Shown: positions 1 through 64,000 of the stretch, in pieces
How positions within the stretch are numbered: position 1 is the stretch's first letter
Layout: each line of letters begins with the position of its first letter
Assembly: GCA_021735655.1 (NCBI GenBank)
Contig: JAIPGM010000002.1
Coordinates: 224,001 to 288,000, forward strand
Direction of reading: 5' to 3'
From: Candidatus Omnitrophota bacterium
Lineage (GTDB): Bacteria > Omnitrophota > Gorgyraeia > Duberdicusellales > 4484-171
DNA length: 64,000 nt
The notes under the pieces: model-generated
The model's input: only the letters and a program-made list of their open reading frames with translations
What the model was told of the DNA's origin: nothing
Database searches by the model: none
Translations under genes and position numbers: made by a program

Positions 1-1284
1 ATCTTCTTAGTCAGCCCAGGTCGTTTAGTCGCACTTTCATTCTGGGAAAAAAGCTTCATTGACAACTCTTGTTCTGCTCGCAAGCAAAAACTTGGAGAAG
101 TTGTTAAGAGTAGCGGAAATATAATTAAACTAGTCAATTATCAACCCGGAGGATGGCAACTATTGTTAAATGATAAGCCATTTATGGTCAAAGCAATAAC
201 TTACGGACCTACTAGAGTTGGAGAATCTCCTGATGATGGTAGTATGCAGAACTGGACTACTCAGGATTTAAATGAAAATGGAATTATTGACTCAGGTTTT
301 GAAACTTGGGTTGATAAAAACCAAAATAATCTTCAAGATGAAGGGGAAAAAGTGGTTGGCGATTTTGCTCTTCTTAAGCAAATGGGGGCTAACTCGATTA
401 GGCTCTATCATCAGCCTCTAGAATTAAATAAAAAAATTCTTCGACAAATGTATGAAAAATATGGTATATATGTACTACTGGGTGATTTCCTTGGTAAATA
501 CGCCTTAGGTAGTGGTGCAGATTGGGACCCAGGAACCGATTATGATAATCCGGACCAAAAGCAGAAAATGCTTGAAAGTATTGAGAAAATGGTCCGAGAG
601 TTTAAGGATGAACCCTACGTTCTGATGTGGCTTTTAGGTAACGAAAACGTTTATGGTCTAGGATGTAATGCTGACAAGAAGCCAGAAAGCTTCTTTAAAT
701 TTGCTAATGAGGCAGCCCGCCTCATTAAGTCTTTAGATCCAAAAAAGCGTCCAGTAGCCATTGTTTCAGGGGATATTCTGTATTTAGATATCTTTGCTAA
801 AAATTGCCCTGACATTGATATTTTTGGTACCAATGCTTATCGGGGAAAATATGGGTTTTTAGATATTTGGGATGAAGTTAGCCGAGTTGCGAATAAAGCA
901 ACGATGATAACCGAGTATGGTACTTCTTCTTATGCCAAGGGTTACTCTTTGGAGGAAGCTGAACAATACCAAGCCGGCTATCATCGAGCTTGTTGGGAAG
1001 ATATAATCTGTAACTCTGCTGGTTTCGGAGCTGGAAATGCCGTTGGCGGAATAGCTTTCGAATGGATAGACGAGTGGTGGAAGGCGTATAAGCCTGCTTA
1101 CCACGATCGTAAAGGTCTTTTTAGCGGGCCGTTTCTTGATGGATATATGCATGAAGAATGGCTTGGTGTCTCTGGTCAGGGCGATGGAAGTAAATCACCT
1201 TATTTGCGCCATTTAAAAAAGTCTTATTTTACGTACAAAGAACTTTGGAATCAACCTTGCGAAGAAAGGGTAAGTAAAAATTAG
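1..1284 (+). CDS. Clan GH-A (beta/alpha)8 glycoside hydrolase, 5-prime partial (frame open to window edge)
   Basis: There is no in-frame stop between pos 1 and the TTG at 163, and the upstream translation (..KLVNYQPGGWQLLLNDKPFMVKAITYGP) aligns to the N-region of the paralog at 2646. It has an LLGNENVYG (acid/base NE) motif, an MITEYG (nucleophile E) motif, and FEWIDEWWK. Confidence 0.5.
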   Translation: MFLVSPGRLVALSFWEKSFIDNSCSARKQKLGEVVKSSGNIIKLVNYQPGGWQLLLNDKPFMVKAITYGPTRVGESPDDGSMQNWTTQDLNENGIIDSGFETWVDKNQNNLQDEGEKVVGDFALLKQMGANSIRLYHQPLELNKKILRQMYEKYGIYVLLGDFLGKYALGSGADWDPGTDYDNPDQKQKMLESIEKMVREFKDEPYVLMWLLGNENVYGLGCNADKKPESFFKFANEAARLIKSLDPKKRPVAIVSGDILYLDIFAKNCPDIDIFGTNAYRGKYGFLDIWDEVSRVANKATMITEYGTSSYAKGYSLEEAEQYQAGYHRACWEDIICNSAGFGAGNAVGGIAFEWIDEWWKAYKPAYHDRKGLFSGPFLDGYMHEEWLGVSGQGDGSKSPYLRHLKKSYFTYKELWNQPCEERVSKN

Positions 1285-1364
1285 AATTACAGAAACACGA
1301 AATAACCACGGGAAGTGTAAAATTTCTGTAATTCTAGTAAGTAGTTAAGGTAGTCCGTGGTTAT
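1284..1364 (+). promoter_or_regulatory. Interleaved perfect inverted repeats (A-B-A'-B' order, pseudoknot-like) between the GH stop and the RBS of the next gene
   Basis: The 12-bp perfect arm gaattacagaaa (1284-1295) pairs with tttctgtaattc (1323-1334). A second 10-bp perfect arm ataaccacgg (1302-1311) pairs with ccgtggttat (1355-1364). The RBS aagaggagg follows at 1370-1378. Confidence 0.35.
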
Positions 1365-1386
1365 AAGAAAAGAGGAGGTTCACGAA

Positions 1387-2577
1387 ATGGGCAAAAGACT
1401 TTTGTTGAGCATTTTCTGTTTTGTTGCGGCGACTGGATTTGTCGTAGGCAGCTATGCCTTGAGTGGCGAATGTTTGGCTGTAGATAATTTCTTTGTCTAT
1501 ACCGACAAAAATTCACCACAGAATAACTTTATTCCTAGTGGTTGGATGGGTGACTATGGGGATTTGCGGATGAACGACCAGGCAACTGATGAGTACGCTT
1601 CTGGAGCAACCTCAATTAAGATCACCTATACCGCAAAAAAAGCCCAAAATCAGGGCTGGGCTGGTATTTTCTGGCAATCAGCACAAGGCAACTGGGGCGA
1701 GAAAGATACTGGAATTGATTTAAGTCGTTACAACAAGCTTGTTTTAAAAGCTAAGGGTGAAAACGGCGGCGAGGTAATAACCAAAATAAAGGTTGGTGGA
1801 ATTACTAATAATTCAGCTACTGGAGAGCCAGTATCTTTTCCTGACACTCTTGATGTAGAATCGGGACCAATACGCCTAACTAATGACTGGCAAGAATATT
1901 CTATAAATCTTGCTGAGCAAGATTTATCTAACGTTAACGGCGGCTTTGCTATAATTTTCAACGTTGATCATGCTGAAGGTGGACAAACAATCTATCTAGA
2001 TGAAATTCACTTTACTTATGATGCCGGACTAAAAAAAGAAGAAGCAAGAGTTAATCTTCCTTTTTATGTTTATGCTGATTCAAACTCTTTAGACAATCAC
2101 TTCATTCCCAGTGGTTGGATGCCGGCAACTGCCGCAAGAGATTTGCATATAAACACAAATTGGAAAAATTACCCTTTTTCAGGTGACAGCTCGATAAGAG
2201 TTGAATACAAAAATGAATCAGGAACACGTTGGGCTGGCATCTATTGGCAGCAACCGGCAAATAACTGGGGAACAGTACCTAATGCTGGATATAATCTTCA
2301 AGGGGCCAGCAAACTTACTTTTTGGGCTCGTGGAGACAGCGGAGCTGAAGTAATCAATGAATTCAAAGTTGGAGGAATTTCCAGCGGCGAGTATATTGAT
2401 TCTGACAGTGCCAGTATCGGCCCAGTTCAGTTATCTCCTGAATGGAAAAAGTATGAGATTGATTTGACCGGTAAAGACCTTTCATACATTATTGGTGGTT
2501 TTTGCTGGGCAACTAACATCGACGTAAACGATCCAGAAGGAATAGTATTTTACCTCGATGAAATTGCTTACGAATAA
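1387..2577 (+). CDS. Secreted protein built from two tandem ~185-aa CBM-like (beta-sandwich) repeats
   Basis: An ATG at 1387 follows the strong RBS aagaggagg and opens a signal peptide (MGKRLLLSIFCFVAATGFVVGSYA). The internal duplication is visible in FIPSGWMGDYGD/FIPSGWMPATAARD, GWAGIFWQS/RWAGIYWQQ, EVITKIKVGGI/EVINEFKVGGI and IYLDEIHFTYD/FYLDEIAYE. The track start (GTG 1357) is probably too far upstream. Confidence 0.5.
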   Translation: MGKRLLLSIFCFVAATGFVVGSYALSGECLAVDNFFVYTDKNSPQNNFIPSGWMGDYGDLRMNDQATDEYASGATSIKITYTAKKAQNQGWAGIFWQSAQGNWGEKDTGIDLSRYNKLVLKAKGENGGEVITKIKVGGITNNSATGEPVSFPDTLDVESGPIRLTNDWQEYSINLAEQDLSNVNGGFAIIFNVDHAEGGQTIYLDEIHFTYDAGLKKEEARVNLPFYVYADSNSLDNHFIPSGWMPATAARDLHINTNWKNYPFSGDSSIRVEYKNESGTRWAGIYWQQPANNWGTVPNAGYNLQGASKLTFWARGDSGAEVINEFKVGGISSGEYIDSDSASIGPVQLSPEWKKYEIDLTGKDLSYIIGGFCWATNIDVNDPEGIVFYLDEIAYE

Positions 2578-2592
2578 ACGGAAATAATAAAC

Positions 2593-2622
2593 CCTACTAG
2601 AGACTTTGTTCTCTAGTAGGGC
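2593..2622 (+). terminator. Hairpin downstream of the CBM-repeat gene (possible terminator; weak U tract)
   Basis: The sequence ccctactagaga-ctttgtt-ctctagtaggg gives a perfect 11-12 bp stem, but it is followed by cagtcttaatttaaatttt rather than a clean T-run. Confidence 0.3.
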
Positions 2623-2645
2623 AGTCTTAATTTAAATTTTATTTT

Positions 2646-4028
2646 ATGTTTAAAAACTTTAAATTTACTTGGGCTAATTTTAAAATAGACAGAAAACGTG
2701 CTCAACGTCTTTGTGTAGCATTCATTTTTTTAATGCTGATTGGAATATTTGGCTATCTTTTAGCTTATACCCGTTTTTTAACCCTTCAATCTAAAACGAT
2801 AAGCCTTATTTCTCTGAACAAAAAATTAACAGCTAAACTTAAAAATTGTCGGGAGCGACTTGAATTATGTCAAGATCGCTTTGTAAAAAAAGTTGAAATA
2901 ATCCCTAATTCTTGCGGTGGTTACAACTTTTATGTTAAAGGAAAACCTTTTCTAGTAAAAGGCGTAGGCTATAATCCTACGCCAATAGGTAAAGGTTACG
3001 ACTATGAACTTTTCAGCGATGAGACTAAACCTTGGCTCGTTGACGGTAAACTTATGAAAGAGGCCGGCATAAACTGTGTCCGTATTTATTCAACTGGTAG
3101 TGATTTAGAAAAAGTTAAAGAATTTATCAGTGATATGTATGAAAAATTTGGTATTTATACTTTAGTTAGCGATTGGCTAGGATTGTGGGATTATCCACGA
3201 GCAAACTATGCCGATCAAAAATTTCGTGAACGAACTAAGAAAAGAATTTTAGGAATCGTTGAAGCCTTAAAAAATGAAGAAGGCCTATTAATGTGGATCC
3301 TTGGTAATGAAAATAACTATACCTTTTCCGGGCGTATTGGATTTTGGACTTCAAATGAAATCGAAAAGCTTCCTGAAGCTTGTGATAAGCAAAATAAACG
3401 CGCTGAGATTTACTACAGTTTTGTTAATGACCTCACTTTAGCGATTAAAAAAATAGACCCGTTGCATCCAATAGCTTTAGGCAATGGTGAGGCTAACTTT
3501 CTTCAAATTGCCTCTCAACAGGCCAAAGATGTAGATCTTCTAGCAATAATTATCTATCGTGGTAAAAGTTTCGGTAATTTATTCAATAGCGTTCGTCACT
3601 CTTTCGATAAACCGATTATGCTTTCAGAATTTGGCTCCGATTCTTATGATGCTTATCGTGAGAAGGAAGACCAGGATATTCAATCTGAATTTTTAATTTC
3701 GCAGTGGAAAGATTTGTATGCTAATACCACAATCAGCGGTAACTGCGAAGCAAATGCGATCGGTGGGTCTCTTTTTGAATGGAATGATGAGTGGTGGAAG
3801 CATAATGAGGGTTACAGCGATGGCTGGAGCATCCACGATACCGAAGCTGGCTGGTCTCACGGAGCCTATTTTTTTGATATTCGTGCCAAAAATAATTTGA
3901 ATATGAATGAAGAATGGTTTGGTATCGTTAGCTTAAGTAAAGACAAGGAAAATGGAATAAATAAAAGGAATCCTAAAAAGTCTTACTACGATCTTCGTAC
4001 TTTTTTCGGCCAACCTTATACCGATTAA
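2646..4028 (+). CDS. Clan GH-A glycoside hydrolase paralog with N-terminal TM anchor and coiled-coil stretch
   Basis: It carries LLMWILGNENNY (NE acid/base), MLSEFGSDSY (nucleophile) and FEWNDEWWKHNEGY, matching the ORF at 1..1284. The N-terminus has a hydrophobic segment (LCVAFIFLMLIGIFGYLLAY). Confidence 0.5.
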   Translation: MFKNFKFTWANFKIDRKRAQRLCVAFIFLMLIGIFGYLLAYTRFLTLQSKTISLISLNKKLTAKLKNCRERLELCQDRFVKKVEIIPNSCGGYNFYVKGKPFLVKGVGYNPTPIGKGYDYELFSDETKPWLVDGKLMKEAGINCVRIYSTGSDLEKVKEFISDMYEKFGIYTLVSDWLGLWDYPRANYADQKFRERTKKRILGIVEALKNEEGLLMWILGNENNYTFSGRIGFWTSNEIEKLPEACDKQNKRAEIYYSFVNDLTLAIKKIDPLHPIALGNGEANFLQIASQQAKDVDLLAIIIYRGKSFGNLFNSVRHSFDKPIMLSEFGSDSYDAYREKEDQDIQSEFLISQWKDLYANTTISGNCEANAIGGSLFEWNDEWWKHNEGYSDGWSIHDTEAGWSHGAYFFDIRAKNNLNMNEEWFGIVSLSKDKENGINKRNPKKSYYDLRTFFGQPYTD

Positions 4029-4072
4029 TAACAGTTTTGTTGCACAGACTATTTTGATATAATGTAATTTGG

Positions 4073-4705
4073 ATGAAAAATTATTGGAATCTAGCCATAA
4101 CTTTCTCTTTGATTTTTCATAGTGCCTTAATTATACGCTTACCTCAATTGACTTTTTTTAGCAAAAAAAGAAACGCTGTTAAAACGGAAATTAAAAAAGA
4201 AGTAACCATGGTACCTGAAAATGTTAAAGAGAAGGTAAAGGTCAGGACTGATTCGATAGCCCTAATCGAACCTGCACCTTATACTGAAAATATTATGGAT
4301 ACGCTTATAAAAAATGGCGGTATTACCACAATGAGTAAAACTGATGTTTTTGAAAAAAACATTAAAGAAATCGTTCTTTCTGAAATACCGCCACACAATA
4401 AGGAACTAAAAAAAAATCCAGCCTATATGAACTATTATCGTCTTATCCGAGAAAAAATACGTAGTAATACTTATCGTTACTATCGCTCAAGTAATACTGG
4501 TAAGGTATTGTTAAGCTTCATCGTGCTTAAAGACGGTGACTTAGGTGAGTTTTTTCTAGACGATGAATCAGTGGCTGATGATGGTTTGCGCCAGATAACT
4601 CTAGAAAGCATTAAAGATGCAGCTCCTTTTCCGCCTTTCCCTGATGAGTTAAGTAATTATACCCAGCTTAGCTTTCGTATCCCAATTTACTTTAAAAATA
4701 ATTAA
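4073..4705 (+). CDS. TonB C-terminal domain-like protein (energy transducer TonB family), N-terminal membrane anchor
   Basis: An N-terminal hydrophobic helix is followed by a charged linker. The C-terminus (GKVLLSFIVLKDGDLGEFFLDDESVADDGLRQITLESIKDAAPFPPFP) resembles the TonB_C fold signature. Confidence 0.4.
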   Translation: MKNYWNLAITFSLIFHSALIIRLPQLTFFSKKRNAVKTEIKKEVTMVPENVKEKVKVRTDSIALIEPAPYTENIMDTLIKNGGITTMSKTDVFEKNIKEIVLSEIPPHNKELKKNPAYMNYYRLIREKIRSNTYRYYRSSNTGKVLLSFIVLKDGDLGEFFLDDESVADDGLRQITLESIKDAAPFPPFPDELSNYTQLSFRIPIYFKNN

Positions 4706-4709
4706 TCTG

Positions 4710-4850
4710 GGTTACCTGCGAAGTGGCCCTGCCGTCTTGCTCAGGGGCTTCTCGCCGTAACGAAGTGCGATTGAGGGTGCAAAAGGAAAGAATTAACCCA
4801 AGAGTAGCCGAGCAACTTTATGGAAATGCATAATTCGACTAAGCCCTCAT
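4710..4850. other. GC-rich, stem-rich intergenic element of unknown nature (candidate structured RNA)
   Basis: Local GC is far above the window average. Nested complementary segments include gggtta...taaccc, gccctg...cagggc and tgaggg...ccctca. No family could be assigned by eye. Confidence 0.2.
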
Positions 4851-4854
4851 TACT

Positions 4855-4883
4855 TGACATTCGAGGTTAGGATTATATAATAT
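4855..4883 (+). promoter_or_regulatory. Near-consensus sigma70-type promoter immediately upstream of amrB ATG (leaderless-type transcript likely)
   Basis: TTGACA (4855-4860), a 16-nt spacer and TATAAT are present. The ATG at 4888 lies about 6 nt after the -10 element, with no room for an SD sequence. Confidence 0.35.
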
Positions 4884-4887
4884 AGCG

Positions 4888-5691
4888 ATGATAAGGAAGC
4901 CGGCGGTAAGCGGGCAATTTTACCCTAGTGATAAAAGAGATCTTGAGGCTACAATCGATGGATTTAAGCCTAAAAGAAACAATAAAATTTCTGCTAAGGG
5001 TATAATTCTTCCTCATGCTGGTTACGCTTATTCAGGACGGGTAGCAGTTGAAACAATCAGTAGAGTTTTAGCTAAAAAAAAATTGATTTTACTTGGACCC
5101 AATCATACTGGGTTGGGTGAAAAGTTTAGTCTTTGGGGTAAAGGAAAGTGGGAGACCCCTTTGGCCTCAATTAATATTGACGAAGAGTTAAGCAAGCGTA
5201 TTTTAGGAACCGGAAGCTTAATTGCTGAAGATAAGCTTGCTCATCAGCACGAACATTCTTTAGAGGTTCAGTTACCGATTCTATATCGTTTTTTTGGACA
5301 ATTTAGTTTTGTTCCGATCGCTTGTCAACAAGCGAGCCTTGCAAATTATCGTAAGGTTGCAGCTCAGATTTGCCAAGCGATAAAAGCTCAAGAGGATGAA
5401 GTTCTTTTCATTGCTTCGACTGACCTAACTCATTATGAACCTGATATAACAGCAAGGGTCAAGGATAGGACAGTTATCGAAGCAATTATTAACTTGGACG
5501 AAGAAGAGCTACTAAACAAAGTTAAGGCAAAAGGCATAACTATGTGCGGTGTGGCTCCGGTAGCGATTCTTCTTTGTTGTTTAAAAGCGGTTGGCGCCAA
5601 AAAAGCAGAAGTTTGTCTTTATCAGACTAGCGGCGACGCAGGTGGAGATAAAACTTCAGTTGTCGGTTATGTAGGGATGATTATTAAATAA
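4888..5691 (+). CDS. amrB: AmmeMemoRadiSam system protein B (MEMO1-family)
   Basis: The N-terminal PAVSGQFYP motif and the ILPHAGYAYSG motif are typical of the Memo family. Confidence 0.75.
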   Translation: MIRKPAVSGQFYPSDKRDLEATIDGFKPKRNNKISAKGIILPHAGYAYSGRVAVETISRVLAKKKLILLGPNHTGLGEKFSLWGKGKWETPLASINIDEELSKRILGTGSLIAEDKLAHQHEHSLEVQLPILYRFFGQFSFVPIACQQASLANYRKVAAQICQAIKAQEDEVLFIASTDLTHYEPDITARVKDRTVIEAIINLDEEELLNKVKAKGITMCGVAPVAILLCCLKAVGAKKAEVCLYQTSGDAGGDKTSVVGYVGMIIK

Positions 5692-5715
5692 ACGATTTTA
5701 AATTAGGAGAAAATA

Positions 5716-6057
5716 ATGGATCAAGAAGCTCAAAAGAAAGTGGATGAAAGTTGGAAAAATCAGGTACGTAAAGAAAAGGAAGAAACCGAAAACAAAAATG
5801 ATACTTATCATCAGCCGAATTTTTCAATATTTTTATCATCTTTAGGAATGCAAGCTATGATTGCAATGGGAAAACTAGAAAACCCTTTAACTAAAAAGCT
5901 TGAGATCAACCTTGAGCAAGCAAGATTTTTAATTGACACTATCGGAGTAATTAAGGAAAAAACTAAAGGTAACCTTAGCCCTGAAGAGGAAACTTTGTTG
6001 AACGATTCACTTTATAGTTTACGCATGATTTACGTGGAGTCTAAAGGTGATAAATAA
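5716..6057 (+). CDS. Small hypothetical protein, DUF1844-like
   Basis: QPNFSIFLSSLGMQAMIAMG and KTKGNLSPEEE LL pattern resemble DUF1844. The assignment rests on memory and is not verified. Confidence 0.3.
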   Translation: MDQEAQKKVDESWKNQVRKEKEETENKNDTYHQPNFSIFLSSLGMQAMIAMGKLENPLTKKLEINLEQARFLIDTIGVIKEKTKGNLSPEEETLLNDSLYSLRMIYVESKGDK

Positions 6058-6214
6058 AGATCTTTTAAGTATTCTTGCTTGTCCGGCCTGTAAAGGTTCA
6101 GTTAATTTAGAGAATCAGACAGTTGTCTGTGAAGTTTGCGCTAAGGCTTATCCGATTAAGGACGGTATTCCAATAATGATTGTCGAGGAGGCAGAAAAAC
6201 ATGAAATCAAGTAA
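6047..6214 (+). CDS. Trm112-like / UPF0434 small zinc-ribbon protein (below 60 aa, absent from the ORF track)
   Basis: The translation is ..LLSILACPACKGSVNLENQTVVCEVCAKAYPIKDGIPIMIVEEAEKHEIK*. It has a CPxCKG...C..C...YPI.DGIP.M motif. The GTG at 6047 is the probable start, and the ORF overlaps the aroQ start. Confidence 0.45.
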   Translation: MINKDLLSILACPACKGSVNLENQTVVCEVCAKAYPIKDGIPIMIVEEAEKHEIK

Positions 6215-6665
6215 AGTGAAAAAAGTTTTAATTATCCACGGACCCAACCTGCATCTTTTGGGTAAGCGCGAACCAGACATCTACGGAAACTTTAGCTTGT
6301 TAGATTTAAATCGTGACTTAAAGCTTAAAGCTAAAAAAAGTAAGATTGCGATAGCGATTTTTCAGTCTAATTCTGAAGGAGAAATCGTTGAAAAAATAAC
6401 TAACTCTAAGTATGATTTTTTAATAATTAACCCCGCTGCTTACACACATACTTCAGTGGCCATTCGTGATGCGCTTCTTGGCGTAAATAAACCTACCCTT
6501 GAGGTGCATATTTCAAATATTTACCGGCGAGAAGACTTTAGAAAAAAATCCCTAGTCAGCGACGTTGTCTTAGGAATTATTGGTGGGTTAGGTAAATGGA
6601 GTTACTTATTGGCCTTAGATGCCGCCATTGCCTTCTTTAAGAATAACCTTTCAGCAAAAAAGTGA
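6201..6665 (+). CDS. aroQ: 3-dehydroquinate dehydratase, type II
   Basis: MKSSKVKKVLIIHGPNLHLLGKREPDIYG matches the type II DHQase N-terminal signature, with an RBS gaggagg at 6185-6191. The track start at 6180 (TTG) is probably too long. Confidence 0.8.
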   Translation: MKSSKVKKVLIIHGPNLHLLGKREPDIYGNFSLLDLNRDLKLKAKKSKIAIAIFQSNSEGEIVEKITNSKYDFLIINPAAYTHTSVAIRDALLGVNKPTLEVHISNIYRREDFRKKSLVSDVVLGIIGGLGKWSYLLALDAAIAFFKNNLSAKK

Positions 6666-7726
6666 AAGCAAGAATTAAAAAGTGCTCGCAATTAATGCGC
6701 AAAAGCGGTTACGAAGCGCTTTTTGTTTCGGACCCTTTGAATCTTGCGTATCTAACTGGATCTCGAGAAGTTGAAGGGTACCTTCTCATTTCCACCAAAA
6801 ACAAACCGATTTTTTTTACCAATTTTATATATCAAACAACGGCTAAAAAGTTGAGCGATTGCAATCTTGTTATTGCTAAGCAAGCTGAAAGCACCTTTAA
6901 ACTTGTTGCCGACTGCGCTGCCCGCTTAAAAATTAAACGTCTTGGCTTCGAGGCTCAAAGTTTTAATTTTAAACAATATCAAAAACTCAAATTTTTGCTG
7001 ACCGAGAAGAAAATAAACTGCTTGATAACTGATGGTTTAATCGAAAATCTACGGGCAATCAAAGAGCCCGATGAGCTCAAACTAATAAAGAAATCAATCC
7101 AAATTAGTGAAGAAGCTTTTCAATTTGCCAGGGAAATATTTGAAGGTTCAATGAGTGAAAAAGGGCTAAAGATTGAGCTGGAGCGTTTTTTAAGGCTCAA
7201 AGGAGACAATGAAATTGCCTTTAGTTCAATCGTTGCTTCTGGTAAAAATACAGCCTTTCCGCATCATTGCTCGAATGAAACGATAATTGGTAATAAATTT
7301 TTCCTAATTGACTTAGGTTCAAAATATTATGGATATTGCGCTGACTTGACAAGGGTATTCTTCTGCGGTAGAATGCCCCTTCTTTTTAGAAAAATACACG
7401 ATACAGTACGAAAAAGCCAAGCTCAGGCTATAGCAAAAATCAAAGCTGGGGTTAGAGCTTGTGATGTAGATAGTACAGCACGCAAAATAATCGATAAACA
7501 AGGCTGGGGAAAATATTTTGGACATAGTTTAGGGCACGGCGTTGGAATGGCCGTACACGAAGCACCCCGAATTGGACCAAAAAACACCACCGTGCTAAAA
7601 GAAGGTATGGTGGTTACAATCGAGCCGGGTATTTATTTAAATAATAAATTCGGCATCCGACTAGAAGATATGGTGTTGGTAAAAAAAGATAAGTCAGAGG
7701 TGTTGAGTGGGCATGGTAATTGGTGA
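6662..7726 (+). CDS. M24B Xaa-Pro aminopeptidase/dipeptidase
   Basis: HSLGHGVGMAVHEAP and GMVVTIEPGIY metal-binding motifs are present, together with an N-terminal creatinase-like domain. Confidence 0.75.
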   Translation: MKARIKKCSQLMRKSGYEALFVSDPLNLAYLTGSREVEGYLLISTKNKPIFFTNFIYQTTAKKLSDCNLVIAKQAESTFKLVADCAARLKIKRLGFEAQSFNFKQYQKLKFLLTEKKINCLITDGLIENLRAIKEPDELKLIKKSIQISEEAFQFAREIFEGSMSEKGLKIELERFLRLKGDNEIAFSSIVASGKNTAFPHHCSNETIIGNKFFLIDLGSKYYGYCADLTRVFFCGRMPLLFRKIHDTVRKSQAQAIAKIKAGVRACDVDSTARKIIDKQGWGKYFGHSLGHGVGMAVHEAPRIGPKNTTVLKEGMVVTIEPGIYLNNKFGIRLEDMVLVKKDKSEVLSGHGNW

Positions 7727-8267
7727 GTTAAGGCCAGGAATGGCTATTATTTATAACGATCAGCTTTATTTATTAATTAACTGCGAGCACACCAAAATTG
7801 CTAGAGGCCCGGCCTTCTGTCGAGCAAGGTTAAGAAATTTAAAAACTGATCAGGTGCTTGAGCGAACTTTGCGTGATTCTGACAATGTTGAACCGGCTTT
7901 TATTGAAAAACGTAAACTTCAATATCAGTACCATCAAGACGACCAGTACCACTTTATGGACTTAGAAACCTATGAAGATCTTTTATTGCATAAATCGCGA
8001 ATTGCCGATAAATCTTTTTGGCTAGTAGACAACCTGGAGCTGGTCGGTCTTTTTTACGATAATAAACTTATTGATTTAGAATTTCCGCCTTCTTTAATAT
8101 TTAAAGTTACTGAAACTGATCCTGGATTTAGAGGCGATACAGTTAAACAAGGCACTAAGCCGGCAACACTTGAAACCGGATTGGTTATTAATGTGCCGAA
8201 TTTCATAAATAGCGGTGAAAATATTAGGGTGAATACAAAAACTAAGGATTATTTGGGCCGAGCATAA
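7713..8267 (+). CDS. efp: Elongation factor P
   Basis: LLINCEHTKIARGPAFCRARLRNLKTDQ matches the EF-P KPGKG-loop region, and the protein has the three-domain EF-P length. Confidence 0.85.
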   Translation: MVIGELRPGMAIIYNDQLYLLINCEHTKIARGPAFCRARLRNLKTDQVLERTLRDSDNVEPAFIEKRKLQYQYHQDDQYHFMDLETYEDLLLHKSRIADKSFWLVDNLELVGLFYDNKLIDLEFPPSLIFKVTETDPGFRGDTVKQGTKPATLETGLVINVPNFINSGENIRVNTKTKDYLGRA

Positions 8268-8278
8268 AGGGGGCAAAT

Positions 8279-8698
8279 ATGGAAGTTGAAAAACTAAAAA
8301 AGTTTATAGAATTCATGGATCAGAATAATCTCGCCGAGTTAGAAATTGAGGAAGGAGACAAACGCATTCGTTTAAAACGAAACATTTCCAGTGCCCCGGT
8401 TGCAAATTATCATCCGATAATCCCGACGCCTGAAGTTGCTGGCTCTAAAAACGAAAATACTGTTGAGATAAAGTCACCAATGGTAGGAACATTCTATCGA
8501 GCTCCTTCACCAGGAGCAAAACCTTATGCCGAGGTTGGGCAAATTATTAAACCTGGAGACGTGGTTTGCATTGTTGAGGCGATGAAGCTCATGAATGAGA
8601 TTAAAGCTGAAGTTGGCGGCAAGATTGTTCAAGTTCCGGTTGAAAACGGCGAACCAGTTGAGTTTGGTCAAAGTCTATTTATAATCGAAGCGGCATAA
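8279..8698 (+). CDS. accB: Acetyl-CoA carboxylase biotin carboxyl carrier protein
   Basis: The biotinylation motif CIVEAMKLMNEI (EAMKL) is present in a C-terminal lipoyl-like domain. Confidence 0.85.
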   Translation: MEVEKLKKFIEFMDQNNLAELEIEEGDKRIRLKRNISSAPVANYHPIIPTPEVAGSKNENTVEIKSPMVGTFYRAPSPGAKPYAEVGQIIKPGDVVCIVEAMKLMNEIKAEVGGKIVQVPVENGEPVEFGQSLFIIEAA

Positions 8699-8732
8699 AT
8701 AAAATGTTAGTATTTGATTTTGAGGAAAAATA

Positions 8733-10085
8733 ATGTTTTCAAAAATACTGATAGCCAATAGAGGCGAGATCGCAATTCGGATAATTAGGGCTTGTAAGGA
8801 TCTTGGCGTTAAGACCGTTGCTGTATATTCTGAAGCTGATAAAAATTCTTTGCATTTAGAATTTGCTGATGAAGCAATCTGTATCGGCAAAGCAGCATCT
8901 TCTGAAAGCTACCTTAACATTTCAAGTCTCATTAGCGCAGCTGAAATTACTGATAGTGATGCTATACATCCCGGTTATGGGTTCTTGGCCGAAAATCCTC
9001 ACTTTGCTGAAATTTGTGAATCTTGCGGTATAAAATTTATTGGGCCTTCGGCAGAAAATATTCGCCTGATGGGAGACAAAATAAAGGCTAAAGAAACTAT
9101 GCGTAAGGCCGGCTTGCCTTTAATTCCCGGTAGCAAAGCTGGTGTAAAATCTAAACAAGAGGCCTTAGATTTAGCTAAGCAAATTGGCTATCCGCTCATT
9201 TTAAAAGCAAAAGCCGGCGGAGGCGGTAAGGGGATGCGAGTTTGCCATAGTGATGTCAGGCTGGTAAGCGCTCTCCTAACTGCTCAATCTGAAGCTGAAG
9301 CTGCCTTTGGTGATTCTGAAGTATACATTGAAAAACTTATCGAGAACCCACGACACGTTGAAGTTCAAATCGCTGCTGACAATTATGGCAATGCAGTTTA
9401 CCTTGGAGAAAGAGATTGTAGTATCCAGCGCCGTCATCAAAAAATTATCGAAGAAACGCCATCTCCAGCTATAGACGCTCGGCAACGTAAAAAATTGGGT
9501 GAATTGTGTCTTAAGGGGGTTAAATTTATAAATTATTGTAGTGTTGGCACTATCGAATTTCTTCTTGATTCCAAGGGTGATTTTTATTTTATGGAAATGA
9601 ATACTCGAATTCAAGTTGAACATACAGTAACTGAAGAAGTGACCGGAATTGATCTTGTAAAATTACAAATTGCCACAGCCGCCGGAAAACAACTCAAGCT
9701 AAAGCAAGATGACATATCTTTAAAGGGTGCTGCTATTGAGTGTAGAATCAATGCCGAAGATCCTGAAAGAGGGTTTATGCCTTCACCAGGGTCAATCAAC
9801 TTTTGCTATTTACCCGGAGGCAATAACGTAAGAGTCGATACTCATATCTACTCCGGGTATCGCATTCCGCCTTATTATGATTCATTAATTGCAAAAGTAA
9901 TTACTAAAGCTAATACTCGTGCCGAAGCTTTGAGAATAATGGATCGTGCGCTCAGCGAGCTTATCATTGAACCAATTAAAACAACGACCTCTTTTTGCAG
10001 AAGTGTAATTAACGACGTTGATTTTAAAAACGGCAAATACCATACTGGATTTTTGGATAAATTTGTTGAACTTAAAGAAGAATAA
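8733..10085 (+). CDS. accC: Biotin carboxylase
   Basis: The N-terminus MFSKILIANRGEIAIRIIRACKDLG matches, and the full ATP-grasp length is 450 aa. Confidence 0.9.
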   Translation: MFSKILIANRGEIAIRIIRACKDLGVKTVAVYSEADKNSLHLEFADEAICIGKAASSESYLNISSLISAAEITDSDAIHPGYGFLAENPHFAEICESCGIKFIGPSAENIRLMGDKIKAKETMRKAGLPLIPGSKAGVKSKQEALDLAKQIGYPLILKAKAGGGGKGMRVCHSDVRLVSALLTAQSEAEAAFGDSEVYIEKLIENPRHVEVQIAADNYGNAVYLGERDCSIQRRHQKIIEETPSPAIDARQRKKLGELCLKGVKFINYCSVGTIEFLLDSKGDFYFMEMNTRIQVEHTVTEEVTGIDLVKLQIATAAGKQLKLKQDDISLKGAAIECRINAEDPERGFMPSPGSINFCYLPGGNNVRVDTHIYSGYRIPPYYDSLIAKVITKANTRAEALRIMDRALSELIIEPIKTTTSFCRSVINDVDFKNGKYHTGFLDKFVELKEE

Positions 10086-10112
10086 TTAGCCCCGAGGGGG
10101 CCTACTAAGGAG

Positions 10113-10697
10113 GTGCATATGGGTTTTTTAACTATTTTAGTTTATATTATTTTATCCTTGGTTGTGGGAATATTGTTGATTGGGATATCTTGGGATCCAA
10201 CCGTTTTACAGATCGCGGTAACTTATCTAGAAGGGCAATTTTTTTCTGACTACTGGATGCGAGTTATTGCTGGTTTGTTAGGGATACTATTCATCCTTAT
10301 GTGTTTTAGTTATTTGCAACGAACTCTGCAACGCTCCCGACGCGATAAATCTTTAACCTTTGAATCAGAGCAAGGAAAAGTTAGTATAACTTTGTTTGCC
10401 ATTGAAGATATGCTGAGAAAAATTCTTGAATCTCGTCCAGAAGTTTCTCACATTAGGGTTAAGGTATTACTAAAAAAGAAGTGCATCGAAGTTATGATCA
10501 GAGGCATTTTAACCGCCGAAGTTAATTTGGTAGATTTCACAAAAGAAATACAAGAAAACGTTAAGGAAAAAATGCATACTCTTCTTGGCGAAGACAAAGA
10601 GGTTCAGGTTAATCTTGAAATACGTAAGGTAGCAATTGGAGCAAAAAAGGGGCTGGTTGAGGAACATGAACCAGAAATACCTTTCAGGAACTATTAA
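10113..10697 (+). CDS. Membrane protein, possibly Asp23/AmaP-like envelope-stress protein
   Basis: Two N-terminal TM helices are followed by a soluble C-terminal domain. Its position after accBC matches that of Asp23-family genes in other bacteria, but homology was not verified. Confidence 0.3.
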   Translation: MHMGFLTILVYIILSLVVGILLIGISWDPTVLQIAVTYLEGQFFSDYWMRVIAGLLGILFILMCFSYLQRTLQRSRRDKSLTFESEQGKVSITLFAIEDMLRKILESRPEVSHIRVKVLLKKKCIEVMIRGILTAEVNLVDFTKEIQENVKEKMHTLLGEDKEVQVNLEIRKVAIGAKKGLVEEHEPEIPFRNY

Positions 10698-10713
10698 TTA
10701 GGAGGTAATCGGA

Positions 10714-11736
10714 ATGAAAATAGGTATTCTTACCGGTGGTGGCGACTGCCCAGGTTTAAACTCAGTAATACGCGCCGTGGTACGTAAAGCGATTAATGAT
10801 GGCCAAGAAGTTATCGGCCTGCGCTATGGCTGGAAAGGCCTTCTTGAAAAAGATACCGTACCTTTAGATTTAAGGTCAGTATCAGGAATTCTTCCCAAGG
10901 GAGGAACCATTCTTGGCACCTCACGGACAAATCCCTATAAAAAAGAAAATGGCGTTAAAATAGCAAAGGAAAACTTTAAAGCCTTGGGCTTGGATGCGCT
11001 AGTAGCTATTGGTGGTGAAGATACGTTAGGAGTAGCCTCAAAATTATCTGAAGAGGGCTTTAAAATCGTCGGAGTGCCTAAGACTATTGATAATGATCTT
11101 GGGGCGACTGACTTTACTTTTGGTTTTGACACAGCAATTAATATCGTAATGGAGTGTATCGATCGTTTACATACAACAGCCGAATCTCACAATCGAATTA
11201 TGGTCGTTGAGGTCATGGGTAGACATGCTGGTTGGATTGCTGCCTATTCAGGGATAGCTGGAGGAGCTGATTATATACTTATTCCGGAAATACCAATTGA
11301 CATTCAAGAAGTTTGCTCTTCGATACAAAAACGCCATGAAAGAGGAAAAAATTTTAGTATCGTGGTTGTTTCAGAAGGAGCTTTTTTCAAAGAAGAGAAT
11401 TTATGCTTGCAGGAAAAGAAATTGGACGAATTCGGTCATGTACGCCTAGGTGGCATTGGCCACACCCTTGGCAAAATGATTGAAGACAAAACAGGCTATG
11501 AAACTCGAGTTACAGTTTTAGGTCACATTCAACGCGGCGGCTCTCCGTCAGCCTTTGATAGAGTTTTGGGCACCCGGTTTGGAATTAAAGCCTATGATTT
11601 AGTAAAGAGTGGCAAGTTTGGACGAATGGCCAGCTTAAAGGGAAATCAAGTTGTAGATGTCGCATTAAAAGACGCGATAACTAAGCTGAAAACTTTAAAC
11701 CTTGATCTTTATGAGATAGCCTCAATATTCTTTTAG
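10714..11736 (+). CDS. pfp: Pyrophosphate-dependent 6-phosphofructokinase
   Basis: MKIGILTGGGDCPGLNSVIRAVV matches. The PPi-specificity signature is present: IGGEDTLGVA in place of GGDGS, and PKTIDNDL with Lys in place of the ATP-PFK Gly. Confidence 0.8.
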   Translation: MKIGILTGGGDCPGLNSVIRAVVRKAINDGQEVIGLRYGWKGLLEKDTVPLDLRSVSGILPKGGTILGTSRTNPYKKENGVKIAKENFKALGLDALVAIGGEDTLGVASKLSEEGFKIVGVPKTIDNDLGATDFTFGFDTAINIVMECIDRLHTTAESHNRIMVVEVMGRHAGWIAAYSGIAGGADYILIPEIPIDIQEVCSSIQKRHERGKNFSIVVVSEGAFFKEENLCLQEKKLDEFGHVRLGGIGHTLGKMIEDKTGYETRVTVLGHIQRGGSPSAFDRVLGTRFGIKAYDLVKSGKFGRMASLKGNQVVDVALKDAITKLKTLNLDLYEIASIFF

Positions 11737-11751
11737 AAACAAATAATTCTA

Positions 11752-12315
11752 ATGAATAAAATAATTACTGAGTCTTTGAATCAACATAGAGAGGCAGTAG
11801 CTTTCCTTGAAAGTAACTGCCAACTTCTTGAAAAGATAGCTGGAATTTTTATTGAAACCTTAAAACAAAAAGGTAAGGTTATTTTCATGGGCAATGGTGG
11901 TAGTGCTGCCGATGCTCAACATCTTGCGGCTGAACTGATCGGAAGATTTAAGCTTAACCGGGCACCTCTAGCAGCATTAGCTCTTTCCACCAATACTTCG
12001 ACCATCACAGCGGTCGGTAATGATTTTGGATTCAAAGAAGTGTTTGCTCGCCAGGTTGAAGCTTTGACTGAGGCCCGTGATTGTATTGTTGGCATTTCGA
12101 CTTCGGGAAAGTCGGAAAACGTCATTATCGCAATCAAAAAAGCAAAAGAGATCGGAGCTAAAACAATAGGATTTTTAGGTAAGGACGGTGGAGATCTAGC
12201 TAAAATTGTTGATTTACCTCTAATAGTTTCAGTGAACGATACTCCGCGGATACAAGAGATGCATCTTTTGGCCGGACACATCATTTGTGAAATAGTTGAA
12301 AAAGAACTTTGTTAA
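11752..12315 (+). CDS. gmhA: D-sedoheptulose 7-phosphate isomerase (SIS domain)
   Basis: KVIFMGNGGSAADAQHLAAELIGRF matches the GmhA SIS signature. Confidence 0.8.
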   Translation: MNKIITESLNQHREAVAFLESNCQLLEKIAGIFIETLKQKGKVIFMGNGGSAADAQHLAAELIGRFKLNRAPLAALALSTNTSTITAVGNDFGFKEVFARQVEALTEARDCIVGISTSGKSENVIIAIKKAKEIGAKTIGFLGKDGGDLAKIVDLPLIVSVNDTPRIQEMHLLAGHIICEIVEKELC

Positions 12316-12364
12316 TATTTCGATTAGCCGCTTTTTAAAAAACTAAATTTCCTAAATACTCACT

Positions 12365-12832
12365 GTGACTATGGCTAAAACACAAACTTTAATTAAGCTA
12401 AAAGCGATTGCTCGCGACTTAAGAAAAAAGGGCAAGCGACTAGTTTTTACTAATGGTTGTTTTGACCTACTTCATCCCGGTCACATCAAAGTACTGAAAG
12501 AAGCTAAACAAAAAGGCGATATCCTAATTGTTGCTGTAAATAGTGATTCTTCAATTAAAAAAATTAAAGGTCCGAGTCGACCAATTCTAAAAGAAAAAGC
12601 ACGAATAAAACTTCTTGAACACATCGACCTCATTGACTATATCATTATTTTTAAAACCCCAACCCCATATAGTCTAATTAAAGCGCTGAAGCCCGATGTC
12701 TTAGTTAAAGGCGGAGACTGGCAAAAAAAAGATATTGTCGGTAGCGATCTTGTTGGTCAGGTTCATCGAGTAAAACTCTCGCCAAGGCATTCAACCACGG
12801 CCATTATCAAAATTATCAAGGAGCGGAGTTGA
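12365..12832 (+). CDS. D-beta-D-heptose 1-phosphate adenylyltransferase (RfaE domain II-like cytidylyltransferase)
   Basis: FTNGCFDLLHPGHIKVL is the nucleotidyltransferase HxGH motif. The gene lies next to gmhA. Confidence 0.7.
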   Translation: MTMAKTQTLIKLKAIARDLRKKGKRLVFTNGCFDLLHPGHIKVLKEAKQKGDILIVAVNSDSSIKKIKGPSRPILKEKARIKLLEHIDLIDYIIIFKTPTPYSLIKALKPDVLVKGGDWQKKDIVGSDLVGQVHRVKLSPRHSTTAIIKIIKERS

Positions 12833-13236
12833 AAAAAAATCTCTTGCGAGTGGTTGATGTGAATTTTAATCGCTCTAAAGAAGGCTTACGTGTCATTGAG
12901 GATATTTTTCGCTTTGTGTTCGAGGACAATTCTTCTAGACGTAAGGTGAGAACCTTGCGCCATGCATTAGATGCGATTGCTCAAGATAGACTTTTAAAAG
13001 AAGCGATTTTGAATCGAGATTCTAATCGAGATATTGGAAAAAAAATTGACAACCTTGAAACAAAACGTTCAGACGCCAAAGATATACTTTATATTAATTT
13101 TCAGCGCGTAAAAGAGTCTTTACGTGTTCTTGAAGAATTTTTTAAAATTTTGCTTCCGAATAGAGTTTCCGAAATTAAAAAGTTACGCTATAAAGTATAT
13201 ACTTTAGAAAAAGATACTCGCAAAAAATACAAATAA
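12829..13236 (+). CDS. Hypothetical protein, translationally coupled between the heptose gene and thiC
   Basis: The ORF overlaps its upstream neighbour by 4 nt and abuts the thiC ATG. No family was recognised. Confidence 0.3.
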   Translation: MKKNLLRVVDVNFNRSKEGLRVIEDIFRFVFEDNSSRRKVRTLRHALDAIAQDRLLKEAILNRDSNRDIGKKIDNLETKRSDAKDILYINFQRVKESLRVLEEFFKILLPNRVSEIKKLRYKVYTLEKDTRKKYK

Positions 13237-14489
13237 TGTTTAGTAAGAAACTAATCAAGCAAATAGCTAAAAAAGAGAGAATAACTGCCAGTTTCCTAGA
13301 GCAACAGCTAAGTCGTGGCCGAGCAGTAATACTTGCCAGCAAAAAACACCTTAATTGCCAGCCTACAGCTATCGGAGAAGGCTTAAAGGTAAAAATTAAT
13401 ACTAATATTGGTCTTTCAACCAATCGGACCAACACCGCTCTCGAACTAAGTAAATTAAAAGTAGCCCTTGATAATGGCACCGATACAATTATGGATTTAA
13501 GCGTCAATAAAAATTTAAGTATTTTTCGACAGAAACTTCTTAAAAAATGCCCGGTGCCCTTAGGGACAGTTCCAATATATGAAATAGCCAATGAGGTAAA
13601 AAAAAGAAAGGGCGACGTCAATAAAATGACGTTTGATGATATTTGGGACGTATTGAAACAACAAGCTGAAGAAGGAGTGGACTTTTTTACAATTCATGCC
13701 GGAATTTTAAAAAAAACGGTTCAAAGCATCAAGCGTACCAAGCGAACAGGTGGGATTGTTAGCAGAGGTGGAGCACTTTTAGCTCAATGGATGTTGGTTA
13801 ATAAAAAAGAAAATTTACTTTATGAAAATTTTGACAAAATACTTGAACTTGCTAAAATTCACAATATCACCTTAAGTTTGGGGGACGCTCTACGCCCGGG
13901 GTCAATAGTCGATTCGACTGATAGGCCACAACTAGCGGAATTGCGTGTTTTGGGAAAGTTAGTAAAACGTTGTCGTGAAAAAAATGTTCAAGTAATGGTA
14001 GAGGGGCCAGGTCATATACGATTAGATGAAATTGCAATGAATATGTTGTTAGAGAAAAAATTTTGCTACCACGCTCCGTTTTATGTATTGGGACCTTTAC
14101 CGATCGATATCGCTGCCGGTTATGATCATATTGGTTCAGCAATTGGAGGGGCCTTGGCAGCTTTCTATGGTGCTAGTTTTCTTTGCGTAGTTACTCCGGC
14201 TGAGCATCTGCGTCATCCGAGTATAAATGATATAAAAGAAGGGGTTATAGCCTCACGCATTGCTGCTCACTCAGTAGACGTATTACGGTTTAAAGATGAG
14301 TGGAGGAAAAATCAGGAAGTTTCTCTCTATCGATCTAAAAGGAATTGGGAAAAAGTTTTTCCTTTGTTAATCGATGAGGCTAAGGCTAGGCGCTACAGAA
14401 AGGGCCTAAATCTTTCTGAAGACCTTTGCACAATGTGTGGTGATTTTTGTTCTCTCAAAATAGCTGACAAGTGTAATCTTTTGAAATGA
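13236..14489 (+). CDS. thiC: Phosphomethylpyrimidine synthase
   Basis: The TIMDLS region and the C-terminal CTMCGDFCS cluster motif match short-form ThiC. Confidence 0.85.
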   Translation: MFSKKLIKQIAKKERITASFLEQQLSRGRAVILASKKHLNCQPTAIGEGLKVKINTNIGLSTNRTNTALELSKLKVALDNGTDTIMDLSVNKNLSIFRQKLLKKCPVPLGTVPIYEIANEVKKRKGDVNKMTFDDIWDVLKQQAEEGVDFFTIHAGILKKTVQSIKRTKRTGGIVSRGGALLAQWMLVNKKENLLYENFDKILELAKIHNITLSLGDALRPGSIVDSTDRPQLAELRVLGKLVKRCREKNVQVMVEGPGHIRLDEIAMNMLLEKKFCYHAPFYVLGPLPIDIAAGYDHIGSAIGGALAAFYGASFLCVVTPAEHLRHPSINDIKEGVIASRIAAHSVDVLRFKDEWRKNQEVSLYRSKRNWEKVFPLLIDEAKARRYRKGLNLSEDLCTMCGDFCSLKIADKCNLLK

Positions 14490-14491
14490 AC

Positions 14492-14562
14492 GCGGGCGTG
14501 GTTCAATGGTAGAATATGACCTTCCCAAGGTTGAGACGGCGGTTCGATTCCGCTCGCCCGCT
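14492..14562 (+). tRNA. tRNA-Gly (anticodon CCC)
   Basis: The cloverleaf reads acceptor gcgggcg/cgcccgc, D-arm gttcaatggtagaat, anticodon stem tgacc/ggttg with loop ttCCCaa, and T-loop ttcgatt. Confidence 0.85.
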
Positions 14563-14727
14563 AATACGATCTAATTTTTCTTAAAGTATTGCCGTCAAAA
14601 AAGTGGGACGAGGTGAAAATTTCAATAAATAATAATTGATTGAAATTTTTCTAATTTACGATAAGATATTGTAGTTTTCATCAACTAATACCTAAGTTAA
14701 CCAACAGCTCTTATACTTAATTCTGCA

Positions 14728-15363
14728 ATGGGTAAATTGTTTTTATTCTTAATTATTATTTTTGTTTTCATTTCCTGTACTGCCACTGAATCTTTCCATC
14801 GACAACCTCAACCTGAAGTAGCACCGTTAAAAAAAATAAACTATATTATTAAGTCAGGAGACTCTCTATGGAAAATATCTAAGCGTTACGGGACTACGCC
14901 AGAAGAACTTATGAAAATAAATAAAATTCCTTCTCCTAATAATTTACAAATCGGCCAAAAAATATTAATACCACATTCGGAGAAAAAAGTTAAAGGAGAT
15001 TTTAGCTGGCCGCTTAAGGGAAATGTTGTTAATTTTTTCGGCGAAAATGTCGATAACTCAGTTAATCGTGGCTTAAACATACAGACAAATTCTATCAGCA
15101 AGGAAGTAAAATCCGCTGCTAAAGGTAAGGTTGTTTTTGCTAATCAACTTAAAGGCTGGGGGCATACAGTTATTTTACAGCACCTTGGTGATTTTTATAC
15201 AATCTATGCAAATCTTGAGCCTTCATTAATTAAGGAAGGTTCAATCGCTAAAAGTAATCAAATTATCGGTAATGTCGCTTCAGGAAAAAGTGGCAATCAT
15301 ATATTACATTTTGAGATTCGCAAGCGCTATATACCCCAAGATCCGTTACAGTATCTGAATTAA
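14728..15363 (+). CDS. LysM + M23 peptidase (NlpD-like murein hydrolase/activator)
   Basis: A signal peptide is followed by the LysM motif YIIKSGDSLWKISKRYGTTPEELMKINKI and a C-terminal M23 domain (HLGDFYTIYANL). Confidence 0.75.
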   Translation: MGKLFLFLIIIFVFISCTATESFHRQPQPEVAPLKKINYIIKSGDSLWKISKRYGTTPEELMKINKIPSPNNLQIGQKILIPHSEKKVKGDFSWPLKGNVVNFFGENVDNSVNRGLNIQTNSISKEVKSAAKGKVVFANQLKGWGHTVILQHLGDFYTIYANLEPSLIKEGSIAKSNQIIGNVASGKSGNHILHFEIRKRYIPQDPLQYLN

Positions 15364-15368
15364 ATTTT

Positions 15369-16931
15369 ATGAGTAACAAACCCTGGACTACAAAACTCTC
15401 AGTTTTAGACAAAAGAGTTAGTGCTTTTAGCGAAGGCTATCGTCAAAACATTGCTCTTTTGGGTAATGATGCCGAAGAGACAGCTTATCTTTTACAGAAT
15501 TACCGAGAACTAAAAAACCACAATCAATTTGTCTATATCCATATCTCGACAGTTTATGCCGGAAAAAAAGAGTTATTGAAGGCGACAATCCTTTCTTTAC
15601 TCAGTAGCTATGCCGATAAGACTGATAGCCTCGATAATCTTATTTATGCCGTGAGCTCAGTTCTTCCTTTAACTACCGAGAATATAAAAAACTGTCTCAA
15701 GAAAAACTCTATCTGTTTTTTGGATATTTTGGAAATAATTAACGCTTTTATTAACGAAAGTGGTTCACGTTGCGTTTTTATTATCGAAGAATTTCTAGGG
15801 GTAGTTGCTCTCTTTGAAAACTTCTATTCTGATTTCTCAAAGTTTATAATTTTACAACAAAATTGCATGATCATTCTTGCCGCTTCTTCGGAACGATTGG
15901 CTCAAAAAGTTCTTTCTGATGAATTAAATTTACTATTTGGTAACTTTGAGATTATTTCTCTAAGCGAAGAGTCTTTTCTCAATAGCTTCGTTTATTTAAA
16001 AAATTTACTCCCATCAATTACCCCATCACCGTTTTTTTTATCGTTTTTTGCTAACTTTTTGGGTTCAAACTGTATATATTATGACTCTCTGGCTAAAAGT
16101 ATAAAAGACAAGTACCAGTCTGATAATGAAGAGAGCGCAATAATTTCTATATTGGAGGAATTTTTATATAGGCAAGAGACATACTGTTTCCAACGTTTTA
16201 TCAAAAATATAGACAAATTAAAATTTATTTTTAAGGATTTTCAGCCAACCCTTAAATTACTGACGTCGATCAGTCAAGGCTATATGCGTAAAAAAGAACT
16301 CTTAGCTTTAGGGTTTTGTGATTCCAAAGAATTAAATAGCAAATTGCAAAAACTGATTGACTCAAATTACATAGTTAATTTTGGAAATATCTATAAAATC
16401 CGCGATTCTTTATTCTCATTTTGGTTATCACATGTATTCGAACTACACTCTTTATTCCCCTTACATAACCCTAAACAGCGGAAACAATTTTTTAAAGAAA
16501 AACTTAAAAAGGAAATATCTCTTTTTAAAGATGAGTTTTATACGGATTCCTTAAAGAAAGTTTTGCAACTCTTTGCTTCCTTTAAAAATGACACTTTGAA
16601 ACTCGGGAAGACCAGGTACAGCTTGCCGACTATAGAACGAACCAAAACTATTTCCTACCCTCAAAGAGATTTCCACTTTATCATCGGAGAAGGAAAAGAA
16701 ATAATTTTTGCCGGAATCAAAGGTAAAGATGCCGACGATATTGACATGACTGATTTTATTGAGAAGGGAGCAAACATCCGCGGTAAGGGAGTGAAAAAAA
16801 TATTTATATCATTAGGTACATTGCCATCAGCCACACGTTTAATTGCTAAAAATAATAAAATCGCCATTTGGGATCTTCAGGAGCTCAATAAACTTTTACA
16901 TATATATAATAAACCGGTTTTTTCTCAATAA
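15369..16931 (+). CDS. Large hypothetical protein; degenerate AAA-like N-region (no Walker A lysine) plus C-terminal DUF234-like module
   Basis: The P-loop position reads LLGNDAEET, with no GK[ST]. A Walker-B-like CVFIIEEF is retained. The C-terminal region carries DFHFIIGEGKEIIF. Confidence 0.35.
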   Translation: MSNKPWTTKLSVLDKRVSAFSEGYRQNIALLGNDAEETAYLLQNYRELKNHNQFVYIHISTVYAGKKELLKATILSLLSSYADKTDSLDNLIYAVSSVLPLTTENIKNCLKKNSICFLDILEIINAFINESGSRCVFIIEEFLGVVALFENFYSDFSKFIILQQNCMIILAASSERLAQKVLSDELNLLFGNFEIISLSEESFLNSFVYLKNLLPSITPSPFFLSFFANFLGSNCIYYDSLAKSIKDKYQSDNEESAIISILEEFLYRQETYCFQRFIKNIDKLKFIFKDFQPTLKLLTSISQGYMRKKELLALGFCDSKELNSKLQKLIDSNYIVNFGNIYKIRDSLFSFWLSHVFELHSLFPLHNPKQRKQFFKEKLKKEISLFKDEFYTDSLKKVLQLFASFKNDTLKLGKTRYSLPTIERTKTISYPQRDFHFIIGEGKEIIFAGIKGKDADDIDMTDFIEKGANIRGKGVKKIFISLGTLPSATRLIAKNNKIAIWDLQELNKLLHIYNKPVFSQ

Positions 16932-16938
16932 AAAGATC

Positions 16939-17439
16939 ATGACAAGAATATTAGTACTTTCCGATACCCACATACCGACCGCTGCGGATAATCTGTCAGC
17001 AGTAATAGCCAAAGAAGCAAAAAAAAGTGATTGCTGTCTTCATGCCGGAGATTTTGTATCCTATTCGGTTTTTGAAGCTTTATCTAGCTTCAAAAAAACC
17101 TACGGCGTTTATGGCAATATGGATCAAGAACGAATTAAAATAGAGCTTCCTGAACAGCAAATTCTAAAATTTGAAGATGTTACCTTAAGTTTAACCCATG
17201 GGGCCGGGCATCCGGCAAATCTAATTGGCTACCTTCAGAATAAGTTTTCGGAAAAAATCGATGAAATTGATATTTTTGTTTTTGGTCATTCTCATTGTGC
17301 AACCGATGAGGAAATTGACAAAAAAATTTATTTTAATCCCGGATCACCAACAGACAAAGTATTTGCATGTTATCGTTCATATGGTATCTTAGAAATAAAT
17401 GGCTCTGAAATAAAAAGGAGGATTATAAAAATTGAGTGA
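16939..17439 (+). CDS. Metallophosphoesterase (YfcE/MJ0936 family)
   Basis: MTRILVLSDTHIP, GDFVS and FVFGHSH motifs are present. An internal ATG at 16939 was chosen over the track start at 16843, which overlaps the upstream gene. Confidence 0.7.
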   Translation: MTRILVLSDTHIPTAADNLSAVIAKEAKKSDCCLHAGDFVSYSVFEALSSFKKTYGVYGNMDQERIKIELPEQQILKFEDVTLSLTHGAGHPANLIGYLQNKFSEKIDEIDIFVFGHSHCATDEEIDKKIYFNPGSPTDKVFACYRSYGILEINGSEIKRRIIKIE

Positions 17440-17902
17440 ACTTTGGGCTCCTTGGAGAATAAATTATGTACAAGACAAAAAGGCAAAGGGTTGCGTTTTT
17501 TGTAAAATCCTAAAAGCAAAAAATGACACCCAAGACAATGTTCTTTTACGGTCAAAACATTGTTTTGCCGTTTTAAATAAATTTCCTTATAATAACGGAC
17601 ACACATTAATAGTAACTAATCGTCACATTAAATCACTAGAACAGTTAAAAGATCAAGAGTTATTAAACATTAACAAAACTTTAATTTCGGTAAAATCAAG
17701 ACTTAAAAAAATTCTCAAGCCCGATGGGTTTAATATCGGAATTAACATTGAAAAGTCGGCCGGGGCAGGAATAGTGGGCCATATTCATATTCATCTTGTG
17801 CCTCGCTGGACTGGTGATACAAATTTTATGCCAGTGACCGCAAGTACAAAAATAATCTCCCAAAGCCTCAAAGAATTAAGTCGACAATTTAAAAATAAAT
17901 AG
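17432..17902 (+). CDS. HIT-family nucleotide hydrolase/transferase
   Basis: The histidine triad HIHIHLVPRW and CVFCKI are present. Confidence 0.7.
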   Translation: MSELWAPWRINYVQDKKAKGCVFCKILKAKNDTQDNVLLRSKHCFAVLNKFPYNNGHTLIVTNRHIKSLEQLKDQELLNINKTLISVKSRLKKILKPDGFNIGINIEKSAGAGIVGHIHIHLVPRWTGDTNFMPVTASTKIISQSLKELSRQFKNK

Positions 17903-17916
17903 TACAATCAAACACT

Positions 17917-18957
17917 ATGGTGCACTACACAACTATATTTTCTTCCTTCCATACTCTCTATCGTCTAACTACTACGCTTGATGATTTGCCAAGCTTTGCT
18001 ATGGGTGTATGTCGCCTTTACCGCAACGCTTTTAATGCTGATAAGGTAGTAATAATTTGTAAAAGTGTTTCTAGCCAGACAACTCTTAAAGTCTGCTGCG
18101 AAAATAAAAATTCCTATATAAAAAAGGGAGGCAATTCTATTCTTACCAGAATAGAAAAAGAACTTCTTAAACAAGAAAAAGAAATTCTTTCAACCAACCG
18201 TTTCATTTACCCTTTTATATTTACCCATATTCTAGGAGGAATTTATGTGAAGCGTGATTCAAAAACCAACAAGTTTGATGAGACTGAAAAAAAATGGTTT
18301 TTGTCGCTTTGCGAAGAAGCAAGCATGAGTCTAAAAATATTTGATTTGTATAGCGAGCAAAAAAAGATAGTACTTAGCTACATTAAATCTTTATCACAAT
18401 TCTTAAACCAATATGTACCAACTTCTTATTTGCACACTAAAATTATTTCTCGTTTGATTAAAGCTTTAGGTAAAGCGATGAAGCTGTCGGAAGTTGAAAT
18501 TAAATCTCTGGAACACGCTTCTTTATTGCACGATATAGGAAAAATGCAAGTTCCTTCACAACTATTAAAAAAACAAAAACCACTAACAGACAAAGAGTTT
18601 AAACTTATCGCAAAGCACCCTCGAAAAGGTGCTAATTTATTTAAAAATTTAGAAATTCTGAAGCCGGCCATACCGATAATCTTACACCATCATGAACGTT
18701 ATGATGGAAAAGGATACCCTTCAAAGTTAAAAAAAGAACAAATCCCCTTAGCTTCAAGAATATTATCAGTGTTAGATACCTTCGACGCCATGTATTTTGG
18801 ACGACCTTATCGACGTAAACGTCGCCTAAAAGAAATTGAGAAAGAATTTAAGGAGCAGCGTGGAAAGCAATTTGACCCTAAGGTAGTTGATGTATTTCTT
18901 GCGATTTTGAAAAGAAAAAGTATACAAAAATACTTCAAATCTTCCCCAAAAAAGTAA
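17917..18957 (+). CDS. HD-GYP domain protein (c-di-GMP phosphodiesterase family) with uncharacterised N-terminal domain
   Basis: LHDIGKMQVP and HHHERYDGKGYP motifs are present. Confidence 0.75.
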   Translation: MVHYTTIFSSFHTLYRLTTTLDDLPSFAMGVCRLYRNAFNADKVVIICKSVSSQTTLKVCCENKNSYIKKGGNSILTRIEKELLKQEKEILSTNRFIYPFIFTHILGGIYVKRDSKTNKFDETEKKWFLSLCEEASMSLKIFDLYSEQKKIVLSYIKSLSQFLNQYVPTSYLHTKIISRLIKALGKAMKLSEVEIKSLEHASLLHDIGKMQVPSQLLKKQKPLTDKEFKLIAKHPRKGANLFKNLEILKPAIPIILHHHERYDGKGYPSKLKKEQIPLASRILSVLDTFDAMYFGRPYRRKRRLKEIEKEFKEQRGKQFDPKVVDVFLAILKRKSIQKYFKSSPKK

Positions 18958-19005
18958 CCACAAGGAATTCTTGATTTTTACCCCTATTTATCTTATAATA
19001 ATCAT

Positions 19006-19536
19006 ATGAGAGGAAAGCAGCTTTATCTTTTTGGTCTCAAAAGTGATAGTTCAAATACTCCGCCACAGCAAAAAATTAAGCTACCTTTAGATATATTAAC
19101 TATAGCTAGTGTGGTTTTTGTTCTTTCATTGATTATTTCATTTTCTCTGGGAGTGGAGAAAGGCAAAAAAATTGCTTCTAGTAAAATCGCAATAGAACCC
19201 CAGGAAAGATTACCCCGTTTAGACGTTGCTGTCGATAAGCAATCCGTCGAACCAGATAGTTCGAAACAGGATTCTTTAGTTGAAGAGAAAATCGTTCCAA
19301 ACGAAATAGTAAAAAATAAGCAAAAATACAATATTCAAGTAGCTAGTTTTTATAAAGAAAATACAGCTCGCAAAGAAGCAGAACAATTAAAAGAAAATGG
19401 TTATCCGACCTCAGTATCCCGAAAAGGTAAATACGTTGTTATCTATGTCGGGGATTTTGACGATGAGGGGGAAGCCAAATCTAATTTTGAACTTTTGCAA
19501 AAAAGATACAAAGACTGCATATTGCGACAACTATAA
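19006..19536 (+). CDS. SPOR domain protein (septal peptidoglycan binding), N-terminal TM
   Basis: The C-terminus YNIQVASFYKENTARKEAEQLKENGYPTSVSRKGKYVVIYVGDF is SPOR-like. Confidence 0.6.
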   Translation: MRGKQLYLFGLKSDSSNTPPQQKIKLPLDILTIASVVFVLSLIISFSLGVEKGKKIASSKIAIEPQERLPRLDVAVDKQSVEPDSSKQDSLVEEKIVPNEIVKNKQKYNIQVASFYKENTARKEAEQLKENGYPTSVSRKGKYVVIYVGDFDDEGEAKSNFELLQKRYKDCILRQL

Positions 19537-19546
19537 GGAGGATTAA

Positions 19547-19792
19547 ATGGGACTACATCCATCATTGAAACGATCAGATGTAAAGGGTAATCGTTCAGTA
19601 ATGAAACGAACTGAACGGATAAAGTGGCTTATCGGAAAAGGCAAATGGAACGAAGGCGATCCAGTTTTAGGTTTACCTAAAATAAAAATTATAAAATTAA
19701 AAGCCATAAAGAAAGAAAAGCAAAAACCTGAAGAAGAAGGGCAACCTACCGAAGGTGCAAAAAAACCAGTTGAGAAAAAATCAAAAGATTAA
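19547..19792 (+). CDS. Small lysine-rich hypothetical protein
   Basis: The ORF has an RBS (aaggagga). No family was recognised. Confidence 0.3.
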   Translation: MGLHPSLKRSDVKGNRSVMKRTERIKWLIGKGKWNEGDPVLGLPKIKIIKLKAIKKEKQKPEEEGQPTEGAKKPVEKKSKD

Positions 19793-19798
19793 CCAAGA

Positions 19799-20560
19799 AT
19801 GAAAATATTCTATATTCTTCTGATAGCAATATTTTTTTCTATGACTTTGGTTTCAGCCTTTGATCTTTATGAAGTAGCTAATGATAAGGCACAAATTCGG
19901 GTCGATTCTACAAGTTTGTCAGGCTCTTTGGGTTTCTTCAACCAAGGAGACTCAGTCGAAGTAGTTGGAGAGAAGTTTGATTGGTACCGCGTTGTTTTGC
20001 CAAAAGAGACTACTTGTTATGTTTATAGCAAGCTCATTGAAGTGCTAGACGGAGGAATGGTGAGAATTAGCGCAACAAATGTTAATTTACGCTATCAACC
20101 TTCGCTTGAAGCCCCAATTATTGGTAAAGCATTAAAAGATGAAGTATTTTCACTCCTTGGAGATAATGGGGAGTGGCTTAAAATTAATAATAATTCAAAG
20201 GCTAGAGGTTGGGTACATAAAAAATTCCTAAAAAAACAGGATTCGTCTCAAAATTTAGCCTTACTTGAAGAAAGAATTGTAACTTCCGATACGGCTACGA
20301 TCTACAATACGATTACCATTCTAAGCCAGCTAGGAAAAAATAAACCGGAGTTGCTACCCCGGTTTTTAGAAAAGGCCAAAAGATTATCACTCAAACCAGC
20401 AAGCGCCTACCTAGACATCTTACAAAACATTCTTGAGCCCAAAGATCAAAAGAAGGCTTACTTTTATCAAGCTCAAAACAACGCCCTTAGTGATCAAGAT
20501 ATTCAAAGGGCCTTAAGTTTGTTTCAGACAATGATCGAAACCAAAAATATTAGCCAATAG
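19799..20560 (+). CDS. Secreted protein with two bacterial SH3-like segments
   Basis: A signal peptide is present, along with GDSVEVVGEKFDWYRVVL and WLKINNNSKARGWVHKKFL segments. Confidence 0.4.
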   Translation: MKIFYILLIAIFFSMTLVSAFDLYEVANDKAQIRVDSTSLSGSLGFFNQGDSVEVVGEKFDWYRVVLPKETTCYVYSKLIEVLDGGMVRISATNVNLRYQPSLEAPIIGKALKDEVFSLLGDNGEWLKINNNSKARGWVHKKFLKKQDSSQNLALLEERIVTSDTATIYNTITILSQLGKNKPELLPRFLEKAKRLSLKPASAYLDILQNILEPKDQKKAYFYQAQNNALSDQDIQRALSLFQTMIETKNISQ

Positions 20561-20566
20561 ACACTA

Positions 20567-21178
20567 ATGGCAATTACTTACTTACTTATCGTATTTTTTA
20601 TCCTTTTGTTTTCAATAACTATGCACGAATTTGCGCATGGTTGGATTGCTTATAAGCTCGGCGATCCGACCCCTAAAGATCGTGGTCGTTTAACTTTAAA
20701 CCCTTTTGCTCATATTGATTTAATCGGAACAATAGTTGTGCCTTTTCTTATTGTTTTTATCAGTCGAGGATTGCTTCCGCCGATTGGCCGAGCCAAACCA
20801 ATACCGATTAACCCTTCACATTTTAAAAACCCTAAGCAAGATATGATGTTAGTTGGAGCAGCAGGGCCACTAACCAATATCGCCATTGCCATAGTTTTTA
20901 TTCTATTAGCAAAAGTAAGCAGCCCACTGATCTCGGAAATACTTGCTTTTGGTGCGGTCTTAAATCTTGTCTTGGCAATTTTTAATCTTATTCCGATACC
21001 ACCGCTTGACGGATCACGAATAGTTGCCGGATTGTTGCCATCGCGACAATACCAAGCCTATCGTAAAATCGAAAGATTTGGATTTTTTATATTGATACCG
21101 TTTATTTTTTTAATTATTGCTACCGGGTTATTTGGAAAAATTATTAATTTTTTACAAAAGATAGTTTACTCTTTATGA
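20567..21178 (+). CDS. Site-2 protease family (M50) membrane metalloprotease
   Basis: The HEFAHG zinc motif sits in the first TM region, with multiple further TM segments. Confidence 0.7.
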   Translation: MAITYLLIVFFILLFSITMHEFAHGWIAYKLGDPTPKDRGRLTLNPFAHIDLIGTIVVPFLIVFISRGLLPPIGRAKPIPINPSHFKNPKQDMMLVGAAGPLTNIAIAIVFILLAKVSSPLISEILAFGAVLNLVLAIFNLIPIPPLDGSRIVAGLLPSRQYQAYRKIERFGFFILIPFIFLIIATGLFGKIINFLQKIVYSL

Positions 21179-22284
21179 GCACTACTTTAACTGCGACGAC
21201 TATAACCGTTGGTTTAAAAAGTAATCCTTACCGGATATATATCGGGAATAACCTTTTAAAAAAAATATCAACACACATTGCTAAACTTAAGTTAGGTAAT
21301 TTTGGAATAGTGATCACCTCGCCAAAGATATACTCAATTTACCAAAAACAAATCATAAAAAACTTCGGACCCAATAAATACAAAATTATTAAAGTTGCTG
21401 ACGGCGAAGCTGCTAAATCTAAAAAGTGGCTTTTTAGAGTTCTTGATGAAATAGCTCGTTGTGATAATTACAAACTTAGTCCATTCATAATTTGCTTGGG
21501 TGGAGGCACAGTTGGGGATTTAGGCGGATTTGTTGCCGCAATTTATAAACGCGGAATACCCTATATACAAATTCCAACAACTCTTTTGGCTCAGATTGAT
21601 TCTAGTATCGGCGGTAAGACTGCGATAGACATGCCACATGCAAAAAATATCATCGGATCTTTCTATCAGCCTAAGGCAGTATTCATTGATCCTTGCTTTT
21701 TAGCCACATTACCGCTGGCCTATTTTAAAGAAGGGTTGTCTGAAATAGTTAAATATGGGGTTATTAAAGATGCTGAATTTTTTCGTTTTCTGAAAGTAAA
21801 TCATTCTAAAATCTTAAAACGTGACTCAGTTTCTATTTTTAAAATCGTCTCAGTTTGTGCGAGAATAAAAGCCCAAATAGTAGAGAAGGACGAGAAAGAA
21901 ACAAAAGGTTTAAGAACCGTGCTTAACTTTGGCCATACCTTTGCCCATGCCTTAGAAAGCGCTTTAAAATATCAAAAAATTTCACATGGCGAAGCTGTAT
22001 CTCTAGGGATGATTTACGCTGGAAAATTATCTTTACTGCTTGGAAAATGCAATAAAACCTCTTTTTTCGAACTTCTAGATATATTACGGCTTTTTGGCTT
22101 GCCGATAGGTATAAAATTTGATCCAGCAAGGATTTATCGGTCTTTAGTCCATGATAAGAAGTTTATTTCAGGAAAAATTCGCATGGTCCTTTTAAAGAAA
22201 ATAGGCAAAGTAGAAGTCGTTGATTCGATCAGCCCTTTAGACATAAAAAGAGCGTTTAAAGTTTTCTATCCCGCCTCACATTGA
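21175..22284 (+). CDS. aroB: 3-dehydroquinate synthase
   Basis: GGGTVGDLGGFVAAIYKRGIPYIQIPTTLLAQIDSSIGGKTAID matches. Confidence 0.8.
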   Translation: MSTTLTATTITVGLKSNPYRIYIGNNLLKKISTHIAKLKLGNFGIVITSPKIYSIYQKQIIKNFGPNKYKIIKVADGEAAKSKKWLFRVLDEIARCDNYKLSPFIICLGGGTVGDLGGFVAAIYKRGIPYIQIPTTLLAQIDSSIGGKTAIDMPHAKNIIGSFYQPKAVFIDPCFLATLPLAYFKEGLSEIVKYGVIKDAEFFRFLKVNHSKILKRDSVSIFKIVSVCARIKAQIVEKDEKETKGLRTVLNFGHTFAHALESALKYQKISHGEAVSLGMIYAGKLSLLLGKCNKTSFFELLDILRLFGLPIGIKFDPARIYRSLVHDKKFISGKIRMVLLKKIGKVEVVDSISPLDIKRAFKVFYPASH

Positions 22285-22312
22285 CAAAGCCCTATAAATA
22301 TGGTATATTTAT
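22281..22312 (+). promoter_or_regulatory. Promoter with operator-like palindrome overlapping the -10 element, upstream of the PilZ gene
   Basis: TTGACA (22281-22286) is separated by 17 nt from TATATT (22304-22309). The palindrome ataaatat-ggt-atatttat (22294-22312) overlaps the -10 element. Confidence 0.3.
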
Positions 22313-22335
22313 ACCGAATATAGGTTTATTAAGCG

Positions 22336-22701
22336 TTGCGGCTAATAAAATCAATAGTTGGAAGAGCTAATATGGATGAAAGACGGCAATACCCCAGAGT
22401 AAACATTTCTCTCCCAGTCGAATGTAAAATGTTACCCTCGCGGGACTATTTCTATACAGTAAGTAAGGATTTAAGTCAGGTAGGCTTAAAGATTGTAAGT
22501 AACGAATTTATGCCTAAGAATGAGCTTTTAAAATTAAGTTTGAATCTGATCAACAAGATGCTTGATGTTAAAGCTAGGGTAGTTTGGTGCAGCCAGGAAC
22601 GTGCTTCGGAGAGATACTCGGCTGGCGTTGAGTTTGTGGAAATTGAAGATCACTCGCGCAATGAACTTACCGCATTTTTAGCTACAACCGAAAACTCATA
22701 A
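22336..22701 (+). CDS. PilZ domain protein
   Basis: The RRQYPRVNIS (RxxxR) motif and the VSKDLSQVGLKI (DxSxxG) motif are present. Confidence 0.6.
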   Translation: MRLIKSIVGRANMDERRQYPRVNISLPVECKMLPSRDYFYTVSKDLSQVGLKIVSNEFMPKNELLKLSLNLINKMLDVKARVVWCSQERASERYSAGVEFVEIEDHSRNELTAFLATTENS

Positions 22702-22702
22702 A

Positions 22703-22846
22703 ATGGCAAAAGCTGAAGAAAAAAGAAAAAATTGCCTAGGTTGCAATAAGTCACTGGTGCGATCCCAGTGGTACTATCGCAATGGCGGCTATTTTTGCAA
22801 CAAGTCTTGTTTCAAAACCAATCTTAAAAAGCAAGAATCCAAATAA
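22703..22846 (+). CDS. 47-aa zinc-ribbon small protein (not in ORF track)
   Basis: The translation MAKAEEKRKNCLGCNKSLVRSQWYYRNGGYFCNKSCFKTNLKKQESK* has a CxxC...CxxxC arrangement. The ORF is wedged between two PilZ genes. Confidence 0.4.
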   Translation: MAKAEEKRKNCLGCNKSLVRSQWYYRNGGYFCNKSCFKTNLKKQESK

Positions 22847-22852
22847 ACCTTA

Positions 22853-23203
22853 ATGAAAGAGCGACGAAAATCAACGCGCATCAATAAGGTTCTTTCGGTG
22901 AAGCTATCGGATTCTGAATTTGATATTTTAACCGAAACTAAAAATATTAGCGCAACCGGTGCCTATTGTCCAGTTTCAAAACCACTGGACCTGATGACTA
23001 AACTACGCTTGGTGCTTCTAATCCCAATTCAAAAAAATCGCACGAAAACGATAAAGAAAATAAGTTGCGAAGGTATCGTTGTGCGACTTGAAACGACTAA
23101 AGACAAAGGAAAATACCCTTATCGTGCTGGAATATTCTTTAACGAAATTAATGATCAGGATAAGAAGTCGCTCCTCTCTTATATACAGTCCTCATTAAAA
23201 TAA
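22853..23203 (+). CDS. PilZ domain protein (second copy)
   Basis: An N-terminal RRKSTRINKV motif and an ISATGAYC segment are present. Confidence 0.55.
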   Translation: MKERRKSTRINKVLSVKLSDSEFDILTETKNISATGAYCPVSKPLDLMTKLRLVLLIPIQKNRTKTIKKISCEGIVVRLETTKDKGKYPYRAGIFFNEINDQDKKSLLSYIQSSLK

Positions 23204-23222
23204 AACTTTTTTAGCCCAATCG

Positions 23223-23753
23223 ATGCTCAAACTTCAATTTCCTAAACCGGTAAAGTTTATCTGTGGTTTTATCTATTCTACCGAAAAATCTTATCAGCAG
23301 GTTAAAAGTATCTTGGAAAGTAAATTCGGAAAGGTTGATTTCGAAACTCAACCAATAGACTTTACTTTTACTGACTACTACGAAGAAGAAATGGGTAAAA
23401 ACCTCAAGCGACGGTTTATTTCATTTAGAAAGTTACAAAACCCTAAACGATTTACCACAATTAAGCTTTTTTGTTTAAAACTGGAAAAAAAGTTTGCATT
23501 AAATAATAAACGGCAAATAAACATTGATCCTGGATACCTTAATGAAGCAAAATTAGTTTTAACTACTACCAAGGATTTTTCACACCGTATCTATCTTGAC
23601 AAGGGAATCTATGCTGAGATAACTTTGCTGTTTAAAGATGGTGCTTTCTGTAATTTGGAAACTACCTTTCCCGACTATCGAACTAAAACCTACAAAGGAA
23701 TCTTTCACCTAATTCGTGATACTTACCGTCAAAATCTAAAAAATGAATATTGA
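23223..23753 (+). CDS. Hypothetical protein (possibly DUF4416-like), overlaps the amrS start
   Basis: Its 3-prime end overlaps amrS by 11 nt. The family assignment is uncertain. Confidence 0.3.
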   Translation: MLKLQFPKPVKFICGFIYSTEKSYQQVKSILESKFGKVDFETQPIDFTFTDYYEEEMGKNLKRRFISFRKLQNPKRFTTIKLFCLKLEKKFALNNKRQINIDPGYLNEAKLVLTTTKDFSHRIYLDKGIYAEITLLFKDGAFCNLETTFPDYRTKTYKGIFHLIRDTYRQNLKNEY

Positions 23754-24696
23754 AGGTAAAATCAATAAGATTGAGCCATTGTTAGAGGCCCTCAACCAGC
23801 GTCTTAAAACCTGCGATATTTGCCCCAGAAACTGCTATACAGACCGCTTAGCCGGCCAAAAGGGGTATTGCGGAGGAGGAAAGGATATGGCCCTTTTTAC
23901 GGCCTTTTTGCATTGTGGAGAAGAACCAGCAATAAGTGGTGAAAACGGCTCAGGCACAGTGTTCTTTTCTGGCTGCAATCTTAAGTGTATTTACTGTCAA
24001 AACTATGAATTTTCGCAAATTAAGAAGGGTAAATTAACCACAATTGATAAGCTGACCGACATTATGCTCGGTTTAGAAAAAGATGGAGCCCATAATATCA
24101 ACTTGGTTACTCCGACCCATTTTCTTCCTCAGATACTAAAATCGCTTTATCTAGCCCTAAAAAGAGGCCTTAAAATACCAATAGTTTATAATACTTCAGG
24201 ATACGAGAAAAAAGAGGTCATAAGTCAATTAGAAGGAGTTGTTGATATATATCTGACTGATTTACGTTATCTAAATAGTGAGTTAGCGAAAAAGTACTCT
24301 AATGCCGAAGATTATCCAATGGTGGCTACTGAGAGTATTAAAGAAATGTACCGGCAATACCCACAAGCGATCTGGGACGAAGATATATTAAAACAAGGTA
24401 CAATTGTCCGCCACCTAGTCCTTCCTGGATATTTAAGCGAATCAAAAAAGGTCTTAAACTGGATTAAGGACAATACTCCTAAAGTTTTACCCAGTGTTAT
24501 GTTTCAATATCAACCTTACTTTAAGGCAAATACTTACCCAGAGATAAATCGACCAATCAACAAAAACGAATATAAAGAAATTAAACAGTTTGTCGAGGAA
24601 CTAGGCCTAGAAGGAGGCTGGATTCAAGAATTTGGACCACAGAGCGATTTGGCCGGAGTACATTTTAAGGCCGATCAAAAAGATAGCTTCATCTAG
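23743..24696 (+). CDS. amrS: AmmeMemoRadiSam system radical SAM enzyme
   Basis: The Cys-rich N-terminus CDICPRNCYTD...GYCGG is followed by the radical SAM motif FFSGCNLKCIYCQN. The protein is PFL-activase-like. Confidence 0.75.
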   Translation: MNIEGKINKIEPLLEALNQRLKTCDICPRNCYTDRLAGQKGYCGGGKDMALFTAFLHCGEEPAISGENGSGTVFFSGCNLKCIYCQNYEFSQIKKGKLTTIDKLTDIMLGLEKDGAHNINLVTPTHFLPQILKSLYLALKRGLKIPIVYNTSGYEKKEVISQLEGVVDIYLTDLRYLNSELAKKYSNAEDYPMVATESIKEMYRQYPQAIWDEDILKQGTIVRHLVLPGYLSESKKVLNWIKDNTPKVLPSVMFQYQPYFKANTYPEINRPINKNEYKEIKQFVEELGLEGGWIQEFGPQSDLAGVHFKADQKDSFI

Positions 24697-24967
24697 TCTT
24701 CTCAGTAAAGAAACCTACCTTTTTTTCCTTTTCCGGACCTTTAATAATAATATGGTGAATATTAGCAAGAGGGATAATAGCCAAATCATCACCTTTAGTT
24801 TGAGCATCAATAATCATTAAAGGCTGAAAGACGCTAACCGTCGGTTCAATAATTTTATAAATAGAATCAGTTTCGTATTGTTGACCGTTGTTAAGATAGA
24901 TAACGGCCGTGTTTTTCCTGCTTTTCTTTAAGAATTCCTCAGTAGTCTTTATTGCAATAATATCCAT
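24689..24967 (-). CDS. Hypothetical small protein
   Basis: A strong RBS is present: ggagcc tcctttt on the plus strand, which is aaaaggaggctcc on the minus strand, 7 nt before the ATG. No family was recognised. Confidence 0.4.
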   Translation of the reverse strand: MDIIAIKTTEEFLKKSRKNTAVIYLNNGQQYETDSIYKIIEPTVSVFQPLMIIDAQTKGDDLAIIPLANIHHIIIKGPEKEKKVGFFTEKTR

Positions 24968-25080
24968 AAGGAGCCTCCTTTTAGGTATTGTAACCGCAAG
25001 TAGCTAATGTGTCAAATTGAGCAATTCGATGGAGGAGAAACGGAGAAACTTTCTGTGTTTTTTAGTGTTTTTTTGTATAC

Positions 25081-25108
25081 TTGAAAATATTGTCAATTCT
25101 GGTATAAT
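25081..25108 (+). promoter_or_regulatory. Strong promoter for the RHH gene
   Basis: TTGAAA (25081-25086) is separated by 16 nt from TGg-TATAAT (25100-25108). The RBS aaggag follows before the ATG at 25148. Confidence 0.35.
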
Positions 25109-25147
25109 AAATACAAGTTAAATGGCTGCTAACAATAAGGAGTAACG

Positions 25148-25363
25148 ATGGCTATAAAAAAGACTAAAAAAGGGCGCCCCAAAAAGGCTATTAAATACAC
25201 TAAAACAATAAATGTTCGCCTAACCAGCGATCAATGGGTACAAGTCCTTAATTGGGCCCAAAGAGCCAATCTGGAGCCTTCGGTATATATCCGCAAGATT
25301 CTTCTAGACTTTCTTAATATCGAACATGAAATAAGTGTCGGTAAAAGTTCGGCTAAGAAATAG
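25148..25363 (+). CDS. Ribbon-helix-helix (CopG/MobC-like) small DNA-binding protein, orphan
   Basis: After a basic N-terminus, TINVRLTSDQWVQVLNWAQRANLEPSVYIRKILLDFL shows an RHH beta-alpha-alpha pattern. Confidence 0.45.
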   Translation: MAIKKTKKGRPKKAIKYTKTINVRLTSDQWVQVLNWAQRANLEPSVYIRKILLDFLNIEHEISVGKSSAKK

Positions 25364-25712
25364 AACCCCGGATAAGAACTCGCAACTAAAACATAAGGAA
25401 AGAGTGCCGGTTTAGAGACTAAAAAGCCCAGGAAAACCGCATACCTTCTACTTCCGATAATATATCTTATGTTAACTTTTATAAATGAGTGATTTGGCCT
25501 CTTTGTTTAATGTCACTAATGACTTTTGGTGTTTTGACAATAACCTGTGAATTTAACCAATGGTCTTTACTTTCTATTGGGTATTACATAATAACCTTAC
25601 TTTAAAGTCTAGACTAAAAGAGCTCTTAAAGTTGATTGGAAAGGGTGTTTTGGGGCGATTTTAAGTTAACTTAACTGCCTTGGAAGCAGATATAGAAGCC
25701 TTCAGTTTGGAT

Positions 25713-26318
25713 TTACCAACAACTGTAAGTACTACAAAAATCCCACTGCATTACCCAAACTGCATCAGTGCCTCCCGGATGCTGAAAGTACCCAGTAGTT
25801 ACATTACCATCATCAATCACAGCATCAATTCTTTTTGCGGAAGCAAGCGGTAAAGAGCAATTATTTGGGCCGTCGGGATAGCAATAATCTTCAAACTCTA
25901 CACAAAGTTCAATATCTCCGGCAGGATCAGTCGGCTGCCTGCGGCGATTGGTATTAGTCGTAAATGTATAGATTCCTCCCCAGGGATGTACTCCACTTTT
26001 CTGATCTAAATAGGGCCCGTCCCAACCCGGCCAATCACCAGTTAAGTCCGGTGGTGTTGTACTCGGCCAGGCTCTAGTAGGGTTTCTTATTAGGTGTGAC
26101 TCTATAACCCGACCTTCACTATCGCCTCCATGAGGCCACTTGCCTGTGTCAGCATAAAGAGATCCACAAGCAGTCTTCATGGCTTTAAAATCAGCTATTG
26201 CCTTAGCAACTTTAGCCTTCTCAATAGCCTTAAAAGCATTAGGTGCAATGATTGCGGCAAGGATAGCTATGATAGCAATAACCACTATAAGCTCGATAAG
26301 AGTAAAACTTTTTTTCAT
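25713..26318 (-). CDS. Type IV pilin / pseudopilin with prepilin N-terminal cleavage-methylation domain
   Basis: The prepilin signature MKKSFTLIELIVVIAIIAILAAIIAP is present. Confidence 0.75.
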   Translation of the reverse strand: MKKSFTLIELIVVIAIIAILAAIIAPNAFKAIEKAKVAKAIADFKAMKTACGSLYADTGKWPHGGDSEGRVIESHLIRNPTRAWPSTTPPDLTGDWPGWDGPYLDQKSGVHPWGGIYTFTTNTNRRRQPTDPAGDIELCVEFEDYCYPDGPNNCSLPLASAKRIDAVIDDGNVTTGYFQHPGGTDAVWVMQWDFCSTYSCW

Positions 26319-26340
26319 GTCGCCTTCCTCATCAATACGT

Positions 26341-27744
26341 TTAATCTTCTCTTATAATTTCAATAAGAGCCTCCACCACCTGTGGATTAAATTGAGACCC
26401 TTTACTTTCATTTAAGCGCTCGATTGCCTCTGCAACTTCCATAGCCGGCCGATAGGCTCGGACTGAAACCATGGCATCATAAGCATCAGCAACTGAAATA
26501 ATTTGCGTACAAATATCCATTTTTTTACCCTCAATTTTATCAGGATATCCTTTTCCATCGTAGCGTTCGTGATGAGAACGAACAATCGTCAATAACTGCT
26601 CATCAAAGGCCACTGGTTTTAAAATGTGCTCACCGATTATTGGGTGATTTCTGATTATTTCCCATTCTTCTTCGGTAAGACGGGTCTTTTTGTTTAGTAT
26701 GTTTTTCTGAATGCTGAGCTTTCCAATGTCATGAAGCTCAGCGGCTCGCTTAAGTAATTCTATCCTTTCGGGAGATAATTTCATTTTTTGGCCGATTTTT
26801 TCGGCATATTCAACAACCCGATCAGAATGTCCGTGAGTATAGGGATCCTTAGCCTCAAGAATTCGAATTAAAGCCTGCATTGCCCGATAAAAATAATCAC
26901 GCATTTTGTTTTGGGATTTAGATAAACTCTTAGCCATAGTATTAAAAGATTGAGCTAACTCACCAATTTCATCATGCCCCTTAATACTAACTTGATATTC
27001 TAGCTCACCATTAGCTAGATGATGGGTACCTTCGACTAATCTCTCAATACGATCGGTAATTCGCCAAGAAATAATCATGCCCAAAACCACTGAGAGCATA
27101 ATACCGACGATAAAAACTAACATGGCTCGGTTGTGGACTCGCTTGCGCAAATTATAAACCGAATCAGCCATAATATCGACTCCTAACATGGCTATAGCTT
27201 GACCGGCTTGATTAATTATCGGTGCATAACCTGACAAAGTGGCCCCCCACTCATCAATTTCTAACTTTGTGTCAGCCGACGGCCCATCAAAAGCTTTCAA
27301 CATTTCCGGAAAACGTGAGGCATCATATTTGTCACCCGGATAAGAAGTAAGTCCTTGCTCTATATCCTCGGGTGTATAGCCTGAAGGATCAACAATAAAT
27401 TGCCATACCCCCTCCTCTTCTGTCTTAGCTAAGGTATAAATATATTTAATTTGAGGGTTGACAGATCGAACCTTGTTCAGTTTTTCAGCAATTACTTTAA
27501 AATTTTCAGTCTGTATGCCCTTCTTATTTAACGGTATTTGAATGAGCTTATCCGGGTCAACCAGTAAAGCCGCGGTTTGAGCTATGATCTTAAGTTTATC
27601 GCGCAAATCATTAAACTGGCTATTTAAAGTGTATTTATAGATTAGGAAATTACTGAGGGTTCCAGAAAGAAGCATACAAAAAATAAAGGCCAAAGTAACC
27701 TTTACTTGAAAACCACGCAGTGGCTTAAAGGTAATCCGTTTCAT
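26341..27744 (-). CDS. Membrane sensor: periplasmic domain, TM, HAMP, then HD-GYP phosphodiesterase
   Basis: A HAMP region is followed by HDIGKL and HHERYDGKGYP. An N-terminal TM helix and a second TM helix precede the HAMP region. Confidence 0.75.
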   Translation of the reverse strand: MKRITFKPLRGFQVKVTLAFIFCMLLSGTLSNFLIYKYTLNSQFNDLRDKLKIIAQTAALLVDPDKLIQIPLNKKGIQTENFKVIAEKLNKVRSVNPQIKYIYTLAKTEEEGVWQFIVDPSGYTPEDIEQGLTSYPGDKYDASRFPEMLKAFDGPSADTKLEIDEWGATLSGYAPIINQAGQAIAMLGVDIMADSVYNLRKRVHNRAMLVFIVGIMLSVVLGMIISWRITDRIERLVEGTHHLANGELEYQVSIKGHDEIGELAQSFNTMAKSLSKSQNKMRDYFYRAMQALIRILEAKDPYTHGHSDRVVEYAEKIGQKMKLSPERIELLKRAAELHDIGKLSIQKNILNKKTRLTEEEWEIIRNHPIIGEHILKPVAFDEQLLTIVRSHHERYDGKGYPDKIEGKKMDICTQIISVADAYDAMVSVRAYRPAMEVAEAIERLNESKGSQFNPQVVEALIEIIRED

Positions 27745-27808
27745 ACTTAAATATTATACCAAAGTTAGATCGTTTTGATAGGGATAAAAGATATGCTTTC
27801 GGCGAGAA

Positions 27809-30790
27809 TTAAAACATTTCGATAACCAAAGTAAATTTATCTACCAGTTCAGGATCAAATTGAGTCCCAGAACATCTTCTTATTTCTGCAACAGCTTCTT
27901 CTTTGCTCACGCCTAGGTGATAAGGACGAACATTAGTCATAGCATCATAGGAATCTAAGATAGTAAGTATTCTGCACTCTAAGGGTATTTGTTCCCCTTT
28001 TAATCCAGTCAAATAACCCTTACCATTCCACCACTCATGATGGTAAAGAATCAAATTTGCAATATGCGATAATTCTTTAGAACGGCTAGCTATGATATGG
28101 CCGATCTTTACATGTTCCTTCATTTTTTCATATTCTTTTTCCGATAGTCTTTTTGGTTTAAATAAGATTTTATCCGGTATTCCTACCTTACCTAAATCAT
28201 GCATTTTAGCTAAAAGATCAAGGTTTCTTTTCTCATTGTCAGAAAGAGCTATAGCATCGGCCATTTTATCGGCCAAGACTGAAAGTCTCTCTAGGTGACC
28301 CTGAGATATAAAGTCTCTTTCCGATAAAGCAGCTACTAGCATCTCGATAACCTTATTTTCAGGAATTTCAGGCTTAGCTGAGCGATCCTCATACATATTA
28401 TCGTCGGCTCGCTGATAAACATCATAAACGGTTTCTTTTCCGGTATCTTGAGCGGTGGCCACACCAATTGAGATATGCATCGGGACTACTGGTTTCTTAC
28501 TATTATAAATATTGATTAACTTTTTTATTTTATCTCGTTTAACTAAGGCTTCCTTATAATCAACCTGTGGCAATATAATACAAAACTCATCACCACCAAC
28601 TCGAGCAATCAAATCCATCTTTCTAAAAGGAGTAGTTATGACCTTGGTTGCTGCGACTAATAACTTATCACCACTTTTATGGCCAAAGGTATCATTAACT
28701 AGTTTCAGCCGATCGATATCCAAAGATAAAATACTTAAAGGTAATGAACGGGAAAAATCTTTGCTTAAACGAGCCATCTCCTCAGCAAAAAAGGCACGAT
28801 TATAAATACCGGTGAGCGGATCATAGGAATTAACGTATTTAAGATGCTGCTCGCTTTGTTTTAATAACCTCTCGGCCCTTACGCGTTTTGTGATATCGCG
28901 GATATTGCACTGAATAATTTTCTTACTTCCAACCAAATAAAGACTACTAATTAGTTCAACCTCTACCTTTTCACCATTTTTTTTCTCAAGAGTCAAATTA
29001 TCATAGCGTAGGCTTTTTTCACTCCTTAGTTTTTTAAAAGCTTGCCAAGCAGTGTCATTGTTCTTTGCAAACCCAAGATTGCAAAACTCATTACCAATAA
29101 TTTCCGATTCTGAGTAACCCAACATATTGACTAAGGCTGGATTAACGGCAATTATTTTTTTCGACAAGACATCAATGATCATCATACCATCGCAAGCAGT
29201 TTCAAAAAGACGACGATAGCGAGATTCCGAAGATTGTAGGGCCCTCTCTGCTTTCTTTCGCTCAGTAATATCACTATGTACCTCAACTGCAATTCTACCA
29301 CATTCCGAATGATCAATCAGTGAAGACTTTACATAACACCAAATACGAGCCCCATCCTTCTTTATGTTTTCGACCTCCCCTTTCCATTCGCCTTCCTTTT
29401 TTAAAATAAGTGCAATTTTATCCTTAATTTCCTTAGGGGTTCTATTGCCTGGAGCATTAATTACCGAGATGTCCTTGCCAATCAGCTCCCCGGATTTATA
29501 ACCAAACATTTTTTCAAATTTAGAATTTGCAGAAATAATCTTGGCATCACGCAAACAAACTAAAACAACCCCTTCGGCTAGATTTTTCATTACTTCATTG
29601 TTAATGACCAACTCATTTTGGATTTTTTGTTTTTCGGTAACATCTTCTCCAGAGCCTAATGTTGAAATAATTTTCCCGTCATTGTCACGTAAAAATGAAT
29701 TATGCCAACCAATGATTCTTTTTTCTCCAGAAGCAGTCAAAACGTTGTTTTCGAAATATTCAACCGGAGCCAATTCCCCAGAAATAAGCTGACTATATAC
29801 TTCTTTAACTTTAGCCCTTTCATCTTCAGGAATAAAATTATCAAACCAATTTTTTCCAATAATTTCTTGTTCAGAATAACCTAATATTTCACATCCCTTT
29901 TTATTGATTAGGCTGACTTTCTGATCAGAATCAATCACGATAATTATGACATTGGCAATTTTAAGATATTCCTGAATGCGCGCCTTTTCCCCCTTTATAT
30001 CTTTTAGGGCTTTTCTCTGCTCATCAATATCTTGCACTTGAAAAACAAAATACAAAGGCCTACCGTCAACACCACAAACTAATGAAGCAGTTAAAAGAAT
30101 CCAGATTACTTCTCCGTCTTTGCGAACATAACGTTTTTCAATGCAATAATAAGGTAAACTCCCCTTTAGCATCTTCTCAACGTAATCGATCTCAATGCCG
30201 ATGTCCTCAGGATGAGTTATTTCCTGAAAATTACTACTTAATAATTCTTTCTTCGAATAGCCTAAGATTGAACACAAAGATTTATTAACTTTTAAAAAAG
30301 TACCATTAGGCTCAACTAAAGCTATGCCGATTCCGGAAACCTCAAACATAGTTTTAAAACGCGATTCACTTTCGTTTAAAGAATGGATTAATTCTTGATT
30401 TTTGGTGGCGTCTTGAAAGATACCTTGGACTACCGGTTTGCCACCAGAAAAAGTTAACAAAGTAGTTATCAAGACTGGTTTTACTTCTCCGGTTTTAGTT
30501 ATTATCTCTGCCTCGCGGATAATTTCCCCATTTTGCTTTATCAGCCGTTTAAACATTTTAACGTATTCTTGGGATTTCTCAGGCGGATGGATTGAAGACT
30601 GGTGCATTCCAATAAGTTCTTTTCTTTTTCTGGCAAAAAGATTTTCAGCGGCCTTGTTACACTCTATGATTAAACCAGATTCAGCTTCGGCCCAAAGGAT
30701 AGCAACTCGTGTATTATCGATTAAGGATTTTTTTAACATAAAACCGCCAAAAATAAAAAAAGCGTCAGTTTTTCTAACGCTTTTGAACAT
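27809..30790 (-). CDS. Multidomain c-di-GMP turnover protein: about four PAS/PAC domains, GGDEF, HD-GYP
   Basis: Repeated PAS-like blocks are present, along with the intact GGDEF site RVGGDEFCIIL and the C-terminal HD-GYP motifs MHDLGKVGIPD and HHEWWNGKGYLTG. Confidence 0.8.
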   Translation of the reverse strand: MFKSVRKTDAFFIFGGFMLKKSLIDNTRVAILWAEAESGLIIECNKAAENLFARKRKELIGMHQSSIHPPEKSQEYVKMFKRLIKQNGEIIREAEIITKTGEVKPVLITTLLTFSGGKPVVQGIFQDATKNQELIHSLNESESRFKTMFEVSGIGIALVEPNGTFLKVNKSLCSILGYSKKELLSSNFQEITHPEDIGIEIDYVEKMLKGSLPYYCIEKRYVRKDGEVIWILLTASLVCGVDGRPLYFVFQVQDIDEQRKALKDIKGEKARIQEYLKIANVIIIVIDSDQKVSLINKKGCEILGYSEQEIIGKNWFDNFIPEDERAKVKEVYSQLISGELAPVEYFENNVLTASGEKRIIGWHNSFLRDNDGKIISTLGSGEDVTEKQKIQNELVINNEVMKNLAEGVVLVCLRDAKIISANSKFEKMFGYKSGELIGKDISVINAPGNRTPKEIKDKIALILKKEGEWKGEVENIKKDGARIWCYVKSSLIDHSECGRIAVEVHSDITERKKAERALQSSESRYRRLFETACDGMMIIDVLSKKIIAVNPALVNMLGYSESEIIGNEFCNLGFAKNNDTAWQAFKKLRSEKSLRYDNLTLEKKNGEKVEVELISSLYLVGSKKIIQCNIRDITKRVRAERLLKQSEQHLKYVNSYDPLTGIYNRAFFAEEMARLSKDFSRSLPLSILSLDIDRLKLVNDTFGHKSGDKLLVAATKVITTPFRKMDLIARVGGDEFCIILPQVDYKEALVKRDKIKKLINIYNSKKPVVPMHISIGVATAQDTGKETVYDVYQRADDNMYEDRSAKPEIPENKVIEMLVAALSERDFISQGHLERLSVLADKMADAIALSDNEKRNLDLLAKMHDLGKVGIPDKILFKPKRLSEKEYEKMKEHVKIGHIIASRSKELSHIANLILYHHEWWNGKGYLTGLKGEQIPLECRILTILDSYDAMTNVRPYHLGVSKEEAVAEIRRCSGTQFDPELVDKFTLVIEMF

Positions 30791-30940
30791 CTAAGCTGTT
30801 TTTTAGTTAATCTATTTATTTGTTTTTTCCACATAATATTTCGTGGCATATATAATATAACACGATTTTAACATATTATCAAGGTAATTTAGGCAATCGG
30901 CCGACCGATCCAGCAATAAAATATTGCTCAGTAAGGATTT

Positions 30941-31648
30941 TTAAGATTTTTTTAATTTAAGGTAGGCTTGTCTTCTGGCCTCAGGAAATCTCTCAATGGC
31001 ATATCTAACTGTGATTCGGGGCATTTTTAGCTGATATTTACTTAAAAACCTCTCCTCTAACGACTGGTCACGCTTACCAACCTCACGTAACATCCAACCA
31101 GTTGCCTTATGAATTAAATCTTCTTTGTCGCAAAGTAACATTTTAGCTACTTTTAAAGTATCTTTAAACTGATTATTTTTTATGAAGTAAGCTGTTGAAA
31201 CAATGGCTATTCGTCTTTCCCAAAGGTTCTTTGATTTCGCTAATTTAAATAAAATGCTTCGGTTCTTATCCCAAAGGTAAGCCCCAACAATATTGGCAGC
31301 AGTTAAATCAACTAAGTCCCAATTGTTAACATAGCTGGTGTTTTGTAAATATAATCTATAAATTTCGGCTTTCTTGCCAGTAGTAGCTTCTTGAAATTTT
31401 AAAACAAGAATTATCAGTGCTAATAAGCGTTCTTCGTGAATTGGTGATTTAATAAGTTTTTTTAAAACAACCAGGCTTATATTTTGATATTCTTTGGCAA
31501 GTTTACGAATTTGAGGCACAGTGACTCCGATAAAAATATCACCTTCAGCATATTCACCGGAACCAGTTTTAAAAAAACTCTGTAAGATTTTAGCTTTTTT
31601 CTTATTACTATAATTAGCAAGAGTCTTTTTAATCTGCGGCAAAGTCAT
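30941..31648 (-). CDS. DNA alkylation repair enzyme (AlkD/AlkC-like HEAT-repeat glycosylase family)
   Basis: An all-alpha HEAT-like repeat pattern is present. The N-terminus LANYSNKKKAKILQSFFKTGSGEYAEGDIFIGVTVPQIRKLAKEY is typical of the family. Confidence 0.65.
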   Translation of the reverse strand: MTLPQIKKTLANYSNKKKAKILQSFFKTGSGEYAEGDIFIGVTVPQIRKLAKEYQNISLVVLKKLIKSPIHEERLLALIILVLKFQEATTGKKAEIYRLYLQNTSYVNNWDLVDLTAANIVGAYLWDKNRSILFKLAKSKNLWERRIAIVSTAYFIKNNQFKDTLKVAKMLLCDKEDLIHKATGWMLREVGKRDQSLEERFLSKYQLKMPRITVRYAIERFPEARRQAYLKLKKS

Positions 31649-31696
31649 AACATTGCAATTTGAAGCCCAGAAACATCAGCTTAGAGGCTTTTTAGA

Positions 31697-31897
31697 CTAA
31701 ACTTTTTTTCTAACTAGCCGCTTAATGTTTGTCGGTGGCTTTTGTATGCTTATTCCACTTCTTCGTAAAGCTTTCAACATTCGGTCGTAAACTTGATAGA
31801 GCGTTCGGCCTTCAGTGAGGTGGTTGAGACACAAGGCAGCATAACCTTTACGGTTTTCCATCTTAAAAATCCTTACCTTTTGAACGCTAATTTTCAT
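31697..31897 (-). CDS. Hypothetical small basic protein
   Basis: Only the ORF itself is seen. No family was recognised. Confidence 0.25.
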   Translation of the reverse strand: MKISVQKVRIFKMENRKGYAALCLNHLTEGRTLYQVYDRMLKALRRSGISIQKPPTNIKRLVRKKV

Positions 31898-31919
31898 GCT
31901 TACCTCCTCTCTTCTTACT

Positions 31920-32210
31920 TTACCAGTTATTCTGCTCCATTCGCTTACGATTACAAGAACCCCTTTGCTTCATTTTTCCAACAAATTCATCTTTGTAAGA
32001 AGAAATAACATACTTTTCATATTTTTTTTCAGCAATAGTGTTAAAAAGAGCGCCAACCACCGAAGAAAGAGCTAATAACCATATTGTAATTGCAAGGACT
32101 CTACCAAATTTTTTTAGGTTTTCAGAGTCAGTTTTAGATGCTCCTAGCAGTACAAAAAAACTCACAATCACCAAACCAACAGCCTTCATTAGCATTGCAT
32201 AACTTTCCAT
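31920..32210 (-). CDS. Hypothetical membrane protein (two TM helices)
   Basis: Two hydrophobic segments are present. The start is uncertain. Confidence 0.3.
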   Translation of the reverse strand: MESYAMLMKAVGLVIVSFFVLLGASKTDSENLKKFGRVLAITIWLLALSSVVGALFNTIAEKKYEKYVISSYKDEFVGKMKQRGSCNRKRMEQNNW

Positions 32211-32236
32211 ATAAACACCTCCCTTTTTTTAATAAC

Positions 32237-33169
32237 CTAGGCTTTCGTCCAAATACGTGTATTTAAATTGAGATCTTCGGCTATGCTAACAGCCATACCT
32301 AAATCTTCATAGTATTGTTTTATCGGCGCAAAGTCCAAGAGAGTTTTAAATATCCGCGGCTCAAAGAGCCTTCGGGCATAAGGTATTGCGACAAATATTT
32401 TTGATTTTACAAATGAAATGTAGATTGCTTTTTTGGTTTTCTTTCTGAAGTCAGCGATTCGTTTCATTAAGCTTGTTGAAAGAATATAGCGAGCCTCGAT
32501 CTGGTCACTTCCGTATACTGCAAAAAATTTTTCAAACTCCGGGTCTTCTAACCTTATGGGTTCTCCTCGCATCTTATTCCAGGATTGTAGCATTTTTCCA
32601 ATACCACCAAAGAGCCGTTCGGCAATATCTGGCAAAACCACAGTAATACCCTTAAAGGACTTATTAAAATCAGCAATAAAAAATAGTCCATTAAAAATCG
32701 GAGTTCGGTTTCTATTTTTGCCGCTACCGGATTCATGCGCGGCGTGCAATTCTGAAAATCTAACCTGGGTTTTATCTATGGTTCCTTGGATATAATCGTC
32801 ACCTTTATATCTGTTCGGCCGCAAGTTAAAAATCTTACTTTCAGTAAAATCATCTAAGGATATGTACTTGGTTGGCGAATATTGCAGATTGCCATCAACC
32901 GCCTTAATAATTTTCTCAATTATGCTACTTTTGAAATTTTTCCGGTAAGCACTTGAAATTATCTGTGTGGCTACAATACAGCCAACAATGCCGAAAAATA
33001 TAAAGTGAACCACATGGGCTAGAAGGGCTAAGATTATGGCCAAAGGCGTAATGATCGCCACTACTATATAGATTTTTTTTAATACTTGCTTGCGTTGCTG
33101 CTCTAGGATTTTTAATTCTGACCAAAGCACGGTGCTATAGTAATCTTCTAGTTCTCTTATCGTTTTCAT
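32237..33169 (-). CDS. Membrane protein frequently partnered with LemA (DUF3137-like)
   Basis: N-terminal TM helices are present and the gene lies immediately downstream of lemA. The family assignment rests on memory. Confidence 0.35.
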   Translation of the reverse strand: MKTIRELEDYYSTVLWSELKILEQQRKQVLKKIYIVVAIITPLAIILALLAHVVHFIFFGIVGCIVATQIISSAYRKNFKSSIIEKIIKAVDGNLQYSPTKYISLDDFTESKIFNLRPNRYKGDDYIQGTIDKTQVRFSELHAAHESGSGKNRNRTPIFNGLFFIADFNKSFKGITVVLPDIAERLFGGIGKMLQSWNKMRGEPIRLEDPEFEKFFAVYGSDQIEARYILSTSLMKRIADFRKKTKKAIYISFVKSKIFVAIPYARRLFEPRIFKTLLDFAPIKQYYEDLGMAVSIAEDLNLNTRIWTKA

Positions 33170-33191
33170 TAAGGCTTCTTTTTTCTAGAAA

Positions 33192-33752
33192 TTACTTATT
33201 AAAAAGATCCTTTACGCTAACGTTTTTACGTTCTTTTTCAACTATTTCAAATACTTGCTTGCGTTTATAATTCATCATTGAAGCTACTATATTAGTCGGA
33301 AACATTTCAACCGCATTATTGTAATCAGTAACTGAAGCATTGTAGGCTCGGCGAGCTGCCGAAATCTGTTCCTCTACTTCATTTAAAGTCCCCTGAAGCT
33401 GTAGGAAATTCTGATTGGCCTTAAGATCTGGATAATTCTCAACAGCGACCATTATTCCGCCCAAAGCTTTGGTCATTTTATTATCCAGGTCAACCTTTTG
33501 ATCATCAGAAAGTGAACTGGAAACAGCCTTAGCTCTCATCTCAGTTATTTCAGTTAAGGTGCCCCTTTCATGTTGCATGTAAGTTTTAACTGTAGCGATT
33601 AGATTCGGAATAAGGTCATACCTTTTCTTCAGTAAAGTGTCGATACTGGCAAATACATTTTGGACCTGGTTCTTTTTTCCAACCAAGCTATTGTAAAGAA
33701 AAACCGGAATTAAAACCAGTACCCCGAGAATAATAATTGTTGGTAACATCAC
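33192..33752 (-). CDS. lemA: LemA family protein
   Basis: An N-terminal TM helix is followed by LVGKKNQVQNVFASIDTLLKKRYDLIPNLIATVKTYMQHER. Confidence 0.8.
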   Translation of the reverse strand: MMLPTIIILGVLVLIPVFLYNSLVGKKNQVQNVFASIDTLLKKRYDLIPNLIATVKTYMQHERGTLTEITEMRAKAVSSSLSDDQKVDLDNKMTKALGGIMVAVENYPDLKANQNFLQLQGTLNEVEEQISAARRAYNASVTDYNNAVEMFPTNIVASMMNYKRKQVFEIVEKERKNVSVKDLFNK

Positions 33753-33821
33753 AAACCTCCTTTTTTACCTCTGTATATATTATCATAATTGACTTACTAT
33801 CTCAAGACTGAGACTATTACT

Positions 33822-34994
33822 TTAGCTTAAAAATGTTTTTTTGGCTCGATAAATAGCCTGGTTGCCGAATTTATTTCTTATTGAATCTACTGCCTGATGA
33901 ACCCTTTCTTTCTTTTTATCTTTTTCTCCCTCAAAAAGACTATCTTTGATTTCAGAGTCCATACAGTTCGATGCTTTAACACCTAACAGGCGTACTTCTC
34001 TTTTTTTAAGTTCAAAGTCCGACAAAAGTTTTCTAGCCGTCTTATAGATTGTATCGACAAAGTTAGTAGCGGCAATCAAGGTTAACGATCGAGTGTAGGT
34101 TTTGTAACCTTTAAGACGTATCTTTAAAGTTATCGTCCTTGCCTTTAAACCTTCTGAACGCAGGCGGCGTGAAACCTTCTCTGAAAGCCCAACCAGGGTA
34201 TCTTTAATTAGCTCTTTATCGTTAGTGTCACGCTCGAAAGTAATTTCGTTGCTTATTGATTTTATTTGATCGTTGGCTTCTACTGGACGTTGATCAATTC
34301 CTTTGGCTAGCTCCCACCAGTGTCGACCATTTTCACCAAAAATTTCGATTATCGTTTCTAATTTTTTTTCCGCTAAATCACCGATAGTTTTTATGCCTCG
34401 CTCTTTAAAAACTGCAGTACTTTTTTTACCTAATCCCCAAATTTTATTAATTTCTAAAGGATGAAGAAAGTCACGCAAATTACTTTCGGTAACCATAACT
34501 AAGCCGTCAGGTTTTTCAAGATCAGAAGCAATCTTGGCAGCCATCTTGGTCGGAGCGCAACCAACTGAAGCGGTAAGTCCAGTTGTTTTTTTTATCTGGT
34601 CTTTAAGTGCTTGGCAGGTTTTCTTTGGGCCGCCAAAAAGGTGAAAACTCCCAGTTATATCCAAAAAAGCTTCGTCAATACTAATCGGCTCGACCTTAGG
34701 TGTAAAATTATAAAATATTTTATAGATTTCTTCTGAGGCTTGATGATATTTATCCATATTAACCGGAAGAAAAACGCCCTGAGGACATTTCTTGTAGGCC
34801 AAGGATATCGGCAAGCTTGAATATATCCCAAATTTCCGAGCCTCATAAGAACAAGTTGAAACCACCCCCCTACCATTTCCTTTTTTGGGGTCAGCACCAA
34901 TAATTATTGGTTTACCAGCTAAATTCGGATTATCGCGCTGCTCAACAGCAGCGAAAAAGGCATCCATATCTACATGCAGGATGTACTTTAGCAT
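33822..34994 (-). CDS. dinB: DNA polymerase IV (Y-family)
   Basis: ILHVDMDAFFAAVEQRDNPNLAGKPIIIG matches. Confidence 0.85.
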   Translation of the reverse strand: MLKYILHVDMDAFFAAVEQRDNPNLAGKPIIIGADPKKGNGRGVVSTCSYEARKFGIYSSLPISLAYKKCPQGVFLPVNMDKYHQASEEIYKIFYNFTPKVEPISIDEAFLDITGSFHLFGGPKKTCQALKDQIKKTTGLTASVGCAPTKMAAKIASDLEKPDGLVMVTESNLRDFLHPLEINKIWGLGKKSTAVFKERGIKTIGDLAEKKLETIIEIFGENGRHWWELAKGIDQRPVEANDQIKSISNEITFERDTNDKELIKDTLVGLSEKVSRRLRSEGLKARTITLKIRLKGYKTYTRSLTLIAATNFVDTIYKTARKLLSDFELKKREVRLLGVKASNCMDSEIKDSLFEGEKDKKKERVHQAVDSIRNKFGNQAIYRAKKTFLS

Positions 34995-35119
34995 AATTTT
35001 GGGTTTATTTGGCCTATTTGAAGCCTATCGGTTTTAAATGCCCTAATTATATATATTATTGATATTGTCCAAAATAGAGCTATTTTTGAGCTAAATAGGG
35101 GCATTCTAGGGGGCACTTT

Positions 35120-36358
35120 TTAGGGCATCTTACGAATAGCTTCGACCCGTTTCAATACCGGCGGATGACTATAATCCAAAAATACCTTTAATCGATGCGG
35201 GCTTAAATTAGAAAGATTGTTTACAGTGAGCTTTTTAAGCGCCGAGATAAAGGCCTCCGGATTTTGATAGGTCCTTACCGCATAGCGATCAGCTTCATAT
35301 TCATGTTTTCGCGAAAGCAAATTACCGAATATTGAAAAAATAAAACTAATTGGTGTATAAAGGAAGCTAAAGAATATAAGCCCAGCGTAAACTGATATTT
35401 CATCCATTCTAAAAGCATTGAATAGCCCAGGATTTTTTATAAAAAATGAAAGCAGGTAAAACATCAGACCTTTAGTTAATGCTGAGAGTAAAAGACGTTT
35501 TATAATATGTTTCTTTTTATAGTGGCCAACTTCATGTGCTAAAACAGAAACAATTTCTTCAGTAGTGTGTTTTTGAATTAAAGTGTCAAATAAAGCAATC
35601 CGACGAGATTTGCCTAAACCAGTAAAAAAAGCGTTAGACTTACTTGACCGACGCGACCCATCAATTTTAAAAATACCCTTTATCTTGAACTTTTGCGAAT
35701 TAGCATAATCGCTAACCGCCTTTTTAAGCTCCCCATCTTCTAAGGGGGTAAATTTGTTAAAAAGCGGTAAAATTAACACCGGAGCAATAAAAATAAAAAA
35801 AGTACTTAAGAGAACCGTAGCCAACCAACACCAAAGCCAAGCTCCCTGATCGCTAAACTCGACAAAAAGACGTACAATTAAATAGAAAGCCGGACCGGCA
35901 ATAATTACCAACAATATCCAGTTTTTAATTAGATCAGTAATAAAAGTTTTTACGGTAGTTTTATTGAATCCATACTTCTCTTCAATAACAAAGGTCTGAT
36001 AAATAGAAAAAGGTATCTCAATAATTTGAAGTCCGAAAACAATAATTCCGGCAAAAATTAAACCGCTAAACTCAATATTTGAGCTCAAATCTCGGGAGAT
36101 TCGGTCAACTAAATTGAATCCTCCGCTTAGAATAAAAATGATAACAACTGTCGTAAAGACGGTTTTTTGAATAAGACTAAAGTAAGTATTTTCTTTAAGG
36201 TATTTTTGCGAACGACTATAGTCCTCAGGATTATAATAACCTTCAAATTCTGCAGGTAGACTAAAACCAACTGAGGAAATATTTAACATCTCTACGGTCA
36301 CCCGCAAGACATACTCGCCGATTAAAATAGCTAAAATAATAACTAAATAAGGATTCAT
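35120..36358 (-). CDS. M48 family (Ste24/HtpX-like) integral membrane zinc metalloprotease
   Basis: Multiple TM helices are present, together with the HEVGHYKKKH (HExxH) motif and a downstream Glu-containing segment. Confidence 0.75.
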   Translation of the reverse strand: MNPYLVIILAILIGEYVLRVTVEMLNISSVGFSLPAEFEGYYNPEDYSRSQKYLKENTYFSLIQKTVFTTVVIIFILSGGFNLVDRISRDLSSNIEFSGLIFAGIIVFGLQIIEIPFSIYQTFVIEEKYGFNKTTVKTFITDLIKNWILLVIIAGPAFYLIVRLFVEFSDQGAWLWCWLATVLLSTFFIFIAPVLILPLFNKFTPLEDGELKKAVSDYANSQKFKIKGIFKIDGSRRSSKSNAFFTGLGKSRRIALFDTLIQKHTTEEIVSVLAHEVGHYKKKHIIKRLLLSALTKGLMFYLLSFFIKNPGLFNAFRMDEISVYAGLIFFSFLYTPISFIFSIFGNLLSRKHEYEADRYAVRTYQNPEAFISALKKLTVNNLSNLSPHRLKVFLDYSHPPVLKRVEAIRKMP

Positions 36359-36396
36359 AAAACTATTTATTTTTTGAAGTTGAAACTGACAAGATT

Positions 36397-36590
36397 AAAA
36401 AAACCGACAAGGGCTTCACGGTGTGTCTACCGGCAACTCAGCCACCATCATAGTCTAAGGCTCATACTCGCAAAGTTGGGGAGCGTTGCGTTTTAGGAGA
36501 GCTTGCGAATCATCTCGCCCAAGAACTATCTTAGGTCTGTCAGTTTTGCGCCCCTTACTTTCGTAAGGTTTGCCCTTATCGGCACCTTAA
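36397..36590 (-). ncRNA. Candidate c-di-GMP-I (GEMM) riboswitch with U7-terminated expression platform, upstream of M48 protease gene
   Basis: The minus-strand RNA reads GAUAAGGGCAAACCUUACGAAAGUAAGGGGCGCAAAACUGACAGACCUAAGAUAG. For comparison, the Vc2-type aptamer reads CAGGGCAAACCAUUCGAAAGAGUGGGACGCAAAGCC..GGCCUAAACC. The 3-prime segment GAAGCCCUUGUCGG plus U7 is complementary to the aptamer's 5-prime strand CCGAUAAGGGC. Confidence 0.45.
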
Positions 36591-36649
36591 TTATACAATA
36601 TTTTTGGTGCTAATTTCAACCCAATATTCAGAATATATATACAATATCG

Positions 36650-37708
36650 TTACTTTGTCAGATGAACAGTCTGAGTAGGAAAAGCAAATTCAATCTTTTT
36701 CTTCTCAAATTCACCCTTAATGCCCAGGTTTATCTCTTGTTGAATATCCATATATTTATTATAATCACTGCTAAGCACGTAATAGACTACCTCAAAAATA
36801 AGATTAAACTCACCATAAGAAAAGAAATGAGCTCGATCCAAAGTGGCACCCTCAACACCTTCAATTATCTCCCCAATAATCTTAGGTATTTCTTTTAACT
36901 TAGAAAGAGATGTGTCATAAGTAGTACCCAGCTGAAACATCACTCTTCGTTTCTGCATTCGCTTATAATTACGTAAGCGAGAATCCGTCAAATCAGAGTT
37001 AGAAAAAACTAGCTGTTCGCCGCCTAAACTGCGAATTCGAGTAGTTTTAATTCCAATGTTTTCTACTGTTCCCAAAAGATCGCCAACAATAACAAAATCG
37101 CCAACTTCAAAGGGACGGTCAAAAATAATTGAAAAATAACTAAATAAATCCTTTAGAACTGCTTGGGCAGCCAAAGCAATGGCTACACCACCAATACCCA
37201 ACCCGGCAATAACCGTTGATATTTTAAAACCTAAGTTGTCTAAATAGAAAATAATAGCCAGGGCCCAAATAATAAACTTAGTAACCCTCAAAACACCCTC
37301 TAGACTATTCTTTAAAGTTTCACTGCGCCTAGACTTTCGCCAATAAACATCTAAACTATAGGTAATTATACGAATCAATAAACGGACCGTAAAAAAAGTT
37401 ATTAGCGCCATCACTAGAACGCCTAGGCCGCGATTAACCTGTTCACTTAAGGTCAAGGTTTTAAGACTTAAGTAGAAGGCCGCAAGGTAAAAAATCGGAA
37501 TAGCTATTTTCTCAATAATTTCAGCTAAGAAATCATCAATACTAGTAAGCGTCTTTGCAGCTAAACTTCTGAGTTTTTTTAAAATGATGAGCTCGAATAT
37601 CTTTATTACAACACAAGCTAACAGGAATGCACCAATATGAACAATATAATCCTGTAATGAGTTGCCAAGTATAATGTACTCTGAAAATTCTTGCATAGTT
37701 ACCCCCAA
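36650..37708 (-). CDS. Mechanosensitive ion channel family protein (MscS-like)
   Basis: N-terminal TM helices precede an MscS beta-domain region, FEVGDFVIVGDLLGTVENIGIKTTRIRSLGGEQLVFSNSDL. Confidence 0.8.
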   Translation of the reverse strand: MGVTMQEFSEYIILGNSLQDYIVHIGAFLLACVVIKIFELIILKKLRSLAAKTLTSIDDFLAEIIEKIAIPIFYLAAFYLSLKTLTLSEQVNRGLGVLVMALITFFTVRLLIRIITYSLDVYWRKSRRSETLKNSLEGVLRVTKFIIWALAIIFYLDNLGFKISTVIAGLGIGGVAIALAAQAVLKDLFSYFSIIFDRPFEVGDFVIVGDLLGTVENIGIKTTRIRSLGGEQLVFSNSDLTDSRLRNYKRMQKRRVMFQLGTTYDTSLSKLKEIPKIIGEIIEGVEGATLDRAHFFSYGEFNLIFEVVYYVLSSDYNKYMDIQQEINLGIKGEFEKKKIEFAFPTQTVHLTK

Positions 37709-37727
37709 AAAAATATCAGTTAAACTG

Positions 37728-38921
37728 TTAATTTTCCGAAATCGAATACCGAACTTTAGATTTTTGTATTTCCAAAGTGCTAGCCAGTTCGGTTTCAGTT
37801 ACAAACCCGAGTTCTTTTAAAATTTCTCCAAGCATAATTCCTCTTTTCCAATGAATTAAAAGAGCTTCATCGAGCTGATTTTGAGAAATTGCCTTTCGTT
37901 CAATTAATATCTGACCTAAAGGTTTATCATTGGTTGTCTTTCGATGATAGATTTCCGGTGTTGCGTCTTTATTTGTTTTGGTGTCACGACGATCAACCAT
38001 AAATTTGCTCTCAGGGATAGTTTTGAGGTAACGCTTTATTTCGGTAACTTTTTCATTAAGCTGAATCATATTTTCGATACCAGAAGTGTACTCTCGATTG
38101 ACTACGGCAATCGAAATTGTCATCAAAGGTGTATTTGTTAATTTACGAGTTCGATCGCGATTAACCACAAAACCTTGGTTGCGATCTATTTCAGAGTAAT
38201 GAAAAGGAATAATCGTATCGAAACTTTTAATAAAATTGTGGCATATTTGTGCGTATTTATCCATGGTGCTGATAAAAACAAAATCATCTCCTCCAATATG
38301 ACCGATAAAATCATCAGAATTTCCGAATTTTTTTACCGCGTCAATTAACAAGTGAGTTGTATGAAGAATTACTCCGTCACCTTTACGGTAGCCATAGACA
38401 TCATTGAAAGATTTAAAATTATCAATATCTAAATAAGCAAATGAAAATGGTTTTCCAGTTTTAAACTTTTCATTTAAGGCATCCTCAAATATTTTAGCAC
38501 CAGGAAGACCAGTTAAGGAACTCGCATAAATACTGTGTTGGGCGCGTCTTGCAGCCATTTCAATTCGAATACGTAAATCAAGCGGGTCTGGTGGTTTTAT
38601 CAAATAATCATCGACTCCTTGCTTTAGACTTAATAATTGAGCGCGTAATTGCCGCTTATTGATTAAAGTTATGACCGGAGTAAAAGCAGTGGCAAAATTT
38701 TCTTTTAAAAGCCGACACATGGCTAATTGTTCTTTACGGGCTGATTGAATATCAATGACTATGACATCAGGGGAAATTCTTTTTATTTTTTCGATATCTT
38801 GCGGTTGAGTAAATTCACGTAGGAAAACTTCGTATCCCCAACCGTCAAAACAAAAGCGCAGAACCTCTTTTAATTGACTATCCGAAGAGATAATTAAAAT
38901 TTTATGTATAGTATCAATCAT
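37728..38921 (-). CDS. Response-regulator receiver, GGDEF-like (GGDDF) domain, and C-terminal T2SSE_N/MshEN-like domain
   Basis: The N-terminus has REC features, and the GGDEF-like site reads IGHIGGDDFVFI. The C-terminus GQILIERKAISQNQLDEALLIHWKRGIMLGEILKELGFVTETELASTLEIQ has the GspE-N/MshEN pattern. Confidence 0.6.
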   Translation of the reverse strand: MIDTIHKILIISSDSQLKEVLRFCFDGWGYEVFLREFTQPQDIEKIKRISPDVIVIDIQSARKEQLAMCRLLKENFATAFTPVITLINKRQLRAQLLSLKQGVDDYLIKPPDPLDLRIRIEMAARRAQHSIYASSLTGLPGAKIFEDALNEKFKTGKPFSFAYLDIDNFKSFNDVYGYRKGDGVILHTTHLLIDAVKKFGNSDDFIGHIGGDDFVFISTMDKYAQICHNFIKSFDTIIPFHYSEIDRNQGFVVNRDRTRKLTNTPLMTISIAVVNREYTSGIENMIQLNEKVTEIKRYLKTIPESKFMVDRRDTKTNKDATPEIYHRKTTNDKPLGQILIERKAISQNQLDEALLIHWKRGIMLGEILKELGFVTETELASTLEIQKSKVRYSISEN

Positions 38922-38929
38922 TTAAACTA

Positions 38930-41900
38930 TTATACCACTTTCTTCTGTTCCTCAATTATTTTTTGGGCTATTTCCTTTGGTACCTGGGTGTACTTTTTAA
39001 AATGCATTGAGCAACTTGCCCGGCCACTAGATAAAGACCTAAGATTGGTTACGTAACCAAACATTTCCGAAAGTGGAGCCTCAGCCGAAATTAGCTTTTG
39101 GTTACCTTTTGAATCCATACCTAAAATTTTCCCCCGACGCGCACAAAGATAACCAACAATACCACTAGTATGCTCTTCTGGAGTAAGTACTTCCAAGCTC
39201 ATGCAAGGCTCAAGAAGAACCGGACTCGCTTTTAAAAAAGCGTTTTTAAAGCAAGTTCTTGCAGCAATTTTAAACGCTAACTCTGAAGAATCAACTTCAT
39301 GGTATGAACCATCAACGAGCTTTACCTTAACATCGACCACCGGATAACCGGCATAAGAACCTTTTTTCATTGCTTCAATAATACCTTTCTCAACTGCCGG
39401 TATATAGTTTTTAGGTATTGCTCCACCTTTAATGCTATCTTTAAATTCAAAACCAGCAGCTTCTTCATTAGGAGAAAGCTCAATCGCTACGTGGCCGTAT
39501 TGGCCTCTGCCTCCGCTTTGCTTAGCATGTTTATACTCTTCGCTAGTAGACTGAAGGATTGTTTCTTTATAGGCAACTTTAGGCTGACCGGCCTGCGCTG
39601 AAACCTTAAATTCTTCCTTCAAACGTTCAACGATTATTTCAAGATGTAATTCTCCCATACCAGAAAGAATTGTTTCAGAGGTTTCCTCGTCGGTATGAGC
39701 GTTAAAAGTGGGGTCTTCTTCTGCTAGTTTAGCTAAACCCTTGGCCATCCTATCCTGATCGGAACGACTCTCCGGTTTTATGCTGATTGAAACGACTGGC
39801 TCAGAAAATTCAATTGACTCAAGTAATATTGGATTTTGAATGTCAGAGAGTGTATCGCCGGTTAAAGTGGAACTGAGACCGACAATTGCCGCAATATCAC
39901 CGGCAAACACTGCGTCAACATTTTCTCGTTGGTTAGCATGCATTCGAACAATTCTCCCGATACGCTCTTTTTTATTTTTAGTTGCATTTAAAACATAAGT
40001 TCCGGCCCTTAAGCATCCCGAATAGATTCGAGCATAGATCAATTTACCTACATGCTGGTCAGCTTGGACCTTAAAAGCAAGCGCTGAAAAAAATTCATCA
40101 TCTTGAGGCTTACGTTCCAAGCTTTTTTCTTTATCATCGGGGTCAGAACCAATAACTGGCGGAATTTCAGCCGGAGAAGGTAGATAGGCAACAACTGCAT
40201 CAAGCAAGTCTTGAACACCCTTATTTTTTAATGCTGACCCGCAAAAAACCGGAACAATCTTATTTGAAACTGTAGCTTTGCGCAAAGCCTCAGTCAGATC
40301 GTCTTTGCTGATTGACTCCTCTGACTGTAAGTATTTTTCCATTAATTTACCATCATAAGAGGCTACCCGATCAACCAAACTATGGCGGTATCTTTGAGCG
40401 ATTTCTTTATAGCTTTCATGAATATCTTCCGACCTAATATCTTTGCCTAAGGATTCGTCATTATAAAGATGCATTTTCATATTAATAAGATCAATTATGC
40501 CTTTAAAGTCACCTTCCTTACCGATCGGTATCTGTAAGGCAACTGGTTTAGCCCCAATAGTATTTTCGATCTCTTCTAAAACCTTAAAAAAATCAGCCCC
40601 GACCCGATCCATTTTATTTATAAAGGCTATCTTCGGTACATGATATTTATCCGATTGGCGCCATACGGTTTCAGTTTGAGACTCTACTCCTCCCACCGCA
40701 CAAAATACAGCAACTGCCCCATCTAGGACCCTTAACGATCTTTCAACTTCAGCGGTAAAATCAACGTGGCCGGGGGTATCAATAATAGTAATTTGGCAAT
40801 CTTTCCAACTACAAGTGGTTGCAGCTGAAGTTATAGTTATACCTCTTTCCTGTTCTTGTTTCATCCAATCCATCTGAGCTGCCCCGTCATGAACTTCGCC
40901 GATTTTGTGCGACCGGCCGGTATAGAAAAGAACTCTTTCAGTAAGAGTAGTTTTCCCAGCATCAATATGGGCCATAATCCCAATATTACGGATCTTGCCC
41001 AGTTCTATTTTTCTCTCCGGCAGTGGCTCCTCTACTTTTTTTACTGCTTCAGGCTTAGGCTCGGCTTGTATTTCTGGTTCTTGAGCCGATAGCTCCGGAG
41101 TCACTTCTTCACTTGCGGTTTCAGGTTGCCCTTGGGTCAAATCTTTAGTTTCACCTTCCTGCCCTTGGATTAAAGATTCGTCTTCCTTTAGCGATTCTTT
41201 ATCTGAAGGTAACTCTTCAAATTCCTTAGTTTCTGAAATAGGTTCACTTGGCTGCGCCTGAACTAACTCATTCTCAAGATTGGAAGATTCTTTTTGAGAA
41301 TCACCGTCCTCAATTAAAAGAATATCTGCTAACTCATCGTCCTTAATAACGCCGCTTCGTTTAATCTCGCGTAATTTATTAAGAATACGAATCCGCTCCT
41401 GATCAATTTTTTCGATATCTTTACCTTTTAGCTCCAACTCCTTAGATTTAATCTCTAACTCATTTTTTAATTCTTCACTTTGTTCTTCTAAAAGAGAGTA
41501 CTCTTCTTTAGATACCCATTCGCTTTGACGTTGTTTTTCTTTCATTTGAGCAACTTCAGCAGCATGTGCGACAGTTTCTTTAGATAGCTGGTGCATTCTT
41601 TGAGTCTGATCTTTTAGCTCACTTTCCAAAGAAATAATCTTATCTTTCAATTGATTGATATTGACTTCACGAATTTTGATTACTTCTTCAGCTTGATCAA
41701 GTTCTTTTTTAAACTGCACACTCCGGGAAAACTCTTTCTCTAAATCCTTTTCCTTAGTAATCAATTTAACTCTCAAAGCCTCATAGGGACCTTTTCCTTT
41801 TTTCAAAGTAAGCTGCTGACTATTAAGCCATTTTTTATTGCGGTTAATTTCCTCGCCCAATTCTTTAGCCTTGAGGCTAAGCTTTTGATGCTCATCTTGC

Positions 41901-42139
41901 AAGCTGAGATACTCAGCCTGAGTTTTTGTTAAGGCGACAATTTCATTTTTTAATTTTGTTAGTTCCCTTTTTGAAGATTTAAGGTTTTCTGACAAGGCAG
42001 AAATTTTTTGTTGTTGCAAGTCAGGCTTAAGGCCAAACTTTGTACCCAGAGTACCTTTTAAAACTGAATCATCTTCGTTGTTAACTAAATACAGTACTAG
42101 GGCAATCGATACTCCAATTACAACAAAAATTAAAGTCAT
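38930..42139 (-). CDS. Elongation factor G paralog with ~370-aa N-terminal extension (TM helix, coiled coil, acidic linker)
   Basis: Residues ~375-1069 form a complete EF-G: [15 protein letters not shown] (G1), DTPGHVDF (G3, catalytic His retained), NKMD (G4), a G-prime insert, and domains II-V. The N-terminus [19 protein letters not shown] is hydrophobic. Residues ~40-260 are heptad-rich and K/E-rich, and residues 270-370 form an E/P/Q-rich linker. No ATG/GTG/TTG lies near the junction. Confidence 0.8.
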
Positions 42140-42210
42140 ATTAAAATTATATCATATCTTTGCTATAAACAAAGACTTGAGAGTTAAAATATGCGTGCTA
42201 TAATAAGACC

Positions 42211-42657
42211 ATGTTAGAAGAAAAAATTTACCAGGATTTTATAGCTGCCCGCAAAGCCAAAGAAAAGGTGAGTTCTGACCTTCTCGGTATTATTCGCTCA
42301 GAACTCAAAAACAAGGCTATTGATTTAAAAAAAGATAAAGTTGATGATACGGAAGGTTTAACAGGACTCAAAAAACAGCAAAAACGCCTCCTTGATACTA
42401 AAAAAAGTATTGCTCAGTCACAAAGAAACGATTTGATTGCTAACACTAATCAAGAAATCGCCCTTTTAGAAAAATATCTGCCTAAACCGCTTGCTGATGA
42501 TGAATTGATAAAAATTATCGAAATAGCTATTTCGGATGCTAATGCTTCCTCAATTAAAGATATGGGTCGAGTAATGAAAGAAGTGATCGCTAAGGTTGGC
42601 GTTCGGGCTGATTCGAAAAAAGTTAGCCAAATAGTTAAAGAGAAACTTTCAGCTTAA
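42211..42657 (+). CDS. GatB/YqeY domain protein
   Basis: The YqeY-like N-terminus MLEEKIYQDFIAARKAKEKV...LLGIIRSELKN is present. Confidence 0.65.
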   Translation: MLEEKIYQDFIAARKAKEKVSSDLLGIIRSELKNKAIDLKKDKVDDTEGLTGLKKQQKRLLDTKKSIAQSQRNDLIANTNQEIALLEKYLPKPLADDELIKIIEIAISDANASSIKDMGRVMKEVIAKVGVRADSKKVSQIVKEKLSA

Positions 42658-42658
42658 T

Positions 42659-42982
42659 TTACCACTCTCCAGACCATTCAACATCGCCACTTTTGCCTAT
42701 GTCTTGAAAAAGCTCCTGAATGAATTCAATAATTGGATGAGTGTTTTTTTGAGCGGCCTTTTTAATTAGATTTTCTAAACGTTGAGGTTTTTCTATTTCC
42801 TCACTAACTTTATCAAAATTAAAATCAACTTCCTTGTCAAAATAGTTTTCTAGATCTTTCATGAAAATTTTTGAATTGTAGTTTTGACGATAATCAGCTA
42901 ACCTAGTTATTTTCTCAGCTCTTTGACGACGAAAAGATTCAAGTCTAGGATCCTCTTTTTCGGGCCTTTTTGAATCACTCAT
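42659..42982 (-). CDS. Hypothetical protein
   Basis: Only the ORF itself is seen. Confidence 0.3.
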   Translation of the reverse strand: MSDSKRPEKEDPRLESFRRQRAEKITRLADYRQNYNSKIFMKDLENYFDKEVDFNFDKVSEEIEKPQRLENLIKKAAQKNTHPIIEFIQELFQDIGKSGDVEWSGEW

Positions 42983-42990
42983 CTTAAATT

Positions 42991-43617
42991 TTAAGGGTTA
43001 ATCTTGTCACGATTCCAAGAATGCCAAGTCCGTTGTTGGTTTTCAATTTTCCAAGAACCATCTTTTTGCTTAACAACTGAAAGATAAATCCCGGCTCCAG
43101 TAGAGCGATTCCATTGATTAGCGACATGCAAGATAGCACGAGTTCTTTGACGGTTAAAACCTACCCGAGAAAGAGTTAAAATTCCTCCTGAACTAGGATA
43201 ACGGTCATAATAACTATCCCAGTGAGGATTATGATCAAAAATATAGTCAATTTCTTTTTGACTAATAATAATGTAATCGACCCGTTGATTTATAAAGCTC
43301 TCTAAAGAATAAGTCCTTACATTCTTGGCCTTAAAATCATTAATAATTTCATCTTCTAGGACAGGCATTTGCTGTCTAACGTAGTCTAGCTCAGTTTCAA
43401 TCGGTCTGCCTAATTGGTAAACGCTGGTATGATCTCGAATCAATATCTCTTTATTTTGCTCATTTGAATACCACTCGTCAACCACCGTTGAGTAAATTAA
43501 ATACTCATCCAGTTCAAAGCCATATTCATTAATACCTAAGGCATTACCTTGGGGTAAAATGATTAAGCAGACAATCACTATGAAGATATAGCGCTTGATT
43601 TCCATTAAAAATATCAC
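42991..43617 (-). CDS. Hypothetical secreted protein
   Basis: An N-terminal signal-like hydrophobic segment is present. Confidence 0.35.
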   Translation of the reverse strand: MIFLMEIKRYIFIVIVCLIILPQGNALGINEYGFELDEYLIYSTVVDEWYSNEQNKEILIRDHTSVYQLGRPIETELDYVRQQMPVLEDEIINDFKAKNVRTYSLESFINQRVDYIIISQKEIDYIFDHNPHWDSYYDRYPSSGGILTLSRVGFNRQRTRAILHVANQWNRSTGAGIYLSVVKQKDGSWKIENQQRTWHSWNRDKINP

Positions 43618-43639
43618 TAGCTCTAAAGAGGTGAGCTCT

Positions 43640-43873
43640 TTACATCAAAGTTACTGCTTCTTGAATGAATGGTAAGATTGCTTCAGCTTCTTCTTTAGAA
43701 ACTCTTCCTAAACGGGTAAGCCTAAAGTCACCGTTTGAATCCCGATTTTCGCGGGTAATTTGCAACTTCTTAGCACCTTTGTTGTAAGAAAATACCCCGA
43801 CTGTGACTTTTGTTGTTTCTGATTCCCAAGATTTAGAAAAAATCTTCTCGTCTAAATTGCTATCGTATGGCAT
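43640..43873 (-). CDS. Small protein, possibly PC4/YdbC-like ssDNA-binding fold
   Basis: KVTVGVFSYNKGAKKLQITRENRDSNGDFRLTRLGRVSKEEAEAIL resembles bacterial PC4-like proteins. The match is weak. Confidence 0.25.
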   Translation of the reverse strand: MPYDSNLDEKIFSKSWESETTKVTVGVFSYNKGAKKLQITRENRDSNGDFRLTRLGRVSKEEAEAILPFIQEAVTLM

Positions 43874-43922
43874 ATGCCCTCCTTTTTAACCGATTTATTA
43901 TATCACATAATTTACAATTCGA

Positions 43923-44642
43923 CTATTCCTGTGCCGAATGAGTTGTATGTTTTTCAACAAAAAGTACTATTTTTTCTTGAATTTCAGGATTTATGTCATT
44001 AAATTCAAGCCCCATACCGGGAAAATCTTCCGGCTGTATCTCTTGGTCAGAAATCCAGACTATTTTAGCATCAACTTCAAGTGTACCTGGTTCAGGAATT
44101 AGGTGTATTCGAGTATGTAATAAATCACCCATTGAAAATAATTTTTGGGCAGCTACAAAAACTCCATCCCCGCTTAAATTGATAATTTTTCCGCTATAGA
44201 ACTCATCTTGACTAGAAAACTTCTGTCGGTATTCAATACTGGAGTTAAACGGTATTCGTTTAAAGCGTCGACGAAACTGACTGTCTGATGACTCAATGAT
44301 ATTCTTTTCTTCCTTAATCTTCTTTATCGCATGATCTTCGGTAACATGATATTCAAAGATTCGATCTAAACCTACGATTGAAAATAATTTCATTACATGG
44401 GAGGGAACATTGCATAGCTTCATTGCTCCCTGATGATTCGATACATTTTTATAAATTACGGCAATAAGTGATATGCCTACATAATCAATTAAATTAACAC
44501 CTTCAAAATTACAAATGACGTTCTTGGATTTATTACTAAGAACCCAGCCAACAGTTTCAACAAAATTAGAGGCATTGATATCAATATTCCCTTCTAGGTC
44601 CAAAATGGCCATGCCCTCTTTTTCACGAATATCTATCTTCAT
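43923..44642 (-). CDS. STAS (anti-sigma-factor antagonist-like) domain fused to C-terminal PilZ domain
   Basis: The N-terminus MKIDIREKEGMAILDLEGNIDINASNFVETV is SpoIIAA-like. The C-terminus RRRFKRIPFNSSIEY...GDGVFV carries PilZ motifs. Confidence 0.55.
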   Translation of the reverse strand: MKIDIREKEGMAILDLEGNIDINASNFVETVGWVLSNKSKNVICNFEGVNLIDYVGISLIAVIYKNVSNHQGAMKLCNVPSHVMKLFSIVGLDRIFEYHVTEDHAIKKIKEEKNIIESSDSQFRRRFKRIPFNSSIEYRQKFSSQDEFYSGKIINLSGDGVFVAAQKLFSMGDLLHTRIHLIPEPGTLEVDAKIVWISDQEIQPEDFPGMGLEFNDINPEIQEKIVLFVEKHTTHSAQE

Positions 44643-44686
44643 TTGTCTCGACGAAATTACCCCTCTAGGGATTTGGTTAAGTTACC

Positions 44687-45421
44687 TTAGACAATTATGC
44701 TCAGAATTGCTACTAAAATACAGTAATAACCAAAAATAGCAAATTTCTCAGATTTTAGCACTTTTTTGACTATTTTCAAAGCTAAAAATCCTGAAGCAAA
44801 TGCGGCCACAAAACCTCCACTAGCAGCCAAAATTGACATATTTAAGTCGGGTAGCTCCTTCATTTTTAGCAAAAATGCCCCTAAGGTAACTGGGATCATC
44901 ATTAAAAACGAGGTCGTAAACGCCTCTTTTGGTTTAAAACCCCTACCGATCAATCCAACGATAGTAATCCCTGAACGAGATATCCCTGGAAATATAGCTA
45001 AGCCCTGCAATAACCCGATAAATAATGATTCTTTTGTGGTAACAGTATCATAATTTCGCTGTCCGAAAACTTTTTTCATACTAAGCAAAATTAGACCATT
45101 TATGATGAGAAGTAAACCAATCCAAAGTTTATTTTCAAAAAAACCAACTAAAAAAGTGTTAATAGCTAGGCCAATTATTGCAGTAACTAGGGTAGTTATC
45201 CCTAATTGAATCAAAATCCTTCTTTTAGACAAAACTGACAATATGTCTCGACGTAAAAAAATAACGACTGCCAACAAAGTTGCTAAATGAAGAAGAACAA
45301 AGAAAGGAAGTAAATTTTGGCTAAAAGACAAAAGTCTTTTTATGATATAAAGATGTCCGGAGCTACTTATTGGAAGGAATTCAGTTAATCCTTGAGTAAT
45401 GCCCAAAGCTATGGTTTTCAC
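44687..45421 (-). CDS. uppP: Undecaprenyl-diphosphatase
   Basis: ITQGLTEFLPISSSGHL matches the UppP/BacA signature. Confidence 0.85.
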   Translation of the reverse strand: MKTIALGITQGLTEFLPISSSGHLYIIKRLLSFSQNLLPFFVLLHLATLLAVVIFLRRDILSVLSKRRILIQLGITTLVTAIIGLAINTFLVGFFENKLWIGLLLIINGLILLSMKKVFGQRNYDTVTTKESLFIGLLQGLAIFPGISRSGITIVGLIGRGFKPKEAFTTSFLMMIPVTLGAFLLKMKELPDLNMSILAASGGFVAAFASGFLALKIVKKVLKSEKFAIFGYYCILVAILSIIV

Positions 45422-45425
45422 TAAA

Positions 45426-46121
45426 TTAACCCTTTAAAAGAAGATAAAGCAAAGCGCCAAAAATAATTATACCAATAGCCAGTATGGTATATTCAAGAAT
45501 CCCTGCCTTGCTTTTATTAAGTGGGATATCATCTAACACAAATTCCTCTTCAGGTTCGCTAACCGGTGTTTTTTTCGGCTCTGGCTCCGGTTCTGGTTCT
45601 GGCTCGGGAAGAATTTCCTCTTTTTCTGGTTCGGCCAAAGTTTCAGCGGGAACTGGCTCAATATTTTCGGAAGGCTTTCCTTGATTAGACTCTGGTTCCA
45701 AAGAAGCCAAGGCCTCTTCGGTTTTTTCAGGAACAATTTCAGTTATCTCCTCAGAAACAACTGGCGTTTCTTTAATTTCTGGCTCTGGTTCTATAGCTGG
45801 TATCTCTGAAGAAATATCAGCTGCACCAGGCACATATTCCATATCCTCTCTTGGCTCAACCGGCAAAGCCGGTTCAGGAGCTAACTCTGGTTGAATCTCT
45901 GGAACTTCTTTTTCAACTGAAGGTGTTATTACTGGCTCTGGCTGAGCTTCTTCTGATTTTACCGATTCTTCGTCAATAGCCAACTTATCCATGAGTTCGC
46001 CTAAAGTACTCCGACAATCATGGCAAACACAAAGATGCTCTTCAACATTTTTTATTTCATCTTCATTCGCAGTGTGATTAAAATATTTAGGAATTATAAT
46101 TTTAATTTCTTCGCAGTCCAT
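45426..46121 (-). CDS. zf-HC2 anti-sigma-factor-like protein with Glu/Pro-rich linker and C-terminal TM anchor
   Basis: N-terminal C..(x)..HLCVCHDC is an H-x3-C-x2-C zinc motif. A PEPEPEPEPEP repeat and a terminal hydrophobic helix ILAIGIIIFGALLYLLL follow. Confidence 0.5.
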   Translation of the reverse strand: MDCEEIKIIIPKYFNHTANEDEIKNVEEHLCVCHDCRSTLGELMDKLAIDEESVKSEEAQPEPVITPSVEKEVPEIQPELAPEPALPVEPREDMEYVPGAADISSEIPAIEPEPEIKETPVVSEEITEIVPEKTEEALASLEPESNQGKPSENIEPVPAETLAEPEKEEILPEPEPEPEPEPKKTPVSEPEEEFVLDDIPLNKSKAGILEYTILAIGIIIFGALLYLLLKG

Positions 46122-46230
46122 ACAGCCTCTCCTTTTTTTAAGGATATATGATTTTGTAATATTATAGCATAGAGAGACCCTATCGCAAGAAAATATTTTA
46201 ACCAGAGAGGTTATTTAACTTAAAATAGCC

Positions 46231-48201
46231 CTAAAAGCTTACTTTACAACCGGCAAAGAAGTTTCTTTCTGGAGAAGGATAAAGTCCTCGCGTGGTACCG
46301 GTAAGATTAGTTGCAGCGTACTCACTGTAAAGTTCGTTAAATAAATTATTAACACCGGCAAAAAGCTCTAACTTTTTTCCGGTATAACTTAATTTTATAT
46401 TAGTTGTGTTGTAACTTTTTAACTTAGGGCTGATATTATTAAGATCATTAATTAAATAAACTTTATCTCGATAAAGATAATCAGCAAAAAATGAAAAGCG
46501 TTCAAAAAAATCATATTTTACCGAAGCTGTAAGCATAGCCTTAGGAACGAAAGGAACTTCCTTTCCAGCGTAAACACCGCCACGGAATTTCGCATCGATA
46601 AAGCGATAGCCGAGAGTAAACTTTGTATTGTCAAATGGGGTAAGGGTTGTAGTGAGATTCGCACCTTGACGACGAATTTTACTATAATTTTCGTTAGCGA
46701 ACGTCCCTGGGTTGTAGTATATTTCGTTATTAACATTCATTTGAAAATAATCCAAAGATGTGGTTAAAAAGTCAGTTAAACGCATATTGGCCCCCAAACT
46801 TATAGTTTTAGAACGTTGTGGTTTTAAATTTGTATTAATTGCTGCAGCCGGCCAAGTAACTAAGTATTCATCGGTCTTACCGACCCTCAAACCTCGCGAA
46901 AAATTAAGATAAATATTACTTTCGTTATCGATTTTATAGTTAAGTCCAGTTTCATACAAGCCTTCTCGAAAATTCAATCCATCATCAGTGCTTGTAGAAC
47001 CAAAATAATCAAAAGTAAACTTTTCTTTTTGCACCCTAGCCCCTAAATGCCCAGCAAGTTTTTCATTAAAGCTAATTTCATCCTGTAAAAACCAAGCTAG
47101 GCTCTGTCGATCAATGTCAGTAGCCGCGCTTGAGGTATCAGCTGATAAATCCGAACTATAAAATTCAAATCCGGCAATTAGCTCTTGTTGAATTCCTCTA
47201 GTATCAAAAGACAATAATAGTTGTGGCCGCGCTTGAAAATTAGTTATATGTTTGTCAGTAGACATGCTATAAGAAAGTAAATCCTCCAACTCATTTCGGT
47301 TACGATAAAATAAATCAACTGAAGCAATCAGCTCAGGTGAAAACTCGTTTTTAATAGTTAAGCCTAAAGTATTATCCTCTCGTTGATAGTTATTTAAAGG
47401 AGTTGTTGAGTCACGACGTGAAGTTCCAGCTAACCGTTCAGCTTCGGTTATATCATCTGGCAATCCATAGATATATTCGTGATGAGTCAAGTCAGCACTT
47501 ATCTCTAACTGTTCGGTAGGCCTAGAGTTTAGTTCTATTGAGCTGTATTTTGAGCGGTAATGACTATTTTGACGATAACCACTTGTTGAATGGTACTCAG
47601 AAAATGTGCGAAACGATAAAAGGTCTTCTCCACCTGAGGCTGAAATAGACTCTTTGGTCGAGCGGTAACTTCCGGCTTCAAAGTTAACTTCAACTGAAAG
47701 ATCCTTAGCTTGAGGATCTTTTGAAATAATATTAACTATTCCTCCGGCAGCACCCTCTCCATACAGGACAACTCCGCCACCCCGGATTACTTCTATTCGT
47801 TCAACATTTTTTAAGGGCAACTCAGTCCAGTTAACTCCGCTCATATCGATTTCATTAATTTTTCGACCATTCACTAAAACCAGCATGTTTGATGCAGCAT
47901 TATCACCAAAACCCATCATATCAACAGTTGTCTTAACGTTAGTTCCGTAATAATCGCTGACGTGTAACGACGGAACATTTCTTAAGAAATCAATTACTGT
48001 GCTTGATCCGCTAGCCTTGATATGTTTCTCGGTATATACTTTGGTCGCATAAGGAGTTTCAGAAATTGTTGTTTCTTCTACTCCGGCATAAGGAGTTACT
48101 ACTATTTGCTCTAAATCTATTTGTCCTTGCGCCAACAAAGGACTTAATGATCCAAATTGAATAGTCAAAAATAATATTAAAAATACAAAACACCTTTTCA
48201 T
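46231..48201 (-). CDS. TonB-dependent outer-membrane receptor (BtuB-like)
   Basis: A signal peptide MKRCFVFLILFLTIQFG is followed by plug and barrel domains, and the protein ends with a terminal Phe. The start was corrected to the ATG at 48199-48201, preceded by the RBS aaaggaggggg. The track start at 48267 lies inside the riboswitch terminator. Confidence 0.8.
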   Translation of the reverse strand: MKRCFVFLILFLTIQFGSLSPLLAQGQIDLEQIVVTPYAGVEETTISETPYATKVYTEKHIKASGSSTVIDFLRNVPSLHVSDYYGTNVKTTVDMMGFGDNAASNMLVLVNGRKINEIDMSGVNWTELPLKNVERIEVIRGGGVVLYGEGAAGGIVNIISKDPQAKDLSVEVNFEAGSYRSTKESISASGGEDLLSFRTFSEYHSTSGYRQNSHYRSKYSSIELNSRPTEQLEISADLTHHEYIYGLPDDITEAERLAGTSRRDSTTPLNNYQREDNTLGLTIKNEFSPELIASVDLFYRNRNELEDLLSYSMSTDKHITNFQARPQLLLSFDTRGIQQELIAGFEFYSSDLSADTSSAATDIDRQSLAWFLQDEISFNEKLAGHLGARVQKEKFTFDYFGSTSTDDGLNFREGLYETGLNYKIDNESNIYLNFSRGLRVGKTDEYLVTWPAAAINTNLKPQRSKTISLGANMRLTDFLTTSLDYFQMNVNNEIYYNPGTFANENYSKIRRQGANLTTTLTPFDNTKFTLGYRFIDAKFRGGVYAGKEVPFVPKAMLTASVKYDFFERFSFFADYLYRDKVYLINDLNNISPKLKSYNTTNIKLSYTGKKLELFAGVNNLFNELYSEYAATNLTGTTRGLYPSPERNFFAGCKVSF

Positions 48202-48239
48202 ACTACCCCCTCCTTTAAAACTAATCTTAAAATAAAAAA

Positions 48240-48545
48240 ACCCTATACCTTCTGGTATAGGGTGCACCCTGATTTACTTGGCCCTAAAATAAAAAAATTC
48301 AGGTAATGTTTCCACGCAAAACCTAAACTTTGCTTCTTACGGCAGGTCTTCTGACTTCCCTACATCTTTTAGCTACCTTCCCACCTGCATTTTAAAACAG
48401 ATAGTGGTTTAAATCGCTAAAAGGGCCCTAAAATTATCTCTAGGGGTCGGGATCACAGCACCGGGAGTGTCTCCGATTCTCACGGAGTTCCCTATTAAGC
48501 TCCTTTTGAGCACCGTAAAATTAGCTACTTTTATACAAAGAACAT
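48240..48545 (-). promoter_or_regulatory. Cobalamin (B12) riboswitch with intrinsic-terminator expression platform
   Basis: The minus-strand RNA reads UUAAUAGGGAACUCCGUGAGAAUCGGAGACACUCCCGGUGCUGUGAUCCC ... GGUGGGAAGG ... AGUCAGAAGACCUGCC, where the last element is the B12 box (plus 48341-48356). The terminator CCCUAUACC-AGAA-GGUAUAGGG plus U7 follows (plus 48232-48263). Confidence 0.85.
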
Positions 48546-48720
48546 CTGTATTATAACTTACAACTTTAACCTGTCAACATAAATAGCTCTTCATTTTCGC
48601 TAATTTCAAGGCTTTAATTTTACTGAAACTACTTTCAGCAAAGTTAAAAACTACCTTGAAATATGCATATAAATATGTTATATTTTCCTGAATCGCTAAT
48701 ATATTTAAATAGCAATAACT

Positions 48721-48873
48721 ATGAAAAAATCATTTACTTTAATCGAACTCATTGTAATTATGATAATCACCGCTCTCCTAACGATCATTATTAAGCCTCG
48801 GGTTTTTATAAGCGCAGAAAAAGCCTATATGGGGCAAAAAAATAAAGCCTTCTTCCTTTCATCTTTCCAATAA
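48721..48873 (+). CDS. 50-aa ORF consisting only of a prepilin N-terminal domain (pilin fragment or remnant)
   Basis: MKKSFTLIELIVIMIITALL... shares its first 12 residues with the pilin at 25713..26318. There is no globular domain. Confidence 0.3.
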   Translation: MKKSFTLIELIVIMIITALLTIIIKPRVFISAEKAYMGQKNKAFFLSSFQ

Positions 48874-48892
48874 AATGACCGATTTTAAAACA

Positions 48893-48965
48893 TGCCCCCA
48901 TCCCGACTCGAACGGGAATTTCAGCCTTAGGAGGGCCGCGCTCTATCCTGTTGAGCTATAGGGGC
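48893..48965 (-). tRNA. tRNA-Arg (anticodon CCT)
   Basis: The minus-strand cloverleaf reads acceptor gccccta/tgggggc, D-arm gctcaacaggatagagc, anticodon stem cggcc/ggctg with loop ctCCTaa, and T-arm cccg-ttcgagt-cggg. Confidence 0.85.
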
Positions 48966-48974
48966 GACGAATGG

Positions 48975-49487
48975 TTAGTATTTGATGAGGGAATAAACTG
49001 GATAGTCTATAATCTTGTCTTTACCTTTAAGGCCAACAAGCTCGATTAAAAAAGCAATACCAACAATCTCGGCCTTGAGTTCTTTTGCTAGATTAACCAT
49101 AGCATTAGCAGTTCCGCCAATTGCCAGTAAATCGTCTAGGATTAAGACCTTAGCTCCTTCAGGGAAAGCATCCTTGTGAATTTCTAAGGAGTCCTCTCCG
49201 TACTCTAAAGCATAAGTATGACTATGAGTCTCAGCCGGAAGCTTTCCCGGTTTTCTGACCGGGACAAAACCACAACCTAATTTATAAGCCAATGCTCCAC
49301 CAAAAATAAAACCGCGAGATTCAGCAGCCACAATATAGTCAAACTGAAGATCTTTAAGTAATTCTGCCAATTGATCAATCGCCAATCTAAAAGCCTCTTT
49401 ATTATTCAATAATGTAGTAATGTCACGAAACAAAATACCTTTCCTAGGGAAGTCAGGAATAGCCCTTATGTATTTGCTAAGTTCCAT
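48975..49487 (-). CDS. apt: Adenine phosphoribosyltransferase
   Basis: VLILDDLLAIGGTANAMV matches the PRPP-binding motif. Confidence 0.85.
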   Translation of the reverse strand: MELSKYIRAIPDFPRKGILFRDITTLLNNKEAFRLAIDQLAELLKDLQFDYIVAAESRGFIFGGALAYKLGCGFVPVRKPGKLPAETHSHTYALEYGEDSLEIHKDAFPEGAKVLILDDLLAIGGTANAMVNLAKELKAEIVGIAFLIELVGLKGKDKIIDYPVYSLIKY

Positions 49488-50305
49488 TACTCTACCTCCC
49501 TTTTTCGCTCTTCTTGAGTATACTTACGTAATTTCTTTAAAGCTTCTTGCTCGATTTGTCTTACTCGTTCTCGAGATACATTTAAAACACTCGCCACCTC
49601 GGCTAAAGTATGCGGTCGACCATCAGTTATTCCAAAGCGTAGATCAAGCACCGACTTCTCACGGTCACCAATCGAAGTAAGTAGCTGCTTGACTCTTTCT
49701 TTAGTAAAAGCCATCTCAACGTTAGCTTCGGTGTCGGCATATTCGCTACTCTCGATAAAATCACTTAATTGTGATTCGCCTTCGCTTCCTACCGGGGCCT
49801 CAAGCGAGGATTTTTTCTGAGACCAAAGTTCAATCTCAGAAATTTTATCAACTTTCATCTTTAGCTTTTTAGAAAGCTCAAGTCTAGTTGGTTCGCGACC
49901 ATTTTTTTGACGTAACTGCTCGCAAGCTTTCTTATACTTTGATTGTAGCTCACTCATATATACCGGAATGCGAATAGTTTTACCTTGATCGATTAAAGAT
50001 CTCGTTACGGCTTGGCGTATCCACCAAGCAGCGTAAGTTGAAAAGCGGTAGCCTCTGCGAGTATCGAATTTGTCGATCGCCCGCATAAGACCAATATTTC
50101 CTTCAGCAATTAAATCCATCAAGGTGAGATTAAAGTGACTGTAGTGTTTAGAAATATTTACCACTAATTTTAAATTACAATTAATTACTTTACGACGAGC
50201 ATCTCGGCTGCCTTTTTTTGCCTTTTGAATTAAATCTATCTCTTCTTTTTTAGTAAGCAGCGGTAGATCTTTGATTCTTTCTAAATAGGCTTTAATTGCG
50301 TCCAT
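49487..50305 (-). CDS. RNA polymerase sigma factor, sigma-70 (RpoD/SigA-like) family, compact form
   Basis: Region 2 DLIAEGNIGLMRAIDKFDTRRGYRFSTYAAWWIRQAV, TIRIPVYM, and the region 4 HTH HTLAEVASVLNVSRERVRQIEQEALKKLR are all present. Confidence 0.8.
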   Translation of the reverse strand: MDAIKAYLERIKDLPLLTKKEEIDLIQKAKKGSRDARRKVINCNLKLVVNISKHYSHFNLTLMDLIAEGNIGLMRAIDKFDTRRGYRFSTYAAWWIRQAVTRSLIDQGKTIRIPVYMSELQSKYKKACEQLRQKNGREPTRLELSKKLKMKVDKISEIELWSQKKSSLEAPVGSEGESQLSDFIESSEYADTEANVEMAFTKERVKQLLTSIGDREKSVLDLRFGITDGRPHTLAEVASVLNVSRERVRQIEQEALKKLRKYTQEERKREVE

Positions 50306-50313
50306 AGTATTTT

Positions 50314-53034
50314 TTACTTTTTAGATTTAGTTTTCTTTTTTTGTCCGTTTTCCATTATTACTGCTTGAGCAGCAGCCAATTTGGCAATCGGCACTCGGTA
50401 AGGAGAGCAACTAACATAATTTAATCCGGCCTTGTGACAAAACTTAACTGACTCAGAATCTCCGCCATGCTCTCCACAAATACCACATTTGAGCTTCTCA
50501 TTGGTTGTTCGGCCTAAGCGTACTGCAGTTTTTACAAGTTGCCCGACACCTTCTTGATCAATTGTTTGAAAAGGATCATCAGGTAAAATTTTCTTTTCGA
50601 TGTATTCCGGAAGAAAAACTCCGGCATCATCGCGACTGTACCCGAAAGTCATCTGAGTAAGGTCATTTGTACCAAAAGAGAAAAATTCAGCTTTTTTGGC
50701 AACTCGGTCAGCAGTTAATGCTGCCCGAGGAATTTCAATCATTGTCCCAACCATATACTTTACCTTAGATTGCGATTTAGCAAGAACTTCCTCAGCAGTC
50801 TTACGAACGATTTCTTCTAAATATTCAAATTCATTAGTTGTTCCAATAAGTGGGATCATGATTTCCGGAAGAACTTTTACCCCTTTCTTGGCCATGTTAC
50901 AAGCAGCTTCGATAATCGCTGTTGTTTGCATAACACAAAGTTCAGGATAAGTAATTGATAACCGACAACCACGATGACCAAGCATCGGATTTAACTCGTG
51001 TAATTTTTTAACCAACTCATTTACTTTTGCTGGTGTAATATCCAAGCGTTTTGCCATTTCCTTTTGCCCGGCCTCATCATTAGGTAAAAATTCATGTAAT
51101 GGCGGATCAAGAAGTCGAATTGTTACCGGCAGACCATTCATCTCTTTAAAAATCCCTTCAAAGTCTTTTCTTTGAAAGGGAAGTAATTTCTTGAGTGCTG
51201 CCTCTCGGCCTTTCAAATCTTGAGCTAAAATAAACTCGCGCACAGCCCAAATTCTTTCTCCCTCAAAAAACATATGTTCGGTCCGGGTAAGCCCAATGCC
51301 TTCGGCGCCCAATTTCCGAGCTGCCGCTGAGTCTTTAGGGGTATCAGCATTGGTTCGAACATTAAGCTTTCGATATTGATCAGCCCAAGCCATTACCTGA
51401 ACAAACATTTTGTAAATCGGGCTCTTTTTAGCAATTGGATTGTTCTCAACAACTCCGGCGATTACTGGACTCACCGTAGCTGTTACATCTCCGAGCATAA
51501 CTTCTCCGGTTGATCCGTCCAAGGAAAGACAATCACCCTCGTTAATTATAATATTGCCAACTGATATTTGTTTTTTAGCGTAGTTAATATTTAAAGCGCT
51601 ACATCCAGCAATACAACATTTACCCCAACCTCTAGCAACTACAGCTGCATGGGAAGTCATTCCACCGGTTGAAGTCAATATTCCTTCGGCAGCATGCATT
51701 CCAGCCACATCTTCAGGAGAAGTTTCGTGACGGACAAGTATAACCTTTTTTCCTTTTTTCTTCCAAGCTTCGGCATCTTCAGCGGTAAATACGACTGATC
51801 CGGAAGCAGCCCCTGGTCCAGCCGGAAGGCCTTTAGCCACTCTTTGAGCTTTATTTTTAGCTGCGGGCTCAAAGATTGGAAAAAGAAGCTGATTGAGTTG
51901 GTCACCCTCAATCCGCATGATTGCTTCTTTCGGTGTAATCATTTTTTCTTGTACCATATCATAGGCAATCTTAACTGCCGCAAGCCCAGTACGCTTTCCA
52001 GTACGAGTCTGAAGCATAAATAGTCTGCCTTCCTGTATGGTGAATTCTACATCTTGTATATCTTTGTAGTGTTGTTCGAGTTTTTCCTTAATCGCATAAA
52101 GTTGTTTGTAAATTTTCGGCATTTCTGTTTTAAGGTCCTCTATCGGCTCAGGGGTTCTTATTCCAGCAACCACATCTTCACCTTGAGCATTAATAAGAAA
52201 CTCGCCAAAGAATTTCTTTTCTCCATTTGAAGGATTACGAGTAAAAGCCACTCCAGTTCCCGAAGTATTACCCATATTTCCAAAAACCATAGCTTGAACA
52301 TTAACTGCTGTTCCCAAGAGTCCGGTGATTTTATTTATTCTTCGATAAATTACGGCTCGCTCAATATTCCAGGAAGCAAATACGGCATTAACTGCCGCCA
52401 TTAATTGATCTTTTGCGTCAGTTGGAAATGCCTTCTTTACATGTTTTTTATACACATCTTTATACTCCGCAACCAACTCTTTAAGCTGTGCGGCGGTAAG
52501 ATCATTGTCCTGCTTTGCTTTATATTTTTTCTTAATCAAGGTTAGTTTTTCTTCAAAATGTTCATGGTCAACACCCATAACTACATTTCCAAACATATCA
52601 ATAAAACGTCGGTAAGCATCCCAAGCAAGACGTTCGTTACCAGTTTTCTTTGCTAGACCGATTACCGCAGCATCATTTAAGCCTAGATTAAGAACTGTAT
52701 CCATCATTCCCGGCATTGAAACCGCGGCACCGCTGCGTACTGAAACTAACAAAGGGTTATTAGAATCACCCAATTTTGCCTGCATGCTTTTTTCTAAATT
52801 GCTAATGTTAGCATCGATTTGTCTTTGCAAATCAGCTGGATATTTTTTTCCGTGTTTATTATAATAGTCGCAAACTTCAGTCGAAATCGTAAACCCCGGC
52901 GGCACCGGTACTCCGATGCTACACATTTCAGCCAAATTTGCACCTTTTCCACCAAGAATATTCTTCATTTTTGCATTACCATCAGATTTTTCCTTGCTGA
53001 AAAAATATACGTACTTTTTCTTCTTGTCAGCCAT
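50314..53034 (-). CDS. ppdK: Pyruvate, phosphate dikinase
   Basis: The catalytic His motif [22 protein letters not shown] is present in a 906-aa protein with PEP-utilising C-terminal domain. Confidence 0.9.
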
Positions 53035-53060
53035 TTTTAGCCTCTCCTTATTTTGCTGCT

Positions 53061-54392
53061 TTAACCTATTTTTGAAGTAATAAATCCAAGCAATTTATCA
53101 ATTGAAAGTCTTTCCTGCTTCATGGTGTCGCGATCTCGAACTGTAACACACTTATCAGTTAGACTATCAACGTCAACGGTTATACAAAACGGTGTACCAA
53201 TCTCATCCTGCCTCCGGTAAAGTTTCCCGATCGCGCCGGTATCATCGTAGGTAGCAGGAACCTTATCTTTTATATCATAAAAAATATTTTTTGCAAGTTC
53301 AACTAGCTCGGCTTTATTCTTCAATAAAGGAAATATCGCCGCTGCATATGGGGAAAGCTTCGGCTTTATCTTTAGAACCGTTCTAAGCTTACCTTTCACC
53401 TCTTCTTCATGGTAAGCATCGGAAATTATGGCGAAAAAGGTCCGATCCACTCCAGCTGAAGGCTCAATCACAAAAGGAACTACCTTTTCTTTACTTAGTG
53501 GATCAAAAAAAGACAGTTCTTTTTTACTTACCCGAGCATGTTCAGATAAATCAAAATCACCCCGGTTAGCTATACCTTCCAATTCGCTCCAACCAAAGGG
53601 AAAATTAAACTCAATATCGGTGCAAGCTTTAGCATAGTGAGCCAACTCATCCTTTGCGTGCTCACGTAACCTTAAACTATCTTTTCTTAAGCCAATTTTA
53701 TCAGTATAAAAACTCAAGCGATCGCTTACCCAATTTTTATATGAATTATTAGCATCCTTGGGATAAACGAAATACTCTATTTCCATTTGTTCGAATTCTT
53801 TCATTCGAAAAATAAAACTACCGGTTGTAACCTCGTTACGAAAAGCCTTTCCGATTTGGGCAATACCTAAAGGGAGCTTTTTATGGGTAGTGTTTAAAAC
53901 GTTAGCAAAGTTAACAAATATTCCTTGAGCAGTTTCCGGACGAAGATAGCCATAGTAAGGATCGTCTTCGGTTGCGCTCATATTTGTTTTAAACATAAGA
54001 TTAAAACTACGCGGTTTATTTTTAGTAGTATCTATCTTTTCGCTGCATTCAGGACAAATATACAGATCCTCTTTACTCTTCTCCATTTTATCAATTCGGA
54101 AGCGTTTTTTACAACCTGGGCAATCGACCAAAGAATCAGTAAAACCTTCAAGATGGCCAGAGGCCCTAAACACATCCTCATGCATAATAATGCTGGAATC
54201 GAGACCAACAATATCTTCGCGGGAGTCAACATAGGTTTTCCACCAAATGTCTTTTATCTTTTTTTTAAGACGAGCTCCCAATGGTCCATAGTCCCAAACA
54301 CTGGAAAGCCCTCCATAGAGCTCAGAACCGCCAAAGATAAAGCCCCGGCGCTTACATAAAGAAACTATCTTAGATAAACGATCTTCAGCCAT
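53061..54392 (-). CDS. glyQS: Glycine--tRNA ligase (alpha2 dimeric type)
   Basis: The N-terminus [39 protein letters not shown] matches. Confidence 0.85.
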
Positions 54393-54460
54393 AAGGGTAC
54401 AATTATACCTTAAAAATTGATTTTTTTAAGCATTATTTTGAAGTTCTAAAAGATGGGTTT

Positions 54461-55000
54461 TTACTTCTGCTTCCAGATATATTGGCCATTTTCCGGAACC
54501 TGAAACCACCAACCACTAGAGGCTCGATCGTAATCATCTTCCAAGAACACCTTTCTTGTCTCGGAAATGCTAACCGAATTTCTGGTAGCGGTGTAGGTAT
54601 ATACAGCCTCACGGTCGAAATTCTCCTGAGCGATTAACTCAGCTGCATCAGCCGGAGCGCCCTTGCGTGTCTCAAGCAAAGCGTTCTGATTTTCGCCAAT
54701 AAATCCTTGATTAAAATAGCTCTCAACCTTTTGAGCCCTAGCTCTTCTTCTATCAATAATTGCCTGAATGTCGGCCGATAAATCAGAAGCATAGGCTTCA
54801 GCAAAGTTAAAAAGAGCATTAAATTTCTTTTCTTTATTACCATAAATCTGATCGTTGATTGATTCAGCATCTTTAGCAACATGTTGATAAACATCAATTC
54901 GCATATTTATGTCGACTTTAATCGGATTTTTAGTCTCAACGCTTACCTTAGCGCAACCGAACACAACTAAAGCTAACAAAATTAAACCAAGTTTCCTCAT
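54461..55000 (-). CDS. Hypothetical lipoprotein
   Basis: A signal peptide with lipobox (LVVFGC) is present. Confidence 0.35.
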   Translation of the reverse strand: MRKLGLILLALVVFGCAKVSVETKNPIKVDINMRIDVYQHVAKDAESINDQIYGNKEKKFNALFNFAEAYASDLSADIQAIIDRRRARAQKVESYFNQGFIGENQNALLETRKGAPADAAELIAQENFDREAVYTYTATRNSVSISETRKVFLEDDYDRASSGWWFQVPENGQYIWKQK

Positions 55001-55764
55001 TGAACACCTCCACCTTTTAATTCCTTCAATTTAGAACTTATATTTTTTATCCTCTGATCACTGTTTGGATGTGAACTTAGATAAAAAGGTGGCCTGGCCA
55101 TCCCTTTATTTGCCTCCTTAAGCTTTTCGAATAAACTAATCGCTGCCCTAGGATCATACCCAGCATCTGAAACATAGTTAAAAGCTAAATTGTCAGCTTG
55201 TAACTCATCGCTTCTAGAATAGCCTTTTGCCACAAGACCAAACAACTGATTAACTAACTGTTTTGCTTGAGCCTGATCAGGACTCCTTAAAAGGGTAGTC
55301 GCCAAGATGCTAAAGCCCAAAGTTGCCCCTAGTTTTTTCAAACTGTGTCGAGCAGAAATATGACCAATTTCATGAGCTAAAACAAAAGCTAACTCTGAGT
55401 CATCAACCGTATCTAATAAACCTTTATATATAAAGACATGCCCTCCGGGAATAGCCAAAGCATTCATTTGATCCTGATCAATGATATAAAACTTATAGTT
55501 AAGGTTGCTGCGATGACTCACCTTTGCTAAAGACACACCGATATCTTTAATATAATTGATTCGCTTCTGATCATCAAGAAGTTTATTTTCTTTAATAAAT
55601 TCATTAGCCATGGCGTCGCCCCAGGAAATCTCTCCTTTTTCATCAAAAAGATACCATTCCTTTTTACCGGTTACCGGATTATAAACTGAGACACATCCAG
55701 TTGAGAAAATAATAAAAGTTAAAAAACCAAACCAACTAATCTTAATCCAAAATTTGTATCTCAT
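54997..55764 (-). CDS. M48 family periplasmic metalloprotease (BepA/YcaL-like)
   Basis: A lipoprotein-type signal peptide (FSTGC) and the HEIGHISARH HExxH motif are present. Confidence 0.7.
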   Translation of the reverse strand: MRYKFWIKISWFGFLTFIIFSTGCVSVYNPVTGKKEWYLFDEKGEISWGDAMANEFIKENKLLDDQKRINYIKDIGVSLAKVSHRSNLNYKFYIIDQDQMNALAIPGGHVFIYKGLLDTVDDSELAFVLAHEIGHISARHSLKKLGATLGFSILATTLLRSPDQAQAKQLVNQLFGLVAKGYSRSDELQADNLAFNYVSDAGYDPRAAISLFEKLKEANKGMARPPFYLSSHPNSDQRIKNISSKLKELKGGGVQ

Positions 55765-56503
55765 AAGGGGTATTCACAATAATTTCCGGACCATTATACT
55801 CTCTAATTCGGCCGGAAACTTCAACTATTTTATTTCGATAAAAAGTTATAGGATCTATCTTCTGTTGAGTAAACGCACTAAAAGCGTTGTTAAAAATAAC
55901 TACAGTGAAATCATGCTTATAGTCACCGCCGAAATTTAAGAATAGACACTTAGACGATTTGTAGGTACTGAGAACTCTTCCCCGAACAGTCCTTATTTGA
56001 CCAATATATTTATAAGCCTGTTCCTGGTCTATAACTTCGTAGCTTTCCCAAAGCCCTTGTTTTTTTGCCCGGGCTTGCTTTTGTAAGCTAACAAATTTAT
56101 CGACATATTTTACATTAGGTGGATAGGTGTAAAGCACCGCCAACCCTTCTTGAATCAATTTAGCATTAACGAAAGTATCTCCGATAAAGCAATAGCCTAG
56201 TAGTCGACCGTACTTATCCTGTTTTTCTAAATCAAACTCTATTCTTACAGCCTTTCCCTCTACTAATTTTCGGTTATATTCTGTAGCTTCTAACGAAAAA
56301 GGTTGAGGATCGTAGATAAATTTTCCATCTTTTTTGCTTCGTACTTCAGGAGTATCAAGTCCGATATAACGCAAAAGTTTCCCGTTAGAAAGCTTGATCG
56401 TATCACCATCAATAACTTTTGAAACAAAGATTTGTGAATAATCCGTAGGAATTCCCGTGCAGGCAATTAAAAAAAGGGCTAAAAAAAGAAGTTTTTTCTT
56501 CAC
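55742..56503 (-). CDS. Thermonuclease (SNase-like) family lipoprotein
   Basis: A lipobox LIACTG is followed by VIDGDTIKLSNGKLLRYIGLDTPE. Confidence 0.7.
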   Translation of the reverse strand: MKKKLLFLALFLIACTGIPTDYSQIFVSKVIDGDTIKLSNGKLLRYIGLDTPEVRSKKDGKFIYDPQPFSLEATEYNRKLVEGKAVRIEFDLEKQDKYGRLLGYCFIGDTFVNAKLIQEGLAVLYTYPPNVKYVDKFVSLQKQARAKKQGLWESYEVIDQEQAYKYIGQIRTVRGRVLSTYKSSKCLFLNFGGDYKHDFTVVIFNNAFSAFTQQKIDPITFYRNKIVEVSGRIREYNGPEIIVNTPYEIQILD

Positions 56504-56871
56504 TATAAGTCTTCAACAATCTTAAAAAAGACTTTTTGTGCAAGCTGTGGCTTAGGAAGGAAATTTCTTCGAGCAGAAACCTTTAAGCGTTGACTCTCAG
56601 GAGTAAGCGTATTTATCTTTATCACTACGCTGTGATCAGAAACTTTAGCCTTAATCATCCCCTTAGATTCATTAACAACTAATATTTCTGCCTCCATCAC
56701 CTCTAGGGTATCTAAACAAATATCCCAAAGTATCCGGTATTCACTTTTTACAGTACCATTGGCTGAATCATTGCTTATGCCATAACCGGTAACTACTCCG
56801 GCAGCAATCAAGGCCGGTACGCATCCGGCTAACAACAATATACCCACCATTAGGGAAATTATATTTTTCAT
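56503..56871 (-). CDS. Hypothetical lipoprotein
   Basis: A signal peptide with lipobox LLAGC is present. Confidence 0.3.
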   Translation of the reverse strand: MKNIISLMVGILLLAGCVPALIAAGVVTGYGISNDSANGTVKSEYRILWDICLDTLEVMEAEILVVNESKGMIKAKVSDHSVVIKINTLTPESQRLKVSARRNFLPKPQLAQKVFFKIVEDL

Positions 56872-56944
56872 AATTTATTCTCTTTCGTATTTACTATACC
56901 AAATATTTTTTTCTTTTGCAAGCTATAATCATAAAATATCTCAC

Positions 56945-57562
56945 TCATTCGATGATGACCTTTAAATGCTTAAGGCTTTTAATAAGTTGCTGATGATTTT
57001 CAAATTGAATACAGTTAAGTCCAAGTTTGCTTGCCTCAATTATTAAATCCTGACGATCGTCAATATAGATTATGTCTGAAAACCGGGCCCCAGAGATATT
57101 GCTTAAAGTCTGATAGATCTTAAGTTCTGGTTTAACTGATTTAACTTCATAAGACAAAATCAACCGATCAAAAAGAGAAAATACCTGTTTGTATTCTTGG
57201 TAAAGATATTCAAAATGAAGCTGATTAATATTAGAAATTAGATATAAAGGATATTGACCTTTAAGTAACTTAACTAATTCAATAGTCTCAGTAATCGGTG
57301 AAAATATTTTACACCAAACATCAACAAATTCAGAATAAGAAAAATTAATACCGAATTCATCACAAAAGTTCTTATGGAACTGCTCGCCGGAAACTAGACC
57401 TTTTTCAAAAGGAATAGTAAAGTTTTTATCATAAAGCGAATAAATAACCTCTGAAATAGACAACTTCATCCTGTCTTTAATCTTATTCAGAGCTAAAGTA
57501 TAGTCAAACTTAAAAAGAACATTGCCGAGGTCAAAAGCTAAAATTTTACTTTTATTTTCCAT
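56945..57562 (-). CDS. HAD-superfamily hydrolase
   Basis: Motif I FDLGNVLF sits near the N-terminus and IYIDDR is the motif IV-like segment. The start was trimmed to Met7 so that motif I is N-terminal. Confidence 0.55.
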   Translation of the reverse strand: MENKSKILAFDLGNVLFKFDYTLALNKIKDRMKLSISEVIYSLYDKNFTIPFEKGLVSGEQFHKNFCDEFGINFSYSEFVDVWCKIFSPITETIELVKLLKGQYPLYLISNINQLHFEYLYQEYKQVFSLFDRLILSYEVKSVKPELKIYQTLSNISGARFSDIIYIDDRQDLIIEASKLGLNCIQFENHQQLIKSLKHLKVIIE

Positions 57563-58484
57563 AGTACAGTTTTTCAGCACTGATAATAAGACTTTTTTTG
57601 GCCTCGAAATGAGGCTTAAATCCTAAAGATTCTATCCTTTTTAAGCTGTATATTCGATCTTTCAAAAAAAAGCTAATTTTTTTACCTATACCTGGTAAAT
57701 TAAGCAATAAAAGTTCGGTTAATTTAAAAAGCCTGCCCGGAGGTTTTGCGCCTATCCCCTTTGCCAAGGCTTTGAAGATATCTTTAACCCTTAGGGCTTC
57801 TTTATCGGCAACAAAAAAAGAACCTTTTAAGAATTCATCACTCTCTAAGCAAAACAGCATCGCCGAAACAACATTTTCAACATAAGCAAGATGAAGTATA
57901 TTTTCTCCTTGATTAATTAAAGGCAGAAGCCTTGCCTTAAGCAACTTGAGTAGAAATTTTAAAGCATGGGGCTCATCCTCGCCATAAACTATTGGCGGTC
58001 GGAGTATGGTTATGGCTAAGCCTTTATTTCGAAATTCCAAAGCAACTTTTTCAGCCTCAATTTTAGACTCACCATAAGCATTAGTAGCTGCGAAAGGTAA
58101 ATCTTCCCTCAAGGGAAGTTCAGTATTTCCGCTAATAACGGCAACCGAGCTCAAGTATACCAACCTCGACACTCGATGCTCTAGGCAAATATCACAAACA
58201 TTCCTTGTGCCTTGAACATTAACCTGGTGCAGTTTTTTAATATTTTTATTCTCAACATAGGCTGCACAATGAAAAGCAAGGTCAATCTTATACCCTTTAA
58301 GCTTAGCTAACGACTTTTTATCGGTGATATCGCCATAAATAAGCTGAGCCCCTAACCCTTCAAGTAATTTTGCTTTTTTCGGATTACGAACAAAACAAAA
58401 AACATCATATTTTTTATGATGTAGCAACTCACGTACTAGATGTCGCCCGATAAATCCAGTTGCCCCAGTAACTAATACATTCAT
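57552..58484 (-). CDS. NAD-dependent epimerase/dehydratase family protein
   Basis: MNVLVTGATGFIGRHLVREL is the Rossmann GxxGxxG motif. Confidence 0.75.
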   Translation of the reverse strand: MNVLVTGATGFIGRHLVRELLHHKKYDVFCFVRNPKKAKLLEGLGAQLIYGDITDKKSLAKLKGYKIDLAFHCAAYVENKNIKKLHQVNVQGTRNVCDICLEHRVSRLVYLSSVAVISGNTELPLREDLPFAATNAYGESKIEAEKVALEFRNKGLAITILRPPIVYGEDEPHALKFLLKLLKARLLPLINQGENILHLAYVENVVSAMLFCLESDEFLKGSFFVADKEALRVKDIFKALAKGIGAKPPGRLFKLTELLLLNLPGIGKKISFFLKDRIYSLKRIESLGFKPHFEAKKSLIISAEKLYYGK

Positions 58485-59449
58485 AGCCCCTCTATTTCTC
58501 CTTGACGTTGGGTAAGAATTTTATTTATTTTCTGCATATCAACTTCAGATATTGTCCAACCTAAGCCACCTAAGTTATCTTTAACTTGTTCTAAGTTCCG
58601 CATACCAACGATAGTTGAAGTAACCCCCTTCTGGCTAAAATTCCAATTTATCGCTAGTTGAGTTAATGTCTTTTTGTAATTAACGGCAATGGTTTTTAAC
58701 TGACTAAGTGCTTCTTTATTTATCGAAAAAAGCGGTTCTCGCAAATGTCTTTTTTTCATTTTTCTATTAGTATCATTAGGAATTGAAACCTTATCGAAAA
58801 AAAACTTACCAGTTAATAAACCACTATAAAGCGGTGCGTAAGCTATTACCGCTATATTATTTTTTAGACAAAATGGAATGATCTCCTCTTCGATACCACG
58901 ATTAAACATGCTGTATTCGGGTTGTAAACAATGTAGTGGTGCATATTTCATAAATTCGCGCATTTGAGCAACTGAATGATTACTTACACCAATGGATTTG
59001 ATAATTCTCCGTTGATATAATTCATAGATCACCTCGGCGGTTTCGCCAATCGGTATATTAGAATCAGGCCAATGGACTTGGTAAAGATCAAAATAATCAG
59101 TTTCAAGACGTTTACGTGATATATCTACCTCTTCTAAAATCCTTTTTTTACTAAGATTATGTAAAATCTTTGGCCCTTCCCAGGAAAGACCGACTTTAGT
59201 AGCCAAAACTACCCTTTCACGAAGTTTCCTTTTTCTAATAAAAGCTCCGATGATCCTTTCTGAACGACCCTTACCATATATCGGCGCAGTATCAATAAGC
59301 GTAATGCCACTAGAAATAGCTTTATCTAAAACCGCTACTGAGTTAGCATCTTCCTGAGGCCCCCACCAACTATCGCCGCCAAAAGACCAAGTGCCTAAAG
59401 ATATTGGTAAAATAGCTTGATCCAATCCTTTTATTTTTCGATAATCCAT
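58481..59449 (-). CDS. Aldo/keto reductase
   Basis: LGTWSFGG is present, along with AKR active-site spacing. Confidence 0.8.
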   Translation of the reverse strand: MDYRKIKGLDQAILPISLGTWSFGGDSWWGPQEDANSVAVLDKAISSGITLIDTAPIYGKGRSERIIGAFIRKRKLRERVVLATKVGLSWEGPKILHNLSKKRILEEVDISRKRLETDYFDLYQVHWPDSNIPIGETAEVIYELYQRRIIKSIGVSNHSVAQMREFMKYAPLHCLQPEYSMFNRGIEEEIIPFCLKNNIAVIAYAPLYSGLLTGKFFFDKVSIPNDTNRKMKKRHLREPLFSINKEALSQLKTIAVNYKKTLTQLAINWNFSQKGVTSTIVGMRNLEQVKDNLGGLGWTISEVDMQKINKILTQRQGEIEGL

Positions 59450-59463
59450 ATTTATTTTTTAAT

Positions 59464-60384
59464 TTAAATTTTTATCTTAATGCCGTCGGCAATAACTGTT
59501 GGTTTTAAAAAAACAAAATCCAAATGAGACGGGCAACTTACACGGCCACCAAAAGATTTATTATTGCCAAAGGCAATGTGAGCAGTGCCCAAACTCTTCT
59601 CATCTTCAAGAATGCTTCCAGTTACCTTCGCCTTAGGATTAAGACCAATGCCCAATTCAGCGACGTTAAGAATCTTTCTACCGTATAAATGCACTAAAGG
59701 CCTCATCTTTGCTATCGGAACATTCTCAGCATAACCATTTTTTATTTTTATTTTAAGCGACTTTTTTAATTTACCAAGAAATGGAGCACTGCCATCAATA
59801 ACTAACTGCCCATTAGCAGTTCCCTCTAGAGGACTAATACAAGCCTCACCGGCCGGTAAATTTCCGAAAGCACCGGATTTTATATATAAGCCGTTATCAC
59901 TAAAACCGCGCCGACCCTTAACTGACATTGTTAAATGAGTTCCGGCTTCAGTGTAGACTTCAATCTTTTTTGCTTTAGTCAAAGAATTGGCTAACTTTGT
60001 TGTTTTTTTTGCCAAATTTGAATAATTAAGACAAATAGCGCGATTAAGCATCGCCAGAGTTACCCCCGGAAGACTCCCAATGCGCGTCCCATACTTTTTA
60101 GAAGCAATTTTACGAGCCTTAGTGTGAGAAAGGGACATCGAAGTAAATAACAATGCGGCATCGGCTTTCTTTAAGGCTTCAGCGACCACAGCCGGAGGTT
60201 CTTGGCCGTGCATTTGGCGAGGTTTAATCAAAAAACAACTGCTTTCTATCCCTTGTGACTGCGCTAAACGATAGAACTCATAAGCAAGTTTACAAAGCTT
60301 ATCATCACACACAATCAAAAGCTCTTCTGATTTTCTCAAACCAAGACATTTTCTCGTTATGGTTTTGACGATTTGCTTTTTCAC
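59464..60384 (-). CDS. M29 (aminopeptidase T/AmpS)-like protein
   Basis: GNLPAGEACISP and AHIAFG resemble M29 family motifs. The track start at 60462 has no Met codon match, so a GTG at 60382-60384 is proposed. Confidence 0.4.
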   Translation of the reverse strand: MKKQIVKTITRKCLGLRKSEELLIVCDDKLCKLAYEFYRLAQSQGIESSCFLIKPRQMHGQEPPAVVAEALKKADAALLFTSMSLSHTKARKIASKKYGTRIGSLPGVTLAMLNRAICLNYSNLAKKTTKLANSLTKAKKIEVYTEAGTHLTMSVKGRRGFSDNGLYIKSGAFGNLPAGEACISPLEGTANGQLVIDGSAPFLGKLKKSLKIKIKNGYAENVPIAKMRPLVHLYGRKILNVAELGIGLNPKAKVTGSILEDEKSLGTAHIAFGNNKSFGGRVSCPSHLDFVFLKPTVIADGIKIKI

Positions 60385-60395
60385 TAAATTTAGTG

Positions 60396-60518
60396 TTAGT
60401 CGAAGGCTTGAGAAATGCCGTAGGCTGCAGCAGCTGAGATGCCGGCTCCGATAAGAGCGCAACCCTGCATAAGCGGTAATAATACTAAAATTGAAATGAT
60501 AACAATTCTTTTAATCAT
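60396..60518 (-). CDS. 40-aa lipoprotein-like signal-peptide ORF (not in track)
   Basis: The translation is MIKRIVIISILVLLPLMQGCALIGAGISAAAYGISQAFD*. A strong RBS ggaggaaaagagg lies upstream, and LMQGC is a lipobox. Confidence 0.25.
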   Translation of the reverse strand: MIKRIVIISILVLLPLMQGCALIGAGISAAAAYGISQAFD

Positions 60519-60559
60519 CCTCTTTTCCTCCTTTAAATAATTATATCACAAGATATGCT

Positions 60560-62056
60560 CTAGAAAAAGAGATCTCTTTCGCCTTCTTTAATCCTTCGAT
60601 AATAACTCATGAATTGGTCAAAAACCTGAGGGATGTTTTTGCGGACTTCCTCTATTTCTTTCGTGATTACTTTCTCAGCTATATTTTTAGTTTCCTCGCT
60701 GGCAAAATCATCTAACCATTCACGAAAAGTTAAAACAGCATTTAATTTACAAAATTTACCTTCTTGACCAGTTTTAAGTAACTCCATAATGCATTCACCC
60801 GTTCTGCCGCAGCGATAACCAGCAGTACAAAAAGAACTGATTACCCCCATTGAGGCAAACTCTCTAATCATCTCATCTAGGCTACGAGTATCAGCCAAAA
60901 TAAATTGCTGTCGGGGGCTGTCTTGAGTTTTACTCTGATCGCTGTATGAACCAATTCCTATTTTGGTAGAAGCATCAGTTTGAGTTATTCCTAGCCTGAT
61001 TGAATCTCTCTTCATCTGAGGGGTTTCCCGACAAGTAATAATTAGACCAGTATGAGGCACAGCCAGTCTAAGCACAGTAATTAACTTTTTAAACTGCTGA
61101 TCCGAAACCTTATATTTTAAATTATCATTAAAAGGCGTGTTTTCTGCCGGTTCAAGGCGTGGAAAAGATATCGTATGAGCTCCGACACCAAATTTATCCT
61201 CTAATTCACGATTATGCGCAACCAAGCTCATTAGCTCAAACTTCCAATCGTAAAGCCCAAATAAAACACCCAAGCCAACATCATCAACCCCAGCCTCAAA
61301 GGCACGATGCATCGCATAAAGTCGCCAGAAGTAATTTCCTTTTATTGTAGTTGGCGGATGAATAGTTTTATAGGTGGTCTTATGGTAAGTCTCTTGGAAA
61401 ACTTGATAGGTACCAATTCCGACATCTTTTAGACGACCCAATTCCTCTATCGATAAGGGCGGAGCATTCACATTTACCCGACGAATCTGACCAACGCCAT
61501 TTTTGGTTTTCTCCCGAACATTATAAATAGTACGAATTGAATCAACCATGTAATTTATATCATTCGAAGGATGCTCTCCATAAACGACAATTAAACGTTT
61601 ATGACCAATCTTACCAGCCAAAACAGCGGTTTCCTTCTCAACCTGCTTTAAGCTTAAGACTCGGCGTTCACTCTTTGTGTTAGATCGTCTGAAACCACAA
61701 TAAAGACAATCATTAACACAATAATTCCCAAGATAAAGCGGAGCAAAGGTGACGATTCGATTGTCATAAACCTTTCGCTTCACCCTTAAGGCGCATTCCT
61801 TCATCAATTCTAATGTTTTAGAATCAGTTACCCTTAAAAGGGTTGCCGTCTCATCAAGAGTTAAAGTTTTAATCGCTAAGGATTTATTTAAAATGTCTTC
61901 GACTTCTTTGGAATCAGGCTCCTGAGTGCATGATAATTTCGTAAAGATTTCTTTCTGAGGAATAAAATCCTTACCCTCAATCATATAACGCTCAATTTGG
62001 TCGCGCTTTATACGTTGAGACTCCCAACTCTGAAATTTATTAGTCTTAATTAACAT
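60560..62056 (-). CDS. hydG: Radical SAM enzyme of ThiH/HydG family; size and Cys-rich C-terminal extension favour [FeFe]-hydrogenase maturase HydG
   Basis: The radical SAM motif reads CVNDCLYCGFRRSN. The 498-aa length is well above the ~377 aa of ThiH. A C-terminal Cys cluster FCTAGYRCGRTGEC...FC is present. Confidence 0.55.
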   Translation of the reverse strand: MLIKTNKFQSWESQRIKRDQIERYMIEGKDFIPQKEIFTKLSCTQEPDSKEVEDILNKSLAIKTLTLDETATLLRVTDSKTLELMKECALRVKRKVYDNRIVTFAPLYLGNYCVNDCLYCGFRRSNTKSERRVLSLKQVEKETAVLAGKIGHKRLIVVYGEHPSNDINYMVDSIRTIYNVREKTKNGVGQIRRVNVNAPPLSIEELGRLKDVGIGTYQVFQETYHKTTYKTIHPPTTIKGNYFWRLYAMHRAFEAGVDDVGLGVLFGLYDWKFELMSLVAHNRELEDKFGVGAHTISFPRLEPAENTPFNDNLKYKVSDQQFKKLITVLRLAVPHTGLIITCRETPQMKRDSIRLGITQTDASTKIGIGSYSDQSKTQDSPRQQFILADTRSLDEMIREFASMGVISSFCTAGYRCGRTGECIMELLKTGQEGKFCKLNAVLTFREWLDDFASEETKNIAEKVITKEIEEVRKNIPQVFDQFMSYYRRIKEGERDLFF

Positions 62057-62698
62057 CTAACTTCCCTGCTTTACAAAAAATATTAAACTCTCTAACTCAC
62101 AAGCCATATCAACGTTAGAAACAAATATATTATCAGGAACTTTCAAGGCAATTGGAGCGAAGTTAAGTATTCCCTTAATATTTGAATCGATTAACTGGTT
62201 AGCTATGTCTTGAGCTACTTCAGGCGGCGTAGCTATTATTGCTATTTTTATTCCATCTTTTTTAATCATTTCACTCAAATTATCAATAGCCTGAACTACG
62301 ATACCTTTTTTTGTTTTACCAATCTTTTTCTGATCATTATCAAAAATTGCAGTAATTTTTATATTAAACTTTGAAAAACCATCGAACCCCAACAAGGCCC
62401 CACCGACTCTACCTAGGCCTACCAAAGCAATATTCCAATCAATATGGGTTCCGACTATTTTTTGGATTTGTCCAATTAAAAAATCTACGTTATAGCCCAC
62501 ACCGCGCTTGCCAAATTCACCAAAATAAGACAAATCCTTTCTAAACTGAGACGGAGTTACGTTTAAAAACTTAGTTATTTTATCCGAAGAAATAACTTCA
62601 ACTCCCTGCTTTTTTATTTTTCGTAAGTTACGTAAATACAGAGTAAGCCTTCTGATCGTTTCCAAAGAAAAATGTTTCTTGTCTTTACTGTTTTTCAT
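62057..62698 (-). CDS. rex: Redox-sensing transcriptional repressor Rex
   Basis: The N-terminal winged helix IRRLTLYLRNL is followed by the Rossmann motif IALVGLGRVGGALL. Confidence 0.8.
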   Translation of the reverse strand: MKNSKDKKHFSLETIRRLTLYLRNLRKIKKQGVEVISSDKITKFLNVTPSQFRKDLSYFGEFGKRGVGYNVDFLIGQIQKIVGTHIDWNIALVGLGRVGGALLGFDGFSKFNIKITAIFDNDQKKIGKTKKGIVVQAIDNLSEMIKKDGIKIAIIATPPEVAQDIANQLIDSNIKGILNFAPIALKVPDNIFVSNVDMACELESLIFFVKQGS

Positions 62699-64000
62699 CA
62701 GATACTCTAGTATCCCGAGCTATACCTAAATCGGTAGGCGCCCGGCCTAAAGATTTAAGTAAATTAATAGTCTCAGTAATCTGATCATTAATCTCCGCTT
62801 CGCCATAGGCCTTATTAGGATAAATTGCATAATACTTTCGATATTTACGCGGAGTTAAATTGAGCATTACCGAATTTCCACCCGAAGACAATCCTTTCTT
62901 GCGTGCCTCTAAAGATAAGGTCTCAAAGGCTGTGGTTATAAGAATTTTAGCCGCTTCTGGATCGATTAAACGAGCCAAAGCAAGGTTTTTTAAAACTTCT
63001 TCTTCAGAAGGAGCTTTGCAATTGGCCAAGAGACTATTCGGGTGAGGCAAAAATGGCCCAAATGAGTACATCTCAGAGCCCAAAGCCTTAGTTAGATAAA
63101 TATCATTTATCGTATCTTGATTAGTTTGACCAGGCAAACCAATCAAGGCACCAGTCATAACTAAATACCCTAATTCATGGGCTTTTTTTAGATGATCCAG
63201 GCGACTATCTAAAGTTTGGCCAGGATGTAATTTCTCATAGATTTTAGGATTTGAAGTTTCAAAACGCATCAACAATGCTCTTGCCCCAGCCTGATAAAGC
63301 TTAAGCAATCCATCAAGCCCGACTTCACCAAAGCTTATACAAATCAAAACTGGAACCGTTTCTTTAATTTTTCTTATAATTTCCGCTAGATCATCTATGC
63401 TATAGTGTGGGTCTTCTCCCGATTGCAAAACTAAAGCCTGGAAACCATACTCTTTAACGGCACCAACTGCCGTCTCAATGATTTCCGCCGCTGACATTCG
63501 ATAACGCATAAGATTCTGGTTGTCAGCTGAAATACCACAATATTGACAACTCTGCTTACAAAAATTAGATATTTCGATTATCCCATGAATACAACATGAA
63601 TTTTTATGGTACTTTTGACGCAAAAAGTTAGCGGTTCGATAAAGAATATCTTGAGCCTCAGGCTTATCTAACTTAAGTAAATAAAATAACTCTTCTTTAC
63701 TCAATTGAATATTTTCTAAAGCTTTATCTAAAATAAGACTTAGCTGCCTGTCGATATTTTTTTTGCTAAGATCCAAGCGAGACAATCGTAAGTCCATATC
63801 CTGAAGTTCGAAAAAAAGCTCATTCCAAGCTGCCAAGGTCTCCTCAGCCTCCTTTGGGGAAACTTTTTTAATTACAAACCCGCCTTGAGCCGACACATAA
63901 TCACCGGGTTTGATATCATAAAACTCATTGATTGCTTTTTTTTCTTCACCAAAGTAATCAACCAGAACGGTTTTCCCAACTATTTCTTTTACCTTGCCAG
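62685..64000 (-). CDS. BioB/HydE-like radical SAM enzyme, 5-prime partial; reading frame continues upstream through a HypC-like domain to the window edge
   Basis: The radical SAM motif reads CKQSCQYCGI. Upstream of the GTG at 63896 the same frame stays open and translates LARVKEIVGKTVLVDYFGEEKKAINEFYDIKPGDYVSAQGGFV, which is HypC/HupF-like, with GDYV..GF and a trailing EAEE. Confidence 0.5.
   Translation of the reverse strand, partial: GKVKEIVGKTVLVDYFGEEKKAINEFYDIKPGDYVSAQGGFVIKKVSPKEAEETLAAWNELFFELQDMDLRLSRLDLSKKNIDRQLSLILDKALENIQLSKEELFYLLKLDKPEAQDILYRTANFLRQKYHKNSCCIHGIIEISNFCKQSCQYCGISADNQNLMRYRMSAAEIIETAVGAVKEYGFQALVLQSGEDPHYSIDDLAEIIRKIKETVPVLICISFGEVGLDGLLKLYQAGARALLMRFETSNPKIYEKLHPGQTLDSRLDHLKKAHELGYLVMTGALIGLPGQTNQDTINDIYLTKALGSEMYSFGPFLPHPNSLLANCKAPSEEEVLKNLALARLIDPEAAKILITTAFETLSLEARKKGLSSGGNSVMLNLTPRKYRKYYAIYPNKAYGEAEINDQITETINLLKSLGRAPTDLGIARDTRVSDEKQ

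Follow-up and report, generated by a model that had tools for sequence, protein, structure and literature searches.

A predicted class I c-di-GMP riboswitch ahead of an M48 membrane protease gene in Omnitrophota, with a proposed aptamer-enclosing terminator

The question raised by this locus is whether the intergenic gap ahead of a membrane protease gene of Candidatus Omnitrophota encodes a c-di-GMP-sensing RNA and, if so, how this RNA would control the gene behind it. The DNA analyzed was a stretch of 64,000 nucleotides (GCA_021735655.1, JAIPGM010000002.1, positions 224,001 to 288,000 of the forward strand), referred to here as the window. A sequence-only reading had placed a candidate c-di-GMP-I (GEMM) riboswitch in the gap between an mscS gene and an M48 protease gene (Table 1). 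The minus-strand letters quoted in that reading (...GCCGAUAAGGGCAAACCUUACGAAAGUAAGGGGCGCAAAACUGACAGACCUAAG...) are exact, and the blocks follow one another as GCCGAUAAGGGCAAACC, a UUAC-GAAA-GUAA hairpin, GGGGCGCAAAAC, and GACCUAAG, with GAAGCCCUUGUCGG and then seven U residues further on. Its statement that the gap is richer in GC than its surroundings agrees with our counts, which gave 48% in 36400-36599 compared to 29 to 44% (mostly 30 to 38%) in the other 200-nt segments between 35000 and 38000. The M48 protein, which is identical to an NCBI entry named M48 family metallopeptidase from a Candidatus Omnitrophica MAG, matches its two Pfam families with E values of 2e-47 and 7e-37. Its ATG at 36358 is on the same strand as the aptamer, which places the aptamer in a 5' regulatory position. 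Beyond the M48 gene, the same strand carries genes for a Y-family DNA polymerase (impB/mucB/samB family; DinB-type), LemA, and DUF3137, and these may be cotranscribed with M48.

Table 1. Features of the mscS-M48 locus, in the order in which the minus strand is read (window numbering)
Feature	Positions	Strand	Description and basis
MscS-type channel ORF	36650-37708	-	Other side of the gap from the M48 ORF
Intergenic gap	36359-36649		291 nt, between the MscS ORF and the M48 ORF
Sigma-70-type promoter	36590-36619	-	TTGAAA 36619-36614, 18-nt spacer, TATAAT 36595-36590
c-di-GMP-I aptamer (predicted)	36429-36584	-	Full-length RF01051 match
5' arm	36572-36583	-	GCCGAUAAGGGC; Rfam alignment mapped to Vc2 numbering (PMC6140456)
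Hairpin 1	36548-36573	-	GC / AAA / CCUUAC-GAAA-GUAAGG / GGC / GC; Rfam alignment
Hairpin 2	36435-36545	-	Receptor half CCUAAG 36535-36530; 3' strand ...CUAUGAUGGUGGCUGAGUU; Rfam alignment
Lineage-specific extension of hairpin 2	36454-36524	-	71 nt; cmscan insertion, distal to the receptor
Conserved apical-loop motif	36475-36494	-	AAAACGCAACGCUCCCCAAC; core A-rich...CUCCCC, kept in relatives (alignments)
C36433 and closing-helix 3' strand	36428-36433	-	C36433 (Vc2 C92 equivalent), then CGGUA 36432-36428; Rfam alignment
Small alternative hairpin	36419-36432	-	CGGU-AGACAC-ACCG; consensus, centroid, and MFE folds
3' arm	36403-36414	-	GCCCUUGUCGGU; complement of the 5' arm, 36583-36572
U7 tract	36397-36403	-	Directly abuts the long-range helix; sequence
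M48 ORF	35120-36358	-	412-aa Ste24-like membrane metalloprotease; Peptidase_M48_N and Peptidase_M48

The sequence-only reading had proposed a scan with the RF01051 covariance model and a comparison with the c-di-GMP-II (RF01786) and 6S RNA models. In a scan of the whole window with Rfam 15, the RF01051 (c-di-GMP-I/GEMM-I) match scored 60.8 bits, above the gathering score of 35, and covered model positions 1 to 87 of 87 (E = 1.9e-09). A local permissive scan of 36300-36700 that admitted E values up to 10 returned RF01051 at 1.2e-11 and listed neither RF01786 nor 6S RNA nor any other plausible family; the only further matches were to two sub-threshold snoRNA models, both outside the aptamer. With this full-model match and no competing family, the element is predicted, almost certainly correctly, to be a class I c-di-GMP riboswitch (GEMM-I, RF01051). 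The earlier riboswitch call thus stands, although it overlooked a 71-nt insertion in the second hairpin and left the direction of switching open. The span that it gave, 36397-36590, is that of the aptamer plus the expression platform, since the Rfam match alone is shorter (Table 1).

The aptamer was compared with Vc2 and with its counterparts in six Omnitrophota relatives (L085, L086, L088, L091, L092, and L337), which together with the window make up the clade considered here (n = 7). The 5' arm consists of the 5' strand of the closing helix (equivalents of Vc2 G11 to G14), the junction, G36574 (Vc2 G20), and G36573 and C36572, the first two paired bases of hairpin 1; this arm is invariant in all seven sequences. 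Hairpin 1, with 2 plus 6 bp, a 3-nt internal loop, and a GAAA tetraloop at 36562-36559, fits the definition of the family (PMC1950547). An AAA linker at 36547-36545 (GC-AAA-ACUG) connects it to hairpin 2, and this linker is virtually invariant among GEMM RNAs (PMC1950547). The CCUAAG of hairpin 2 is the exact 5' half of the 11-nt tetraloop receptor (PMC1950547); the 3' half is GAUGG, the canonical sequence being UAUGG, which L337 has, and docking of the tetraloop is predicted. The closing helix comprises 5 bp between UGCCG (36584-36580) and CGGUA, beside the C92 equivalent. Four of its five pairs are invariant in the relatives, and the outermost pair is present in three of six sequences.

The identity of the ligand was judged from the pocket. 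In Vc2, G20 and C92 recognize the two guanines of c-di-GMP, with C92 pairing with one of them (PMC6140456). The equivalents G36574 and C36433 are invariant in the relatives and indicate c-di-GMP rather than cGAMP, and we infer that the element binds c-di-GMP. A GEMM-Ib-type aptamer with 3',3'-cGAMP as its ligand would have an identical fold, and RF01051 lumps the two specificities. However, cGAMP-sensing members are distinguished by an A at the G20 equivalent, whereas this position is G here and in six of six relatives, and wild-type Vc2, which has G20, binds cGAMP at approximately 10 µM and c-di-GMP at picomolar concentrations (PMC6140456). The neighborhood, moreover, encodes GGDEF, HD_5/HD, and PilZ proteins. 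We therefore regard cGAMP as a very improbable ligand.

The sequence-only reading had also described the window as rich in c-di-GMP proteins, and a Pfam census of its 63 ORFs bears this out, with three HD_5/HD proteins (Pfam families that take in HD-GYP-type domains), three PilZ proteins, and two GGDEF proteins. The same census recorded another Peptidase_M48 protein and three radical-SAM proteins. The REC-GGDEF protein encoded two genes upstream of the riboswitch (37728-38921, minus strand) has GGDDF in place of GG(D/E)EF and its match to the Pfam GGDEF model is limited to the first half (positions 5 to 90 of 161). Its C terminus, with two LGxxL...L...L..Q-like repeats, was considered as a candidate for MshEN, a c-di-GMP-binding domain, but Pfam did not confirm this, with no MshEN match at E values up to 1. 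The adjacent ORF at 38930-42139 (minus strand) encodes a 1069-aa protein with the full EF-G domain set at residues 382 to 1060 and no Pfam match in its N-terminal ~380 aa. Elsewhere in the window, a cobalamin riboswitch (RF00174, 48324-48532, minus strand; 81.7 bits against a gathering score of 31.5) lies upstream of a 678-aa ORF (46231-48267, minus strand), with a tRNA gene (48893-48965, minus strand) just 5' of it.

The sigma-70-type promoter matches the consensus at 11 of 12 positions. Since it ends 6 nt before the aptamer, the RNA begins essentially at the closing helix; the predicted transcript start (approximately 36586-36583) is the first base of this helix or at most 2 nt upstream. The same promoter is kept in the aligned relatives, including L337. 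The best explanation of this arrangement is that the riboswitch forms the extreme 5' end of a transcript that has its own promoter and encodes the Ste24-like M48 protease.

RF01051 matches of 57.8 to 63.2 bits were found in the six relatives. The gene order EF-G-like/REC-GGDEF/MscS/gap/M48/Y-family (DinB-type) polymerase is kept in relatives whose M48 proteins are 64 to 72% identical, with a homologous match within the gap in L085, L086, L088, L091, and L092, and the match of L337 lies in a different upstream context. In a six-sequence alignment, pairing in the aptamer helices is 100%, the outermost pair of the closing helix excepted, and five aptamer pairs are changed on both sides. These include three of the six inner pairs of hairpin 1 and two pairs in the base helices of hairpin 2, which are 100% paired; in the consensus fold, the distal aptamer helix also shows compensatory changes. 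The covariation score of 0.264 was reached by none of 500 shuffles and by no slid control. These data also bear on the reading that no riboswitch is present and that the match arose by chance, belongs to a 6S-like RNA, or marks nothing more than the terminator of mscS, the gene upstream. Read-through from mscS might in principle be stopped by the U tract together with the paired termini, but the helices covary across the relatives, a conserved promoter separates mscS from the element, and the local scan gave RF01051 an E value of 1.2e-11 with no 6S or other family at E values up to 10. The probability that the element is not a riboswitch is accordingly negligible.

The distribution of the element is narrow. 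No Rfam match was present at the 20 best M48 orthologue loci of GTDB species representatives (at most 62% identity), and the first regex screen of orthologue loci had returned only the locus itself. Within the group of related loci, the riboswitch is absent from L214, L216, L338, and L339. The closest relative by M48 (L082-L084, 72% identity) has an mscS-M48 gap of just 18 nt (2982-3001), and the syntenic L338 (M48 identity, 63%) has one of just 39 nt (1461-1501), with neither a promoter nor a riboswitch in either gap. These short gaps without the element indicate that it was gained or lost within the clade. A general association between the riboswitch and M48 orthologues was therefore rejected, as the 20 best GTDB loci are empty and the riboswitch accompanies M48 only in a narrow clade, where its occurrence is itself patchy. 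The riboswitch is a clade-restricted, evolutionarily labile addition. A metagenome scan with the 17-mer TGCCGATAAGGGCAAAC recovered 120 stretches, mostly by chance; a loose GEMM filter kept nine, comprising one chance match and eight GEMM-I RNAs, seven of which are not related to this locus.

The insertion in hairpin 2 folds as a proximal helix, an internal loop, and an apical helix (UUCGCAAG / CUUUGCGAG) that closes a loop of approximately 27 nt. The cmscan alignment of L337 likewise has a 71-nt insertion at this model position; in the other five relatives the matches are equally long (155 to 161 nt) and the extension is alignable. It folds as an elongated hairpin in every member of the clade, and both its proximal and apical helices show compensatory changes in the seven-sequence alignment. 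The apical loop is more conserved in sequence than the stems. Inspection of the seven sequences gave no consistently complementary or covarying partner for the CUCCCC of this loop; the candidates considered were the GUUGC at the aptamer 3' end, the run of G residues within the 5' half of the extension, the G-rich strand on the 3' side of hairpin 1, the linker, and the start-codon region. Long insertions occur at the same place in the unrelated GEMM-I RNAs L115 and L161 and fit the "variable-length stems of P2" described for the family (PMC1950547).

Downstream of the aptamer, the sequence-only reading had noted complementarity between the segment before the U7 tract and the 5' strand of the aptamer. 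This complementarity proved to extend over 12 contiguous pairs between the 5' and 3' arms, two of them G.U, and to be conserved in all seven members of the clade. When the 90 nt downstream was shuffled, a run of at least 11 pairs arose in 46 of 20,000 trials. The 12-bp duplex has an energy of approximately -21 kcal/mol in the window and -21 to -23 kcal/mol overall. It is present in both the minimum free energy (MFE) fold of the leader and the RNAalifold consensus fold; the leader MFE with this helix is -62.4 kcal/mol, compared to -44.3 kcal/mol with the aptamer enforced, in nearest-neighbor energies that leave out tertiary and ligand contributions. The helix is 100% paired in seven of seven sequences, and one-sided changes keep or strengthen its pairing, namely G to A opposite U in L092 and L337 (U.G to U-A) and U to C opposite G (G.U to G-C). 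With the 5' arm invariant, no pair in the clade alignment is changed on both sides, and the case for the long-range helix is thus one of conservation and complementarity, not of covariation. When this helix occupies the 5' arm, the 3' strand of the closing helix may, as the folds suggest, find its other partner in the small alternative hairpin, for which 79% of cells are paired across the relatives and no covariation was seen. Expansions occur in the linker that joins the closing helix to the 3' arm, namely an extra hairpin (GAUCCC-AUCA-GGGAUC) in L091 at 2918-2950 and a second copy of UGCCGGU in L092 at 2916-2950.

Directly after this helix comes the U7 tract in the window and a U5 to U7 or interrupted U tract in the relatives. 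A terminator scan of 36250-36750 for compact hairpins (loop of 3 to 8 nt followed by a U tract) returned no sites, and the local hairpin of the 3' arm in the window amounts to only -1.4 kcal/mol; the only strong helix that ends at U7 is the long-range one. As in oligonucleotide-induced termination, release at a U tract can be set off by a duplex whose upstream strand is distant or even separate. Our preferred reading, which we hold to be somewhat more probable than all others together, is that the element acts as a transcriptional ON switch through this aptamer-enclosing terminator helix. Without c-di-GMP, the 3' arm, emerging just before U7, would pair with the 5' arm, and the resulting helix, which encloses the whole aptamer and abuts U7, would terminate transcription. 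With c-di-GMP, the 5' arm would be locked in the pocket and the closing helix, the long-range helix would be prevented, and the polymerase would read through into the protease gene. Four closing-helix bases, the G20 equivalent, and the base of hairpin 1 all lie in the 5' arm, so that the terminator helix and the ligand pocket should be mutually exclusive, and because the 3' arm alone forms a negligible hairpin in the window, read-through would be expected with the ligand. The arms of the proposed terminator stem are approximately 155 nt apart, which is atypical, and no description of such a widely spaced stem was found in the literature on the GEMM-I family.

The same helix would bring the transcript's 5' end together with the sequence immediately ahead of the start codon, and control by the riboswitch could accordingly be exerted at translation initiation or mRNA stability instead of termination. 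A Shine-Dalgarno sequence is not visible in any member of the clade, and the helix starts 2 to 3 nt from the predicted transcript start. The ATG of L085 and L086 lies within approximately 10 nt of the 3' arm, after a broken U tract, so that the helix would fall inside the ribosome footprint; with the ATG directly after the arm, translational occlusion may contribute in these two relatives. However, an uninterrupted run of U5 to U7 abuts the helix in the window, L088, L091, L092, and L337, and the ATG lies a further ~38 nt (window) to more than 130 nt (L337) downstream, which is the signature of termination and not of occlusion. Control at translation or stability is therefore an unlikely mode for the element as a whole.

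The self-complementarity of the 3' arm raises the further reading that the riboswitch is an OFF switch, in which the ligand would free the 3' arm to form a small local terminator hairpin (GGCC-CUUGUC-GGCC). Hairpins of this kind reach -5.7 to -9.0 kcal/mol in L085, L086, and L088 and are followed by a U tract; the same 5-bp hairpin occurs in L091, and L337 has GAGCC-CUUAUC-GGCUC followed by U7. In the window, however, the local hairpin has only the -1.4 kcal/mol given above, and the consensus terminator scan was empty. The long-range helix formed without the ligand would, moreover, stop at the same U tract, leaving no ligand-free read-through either, and since the 5' arm is self-complementary (GCC...GGC), the 3' arm that matches it is so as a by-product. 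An OFF switch thus appears quite improbable. With regard to the proposed ON switch, the 5-bp G+C hairpin formed by the 3' arm on its own ahead of the U tract (-9 kcal/mol in L088 and L091; also present in L337) could terminate transcription in these three relatives even with the ligand.

Some GEMM-I RNAs that share the 5' arm and look unrelated also have its complement next to a U tract, as in L204 (GCCUUUAUCGGC followed by U7), L131, and, less cleanly, L161. L204 (approximately 740-925, minus strand) and L131 (350-560, plus strand) have normal-sized GEMM-I aptamers in which the 3' arm and U tract are immediately followed by a canonical terminator hairpin (..CCCAAC..GUUGGGAUUUUUU). These double terminators suggest either RNAs that always terminate or a two-step platform. 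L181 (3997-4096) and L201 carry an RNA that shares the 5' 17-mer; it is best described by the c-di-GMP-I-GGC variant model (RF03167, 66.8 bits) and has a conventional compact terminator in place of the long-range arm. A test for a 5'/3' long-range terminator as a general trait of GEMM-I RNAs was negative in viral contigs, where 0 of 19 candidates had one even with the run threshold lowered to 7; the positives were recovered by the method.

Taken by itself, the element is an ordinary member of a well-known family with a few lineage-specific features, namely, the 71-nt extension with its conserved loop, the proposed aptamer-enclosing terminator, and the host phylum and target gene. It is detectable by any Rfam-based annotation and leaves knowledge of the riboswitch class unchanged. 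What it adds is the placement of a working-looking c-di-GMP-sensing RNA in the uncultured phylum Omnitrophota and a link from c-di-GMP to a Ste24-like membrane protease, a hint that envelope quality control may be among the outputs of this signal. A bolder and rather doubtful suggestion is that the Omnitrophota clade represents a distinct architectural subtype of GEMM-I, combining a terminator of 5' strand and distal 3' arm that encloses the aptamer with the CUCCCC loop as a second functional site. This loop could dock a protein or another RNA or pair alternatively with the G-rich strand on the 3' side of hairpin 1; if so, it would add a second input or tune the switch.

The literature search found no paper on a c-di-GMP riboswitch in Omnitrophota (full-text search) and none that pairs "c-di-GMP riboswitch" with M48, in agreement with the earlier remark that M48 is not a classic GEMM target. 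The closest known counterpart of the aptamer is Vc2 of Vibrio cholerae, a type 1 GEMM-I RNA with a GAAA tetraloop and receptor, to which the element is similar in its full-length fit to the covariance model, the 2-plus-6-bp hairpin 1 with its 3-nt internal loop and GAAA, the AAA linker, CCUAAG, G20, C92, the short closing helix, and its position in the 5' untranslated region of a membrane-protein gene. It differs from Vc2 in the 71-nt extension of hairpin 2 beyond the receptor with its conserved apical loop, in GAUGG for UAUGG, in its host, and in the M48 protease as its target. Clostridioides difficile Cd1 and Bacillus Bc1 also belong to this aptamer class and are coupled to intrinsic terminators. 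In Cd1, an OFF switch, the aptamer can exist alongside the terminator (PMC9262584), and for Bc1 a long platform containing two typical compact terminator sequences is described (PMC11218506). In contrast to both, the Omnitrophota element has no compact terminator. The mutually exclusive aptamer and terminator folds proposed here are similar to those of the Geobacter metallireducens pilM cGAMP riboswitch and of the terminator class of Weinberg et al. (2007), ON-type GEMM-I RNAs in which the ligand should prevent termination and raise expression, and in which the 5' arm of the terminator comes from the 3' side of the aptamer (hairpin 2, or the A and T strands) (PMC9262584, PMC1950547). In the Omnitrophota element, by contrast, the proposed terminator arm is the extreme 5' strand of the aptamer, which would make it a compact and testable platform that uses the 5' strand in place of the 3' strand.

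Follow-up and report, generated by a model that had tools for sequence, protein, structure and literature searches.

Can a response regulator whose cyclase domain carries an altered active-site motif still synthesize c-di-GMP, and what would control it when a probable receptor for the same molecule sits at its C-terminus? This question is raised by a gene for a 397-aa protein in a 64,000-nucleotide stretch of a Candidatus Omnitrophota contig (the whole stretch is referred to below as the window). The initial annotation, made from the sequence alone, described a receiver, a GGDDF domain and an MshEN-like domain in that order, and matches from Pfam, NCBIfam, profile and Foldseek searches confirmed this order. 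The gene and its parts are as follows.

37728..38921, minus strand: whole gene, REC-like - GGDEF(GGDDF) - MshEN_N, 397 aa (ORF list)
38547..38906, minus strand: receiver-like domain, residues 6-125 (sub-threshold Pfam Response_reg match, column counts, modelled fold)
37986..38525, minus strand: GGDEF domain of a divergent 'GHIGGDDF ... DRR' subfamily, residues 133-312 (Pfam, Foldseek, invariant residues)
38310..38321, minus strand: position of the RxxD inhibitory site, reading NSDD, N201..D204 (translation)
38280..38294, minus strand: GGDDF active-site motif, residues 210-214 (translation; 118/120 homologues)
37923..37985, minus strand: variable linker, residues 313-333, low confidence (poorly conserved columns, pLDDT)
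37764..37922, minus strand: MshEN_N domain, residues 334-386, 53 residues (NF053729, MshE alignment, Foldseek)

The gene starts with ATG, and its stop codon occupies 37728..37730 on the minus strand. Its product is 100% identical to a protein (P0001) named 'diguanylate cyclase [Candidatus Omnitrophica bacterium]'. The 120 homologues used for residue counts share 59-100% identity with it, and nearly all are 385-416 aa long (two are shorter and partial). The AF2 model of the full protein has a mean pLDDT of 84, and its best structural matches in Foldseek are WspR, PleD and DgcR (3BRE, 2V0N and 6ZXB); proteins of this type are also the best PDB sequence matches.

Conservation of the GGDDF cyclase domain

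The middle domain matches Pfam GGDEF (PF00990) at 1e-13 and 51.8 bits, above the gathering score of 23.8 and in line with the initial call, with the match confined to profile positions 5-90 of 161. In Foldseek, isolated GGDEF domains align with it over 173-190 columns, most with target-normalised TM-scores of 0.66-0.80. An hhalign comparison with the canonical GGDEF domain of the window aligned only the first 86 columns and gave no alignment for the C-terminal half. The motif at residues 210-214 reads GGDDF, not GG[DE]EF, and the replacement of the signature Glu by Asp noted in the initial annotation is thus real.

Conservation was then read residue by residue. Invariant positions among the 120 homologues are D165, D167, K170, N173, D174, G181, D182, H208, G210-D213, K296, K300, R311 and R312, while F214, and with it the complete GGDDF motif, is kept in 118. 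Alignment to PleD equates D165 with the metal-binding D327, and N173 and D182 with the guanine-binding N335 and D344. All 80 proteins of a set spanning many phyla have D165, N173, K296 and K300, and 75 of them have D182; because the 80 genome loci were found with the pattern [GS]HIGGDDF, H208 and GGDDF are necessarily present in all of them and are not counted as evidence. The invariant K296 and K300 were matched to the phosphate-binding PleD K442 and R446 by eye only, the region being unaligned by Pfam and hhalign.

The RxxD inhibitory site lies five residues before the motif and is frequent, not obligatory. The tetrapeptide NSDD, which we take to occupy this position from its register against PleD 'RAIDLPCRYGGEEF', lacks the Arg: N201 is found in 113 of the 120 homologues and D204 in all.

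The initial annotation had concluded that GGDDF likely reduces or abolishes activity. If the domain were catalytically dead, the protein would serve as a receptor or adaptor for c-di-GMP, sensing it through MshEN_N and perhaps also through the GGDEF domain and signalling by protein contact, for example with a STAS-PilZ protein or another partner. Such a reading could draw on the altered fourth motif residue, on H208 where canonical enzymes have an Arg before GGDEF, on a C-terminal half so divergent that neither Pfam nor hhalign aligned it, and on the STAS-PilZ genes that adjoin MshEN-bearing homologues in several lineages; PA3258, a GGDDF-EAL protein, has no cyclase phenotype as summarised in PMC8835794. 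We nevertheless consider it unlikely. D165, N173, D182, D212 and D213 are invariant among the 120 homologues, and the retention of the first three across phyla at ~30% identity would be unexpected without catalysis. Receptor GGDEF domains normally keep the RxxD site, which is absent here. Moreover, the motif marks a multi-phylum family, and the Geobacter GGDDF enzyme GSU1937 is active in vivo (PMC8835794). Judging from its conservation, GGDDF is a hallmark of the family and not a sign of decay, and the domain has most likely remained a diguanylate cyclase that uses GTP. Because Asp is kept at the position of PleD D344 (D182), where the cGAMP-making GSU1937 has Ser, GTP/GTP use is predicted.

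The C-terminal MshEN_N domain

MshEN is a c-di-GMP receiver that drives pilus and secretion ATPases or glycosyltransferases. In the present protein, a poorly modelled linker (the pLDDT of residues 311-320 averages 57) leads into a tail composed of motif I (334-357), a 5-residue spacer (WKRGI, 358-362) and motif II (363-386), with the sequence PLGQILIERKAISQNQLDEALLIH-WKRGI-MLGEILKELGFVTETELASTLEIQ. The tail matches the NCBIfam model NF053729 ('c-di-GMP_motif, MshE-related') over its full length (1-53 of 53; E=3.3e-15, 55.6 bits against a cutoff of 38). Profile alignment to Vibrio cholerae MshE residues 5-61 required no gaps and placed the two 24-residue motifs in register. Against PDB sequences, the tail profile retrieved PilF at 3.6e-15 and MshE (5HTL) at 1.2e-8, and identity to the MshE and PilF domains is 37-41%. 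The AF2 model of the tail comprises four helices with a core pLDDT >90 and lies closest to c-di-GMP-bound MshE and PilF GSPII-B, with rmsd values of 0.5-0.7 Å over 56-57 columns (0.7 Å for 5HTL, 0.6 Å for 8PDK). The Foldseek probabilities are 1.00; owing to the shortness of the domain, the E-values are weak (2.7e-3 and above). The likeness to GspE/MshE N-terminal domains seen initially is therefore upheld, and on these alignments the tail is a homologue of the c-di-GMP-binding N-terminal subdomain of MshE/PilB/GspE.

Two expectations attached to this domain in the initial annotation did not hold. First, the absence of a PF05157 (T2SSE_N) match had been regarded as fatal to the architecture. 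A Pfam scan of the 397-aa protein gave no such match, which is to be expected because the model is limited to the second MshEN subdomain (MshEN_C / T2SSE_N1) and the protein, ending 11 residues past the motif, does not have it; PF05157 was consequently rejected as an architecture test. In the long-form relatives L006, L009 and L023, PF05157 matches at residues 388-486, only after the 53-residue motif. Second, MshEN domains had been said to lie normally at the N-terminus of secretion ATPases and not at the C-terminus of a response regulator, but the MshEN of Escherichia coli NfrB is C-terminal, and Wang et al. 2016 list REC-MshEN_N proteins, Bd2402 among them (Suppl. Table 4).

Within the tail, P334, G336, Q337, L350, L354, H357, W358, G365 and L383 are invariant in the 120 homologues. 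By profile alignment, the two Leu triads of MshE are represented by L335/L350/L354 and L364/L379/L383, its G11 and G40 by G336 and G365, and its Q61 by Q386; these leucines and glycines are conserved in 100-120 of the 120 homologues. Binding depends most on the two triads and on the Gly at position 3 of each motif, and mutation of MshE G11 or G40 abolishes it (PMC5013675). The motif consensus has Arg at position 1, Gly at position 10 and Gln at position 24, for which motif I has P, K and H and motif II has M, G and Q. In MshE numbering, R9 is thus replaced by P, G18 by K/N/Q and Q32 by an invariant His, and the R38 position is hydrophobic.

These departures, together with an invariant, family-specific H357-W358 pair, would suit a tail that no longer binds c-di-GMP and instead serves in dimerisation or docking as a small helical module, or one that recognises another nucleotide such as cGAMP, which MshEN can also bind according to a passage of PMC5013675. 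Binding has been lost in the MshEN homologues XpsE (PMC5013675) and PilF GSPII-A, in the latter of which a His at the Q32 position is among the changes that need reversion, and a good MshEN consensus is no guarantee of binding (PMC12002112). However, proven binders tolerate such changes at motif position 1: PilF GSPII-B binds at 6 nM with K or L there, GSPII-C at ~0.46 µM with P in one motif, and a hydrophobic residue raises affinity (PMC11731258). In addition, all six triad leucines, both position-3 glycines and the equivalent of Q61 are conserved while the linker and the end of the tail vary freely, and the NF053729 score exceeds its curated cutoff. A non-binding tail therefore appears doubtful, and we infer that the domain is a c-di-GMP receptor.

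Probable degeneration of the receiver domain

The initial annotation had also named a receiver (PF00072). Pfam Response_reg does match residues 8-120, but at 27.9 bits the match falls below the gathering score of 30.2. NCBIfam response-regulator models match the region partially, and the AF2 model shows (beta-alpha)5 secondary structure. The phospho-acceptor D57 and K109 are each kept in 120/120 homologues. The acidic Mg2+-binding pair D12/D13 is absent (S12 in 119 and S13 in 105 of the 120), as is the switch Thr/Ser87 (I87 in 119). Because S12, S13 and I87 stand in place of the acidic pair and Thr87, the domain is probably a pseudo-receiver; some phosphorylation is possible, D57 and K109 being kept.

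An ordinary phosphorylation-controlled cyclase of the PleD/WspR type, with a tail of minor accessory role (e.g. localisation) that leaves activity unaffected, would accord with the invariant D57 and K109, with the overall fold match to WspR, PleD and DgcR, and with a parent family that has canonical receivers and, in 44 of 80 loci, a large neighbour cluster seemingly including histidine kinases (by sequence inspection only), but it is highly improbable given that three of the five canonical receiver residues are replaced throughout the clade, that the Response_reg match is sub-threshold, and that strong purifying selection on the tail motif points to a specific ligand or partner.

Family and phyletic distribution

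The short form of the family consists of ~310-aa REC-'GHIGGDDF' proteins found in multiple phyla. MshEN or MshEN_N tails on GHIGGDDF proteins occur almost only in Omnitrophota loci, where the proteins have either a full MshEN domain (480-503 aa) or just MshEN_N (397 aa). At receiver positions 12, 13, 57, 87 and 109, the short form has D, D, D, T and K and the 397-aa form S, S, D, I and K, while long-form proteins have a mixed set. Gain of the MshEN tail thus appears to coincide with loss of the receiver residues D12, D13 and T87 (to S, S and I). The 397-aa protein is a member of a conserved Omnitrophota family that derives from a widespread REC-GGDEF response regulator.

Combination of the two domains is rare in the collections searched. 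A Pfam census of the 97 top MshEN_N-containing representatives found GGDEF in only two, the 405-aa REC-GGDEF protein P0170 and one other; the underlying tail-profile search of the representative library was dominated by proteins with 3-8 tandem MshEN_N repeats and says little about the size of the family. The long-form MshEN tail gave 19 matches in a set of 5.8 billion proteins, mostly fragments and too few for sizing the long-form clade; one had both PF05157 and PF00990. No GGDEF-MshEN fusion was described in the literature searched, including work on c-di-GMP in Omnitrophota, and Suppl. Table 4 of Wang et al. 2016 lists no architecture with both domains. The protein is built from known domains; their combination, GGDEF with a C-terminal MshEN_N, is the part that is new relative to the literature searched.

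Comparison with known systems

The protein resembles PleD, WspR and DgcR in the succession of receiver, helical linker and GGDEF domain and in its guanine- and metal-binding residues. It differs from them in reading GGDDF instead of GG[DE]EF, in having His instead of Arg before the motif, in lacking RxxD as well as D12, D13 and T87, in its divergent second GGDEF half, and in the additional C-terminal MshEN_N. The tail shares with the MshEN of MshE and with Thermus PilF GSPII-B/C a 53-residue module of two 24-residue motifs, a 5-residue spacer and a four-helix bundle. Whereas theirs lie at the N-terminus of a type IV pilus or T2SS ATPase, this one lies C-terminally on a cyclase, lacks MshEN_C (T2SSE_N1 / PF05157) and has P, K and H in motif I in place of R, G and Q.

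NfrB offers a functional parallel in that a C-terminal MshEN controls an N-terminal enzyme domain and a cyclase and an MshEN receptor are coupled locally; the long-form relative L023 matches the NfrB model NF008411 over the MshEN region. In NfrB, however, a glycosyltransferase is activated by c-di-GMP from a separate cyclase, DgcJ, while in the present protein cyclase and receptor are parts of one polypeptide. Bdellovibrio Bd2402 (REC - MshEN_N - unknown) likewise joins a receiver to an MshEN_N without the second subdomain, but neither it nor the other MshEN_N-only proteins of Suppl. Table 4 have a GGDEF domain. GSU1937, a Hypr GGDEF protein, shares the GGDDF variant; unlike the present protein with Asp at D182, it has Ser at the PleD D344 position, makes cGAMP, has other N-terminal domains and carries no MshEN.

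A proposed model of control by c-di-GMP

With moderate confidence, we propose that the protein is probably an active cyclase whose control has moved from phosphorylation to c-di-GMP sensing through the tail, by which the enzyme may monitor its own product. The ancestor would have been a REC-GGDEF two-component response regulator with the GHIGGDDF active-site variant, to which an Omnitrophota lineage would have added a C-terminal MshEN receptor domain. In the clade of the window, MshEN would have been cut down to the 53-residue nucleotide-binding MshEN_N on a flexible linker of ~20 residues, and the receiver would have lost its Mg2+-binding acidic pair and switch Thr in a protein whose GGDEF domain has no RxxD site. 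Binding of c-di-GMP, whether made by the protein itself or by other cyclases of the cell, would then alter the way in which a dimer brings its two GGDEF domains together. Other c-di-GMP enzymes encoded in the window suggest that the ligand would be available. The outcome would be product feedback, most simply negative (a direction that is purely inferred), substituting for the missing I-site, and c-di-GMP would supplant phosphorylation as the main regulatory input.

A pseudo-receiver joined to a high-affinity MshEN_N could also work in the opposite sense: if binding activates, the protein would form a self-amplifying c-di-GMP relay, perhaps with the STAS-PilZ protein, and would act as a bistable switch or as an amplifier for the other cyclases of the cell. 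We think this improbable.

To our knowledge, almost the only known route for product feedback on a diguanylate cyclase is the RxxD I-site. A fusion of this kind would offer an alternative route to cyclase autoregulation and, if the proposed feedback is correct, would represent cyclase control distinct from the I-site and the first MshEN known to regulate the synthesis of its own ligand. A conserved natural cyclase-MshEN fusion would also be hard-wired local c-di-GMP signalling, and the missing I-site and lost phosphorylation pocket strengthen this case. The protein contains only known domains, comes from an uncultured organism and has functions predicted from sequence; at 397 aa and soluble, it would be a compact model for how a 53-residue MshEN_N passes ligand binding to an adjoining domain. 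Furthermore, it draws attention to an uncharacterised, multi-phylum 'GHIGGDDF' response-regulator family.

Genomic neighbourhood

Three neighbouring genes were considered.

38930..42139, minus strand: EF-G with a 375-aa N-terminal extension, 8 nt upstream; context only (ORF, Pfam, NCBIfam)
36650..37708, minus strand: MscS-type mechanosensitive channel, 19 nt downstream; context only (Pfam MS_channel)
43923..44642, minus strand: STAS-PilZ protein, ~5 kb upstream (Pfam STAS + PilZ)

The initial annotation had placed an extended EF-G paralog 8 nt downstream. The gap of 8 nt is real, but because both genes are on the minus strand, EF-G lies upstream, 5' of the gene. Nor does 'paralog' seem to fit: the protein passes the equivalog model TIGR00484 at 1051.7 bits against a cutoff of 659.4 and has the appearance of a genuine EF-G extended at its N-terminus, not of a divergent paralog. 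Synteny with EF-G is kept in L081-83 and L086, the sublineage of the window, and not in L084, L085, L002 or L005; the linkage was rejected as a functional clue since it is confined to that sublineage, and EF-G is probably outside the REC-GGDDF-MshEN_N system. No terminator-like site was found between the two genes, and a promoter and terminator scan gave matches at background level. The order with the MscS gene is kept in L001, L081-83 and L086.

Clustering of neighbours across the 80 loci produced large clusters of genes that lie next to many short-form genes and that, by sequence inspection only, look histidine-kinase- or FIST-like. Apart from STAS-PilZ, it yielded no partner specific to the 397-aa form. 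STAS-PilZ is a possible functional partner because it adjoins MshEN-bearing homologues in other lineages, namely L085 (at 3 nt), L003 and L009. The genome also encodes further c-di-GMP enzymes and receptors: the window contains a 5xPAS-GGDEF-HD-GYP protein, two HD-GYP proteins and three PilZ proteins.

A predicted c-di-GMP receptor domain at the C-terminus

Domain searches and structural modeling together assign the window protein a receiver–GGDEF–MshEN_N architecture. Pfam GGDEF matched at 1e-13 over profile positions 5–90 of 161, Response_reg scored 27.9 bits, slightly under its gathering score of 30.2, and PF05157 gave no match in the Pfam scan of this protein. The NCBIfam model NF053729 ("cyclic di-GMP-binding domain, MshE-related") matched residues 334–386, hereafter the tail, over all 53 model positions (55.6 bits; cutoff, 38 bits; E = 3.3e-15). 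In the AlphaFold2 model (mean pLDDT 84, pTM 0.77), the receiver has the (beta-alpha)5 form and the GGDEF fold is complete; a linker modeled with low confidence then leads to four C-terminal helices. Foldseek with the whole model returned WspR, PleD, and DgcR as top matches, and isolated GGDEF domains aligned over 173–190 columns with target-normalised TM-scores mostly of 0.66–0.80. The REC–GGDDF–MshEN-like architecture proposed in the initial annotation is thus borne out by Pfam GGDEF, NF053729, and AlphaFold2 with Foldseek.

A tail profile built from 32 family members was run against PDB sequences and retrieved PilF (3.6e-15) and Vibrio cholerae MshE (5HTL; 1.2e-8), the latter aligning without gaps across MshE residues 5–61.

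Residue correspondence between the tail and MshE (tail = MshE)
Motif I: P334 = R9; L335 = L10; G336 = G11; K343 = G18; L350 = L25; L354 = L29; H357 = Q32
Motif II, after a spacer of 5 residues in both: M363 = R38; L364 = L39; G365 = G40; G372 = G47; L379 = L54; L383 = L58; Q386 = Q61

Modeled separately, the tail core exceeded pLDDT 90; the best PDB matches to this tail model were MshE in its c-di-GMP-bound state (41% identity, rmsd 0.7 Å over 56 columns) and PilF GSPII-B (0.5–0.6 Å). Together with NF053729, these profile and structural matches support the probable c-di-GMP receptor first proposed, which we retain as a predicted one. Across the family, P334, G336, Q337, L350, L354, H357, W358, G365, G372, L383, and Q386 are invariant or nearly so, whereas linker 313–333 and the final 11 residues vary freely, which indicates selection on the MshEN_N motif itself.

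In MshE, affinity falls more than tenfold when any conserved hydrophobic residue is mutated; G11L and G40I leave little or no binding, and charged-residue changes cost less than fivefold (Wang et al. 2016, PMC5013675). By alignment, all of these critical residues (the conserved hydrophobics and both glycines) are present in the tail, which deviates in motif I by P at position 1, a polar residue for Gly10, and the invariant His for Gln24, and in motif II by a hydrophobic residue at position 1. PilF GSPII-B, whose two position-1 sites carry K and L, has an affinity of 6 nM, a hydrophobic residue there being proposed by those authors to predict very high affinity, and GSPII-C, which has P at one of these sites, binds at ~0.46 µM (PMC11731258). 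GSPII-A, a non-binder, combines His at the motif I Gln position with a motif II that has degenerated, and a return to the consensus did not by itself bring binding back (PMC12002112). On balance, the comparison leans towards c-di-GMP binding by the tail.

Long forms and the reach of PF05157

Long forms of 480–503 aa, 31–40% identical to the window protein, occur in five deeper-branching loci of other genomes (L006, L007, L009, L023, and L033, the last cut at a contig end), four labelled Omnitrophota/Omnitrophica and one from another MAG. A His at the MshE-Q32 position is common to the long and 397-aa forms. In the long forms the C-terminal MshEN domain is complete (NF053729 plus PF05157): PF05157 lies at residues 388–486 in L006, L009, and L023, immediately past the 53-residue motif, and in L023 NF053729 covers residues 335–386, with further matches to the PilB and NfrB models across the entire MshEN region. 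Since PF05157 matches only past the motif, the current Pfam model is that of the second (MshEN_C / T2SSE_N1) subdomain. Of the two subdomains, the window protein has only the first, nucleotide-binding one, so a missing PF05157 match, initially regarded as decisive against the architecture, is inapplicable here. The 397-aa form looks like a trimmed derivative of the long form.

GGDDF as a family hallmark

GGDDF is found in 118 of the 120 closest homologues, in which D165 and D167 (the DxD of DIDNFKxFND), K170, N173, D174, G181-D182, H208, K296, K300, R311, and R312 are invariant too. Alignment with PleD equates D165 with the metal-binding Asp and N173 and D182 with the guanine-binding Asn and Asp; Asp182 predicts GTP, not ATP, as the substrate. 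Beyond its first half, the domain has diverged too far to be aligned with canonical GGDEF sequences, the canonical Arg before the motif is replaced by His (H208), and K296 and K300 are matched by eye only as equivalents of the phosphate-binding residues.

One genome per GTDB species was then scanned with the pattern [GS]HIGGDDF, which found at least 595 relatives, of which 80 were kept. They span Omnitrophota, Clostridia/Bacillota, Elusimicrobiota, Gemmatimonadota, Eremiobacterota/Vulcanimicrobiota, Acidobacteriota, Chloroflexota, and others, and most are ~310 aa, with a receiver, "GHIGGDDF", and a C-terminal "...DRR". HIGGDDF invariance in this set is imposed by the search pattern; outside it, all 80 keep D165, K170, N173, D174, G181, K296, and K300, and 75 keep D182. 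GSU1937, a GGDDF enzyme, is active, although no cyclase phenotype was seen for PA3258, another GGDDF protein (PMC8835794). This conservation marks GGDDF as a family hallmark, not decay. Given the motif, the invariant binding residues, and the activity of GSU1937, the initial view of a weak or dead cyclase is not upheld, and the window protein is fairly likely to be catalytically competent.

The ~310-aa proteins (L008, L010–L080) form a multi-phylum group of apparently uncharacterised response regulators with invariant GHIGGDDF and a '...GSxYVxDRR' C-terminus, matched by no dedicated Pfam or NCBIfam model. Many of their genes adjoin histidine-kinase-like and FIST-like genes, as judged by sequence inspection only. 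Three of the 80 relatives share with cGAMP-making Hypr GGDEFs a Ser at the position of PleD D344.

Eroded controls and a proposed mechanism

At what we take, from the PleD register, to be the RxxD position of the I-site, the window protein has the sequence NSDD; N201 occurs in 113 of the 120 homologues. The three forms were aligned to compare canonical receiver positions.

Residues at receiver positions 12, 13, 57, 87, and 109 (counts in brackets)
Short form (n = 69): 12, D (51); 13, D (58); 57, D (69); 87, T/S (58); 109, K (56)
397-aa form: 12, S; 13, S; 57, D; 87, I; 109, K
Long form (n = 5): 12, E (4), D (1); 13, D (2), K (2), P (1); 57, D (3), S (2); 87, T (2), I (2), V (1); 109, K (3), N (1), R (1)

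Of the 120 homologues closest to the 397-aa form, 119 have S12, 119 have I87, and 105 have S13. MshEN gain coincides in these alignments with an apparently eroded phosphorylation machinery, and from this joint phyletic pattern we infer that regulatory input may have moved from phosphorylation to c-di-GMP.

In a dimeric GGDEF enzyme, both catalytic domains must meet; in PleD, WspR, and DgcR, receiver phosphorylation governs this meeting, and c-di-GMP at the I-site prevents it. Both controls appear eroded in the window protein, and a predicted high-affinity c-di-GMP module lies on a flexible tether beside the catalytic domain. Under the simplest reading, ligand on the tail would reposition or immobilise the GGDEF domains and so provide product feedback. 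Alternatively, the tail might exert positive feedback or dock to a partner in a c-di-GMP-dependent manner. Product feedback is the reading we prefer, and we infer its steps beyond the architecture and conservation. The protein is small and soluble, making these ideas directly testable, and they should be moderately interesting to c-di-GMP specialists.

Rarity of the fusion

Wang et al. list ATPases, glycosyltransferases (NfrB, with a C-terminal MshEN), REC, HD-GYP, CheA, CheX, adenylate cyclase, kinase, and peptidase domains as MshEN/MshEN_N partners; GGDEF is absent from the list (PMC5013675). NfrB runs against the earlier expectation that MshEN is normally N-terminal, not C-terminal. At E <= 1e-3, the tail profile retrieved 7917 cluster representatives (clusters at 50% identity), and a Pfam scan of 97 high-scoring ones found GGDEF in only two (P0170, a 405-aa REC-GGDEF protein, and one other). 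Searches for GGDEF-MshEN fusion names and related terms, full text included, returned no description of the architecture. Within the literature searched, the GGDEF-MshEN_N architecture therefore appears undescribed. Its domains are of known kinds, databases already list the fusion proteins under the name "diguanylate cyclase", and NCBIfam can detect the tail domain.

Many proteins consist of 3–8 tandem MshEN_N-like repeats (P0140–P0147 and others; P0140 has seven matched stretches in 394 aa). DUF4388 (PF14332) matched 70 of the 97 top representatives scanned, which suggests that this model overlaps the MshEN_N motif.

Gene neighbourhood and candidate partners

Genes for c-di-GMP turnover and reception are dense within the 64-kb window (Pfam domains).

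27809..30790 (-), 5xPAS-GGDEF-HD-GYP protein, 993 aa
17917..18957 (+), HD-GYP protein
26341..27744 (-), HD-GYP protein
22333..22698 (+), single-domain PilZ protein
22847..23200 (+), single-domain PilZ protein
43923..44642 (-), STAS-PilZ protein

The two further HD-GYP proteins are one HAMP-HD-GYP and one single HD-GYP. The GGDEF, HD-GYP, and PilZ genes point clearly to active c-di-GMP turnover and reception in this organism. The immediate neighbours are as follows.

37728..38921 (-), window protein gene, 397-aa ORF with ATG start
38930..42139 (-), EF-G, 1069-aa ORF, upstream neighbour, 8-nt gap
36650..37708 (-), MscS-type channel, downstream neighbour, 19-nt gap
further downstream, 291 nt on (-), M48 peptidase

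ORF coordinates 38921 and 38930 agree with the 8-nt spacing first noted; EF-G, then called downstream, lies upstream because the shared minus strand places it 5' of the gene. A 100% identical protein is already public as "diguanylate cyclase [Candidatus Omnitrophica bacterium]". The best 120 homologues (59–100% identity; nearly all 385–416 aa, covering at least 92% of the query), mostly from Omnitrophica/Omnitrophota MAGs, are, where named, usually called "diguanylate cyclase", and in a few cases GGDEF-domain protein or OmpR-family response regulator.

The order EF-G, window gene, MscS, M48 is retained in L081–83 and L086 (81% and 60% identity) and lost in L084 and L085, at similar distance, and in L002 and L005. 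In L085, just 3 nt separate the homologue from a STAS-PilZ gene downstream of it (7230-7952); a STAS-PilZ gene also lies about 580 nt upstream in L003 (6717-7424), about 260 nt downstream in L009 (9224-9943), and about 5 kb from the window gene in the window's lineage; it was found in 0 of 69 short-form loci. STAS-PilZ, which joins an anti-sigma-antagonist-like domain to a c-di-GMP receptor, may be a functional partner of the MshEN-bearing response regulator, and its recurrence beside MshEN-bearing homologues across several Omnitrophota lineages, set against the patchy EF-G order, makes it the better candidate.

The EF-G has a 375-aa N-terminal extension in which a long coiled coil and a low-complexity acidic stretch accompany a predicted transmembrane helix. 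No Pfam model matches the extension; the remainder passes the EF-G equivalog TIGR00484 (1051.7 bits). Relatives of 1038 and 1054 aa also have the extension, 56% and 36% identical in that region, and it is therefore no ORF-calling artefact. If membrane-tethered, this EF-G would be unusual.

Follow-up and report, generated by a model that had tools for sequence, protein, structure and literature searches.

The window analyzed here, the whole 64-kb stretch of Candidatus Omnitrophota DNA introduced above, carries a gene for a long form of EF-G whose one uninterrupted reading frame of 1069 aa joins an N-terminal TM helix, a stalk, an acidic linker, and a complete EF-G; a signaling-type gene stands next to it (Table 1). 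The initial annotation of this DNA had described a single frame holding a ∼370-residue extension and a complete EF-G with intact G1, G3, and G4 motifs and catalytic His. Both halves of that description agree with the ORF list and with the domain search and TM and coiled-coil prediction on the 1069-aa protein, which recovered the EF-G domains (the EF-G moiety spans aa 376-1069), the N-terminal helix, and the heptad helices.

Table 1. Features at the long EF-G locus, in window coordinates
Feature	Coordinates	Strand	Basis
Long EF-G gene	38930..42139	minus	ATG start, 1069 aa plus stop codon; ORF list
Extended -10-like element TGaTATAAT	42146..42154	minus	Read from sequence, 6 nt before ATG
N-terminal TM helix (aa 2-21), signal-anchor, predicted N-out/C-in	42077..42136	minus	Hydrophobicity, charge, AF2
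Juxtamembrane segment (aa 22-40), K/R-rich in homologs, predicted disordered	42020..42076	minus	pLDDT <50, charge counts
Coiled-coil stalk (aa 41-261), three helices	41357..42019	minus	AF2, heptad periodicity, conservation
Acidic E/P/K/Q-rich linker (aa 262-375), predicted disordered	41015..41356	minus	pLDDT, composition
EF-G G domain including G' (aa 382-655)	40175..40996	minus	Pfam GTP_EFTU, E = 7.6e-69
EF-G domains II, III, IV, and V (aa 684-1069)	38933..40090	minus	Pfam matches
REC - degenerate GGDEF (GGDDF) - MshEN-type c-di-GMP-binding motif gene	37728..38921	minus	Pfam and NCBIfam

All five EF-G domains (G with G', II, III, IV, and V) exceed the Pfam cutoffs in the window protein, with matches to GTP_EFTU (aa 382-655), EF-G_D2 (aa 684-766), EFG_III (aa 778-851), EFG_IV (aa 853-972), and EFG_C (aa 974-1060). 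TIGR00484, the EF-G equivalog model of NCBIfam, scores 1051.7 bits against a cutoff of 659.4 and aligns aa 376-1066 with profile positions 3-690 of 691. The EF-G2 models NF009377 and NF058620 stay below their cutoffs (513.1 versus 890 and 506.1 versus 1000, respectively), as does the tetracycline ribosomal protection protein model NF012153 (412.5 versus 775). Among PDB entries, Thermus thermophilus EF-G scores highest (867 bits), with E. coli EF-G at 851 bits and Thermus EF-G-2 at only 390 bits. The G1 (AHIDAGKT, aa 390-397), G3 (DTPGH, aa 454-458, including catalytic His458), and G4 (NKMD, aa 508-511) motifs are invariant across 53 long homologs. GGRGQYGH and YHEVDSS, the motifs at the tip of domain IV, are also present in the window protein; the patterns GGxGQY.H and H.VDSS are likewise invariant in those 53 homologs. 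AF2, run with an alignment, folds the EF-G from about aa 379 onward (pLDDT 80-94). By its motifs and domains the moiety is canonical and would be expected to be catalytically competent.

For the region preceding the EF-G, AF2 places a helix at aa 2-20, and the anchor has a mean Kyte-Doolittle hydrophobicity of 2.79 (19 residues, window), a value that exceeds 2 in nearly all long homologs. A median of one residue precedes this helix in long forms, and the flanking K/R counts are 0.02 before the helix versus 4.9 in the 20 aa after it (138 long forms). This charge distribution supports a predicted topology in which the EF-G part lies on the cytoplasmic side, and hydrophobicity together with the positive-inside pattern supports, at the sequence level, the proposal that the protein is membrane anchored, with a single pass. 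The stalk is modeled as helices at about aa 41-115, 118-206, and 211-261, broken at G116-P117 and at an S206-E-W-V motif. Their hydrophobic periods are 3.45-3.55 residues, with a power matched by 2, 0, and 7 of 1000 shuffles, respectively. W104 (41828..41830) is the same in all long homologs and W208 (41516..41518) in nearly all, and the conserved stalk motifs are NKKW(L/V), KEKxLExEFSKNV, and a third of 13 protein letters. The linker has pLDDT values of ∼27-43 and is modeled without secondary structure; it measures 110 aa with a net charge of -24 in the window and 39-138 aa with net charges of -2 to -33 in homologs, where E makes up 27% of it, K 12%, and P 11.5%. AF2, periodicity, and charge thus agree with the layout first proposed, a hydrophobic N-terminal helix, ∼220 heptad-like residues, and an acidic linker. 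A Pfam search of aa 1-375 gave no match, a search of PDB sequences with the extension profile retrieved generic coiled coils only, and a Foldseek comparison of the AF2 model of the extension to the PDB returned no match.

Conservation, translation start, and origin of the fusion

The same layout occurs in >100 database proteins of ∼1000-1083 aa; among the best 120 database matches, 110 are 940-1083 aa long and have an N-terminal hydrophobic helix. Within 79 representative-genome loci, 49 distinct long genes were found, which confirms the presence of the extension in related genomes, and the carriers are almost all members of Omnitrophota, an uncultured phylum.

The nearest in-frame ATG, GTG, or TTG upstream of the junction (RNIGI) is a GTG 38 codons away, and the next in-frame start downstream is the Met of GIMAH, in keeping with the earlier statement that the junction has no start codon nearby. 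Across the 49 genes, no conserved in-frame start lies at codons -13 to -8 before RNIGI. Internal initiation of a free EF-G was rejected as a conserved feature, given that junction start codons in these genes are sporadic and out of register. At the anchor ATG, the -10-like element of Table 1 suggests a possible leaderless start; the closest ortholog (L005) has the same motif at the same distance from its ATG, and a consensus promoter scan called no full -35/-10 pair at this start. Of 48 orthologs, 27 have an SD-like motif ahead of the anchor ATG. In seven close pairs, dN/dS is 0.08-0.16 over anchor and stalk, 0.18-0.43 over the linker, and 0.03-0.05 over the EF-G. The low values over anchor and stalk, combined with the SD-like motifs, argue that the anchor start is translated.

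An assembly or annotation artifact, in which two genes were merged by a sequencing error or the start was called too far upstream, might be read from the public records: the NCBI entry for this gene, MCF7907706.1, starts at Met199 and has 871 aa, and its ortholog on CP070797, a complete chromosome, is called at 797 aa. Model-guided start calling shortens these genes, so the anchor is invisible in these records. Against an artifact stand the uninterrupted frame in 49 independent genomes and >100 metagenome proteins, purifying selection at the protein level from residue 1, and the hydrophobic helix kept at the extreme N terminus with SD-like motifs before its ATG. We regard an artifact as having next to no probability, and the claim of a genuine fusion stands on the same observations.

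The extension has relatives of its own in an unnamed stand-alone family of membrane coiled-coil proteins of ∼230 aa (e.g., P0203, P0213, and P0273), which has no Pfam family. Like the extension, these proteins have an N-terminal TM helix, the same helices, the Trp motifs, and an EFS/EHS motif; unlike the long EF-G, they lack the linker and the EF-G and have other genomic neighbors, a TPR gene on one side and a flavodoxin-like gene on the other. An hhalign comparison of the extension to this family gave a probability of 99.9% (E = 8.3e-31, 220 columns), the E(F/H)S motif and the pair of Trp motifs being in register in this alignment, and an hmmsearch of 1.84 billion representatives retrieved the family at E = 1e-18 to 1e-25. 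The stand-alone proteins end shortly past the second Trp motif, near the position where the linker begins, and the coiled-coil module occurs by itself and also in fusion with MshEN-PilZ c-di-GMP receptor domains. The extension is homologous end to end with the ∼230-aa protein, and the long gene therefore originated by fusion. The initial annotation had held that a match between the N-terminal region and an independent upstream gene in related genomes would speak against the fusion; the stand-alone homologs at two loci share 22% identity, a distant relationship, and neither precedes an EF-G gene, and the existence of independent N-terminal homologs points to a fusion origin rather than to a merged annotation. 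A 198-aa membrane coiled-coil ORF near a short EF-G (L022) matched the profile at E = 2e-16 and was set aside as generic similarity because it lacks the Trp motifs.

Free EF-G paralogs and genomic neighborhood

At least nine genomes encode a free EF-G of ∼698 aa beside the long form, in line with the description of the gene as a paralog, and in four of them the long and short genes are arranged in tandem (CP070797, a complete chromosome, with L014/L086; L023; L038; and L059). For the window itself, a 698-aa EF-G (MCF7908053.1; 68% identical, 1089.5 bits with TIGR00484) lies 347 accession numbers from MCF7907706.1; judged by this proximity, the window's MAG very probably also encodes a free EF-G. 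The EF-G moiety of the long form is more divergent than the short form in 28 of 28 genome pairs (72.3% versus 78.5% identity), and the two vary in step. Long forms conserve the G' region (aa 528-628) less well than short forms do, and no other part of the long forms is conserved so little. Diagnostic residues separating long from short forms number only two (R579 versus H and K1009 versus Q), which is too few to infer functional divergence of the EF-G body. S12-S7-EF-G-EF-Tu operons are reported from some Omnitrophota chromosomes (preprint, 10.64898/2026.06.07.730766); a third EF-G is therefore possible, and the division of labor may be more complex.

No S7, S12, or EF-Tu signatures occur in the 64-kb window, which upholds the placement of the gene outside an rpsL-rpsG-fusA-tuf context. 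The neighboring REC-GGDDF-MshEN gene begins 8 nt after the EF-G stop codon. The 8-nt gap had thus been given correctly, but the order had been reversed: on the coding strand EF-G is the upstream gene. A REC-GGDDF-MshEN gene, always with GGDDF, lies directly downstream at nine loci of the window's clade (the window, L005, L006, L008 to L012, and L007, which is cut by a contig end) and is absent downstream of the long EF-G at the loci of other clades. It is a probable operon partner in the window's clade only and, being kept only there, says little about the function of the family. A family-wide conserved operon partner was considered and rejected, since the set comprising YqeY, a 107-aa protein, and REC-GGDDF-MshEN is clade specific and other clades differ. 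No neighbor tying the family to Sec, YidC, or SRP is conserved across it. In the window and at L003, a gene for a membrane M48 protease follows three genes downstream; this linkage is not family-wide.

A proposed membrane-held second EF-G

On balance, we think it somewhat more probable than not that the long form is a second, catalytically competent EF-G, integral to the membrane and likely serving membrane-proximal ribosomes. In the proposed mechanism, the 20-residue signal-anchor would sit in the cytoplasmic membrane with almost nothing outside, followed on the cytoplasmic side by the ∼220-aa stalk, a flexible, acidic, Pro-rich leash of 40-140 aa, and the five-domain EF-G. The gene would have originated by duplication of EF-G and fusion to a preexisting ∼230-aa membrane coiled-coil protein in an ancestor of the sampled Omnitrophota, with vertical inheritance beside the free EF-G afterwards. 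The tethered factor would still cycle on ribosomes, as a translocase and/or a recycling factor, and may raise the local EF-G concentration within a few tens of nanometers of the membrane. It could then serve ribosomes engaged in cotranslational insertion or secretion, leaving the rest of the cell to the free paralog; the combined length of stalk and leash may approximate the distance that separates the bilayer from the factor-binding site on a ribosome docked at the membrane. N-terminal fusions are compatible with ribosome binding: the PDB contains L9-EF-G chimeras in which EF-G forms residues 75-757, and EF-G with an N-terminal tag is routinely used. Against the proposal, the G' subdomain contacts L7/L12 in known EF-G, and its low conservation in the long forms may point to a change in how ribosomes recruit the factor. 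Omnitrophota cells are reported to be ultrasmall (PMC10066038); a leash of tens of nanometers would therefore reach much of the cytoplasm, and spatial specialization may be weak.

The same architecture could instead belong to a ribosome tether, an EF-G that without turnover holds ribosomes at the membrane for hibernation, storage, or localization, or that acts as a regulatory sink. The faster evolution of the long moiety in all 28 comparisons with the free form would fit, as would the relaxed G', expected where fast factor cycling matters less, and the occurrence of the module alone or with MshEN-PilZ, which suggests a scaffold with exchangeable cargo. We nevertheless consider a tether of this kind unlikely, as every catalytic or domain IV residue that hydrolysis of GTP and translocation require is invariant, the dN/dS of the EF-G part is hard to square with a mere binding handle, and long and short forms differ at just the two residues. 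It is also quite improbable that the protein is a precursor whose linker is cut to yield free EF-G and a membrane coiled coil of ∼230-300 aa, the fusion ensuring coexpression or membrane delivery. A disordered linker would be accessible to a protease, the stand-alone family terminates near the linker start, and the M48 gene is at hand in the window and at L003; yet the linker varies in length and sequence and has no conserved cleavage motif, the M48 linkage is not family-wide, and a released EF-G copy would be redundant with the separately encoded free EF-G. TolA and TonB have a similar order of parts (anchor, long helix, E/P/K-rich spacer, and globular C-terminal domain), and the composition of the homologs' linkers given above resembles such a spacer. 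A periplasm-spanning protein with its C-terminal domain outside the cytoplasm is nonetheless highly improbable: the charge pattern around the helix is the opposite of the one that an N-in/C-out protein calls for, the C-terminal domain, a GTPase conserved in full, depends on GTP and ribosomes, and Pfam matched neither TolA nor TonB.

The reading of the long form as a catalytically competent, membrane-integral EF-G invites comparison to several known systems. With canonical bacterial EF-G (FusA; TIGR00484; Thermus thermophilus and E. coli structures such as PDB entries 1dar and 4v7d) it has in common the five domains and the GTPase and domain IV tip motifs; unlike it, the long form adds a ∼375-aa TM/coiled-coil/acidic extension, is not located in the str operon, has a free EF-G as companion, and shows a somewhat higher rate of evolution, most of all in G'. 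Specialized EF-G paralogs (Thermus EF-G-2, Bacteroides EF-G2, spirochete and mitochondrial EF-G1/EF-G2, and Pseudomonas EF-G1A/1B) are likewise second genes beside a main one, and the retention of such a gene implies a division of labor. Those paralogs are soluble and differ in the EF-G body, whereas the body of the long form is nearly unchanged and its novelty is the membrane anchor. RNase Y and EzrA combine a very short external N terminus, one TM helix, a cytoplasmic coiled coil, and then a working domain; the design logic is that of the long EF-G, but there is no sequence relationship (aa 1-375 matched neither family in Pfam), and here the cargo belongs to the core translation factors. Among GTPases linked to translation, those kept at the membrane include FtsY, the SRP receptor GTPase, in which an acidic disordered N-terminal region (the membrane-associating A domain) precedes the GTPase, and LepA/EF4, which is reported to be membrane associated. 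In the well-studied cases these proteins are bound peripherally or reversibly; the long EF-G differs in having an integral helix as its anchor and in being the translocase itself.

EF-G is among the most conserved and best-studied proteins and is regarded as a factor that diffuses freely in the cytosol. Searches of the full-text literature turned up no account of an EF-G anchored in the membrane or extended at its N terminus, whether in Omnitrophota or in other organisms, in agreement with the initial annotation, and the main Omnitrophota paper does not mention EF-G. A phylum-wide EF-G wired to the membrane would offer a handle on the spatial organization of bacterial elongation, for example at sites of membrane protein insertion, and since the tethered and the free paralog hardly differ in their catalytic bodies, they present a natural experiment. 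An uncharacterized membrane coiled-coil family is thereby tied to the translation apparatus. We tentatively suggest, as a possibility that falls somewhat short of even, that Omnitrophota keep their elongation factor in two physically distinct pools, one of free EF-G and one of an EF-G integral to the membrane, carried on its stalk and leash and specific to membrane-docked ribosomes, for translocation or recycling. Were this so, the long form would be the first core bacterial elongation factor built into the membrane, and by "Rosetta stone" logic the stand-alone ∼230-aa family would be an unrecognized membrane partner of the translation machinery.

Integrity and identity of the long EF-G

In the window protein, Pfam places five EF-G domains within aa 382 to 1060 and returns no match ahead of aa 376. 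The NCBIfam EF-G equivalog model TIGR00484 scores 1051.7 bits (cutoff, 659.4); scores against the EF-G2, tetracycline protection protein, RF3, LepA, and BipA models are all below the respective cutoffs. The solved structures nearest to the EF-G part are those of Thermus thermophilus EF-G (867 bits) and Escherichia coli EF-G (851 bits), with Thermus EF-G-2 distant at 390 bits. Across 53 aligned long homologs, no variation occurs in the GTPase motifs, at the catalytic His458, or in the tip loops of domain IV. The domain search, model score, and invariant motifs thus bear out the complete EF-G proposed in the initial annotation. On all sequence criteria, it belongs to the canonical EF-G family and to none of the families of EF-G2, Tet(M)-like proteins, RF3, LepA, or BipA.

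The view that the fusion to the N-terminal extension is genuine was upheld by conservation. Among the 120 best database relatives, 110 are 940 to 1083 aa long, and in nearly all of these the N terminus is a strongly hydrophobic helix; visibly truncated starts account for the few exceptions. A scan of one representative genome per species yielded 79 loci, including 49 distinct long genes. Their records are labeled Omnitrophota or, in automated bins, Planctomycetia; among them is Candidatus Susulua stagnicola, which is assigned to Omnitrophota at NCBI. In seven close ortholog pairs, dN/dS was 0.08 to 0.16 for the anchor and stalk, 0.18 to 0.43 for the linker, and 0.03 to 0.05 for EF-G, from which it follows that translation of, and constraint on, the extension begin at its first codon. 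As claimed, no ATG, GTG, or TTG lies near the junction: the closest in-frame candidate upstream of the EF-G N terminus is 38 codons away in the window. Across long genes, junction-proximal in-frame start codons are sporadic and out of register, so a separate start for EF-G is not conserved in the family. For practical purposes, the evidence excludes an artifact of assembly or annotation.

A Shine-Dalgarno-like motif precedes the anchor ATG by 5 to 12 nt in 27 of 48 orthologs. In its place, the window gene and its closest relative carry TGaTATAAT six bases before the ATG, a placement that suggests a leaderless transcript. A TG-extended TATAAT ends 6 nt before the ATG of both the long EF-G gene and the divergent YqeY gene of the window, and neither ATG has a Shine-Dalgarno motif ahead of it; both genes of the pair may be transcribed without a leader. 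The host is an uncultured Omnitrophota bacterium, and the NCBI record of the window gene (MCF7907706.1, "elongation factor G [Candidatus Omnitrophica bacterium]") starts at Met199 and has 871 rather than 1069 aa. Likewise, the long EF-G of the complete chromosome CP070797 (locus L086, 10001..12394) is called as 797 rather than 1051 aa; the deposited proteins consequently lack the anchor and the greater part of the stalk.

Features around the long EF-G gene, in window coordinates
Feature	Position	Strand	Remarks
Long EF-G ORF	42139 -> 38930	minus	ATG start, 1069 aa
TG-extended TATAAT, long EF-G	42146..42154	minus	
TG-extended TATAAT, YqeY	42177..42204	plus	
107-aa protein	42659..42982	minus	No family match; flanks long EF-G
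REC-GGDDF-MshEN gene	37728..38921	minus	
MscS-like gene	36650..37708		
c-di-GMP-I riboswitch	36429..36584	minus	Rfam RF01051, 60.8 bits (gathering score, 35)
M48/HtpX-like membrane protease gene	35120..36358		
678-aa ORF	46231..48267		
Cobalamin riboswitch	48324..48532	minus	81.7 bits; upstream of 678-aa ORF

Architecture and origin of the extension

In the AlphaFold2 prediction, which used alignments, aa 2 to 20 form a helix, aa 21 to 40 are disordered, three long helices follow (aa 41 to 114, 119 to 205, and 211 to 261), aa 262 to 369 lack structure (pLDDT of ∼30), and EF-G is well folded beyond. Each stalk helix has a hydrophobic period of 3.45 to 3.55 residues, and the observed periodicity power was equaled by 2, 0, and 7 of 1,000 shuffles for the three helices. 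These results match the layout originally described for the first 375 residues, namely, a hydrophobic helix, a heptad-like stretch, and an acidic linker. The window linker is 110 aa long with a net charge of −24; family-wide, linkers span 39 to 138 aa (27% Glu, 12% Lys, and 11.5% Pro) and are negative in every case.

Extensions range from 302 to 406 aa across the family. W104 and V141 are invariant, and conservation is 90% or more at K129, L133, F137, W208, and L217; all of these positions fall in the motifs NKKW(L/V), KEKxLExEFSKNV, and [13 protein letters not shown]. Breaks between the stalk helices coincide with a conserved Gly-Pro (aa 116 to 117) and an SEWV motif (aa 206 to 210). From the breaks and conserved residues, we infer that helices 41 to 115 and 118 to 206 form an antiparallel hairpin, whose conserved tip would put W104 near K129 and L133; the second Trp motif would come back to a point near the membrane.

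Ahead of the anchor helix lies a median of one residue, with almost no Lys/Arg, and the 20 residues after it hold 4.9 Lys/Arg; by the positive-inside rule, the stalk, leash-like linker, and EF-G are predicted to be cytoplasmic. The anchor has neither the charged n-region nor the lipobox typical of cleavable signal peptides. RNase Y and EzrA combine an anchor with a cytoplasmic coiled coil, and FtsY is a membrane-associated GTPase with an acidic N-terminal region. These three are the nearest analogues in design; none of them resembles the extension in sequence.

A profile of aa 1 to 262, searched against 1.84 billion representative proteins, gave 258 matches at an E value of ≤1e-10. The top matches are N-terminal pieces of long EF-G genes truncated at contig ends; lower-ranked matches form a coherent stand-alone family of ∼220 to 235 aa with the same anchor and both Trp motifs. 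Profile-profile comparison aligned this family with the extension over 220 columns, motifs in register (99.9% probability; E = 8e-31). Given this homology, the long EF-G joins a preexisting membrane coiled-coil module to a duplicated EF-G. At the two loci examined, the stand-alone genes have a TPR gene on one side and a flavodoxin-like gene on the other rather than EF-G, with neighbors 43 to 55% identical to Omnitrophota proteins; the extension was not seen as an independent upstream gene in relatives, in keeping with a genuine fusion. Weaker, partial matches are proteins in which a similar anchor and coiled coil are combined with c-di-GMP-binding domains of the MshEN and PilZ types. Among the hits, P0207, P0201, and P0266 have a related N-terminal anchor and repeated coiled-coil segments fused to MshEN and PilZ domains; modules of this membrane coiled-coil kind appear to carry different cargo domains.

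Free paralogs and genomic neighborhood

Short EF-G genes (∼694 to 702 aa; normal N terminus M-x-R-x-I/V-x-L-x-K-V-RNIGI) co-occur with long genes, as expected of the paralogy originally proposed. The two forms lie on separate contigs in five genomes (long/short loci L006/L020, L009/L015, L010/L024, L011/L047, and L013/L048) and in tandem in four (L014, also represented by L086 on CP070797; L023; L038; and L059). Candidatus Susulua stagnicola has both (L012 and protein P0285). A 698-aa EF-G, MCF7908053.1, lies 347 accession numbers from the long-gene record of the window, a proximity that suggests an origin in the same assembly; this protein shares 68% identity with the EF-G part of the window protein, and its TIGR00484 score is 1089.5 bits.

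In a midpoint-rooted neighbor-joining tree without an outgroup, short forms cluster, with Auribacterota sequences among them, and long forms lie apart. Across eight genomes with both forms, the long moiety is the more diverged in 28 of 28 pairs (mean identity, 72.3% versus 78.5% for short), and the two distances track each other, which points to an old duplication with vertical inheritance of both copies and somewhat faster evolution of the long one. Just two residues cleanly divide the classes; within long forms, conservation is lowest in the G' subdomain. In genome CAZAYU01, the long gene L013 and the short gene L048 have EF-G parts that share 100% identity through the G domain and G' (the initial ∼300 residues) and ∼70% from there on, a pattern of gene conversion between paralogs. 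The pair L003/L001 likewise shows gene conversion, and L011/L047 has a milder, similar pattern. The contigs of JAIWAR01 (L011 and L047) and JAFGFC01 (L040) carry Omnitrophota-type EF-G in bins labeled "Methanosarcinales archaeon" and "Spirochaetes bacterium," likely through misbinning or mislabeling.

S7, S12, and EF-Tu genes were found next to none of the 79 loci, whether of the long or the short form, which agrees with the placement of the gene outside an rpsL-rpsG-fusA-tuf context. Some Omnitrophota chromosomes are reported to have S12-S7-EF-G-EF-Tu operons (2026 preprint, 10.64898/2026.06.07.730766), so a third EF-G may exist. In the window, the long gene is flanked by the genes for the 107-aa protein and a divergent YqeY; a short gene at locus L022 has the same neighbors, with the 107-aa protein gene at 8091..8378, hinting that the paralogs were once adjacent. 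The 8-nt gap to the REC-GGDDF-MshEN gene was correctly reported, but the order was reversed: EF-G is upstream on the coding strand. Two genes downstream of the signaling gene, between the MscS-like and M48/HtpX-like genes, lies the c-di-GMP-I riboswitch, so c-di-GMP signaling parts cluster here. By synteny with L003 and L086, the 678-aa ORF is a TonB-dependent receptor beside a FecCD/ABC uptake system.

Proposed role and alternative explanations

The long form is predicted to be an integral-membrane, cytoplasm-facing protein; its EF-G body is intact and kept under strong selection beside a free EF-G. The tethered factor presumably still hydrolyzes GTP on ribosomes, and the crystal structures of ribosomes with L9-EF-G chimeras show that an N-terminal fusion is tolerated. 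It could increase translocation or recycling close to the membrane, to the benefit of ribosomes engaged in cotranslational insertion or secretion. A hairpin stalk of ∼11 to 13 nm and a leash of up to tens of nanometers, as estimated from helix lengths, might bridge the bilayer and the factor-binding site of a membrane-docked ribosome. Omnitrophota cells are reported to be ultrasmall (PMC10066038), and the leash would cover much of such a cytoplasm, which is one weak point of a membrane-pool role; another is that no link to Sec, YidC, or SRP genes extends across the family.

A noncycling ribosome tether or regulatory sink is disfavored, as the catalytic residues are invariant and dN/dS for the EF-G part is 0.03 to 0.05. 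That the protein is a precursor cut in the linker seems improbable: no conserved cleavage site was found there, and a separate free EF-G is already present. A periplasmic topology like that of TolA or TonB is contradicted by the charge distribution around the anchor.

Known specialized EF-G paralogs are soluble and differ in the factor body, whereas the long EF-G has kept its body nearly unaltered and is novel in its membrane anchor. The architecture had been called undescribed; a full-text literature search gave no account of a membrane-anchored EF-G of this kind, although absence there does not prove absence from all literature. EF-G goes unmentioned in the main Omnitrophota genomics paper. 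As judged from sequence, the long EF-G is well supported as an architecture, with a proposed role as a translation factor held at the membrane.
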